The translations under genes were made by a program, and so were the position numbers. A model generated the notes under the pieces. The model saw only the letters and a program-made list of their open reading frames with translations. It made no database searches and was not told the DNA's origin. From a virus (Duplodnaviria > Heunggongvirae > Uroviricota > Caudoviricetes): a stretch of 5,729 nt of DNA. Each line of letters begins with the position of its first letter. Position 1 is the first letter of the stretch. The stretch lies in the IMG/VR virus record IMGVR_UViG_2654587509_000017, one strand, 5' to 3'. Below, piece by piece: positions 1 through 5,729 of this stretch.

Positions 1-371
1 CGGAAACACCAAACGGGACGGTTACAGTCACCATCAGCGATGATCATAACTTTGACCGTCAAATCATTATTCCGCCCATTATCTTTAACGGAATAGCGTA
101 TAGCGATCCGGGAAGTGGTAATAACCCGGGAGGTACAAGATACACGGGGTATGGTTTTGAAGTTCGCAAAAACGGTGTATTAATCGCATCCAGAGAAACT
201 AAAGGGGCCATTCCCGGTAGCTACAGTGCGGTTATTGATATGCCGAGTGGCAGGGGAAGCGTCACTCTGGAGTTTAAGGTTTTCCATAAAGGCAATCAGC
301 GGGCAGGTAATATCACCGACTGTACGGTGATTGTGACCAAAAAAGCCGCTTCCGGCATCAGTATTCGTTGA
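1..371 (+). CDS. 3' end of a tail-tip / host-specificity protein gene (lambda J-like), partial; open in frame 3 from the window edge to TGA at 369-371
   Basis: Frame 3 is open from nt 3 to the TGA at 369-371 (about 122 codons, ending ...TDCTVIVTKKAASGISIR), with no start codon in the window. It sits directly upstream of lom, matching the lambda order J-lom-stf-tfa. The identity is by synteny only; I cannot confirm the J C-terminal sequence from memory. Confidence 0.55.
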   Translation, partial: ETPNGTVTVTISDDHNFDRQIIIPPIIFNGIAYSDPGSGNNPGGTRYTGYGFEVRKNGVLIASRETKGAIPGSYSAVIDMPSGRGSVTLEFKVFHKGNQRAGNITDCTVIVTKKAASGISIR

Positions 372-392
372 AATTGTTATAACCCATATAAG

Positions 393-419
393 GGCACCAG
401 AAATGGTGCCTTTTTTATT
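393..419 (+). terminator. Candidate intrinsic terminator between the J-like gene and lom
   Basis: GGCACC (393-398) and GGTGCC (405-410) form a 6-bp GC-rich stem with a 6-nt loop (AGAAAT), followed directly by TTTTTTATT (411-419). Confidence 0.5.
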
Positions 420-440
420 GCAGAAAAGCGAGAGGTAATT

Positions 441-1040
441 ATGCGTAAACTTTATGCCGCCATTTTTTCCGCAGCCATTTGTCTGGCCGTATCCGGTGCG
501 CCTGCATGGGCATCTGAACATCAGTCCACGCTGAGCGCGGGGTATCTTCATGCCTCGACGAACGTTCCCGGCAGCGATGATCTGAACGGGATTAACGTGA
601 AATACCGTTATGAGTTTACGGACACACTGGGGCTGGTGACGTCATTCAGCTATGCAGGAGACAAGAATCGCCAGCTTACCCGTTACAGCGATACCCGCTG
701 GCATGAAGATTCCGTGCGTAACCGCTGGTTCAGCGTGATGGTGGGGCCGTCTGTGCGCGTGAATGAATGGTTCAGCGCGTATGCGATGGCGGGTATGGCT
801 TACAGCCGTGTGTCGACTTTCTCCGGGGATTATCTCCGCGTAACTGACAACAAGGGGAAAACGCACGACGTGCTGACCGGAAGTGATGACGGTCGCCACA
901 GCAACACGTCTCTGGCGTGGGGAGCTGGCGTGCAGTTTAACCCGACCGAATCCGTGGCCATTGATATTGCTTATGAAGGCTCCGGCAGTGGCGACTGGCG
1001 CACTGACGGTTTCATCGTGGGTGTCGGTTATAAGTTCTGA
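441..1040 (+). CDS. lom: Lom, Ail/Lom/PagC-family 8-stranded outer-membrane beta-barrel protein (lysogenic-conversion moron)
   Basis: 199-aa ORF with AGAGG (431-435) 5 nt before the ATG. N-terminal signal peptide [24 protein letters not shown] with an AWA/S cleavage site. C-terminus ...[20 protein letters not shown] matches the lambda Lom C-terminus as I recall it, including the terminal aromatic residue typical of OMP beta-signals. Position between J and stf is as in lambda. Confidence 0.93.
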
Positions 1041-1066
1041 TTAGCCAGGTAACACAGTGTTATGAC

Positions 1067-1093
1067 AGCCCGCCTGTTCAGGCGGGCTTTTTT
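1067..1093 (+). terminator. Intrinsic terminator downstream of lom
   Basis: AGCCCGCC (1067-1074) pairs with GGCGGGCT (1081-1088) as an 8-bp GC-rich stem with loop TGTTCA, followed by a T6 run (1088-1093). It lies 27 nt after the lom stop and ends 11 nt before the stf ATG. Confidence 0.7.
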
Positions 1094-1104
1094 GTGGGGT
1101 GAAT

Positions 1105-4068
1105 ATGGCAGTAAAGATTTCAGGTGTACTGAAAGACGGCACAGGAAAACCGGTACAGAACTGCACAATCCAGCTGAAAGCAAAACGTAACAGCACCACG
1201 GTGGTGGTGAACACGCTGGCCTCAGAAAATCCGGATGAAGCCGGGCGTTACAGCATGGACGTTGAGTACGGGCAGTACAGCGTTATTCTGTTGGTGGAGG
1301 GATTCCCGCCGTCACATGCCGGGACCATCACCGTGTATGAAGATTCCCAACCCGGTACGCTGAATGATTTTCTTGGTGCCATGACTGAGGATGATGTCCG
1401 TCCGGAGGCACTGCGCCGTTTTGAGCTGATGGTGGAAGAGGTGGCGCGTAACGCGTCCGCGGTGGCACAGAACACGGCAGCCGCGAAGAAGTCAGCCAGC
1501 GATGCCAGCACATCAGCCCGTGAGGCGGCAACCCATGCGACTGATGCTGCGGACTCAGCACGCGCAGCCAGCACGTCAGCCGGACAGGCCGCGTCGTCGG
1601 CTCAGTCAGCGTCTTCCAGCGCAGGAACGGCATCAACAAAGGCCACTGAAGCATCAAAAAGTGCTGCCGCTGCAGAGTCCTCAAAAAGCGCGGCGGCTAC
1701 CAGTGCCGGTGCGGCGAAAACGTCAGAAACGAATGCGGCAGCGTCACAACAATCAGCCGCCACTTCTGCATCCACCGCGACCACGAAAGCGTCAGAAGCT
1801 GCCTCCTCAGCCAGGGATGCGTCGGCTTCAAAAGAGGCGGCAAAATCATCAGAAACGAGCGCAGCCTCGAGCGCCAGTAGTTCCGCTTCCTCGGCAACGG
1901 CGGCAGGCAATTCCGCGAAAGCGGCAAAAACGTCCGAGACGAACGCTAAGTCTTCTGAAACGGCAGCGGAACAGAGTGCCTCCGCAGCAGCAGACTCAAA
2001 AACAGCGGCTGCATCATCTGCCAGCGCCGCGTCAACAAGTGCCGGGCAGGCCTCAGCCAGTGCCTCCGCCGCCGGAAAATCGGCAGAAAGTGCTGCATCA
2101 TCCGCTTCAACAGCCACAACGAAGGCTGGCGAAGCCACTGAACAGGCCAGCGCAGCAGCGAGGTCTGCTTCCGCAGCGAAGACATCCGAAACGAACGCGA
2201 AAGCGTCGGAAACCAGCGCAGAATCCTCAAAAACGGCTGCCGCATCGTCCGCCAGTTCGGCGGCGTCATCGGCATCATCTGCGTCTGCTTCAAAAGATGA
2301 GGCGACCAGACAAGCGTCAGCAGCGAGGGGCAGCGCCACGACGGCATCCACGAAGGCGACAGAGGCTGCTGGCAGTGCGACGGCGGCAGCTCAGAGCAAA
2401 AGTACGGCGGAATCCGCGGCAACGCGCGCCGAGACAGCGGCAAAACGGGCAGAGGATATTGCATCCGCCGTGGCGCTTGAGGATGCGAGCACGACGAAAA
2501 AGGGGATAGTACAGCTCAGCAGTGCGACTAACAGCACTTCCGAGTCACTGGCGGCAACGCCAAAAGCCGTTAAGGCCGCGTATGAGCTGGCTAACGGGAA
2601 ATACACCGCACAGGATGCAACGACAGCACAGAAAGGGATAGTTCAGCTTAGCAACGCGACCAACAGCACATCTGAAATGCTGGCGGCAACGCCAAAGTCG
2701 GTAAAGGCAGCCTATGACCTTGCTAACGGGAAATATACTGCTCAGGACGCTACGACAACACAAAAAGGAATTGTCCAGCTCAGTAGTGCAACCAACAGCG
2801 CATCTGAAACGCTTGCCGCGACACCGAAAGCAGTGAAAGCAGCTAATGATAATGCGAATGGTCGGGTACCTTCTGCCCGTAAGGTGAATGGTAAGGCGCT
2901 TTCAGCTGATATAACACTGACGCCGAAAGATATTGGTACGCTTAACTCAACAACAATGTCATTCAGCGGTGGTGCTGGTTGGTTCAAATTAGCAACGGTA
3001 ACCATGCCACAGGCGAGTTCTGTTGTTTCAATTACGTTGATTGGTGGCGCGGGATTTAACGTGGGGTCACCTCAACAGGCAGGTATATCTGAACTTGTTT
3101 TGCGTGCAGGTAATGGTAATCCGAAGGGGATTACTGGTGCTTTATGGCAGCGCACATCGACAGGGTTTACAAATTTTGCCTGGGTCAATACATCTGGTGA
3201 TACTTACGATATTTACGTTGCAATCGGAAATTATGCGACTGGTGTAAATATTCAATGGGATTATACCAGTAATGCCAGCGTGACGATTCATACGTCACCA
3301 GCATATTCTGCTAATAAGCCGGAAGGGTTAACGGACGGTACAGTTTATTCACTCTATACGCCATCAGAGCAGTTTTATCCGCCTGGCGCACCAATCCCGT
3401 GGCCATCAGATACCGTTCCGTCTGGCTATGCCCTGATGCAGGGGCAGACTTTTGACAAATCTGCATACCCGAAACTTGCAGCCGCTTATCCGTCAGGCGT
3501 GATCCCTGATATGCGTGGCTGGACGATTAAGGGCAAACCCGCCAGTGGTCGTGCCGTATTGTCTCAGGAACAGGACGGCATTAAATCGCACACCCACAGC
3601 GCCAGCGCATCCAGTACGGATTTGGGGACGAAAAACACATCGTCGTTTGATTACGGAACCAAATCCACGAATAACACCGGGGCGCATACCCATAGTATTA
3701 GCGGGACTGCAAATAGTGCCGGTGCGCACCAACACAAGAGTTCCGGTGCATTTGGTGGCACGAACACGAGCATTTTCCCTAATGGTTATACCGCGATTTC
3801 AAATCTAAGCGCGGGGATTATGAGCACAACAAGCGGTAGTGGCCAGACTCGTAATGCAGGGAAGACATCATCAGATGGTGCTCATACCCACTCGCTGTCC
3901 GGCACTGCTGCAAGCGCAGGCGCACATGCACATACTGTCAGTATTGGTGCTCATACGCACTCCGTTGCGATTGGTTCACATGGACACACCATCACCGTTA
4001 ACGCTGCTGGTAACGCGGAAAACACCGTCAAAAACATCGCATTTAACTATATTGTGAGGCTTGCATAA
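1105..4068 (+). CDS. stf: Side tail fibre protein Stf (lambda Stf / T4 gp37-related), 987 aa from ATG 1105; the ORF track starts 2 codons earlier at GTG 1099
   Basis: N-terminus [26 protein letters not shown]... matches the lambda Stf N-terminus as recalled. It has a long Ala/Ser-rich shaft, three tandem ~43-aa fibre repeats ([26 protein letters not shown]), the conserved [38 protein letters not shown] block, and a C-terminal cluster of seven HxH motifs ending ...[28 protein letters not shown] lies 5-10 nt upstream of ATG 1105. Confidence 0.93.
2491..2880 (+). repeat. Three tandem in-frame fibre repeats of 129-132 bp (43-44 aa) inside stf
   Basis: Units start at 2491 ([43 protein letters not shown]), 2620 ([44 protein letters not shown]) and 2752 ([37 protein letters not shown]..., degenerating). 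The amino-acid sequence is conserved more strongly than the nucleotides, with many synonymous differences between units. Confidence 0.85.
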
Positions 4069-4643
4069 TGGCATTCAGAATGAGTGAACAAGCACGGACC
4101 ATAAAAATTTATAATCTGCTGGCCGGAACTAATGAATTTATTGGTGAAGGTGACGCATATATTCCGCCTCATACAGGTCTGCCAGCAAACAGTACCGATA
4201 TTGCACCGCCAGATATTCCGGCAGGCTTCGTGGCTGTTTTCAACAGTGATGAGGCATCGTGGCATCTCGTTGAAGATCATCGGGGAAAAACCGTCTATGA
4301 CGTGGCTTCCGGCGACGCGTTATTTATTTCTGAACTCGGTCCGTTACCGGAAAATGTTACCTGGTTATCGCCGGAAGGGGAGTTTCAGAAGTGGAACGGC
4401 ACAGCTTGGGTGAAGGATACGGAAGCAGAAAAACTGTTCCGGATCCGGGAGGCGGAAGAAACAAAAAACAACCTGATGCAGGTAGCCAGTGAGCATATTG
4501 CGCCGCTTCAGGATGCTGCAGATCTGGAAATTGCAACGGAGGAAGAAATCTCGTTGCTGGAAGCATGGAAAAAGTATCGGGTATTGCTGAACCGTGTTGA
4601 TACGTCAACTGCACAGGATATTGAATGGCCAGCACTGCCGTAG
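4068..4643 (+). CDS. tfa: Tail fibre assembly chaperone Tfa (lambda Tfa / T4 gp38-like N-terminal family)
   Basis: 191-aa [99 protein letters not shown]... is nearly identical to lambda Tfa as I recall it. Its ATG (4068-4070) overlaps the stf TAA (4066-4068) by 1 nt in a TAATG arrangement. Confidence 0.93.
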
Positions 4644-4719
4644 GGTAAAACATATAAATTCTATAATTAGATGTATCTTTCCATTTACGGCAAGGAAGGG
4701 GGCTTGGAACACGTAAAGC

Positions 4720-4742
4720 ATCTCACACCGAGATTATTTTTT
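4720..4742. terminator. Weak hairpin plus T-run in the convergent tfa/recombinase intergenic region; possible terminator
   Basis: ATCTC (4720-4724) and GAGAT (4730-4734) flank a 5-nt loop, followed on the + strand by TATTTTTT (4735-4742). The stem is short and AT-rich, so this is low confidence. Confidence 0.25.
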
Positions 4743-5331
4743 ATATGTCAGGTGTCTGAAGTTTTGCTTTGGCTCTTAAAATGGTTTGCCGCGAGGTTTT
4801 GAATTCCCGGGCAATGGCACTTATACTTACACCTGACTTAATTCGTTCGAATACCACCTGTTTCTGTTCTTCATTTAACACAGGTGGTCGACCAAAACGT
4901 TTCCCTGCGCCGCGGGCTCTTACTATCCCGGAATGAGTGCGTTCAAGTAAAAGGTCTCGTTCAAATTCAGCGACTGCTGAAATTACTTGCATCATCATTT
5001 TTCCTGTTGGACTGGTCAGGTCAATGCCACCCAATGCCAAGCAATGCACTCTGATACCTGTTTCGGTCAGTTGTTCCACTGTTTTCCTGATATCCATTGC
5101 ATTACAACCAAGGCGATCCAGTTTTGTCACAATCAATTGATCACCACATTTCAGGCGAGCAAGCAACCGGTTAAAACCAGGACGCTCACTGGTTGCTGCT
5201 GAGCCGCTAATGTGTTCTTCGATTATTTGCTGAGGTTTGATTTTAAAACCTGCACTTTCGATTTCCCGGCGTTGATTTTCGGTGGTCTGATCCAGCGTTG
5301 ATATCCGACAGTAAGCAAAAATTCGAGACAT
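4741..5331 (-). CDS. Serine recombinase, small resolvase/DNA-invertase family (catalytic domain plus C-terminal HTH)
   Basis: 196-aa ORF starting [15 protein letters not shown]. The R-I-S-T-x-D-Q motif places the predicted nucleophile at Ser11, there is a KLDRLG box at residues 70-75, and a ...[12 protein letters not shown]... E-helix region. The C-terminus [40 protein letters not shown] looks like a helix-turn-helix. Length and architecture match Hin/Gin/Pin invertases and Tn3/gamma-delta resolvases; I cannot tell from sequence alone which subtype it is. Confidence 0.85.
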
Positions 5332-5468
5332 AGTGAGACTCTATACGAAATTGGTGTTCATATCATAATGCATCTCAGAAAATAATTATGATTATTTTTG
5401 TGCATATTTGTATGTACACGTTCGAAAATAAACGAATGCGTATGCAACCCCGTAATTTTGGTGAGACC

Positions 5469-5482
5469 CAAAATCGATTTTG
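5469..5482. promoter_or_regulatory. Perfect 14-bp palindrome CAAAATCGATTTTG in the AT-rich region upstream of the recombinase; candidate protein-binding site
   Basis: The sequence is exactly self-complementary and lies about 140 bp upstream of the recombinase start codon. Its function is unknown. Confidence 0.25.
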
Positions 5483-5636
5483 TGAAAAATGGCTTTAACT
5501 CGGTTTGTTTTTCGAGTTCCGGGCGGACTCAAGGAAGAAGAATAGTGTTGCGTGTTATTTTAACCAGATTTCAAGTTGTTTGGACGTGGAAAAGTGGAGC
5601 AAAATGTTGTTGAAGTGGAAAAATGATAAAAAAGTA

Positions 5637-5729
5637 GGTGATGCTGCCAACTTACTGATTTAGTGTATGATGGTGTTTTTGAGGTGCTCCAGTGGCTTCT
5701 GTTTCTATCAGCTGTCCCTCCTGTTCAGC
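5637..5729 (+). mobile_element. IS1 insertion sequence, left end (terminal inverted repeat plus start of insA), truncated by the window edge
   Basis: 5637 onward reads GGTGATGCTGCCAACTTACTGATTTAGTGTATGATGGTGTTTTTGAGGTGCTCCAGTGGCTTCTGTTTCTATCAGCTGTCCCTCCTGTTCAGC, which matches the IS1 left terminus and insA 5' region as I recall them. There is an abrupt change from the preceding AT-rich DNA at 5636/5637. Confidence 0.9.
5692..5729 (+). CDS. insA: insA (IS1 transposition regulator / transposase N-terminal part), 5' fragment, GTG start
   Basis: GTG at 5692 followed by codons for ASVSISCPSCS..., matching the InsA N-terminus MASVSISCPSCSATDG... as recalled; GAGG lies upstream at 5681-5684. Confidence 0.8.
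   Translation, partial: MASVSISCPSCS

Follow-up and report, generated by a model that had tools for sequence, protein, structure and literature searches.

A Pin-annotated recombinase beside phage tail-fibre genes appears to be the resolvase of a decayed, transposase-less Tn3-family element

Within the 5,729-nucleotide stretch of phage DNA analysed here (the window), positions 4698–5531 very probably constitute an 834-bp derivative of a Tn3-family transposon that has no transposase. Two predicted terminal inverted repeats, IR-A and IR-B, enclose a small serine recombinase gene, pin, and its res site in the order IR-A, pin, res, IR-B, and the unit is flanked by AGGAA on either side (Table 1). 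Judged by its sequence, pin is a Tn3-family tnpR and not an invertase of the Gin/Cin/Pin type, and in all likelihood an invertible fibre segment never existed at this spot. Both the gene and the kind of element are already known: the former is named pinR or pinQ ('pin') in annotations of E. coli genomes, and the latter resembles the mobile element TIME-RES.

Table 1 Predicted features of the pin locus, with positions in the window and the evidence for each
Feature	Positions	Strand	Basis
tfa, tail-fibre assembly gene; neighbour outside the element	4068–4643	plus	Pfam Caudo_TAP, E 3.6e-43
Target-site duplication, left copy (AGGAA)	4693–4697		abuts the outer G of IR-A
IR-A, diverged Tn3-family terminal inverted repeat at the tnpR end	4698–4732	plus	27/38 matches to the 38-bp repeat, with a 3-nt deletion
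pin (pinR/pinQ), TnpR-type small serine recombinase, 196 aa	4741–5331	minus	open reading frame, domains, identity to K-12 PinR
res subsite III	5341–5365	minus	weight-matrix score 14.2 at 5341–5352; offset from the ATG as in all relatives
res subsite II, 34 bp (12+10+12), diverged	5372–5405	minus	positional homology to ATATCCGAAAGT-N10-ACTTTCGGACAT of relatives
res subsite I, 28 bp (12+4+12), presumed crossover site	5418–5445	minus	positional homology to GTGTCCGAAATC-GACC-TGTTTCGGACAT of relatives
Spacer between res and IR-B	5446–5493		homologous to the equivalent spacer in IncK plasmid L004; contains a 14-bp palindrome
IR-B, second terminal inverted repeat, strongly diverged	5494–5531	minus	24/38 matches to the consensus repeat, 26/38 to the syntenic repeat of L004
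Target-site duplication, right copy (AGGAA)	5532–5536		abuts the tip of IR-B
IS1 end, separate later insertion outside the element	5637–5729	plus	exact match to annotated IS1 copies in L001 and L002

The recombinase gene and tfa, which is annotated tfaQ or tfaR in E. coli genomes, converge across a gap of 97 bp, in agreement with the figure of about 97 bp given in an earlier note on this DNA. At the other end of the locus, the IS1 end stands where intact loci have their ydfK side, and position 5636, the right edge of the region flagged in that note, is the junction with this insertion. A terminator scan of positions 4500–5729 found no canonical terminator. The predicted pin protein joins a Resolvase catalytic domain (PF00239, E 2.5e-36) to a C-terminal helix-turn-helix domain (PF02796, HTH_7, E 3.8e-11), which is the layout of a small serine recombinase. 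It is identical to E. coli K-12 PinR at 196 of 196 residues, and the element as a whole matches the K-12 Rac copy at 831 of 834 positions. Over 2,000 complete E. coli genomes have the pin locus. The reading frame is unbroken in most copies; frameshifted ones occur in Shigella and a single E. coli strain.

Protein comparisons place pin apart from the phage invertases. It is 36.1–39.2% identical to the Din invertases Cin, Gin and PinE, which share 75–82% identity among themselves, and 33–35% identical to the gamma-delta resolvase, which indicates a different clade of TnpR. Identities of 60–85% are reached with a separate clade of tnpR genes, and a neighbour-joining tree likewise positions pin in this clade, outside the Din group. 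The gene, described in the earlier note as invertase-like, thus groups with transposon and plasmid resolvases, a placement that speaks against an invertase, and the former wording follows from naming by weak homology. Gin is the best solved-structure match of the protein, and the raw sequence score is slightly higher for Gin (105 bits) than for the gamma-delta/Tn3 resolvase (82 bits).

In Tn3-family transposons, the tnpR genes of this clade sit with a three-subsite res beside a Tn3 transposase gene from which they diverge, within 38-bp terminal inverted repeats and 5-bp target duplications. Relatives on an E. coli plasmid (L003, 84% identical to pin) and in Shewanella (L015, 77%) are divergent from proteins carrying DDE_Tnp_Tn3 and DUF4158 domains (E 1e-123 to 1e-148), and they belong to elements of 3,814 bp and 9,428 bp, respectively, with perfect or near-perfect 38-bp repeats and 5-bp duplications (TTTTA/TTTTA and TAGAT/TAGAT). 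The neighbour of a Citrobacter relative (L039, 78.5%) is annotated 'Tn3 family transposase', and transposase remnants adjoin the relatives in L017, L018, L019 and L024. Other members of the clade, 74–85% identical to pin, are located in plasmid maintenance regions, including one that adjoins ParA (L038) and one on an IncK plasmid (L004) that is divergent from a RelE/ParE toxin–antitoxin pair. With these stand-alone resolvases of plasmid multimer resolution pin shares its clade, but the res that accompanies it is single and decayed, and its prophage setting poses no obvious multimer problem. Tn5403 was considered as the parent transposon and rejected: one paper lists 'Tn5403-pinR', and the pinR-like gene of the comparable Klebsiella locus is a separate plasmid resolvase.

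The 38-bp repeat of the parent clade was derived from the perfect or nearly perfect copies that close the transposons L003, L015, L017 and L024 on both sides; it starts with GGGG and finishes with TAAG. Its best plus-strand local alignment in the window is IR-A, with a score of 41 that was reached in 3 of 300 shuffled windows. The best minus-strand alignment is IR-B, which is weak when taken alone (score 36, reached in 37 of 300 shuffles, or 12%) and has the outer tip TGAG where the consensus has GGGG; its assignment draws support from synteny with L004, from its inverted orientation and from the target duplication. The AGGAA junctions are likewise present in K-12 Rac, and in the control transposons L003 and L015 the 5-bp duplications occupy equivalent positions relative to the repeats. 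The 834 bp are wholly taken up by pin, res and the inverted repeats, and tblastn with the L015 transposase as query found no transposase homology in either the window or the prophage loci. The case for transposition as a unit rests mainly on one 5-bp match, for which we estimate a chance probability of about 0.001–0.003.

The window DNA upstream of pin aligns to the three-subsite res of its relatives (identities in this region are gapped values, because a 2-nt indel makes ungapped figures meaningless). Across eight relatives the half-sites lie at fixed offsets from the ATG (-116/-100, -76/-54 and -23) and form dyads of 28 bp, 34 bp and a shorter third of ~22–25 bp. We scored the half-sites with a position weight matrix of the family built from 34 training half-sites, every one of which scores at least 9.4. 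The window keeps these positions and spacings, and the only half-sites that score there are the right half of subsite III, which reads CTATACGAAATT and is well conserved (14.2), and the weak right half of subsite I (6.7); the left half of subsite I is degenerate (0.3), and the two halves of subsite II reach only 1.3 and 1.9. A -10-like TATGAT at 5362–5367 overlaps the left half of subsite III, and relatives have TATAAT at -10.

These features suggest a history in which an ancestral lambdoid phage of the Rac/Qin type would have received the 834-bp unit in the AT-rich DNA separating its tfa and ydfK genes, moved there by a Tn3-type transposase acting in trans and with duplication of AGGAA. The present locus would then be a fossil consisting, in order, of IR-A, tnpR (pinR/pinQ), a three-subsite res that includes the promoter of the gene, a spacer and IR-B. 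By analogy with Tn3 and gamma-delta, the protein of the parent transposon would bind six half-sites with a consensus of approximately TGTCCGAAA, arranged in 28-, 34- and ~22–25-bp dyads, would resolve cointegrates through two directly repeated res sites and would probably repress its own promoter. Because a transposon unit would have landed there by chance, the location beside tail-fibre genes would be an accident of insertion.

Elements of this kind have a precedent in TIME-RES, a mobile element of IR-res-tnpR-IR structure that lacks a transposase and was captured experimentally (Szuplewska et al. 2014, PMC4133298). TIME-RES has ~38-bp Tn3-family repeats, targets AT-rich DNA and generates a 5-bp duplication; its transposition was caught in Pseudomonas, and its resolvase of 309 aa is related to that of Tn5563 (PMC4133298). 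In its set of parts and its 5-bp duplication, the window element agrees with TIME-RES and other non-autonomous elements of the Tn3 family (TIMEs, IS101). In contrast to TIME-RES, it resides in E. coli lambdoid prophages, encodes a 196-aa resolvase of a different clade, and is fixed and decayed (in the repeat tips, in res and through an arginine-to-cysteine substitution). With Tn3 and gamma-delta it has in common a small serine recombinase with HTH_7; the arrangement of tnpR divergent from tnpA, with res between them, recurs in L003, L015 and L039, and in the relatives the three dyads (~28, 34 and 22–25 bp), the promoter inside res, the 38-bp repeats and the 5-bp duplications are alike. Beyond the difference in clade, the prophage copy departs from these transposons in having no tnpA and in carrying a cysteine at the R71 position.

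The earlier note had also reported a short imperfect direct repeat flanking the gene. Its coordinates hold, with copy 1, GCATCTCA-N6-GATTATTTTT, at 4718–4741 and copy 2, GCATCTCA-N12-GATTATTTTT, at 5370–5399, but the spacers are 6 and 12 nt rather than 5 and 12, the value of 5 having arisen from one extra base counted in the second block. The suggestion that the repeat reflects chance in AT-rich DNA fares less well, as the two-block match appeared in 5 of 20,000 shuffles of the flanks and is thus rarer than chance, in a test that is post hoc. The first 15 nt of copy 1 fall in the inner end of IR-A and copy 2 overlaps res subsite II; since the copies lie in functionally different parts, we rejected them as directly repeated recombination sites around pin. 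The resemblance between the copies is weaker but visible in plasmid L003, and a shared motif is possible. The 14-bp palindrome CAAAATCGATTTTG at 5469–5482, to which the note had also drawn attention, is real and the only one in the window, but it is not significant, given that 28% of shuffled windows have one, and the family matrix gives both halves negative scores. Together with nearby CNCAAAAT motifs it was tried as a 26-bp Din-like site and discarded, with negative matrix scores, no significance and mutation in L026.

The earlier note had offered two explanations for a recombinase beside fibre genes, of which the one supported here is a recombinase of resolvase or cargo type with no link to fibre switching, pin being the predicted tnpR of a transposase-less Tn3-family mini-element. 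Its other suggestion, that an invertible segment has been lost, would make pin a Din-type fibre-switching invertase whose adjacent segment, with alternative tips and a second tfa, was deleted; we regard this as highly improbable, and it is already contradicted by several lines of evidence. It is true that the place beside stf-tfa resembles that in Mu, P1 and e14, that Gin is the best structural match and that annotations say pin. The gene also has in common with Gin of Mu, Cin of P1, PinE of e14 and Hin the superfamily, the domain layout, the proximity to tail-fibre genes in phage and a broadly similar half-site flavour (TC..AAAC), and PinQ and PinR are reported to affect the e14 P segment. 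However, the identity of pin to Din members is only 36–39%, against 75–82% among them, and it has res-type accessory subsites and no paired 26-bp sites or segment. Searches by tblastn with the window Tfa and Stf C-terminus, e14 TfaE, TfaP and StfE, and Mu U and U' as queries found plus-strand genes only, all minus-strand matches having E > 1, which confirms the earlier observation that no second tfa or fibre tip lies in inverted orientation and leaves no inverted coding remnant. The window contains no crossover-like inverted-repeat pair, only short low-identity pairs that bound nothing meaningful, and neither a match to the e14 pix core with up to three mismatches nor any pix- or gix-like site; in the e14 control, 21-nt inverted repeats were found 1,797 bp apart. 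The orientation is wrong as well: gin starts 67 bp past the G boundary and pinE about 60 bp past pixR, both reading away from the segment, whereas pin points the opposite way and converges on tfa. Finally, transposon inverted repeats and a target duplication enclose pin, which is closely related to tnpR genes of transposons.

The same enclosing features bear on whether the element moved as a unit. The block homologous to plasmid DNA has one of the window's two best repeat alignments precisely at each of its ends, and the pair is inverted; the five bases next to both predicted tips are identical, and the two control transposons have the same geometry. All of this argues against an origin in which illegitimate or homologous recombination brought in a res-tnpR module of plasmid or transposon DNA, with IR-B and AGGAA as coincidences; we consider that origin improbable. 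It would be consistent with IR-B not being significant alone, and with plasmid L004, which has the same left-hand arrangement and a similar IR-res-tnpR-IR order without a matching target duplication. It would also fit the finding of no empty target site in 5,426 E. coli genomes or the phage collection, where phage 2H10, followed as a lead, proved to be a filled site, and the absence, in a pattern search of viral contigs, of any independent insertion in which the mini-element has another duplication or flank.

The transposase-less element is decaying, as its predicted repeat tips are mutated, 2 of the 5 scored half-sites are left and a catalytic arginine has changed to cysteine. Codon 76 of pin (TGT, 5104–5106) encodes cysteine instead of the conserved arginine equivalent to Tn3 R71. 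Cys76 is present in all 15 prophage or phage copies of pin, and arginine is present in 11 relatives and in Gin, PinE and gamma-delta. Measured against the crucial catalytic set of Tn3 (Y6, R8, S10, D36, R68 and R71), pin keeps Y7, R9, S11, an acidic residue at the D36 position and R73, and the set is incomplete through the replacement at the R71 equivalent. Mutants of Tn3 resolvase at R71 lose recombination (PMC2794168). The prophage branch has accumulated 16 derived substitutions, including R76C, compared with 2 on the plasmid branch, and the prophage and plasmid copies are 69% identical in res and 84% in the coding sequence. The gene is not simply dead, as indicated by a dN/dS of 0.15 against the plasmid gene and by published phenotypes of PinQ overproduction. 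If it has a role today, this is more likely to lie in DNA binding or modulation than in efficient strand exchange.

Those phenotypes concern the P segment of e14. Overproduction of PinQ raised P inversion from ~30% to 88%, deletion of pinQ lowered both P inversion and T2 survival, and the effect of PinQ was abolished by deletion of stfP, stfE or e14 (Kirigo et al., NAR 2025, PMC12529663). PinR is treated there as equivalent to PinQ, and the main text describes neither an active-site mutant nor a test of PinQ without PinE (PMC12529663). The reported effects, together with the identity of the window protein to PinR, favour a reading in which PinR/PinQ is a working trans-acting invertase, derived from a resolvase, that directly inverts the 1,797-bp P segment as the distant substrate of an orphan pin, with chimeric Stf proteins blocking adsorption of phage T2. 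This reading concerns present-day function and is compatible with a transposon origin; we take it seriously and yet hold it unlikely. The pix half-site TTCTCCCAAACC agrees with the best family half-site, CTGTCCGAAACC, at 9 of 12 positions, but pix half-sites score 2.0–2.4 with the family matrix against at least 9.4 for genuine sites, and crossover sites are 28 bp in the pin family as opposed to 26 bp for pix. Resolvases such as those of Tn3 and gamma-delta normally require accessory subsites and directly repeated sites, which likewise counts against direct inversion of P. Furthermore, a pinE mutant was locked in one orientation despite the presence of pinQ and pinR (PMC12529663), and the cysteine of pin occupies the Tn3 R71 position, where mutation abolishes recombination (PMC2794168); the substitution and the locked mutant make direct catalysis by PinQ or PinR doubtful. 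More tentatively still, PinR/PinQ may be an exapted, catalytically crippled transposon resolvase, without the arginine equivalent to Tn3 R71 and with most of its res gone. Its persistence in thousands of E. coli genomes would then reflect modulation through DNA binding, which could, for example, bias the orientation of PinE-catalysed P inversion or act in gene regulation.

The transposon origin explains an oddity in the annotation of K-12, in which Rac and Qin carry two 'Pin' invertases, inversely oriented to each other, without an invertible segment. The name is misleading, and genome scans should not read tail-fibre switching from the presence of pinR or pinQ. Caution is likewise called for with the 2025 claim that direct inversion of the e14 P segment by PinQ and PinR serves as a defence against phages (PMC12529663); if the protein is indeed a crippled modulator, the anti-phage 'inversion' system of PinQ would work indirectly, through PinE. 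More generally, associations of the form 'serine recombinase next to X', such as those used in the discovery of defence islands, can come from transposon fossils.

The window corresponds to the right arm of an E. coli prophage, lambdoid and of the Rac/Qin type. Among 5,426 complete E. coli genomes, more than 2,000 contain at least 80% of the stretch 4000-5729, where the annotations read tfaQ/tfaR and pinQ/pinR; past pin, the intact loci run on into ydfK, ynfT and the prophage end. The window's pin protein is identical to K-12 PinR (196/196) and to the 'DNA invertase' of phage HannyBb. The window Stf (989 aa) is shorter than K-12 StfR (3,363-bp CDS). The IS1 end lies 105 bp beyond IR-B and ~11 bp short of the ydfK stop position in intact loci; IS1 position in this region varies by strain, for example falling between tfaQ and pinQ in locus L001.

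Features of the prophage arm and of the putative mini-element within it
Feature	Position	Strand or remark
lom	441-1040
stf, side tail-fibre gene	1099-4068
Long degenerate Ala/Ser-rich repeats in stf	1490-2875	range takes in the tandem units that follow them
Three tandem 132-nt units in stf (Phage_fiber_2)	2480-2875
tfa	4068-4643
Putative mini-element (834 bp)	4698-5531
AGGAA, abutting IR-A tip	4693-4697
IR-A	4698-4732	plus-strand alignment
Direct repeat, copy 1	4718-4741
Serine recombinase (pin), 196 aa	4741-5331	opposite to tfa
Codon TGT (Cys76)	5104-5106	minus
Direct repeat, copy 2	5370-5399
res subsite II	5372-5405
Palindrome	5469-5482
IR-B	5494-5531	minus-strand alignment
AGGAA, abutting IR-B tip	5532-5536
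AT-rich stretch	between pin and IS1 end
IS1 end	5637-5729

An earlier note had described an invertase-like recombinase converging on tfa across a 97-bp gap with no invertible segment visible, a picture that holds: tblastn found no inverted tfa or fibre-tip coding in the window, which also contains no crossover-site-like inverted repeats. Its first alternative, a resolvase-type or cargo recombinase with no tie to fibre switching, proved right, as pin clusters with plasmid and transposon resolvases. The classical invertases PinE, Gin and Cin are 75-82% identical to one another; the pin protein shares 36-39% identity with these and 33% with gamma-delta resolvase. Far closer relatives reside on more than 250 E. 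coli plasmids (84-85% identity) and ~1,500 further plasmids (60-80%), along with genes in Shewanella, Erwinia, Budvicia, Photorhabdus, Sphingobium, Rhodobacterales and others (57-78%). In plasmid pRM10386-2 (L003) and Shewanella (L015), the pin-like gene is divergent from a DUF4158 + DDE_Tnp_Tn3 protein, in L039 the annotation of the adjacent gene reads Tn3 family transposase, and four more loci adjoin transposase remnants. At each end of the parent elements stands a 38-bp inverted repeat, GGGGTCCGCTTGGAAAACGGAAAATATCCCACGCTAAG, with 5-bp duplications outside (L003, 3,814 bp, TTTTA; L015, 9,428 bp, TAGAT). The divergent transposases, together with these ends, identify the pin clade, on sequence comparison, as the tnpR of a Tn3-family transposon group.

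Two further sets of loci emerged from the survey. Phage HK225 (L035, 3998-4546) encodes a genuine Din-clade invertase that shares 55% identity with PinE and is located near attP; tail fibre, tfa, dinI and a hypothetical gene precede it, and no invertible segment is annotated. It is a better orphan-invertase candidate than pin. Contigs labelled as Alistipes, Draconibacterium and Caldithrix MAGs (L007, L010, L011) carry 99-100% identical E. coli prophage pin and probably represent E. coli contamination; a liver fluke similarly figures among the PinQ 'hosts' of a 2025 NAR paper (PMC12529663).

The DNA upstream of the relatives' genes also follows the resolvase pattern. In eight relatives, half-sites with consensus about (C/A)TGTCCGAAA occur at fixed offsets in the 120 bp before the ATG. 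They pair into dyads of 28 bp (12+4+12) and 34 bp (12+10+12) and a third, shorter one, and a TATAAT lies between the 34-bp dyad and the third. This layout is shared with the res of Tn3/gamma-delta, whose subsites measure 28, 34 and 25 bp; Din systems, by contrast, use single sites of 26 bp, as the e14 and Mu controls show. In Erwinia oleae (L019, 1299-2633), two divergently transcribed tnpR paralogues with 74% nucleotide identity flank a symmetric III'-II'-I-II-III array, an unusual double-resolvase res with apparently one common subsite I.

Prophage-plasmid homology spans pin, ~45 bp past its stop codon and 130-230 bp upstream. The best plus-strand alignment of the 38-bp repeat (IR-A) matches at 27/38 with a 3-nt deletion, a score reached by 3 of 300 shuffles. 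Its best minus-strand counterpart (IR-B), weak alone (37 of 300 shuffles), matches the consensus at 24/38 and the syntenic repeat upstream of res in the IncK plasmid L004 at 26/38. With AGGAA abutting both tips, these repeats delimit a predicted unit of IR, tnpR, res, spacer and IR with a 5-bp target duplication; the 834 bp contain no transposase. Such is the architecture of TIME-RES, a Tn3-family element without transposase whose transposition was shown experimentally and which was termed a 'portable recombination system' (PMC4133298).

The two-block direct repeat that the earlier note had allowed might be chance is present and rarer than chance (5 of 20,000 shuffles, in a post hoc test): copy 1 comprises the inner end of IR-A plus 9 bp to the stop codon, and copy 2 is res subsite II. 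The palindrome noted with it exists but is not significant, as 28% of shuffles contain one. The resemblance between IR inner end and subsite II recurs, more weakly and with lineage-specific sequence, in L003 (5585-5615 versus 4920-4955); gene conversion, chance or a binding motif common to both parts could account for it.

Neither an empty target site, in the E. coli genomes and phages searched, nor a second insertion with different flanks, in a pattern search of viral contigs, was found, and the similar arrangement in L004 has no matching duplication; insertion of the mini-element as a unit is thus likely but unproven. Assigning the gene to a Tn3-family resolvase module does not hinge on it. 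IS4321 prefers Tn21/Tn3-type IRs, which fits its placement in or beside the 38-bp repeat in two unrelated plasmids (L004, 5683-6687; L039, 274-1278); the L004 repeat is split, its outer 21 nt at 6944-6964.

The module bears marks of decay. The IR tips are mutated (IR-B starts TGAG, not GGGG), and res shares 69% identity with its plasmid counterpart, versus 84% for coding sequence. Under a PWM trained on 34 half-sites from relatives, none of which scored below 9.4, window half-sites score 14.2 (III-R), 6.7 (I-R), 1.9, 1.3 and 0.3. Of the amino-acid differences from plasmid TnpR that six outgroups could polarise, the prophage branch accounts for 16 and the plasmid branch for 2. The 16 include R76C in the LDRLGR motif: the residue is Arg in 11/11 relatives, Gin, PinE and gamma-delta, and Cys in all 15 prophage/phage copies examined. 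It corresponds to R71 of Tn3 resolvase, which belongs to a set of six residues at which mutation abolishes recombination and slows cleavage ~1,000-fold (PMC2794168). Against plain decay count a dN/dS of 0.15 relative to the plasmid gene and an ORF kept in most copies. Pointing the other way, nine pin alleles are polymorphic at 5 synonymous and 5 non-synonymous codons, and two copies (L025, Shigella flexneri SFBU0723; L026, one locus of E. coli ECGI0523; region 6001-6600) are pseudogenes with multiple frameshifts.

The current published answer to the orphan-recombinase puzzle is inversion in trans. Kirigo et al. (NAR 2025, PMC12529663) noted that PinQ/PinR lack an adjacent segment. Overproduced PinQ, they reported, drove the 1,797-bp e14 P segment to invert and protected against phage T2. 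Direct catalysis of this inversion by PinQ/PinR is doubtful. Cys76 replaces the catalytic Arg, half-sites of the e14 crossover site pix score only 2.0-2.4 with the family PWM, and pix spans 26 bp versus 28 bp in the family. Moreover, their pinE mutant was locked despite pinQ and pinR being present, and neither an active-site mutant nor a test of PinQ without PinE appears in their main text. Direct catalysis should therefore not be taken for granted, and PinQ may instead act indirectly, through PinE.

The gene (pinR/pinQ) is already known, as is the kind of element, a Tn3-family resolvase module and a TIME-RES-type non-autonomous transposon. Our literature search found no link between pinR and Tn3, and the possible novelty lies in identifying the 'Pin' of Rac and Qin as the resolvase of a fossil mini-Tn3, its catalytic arginine mutated. 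The significance of this is modest, and would be greater if PinQ proved to act indirectly.
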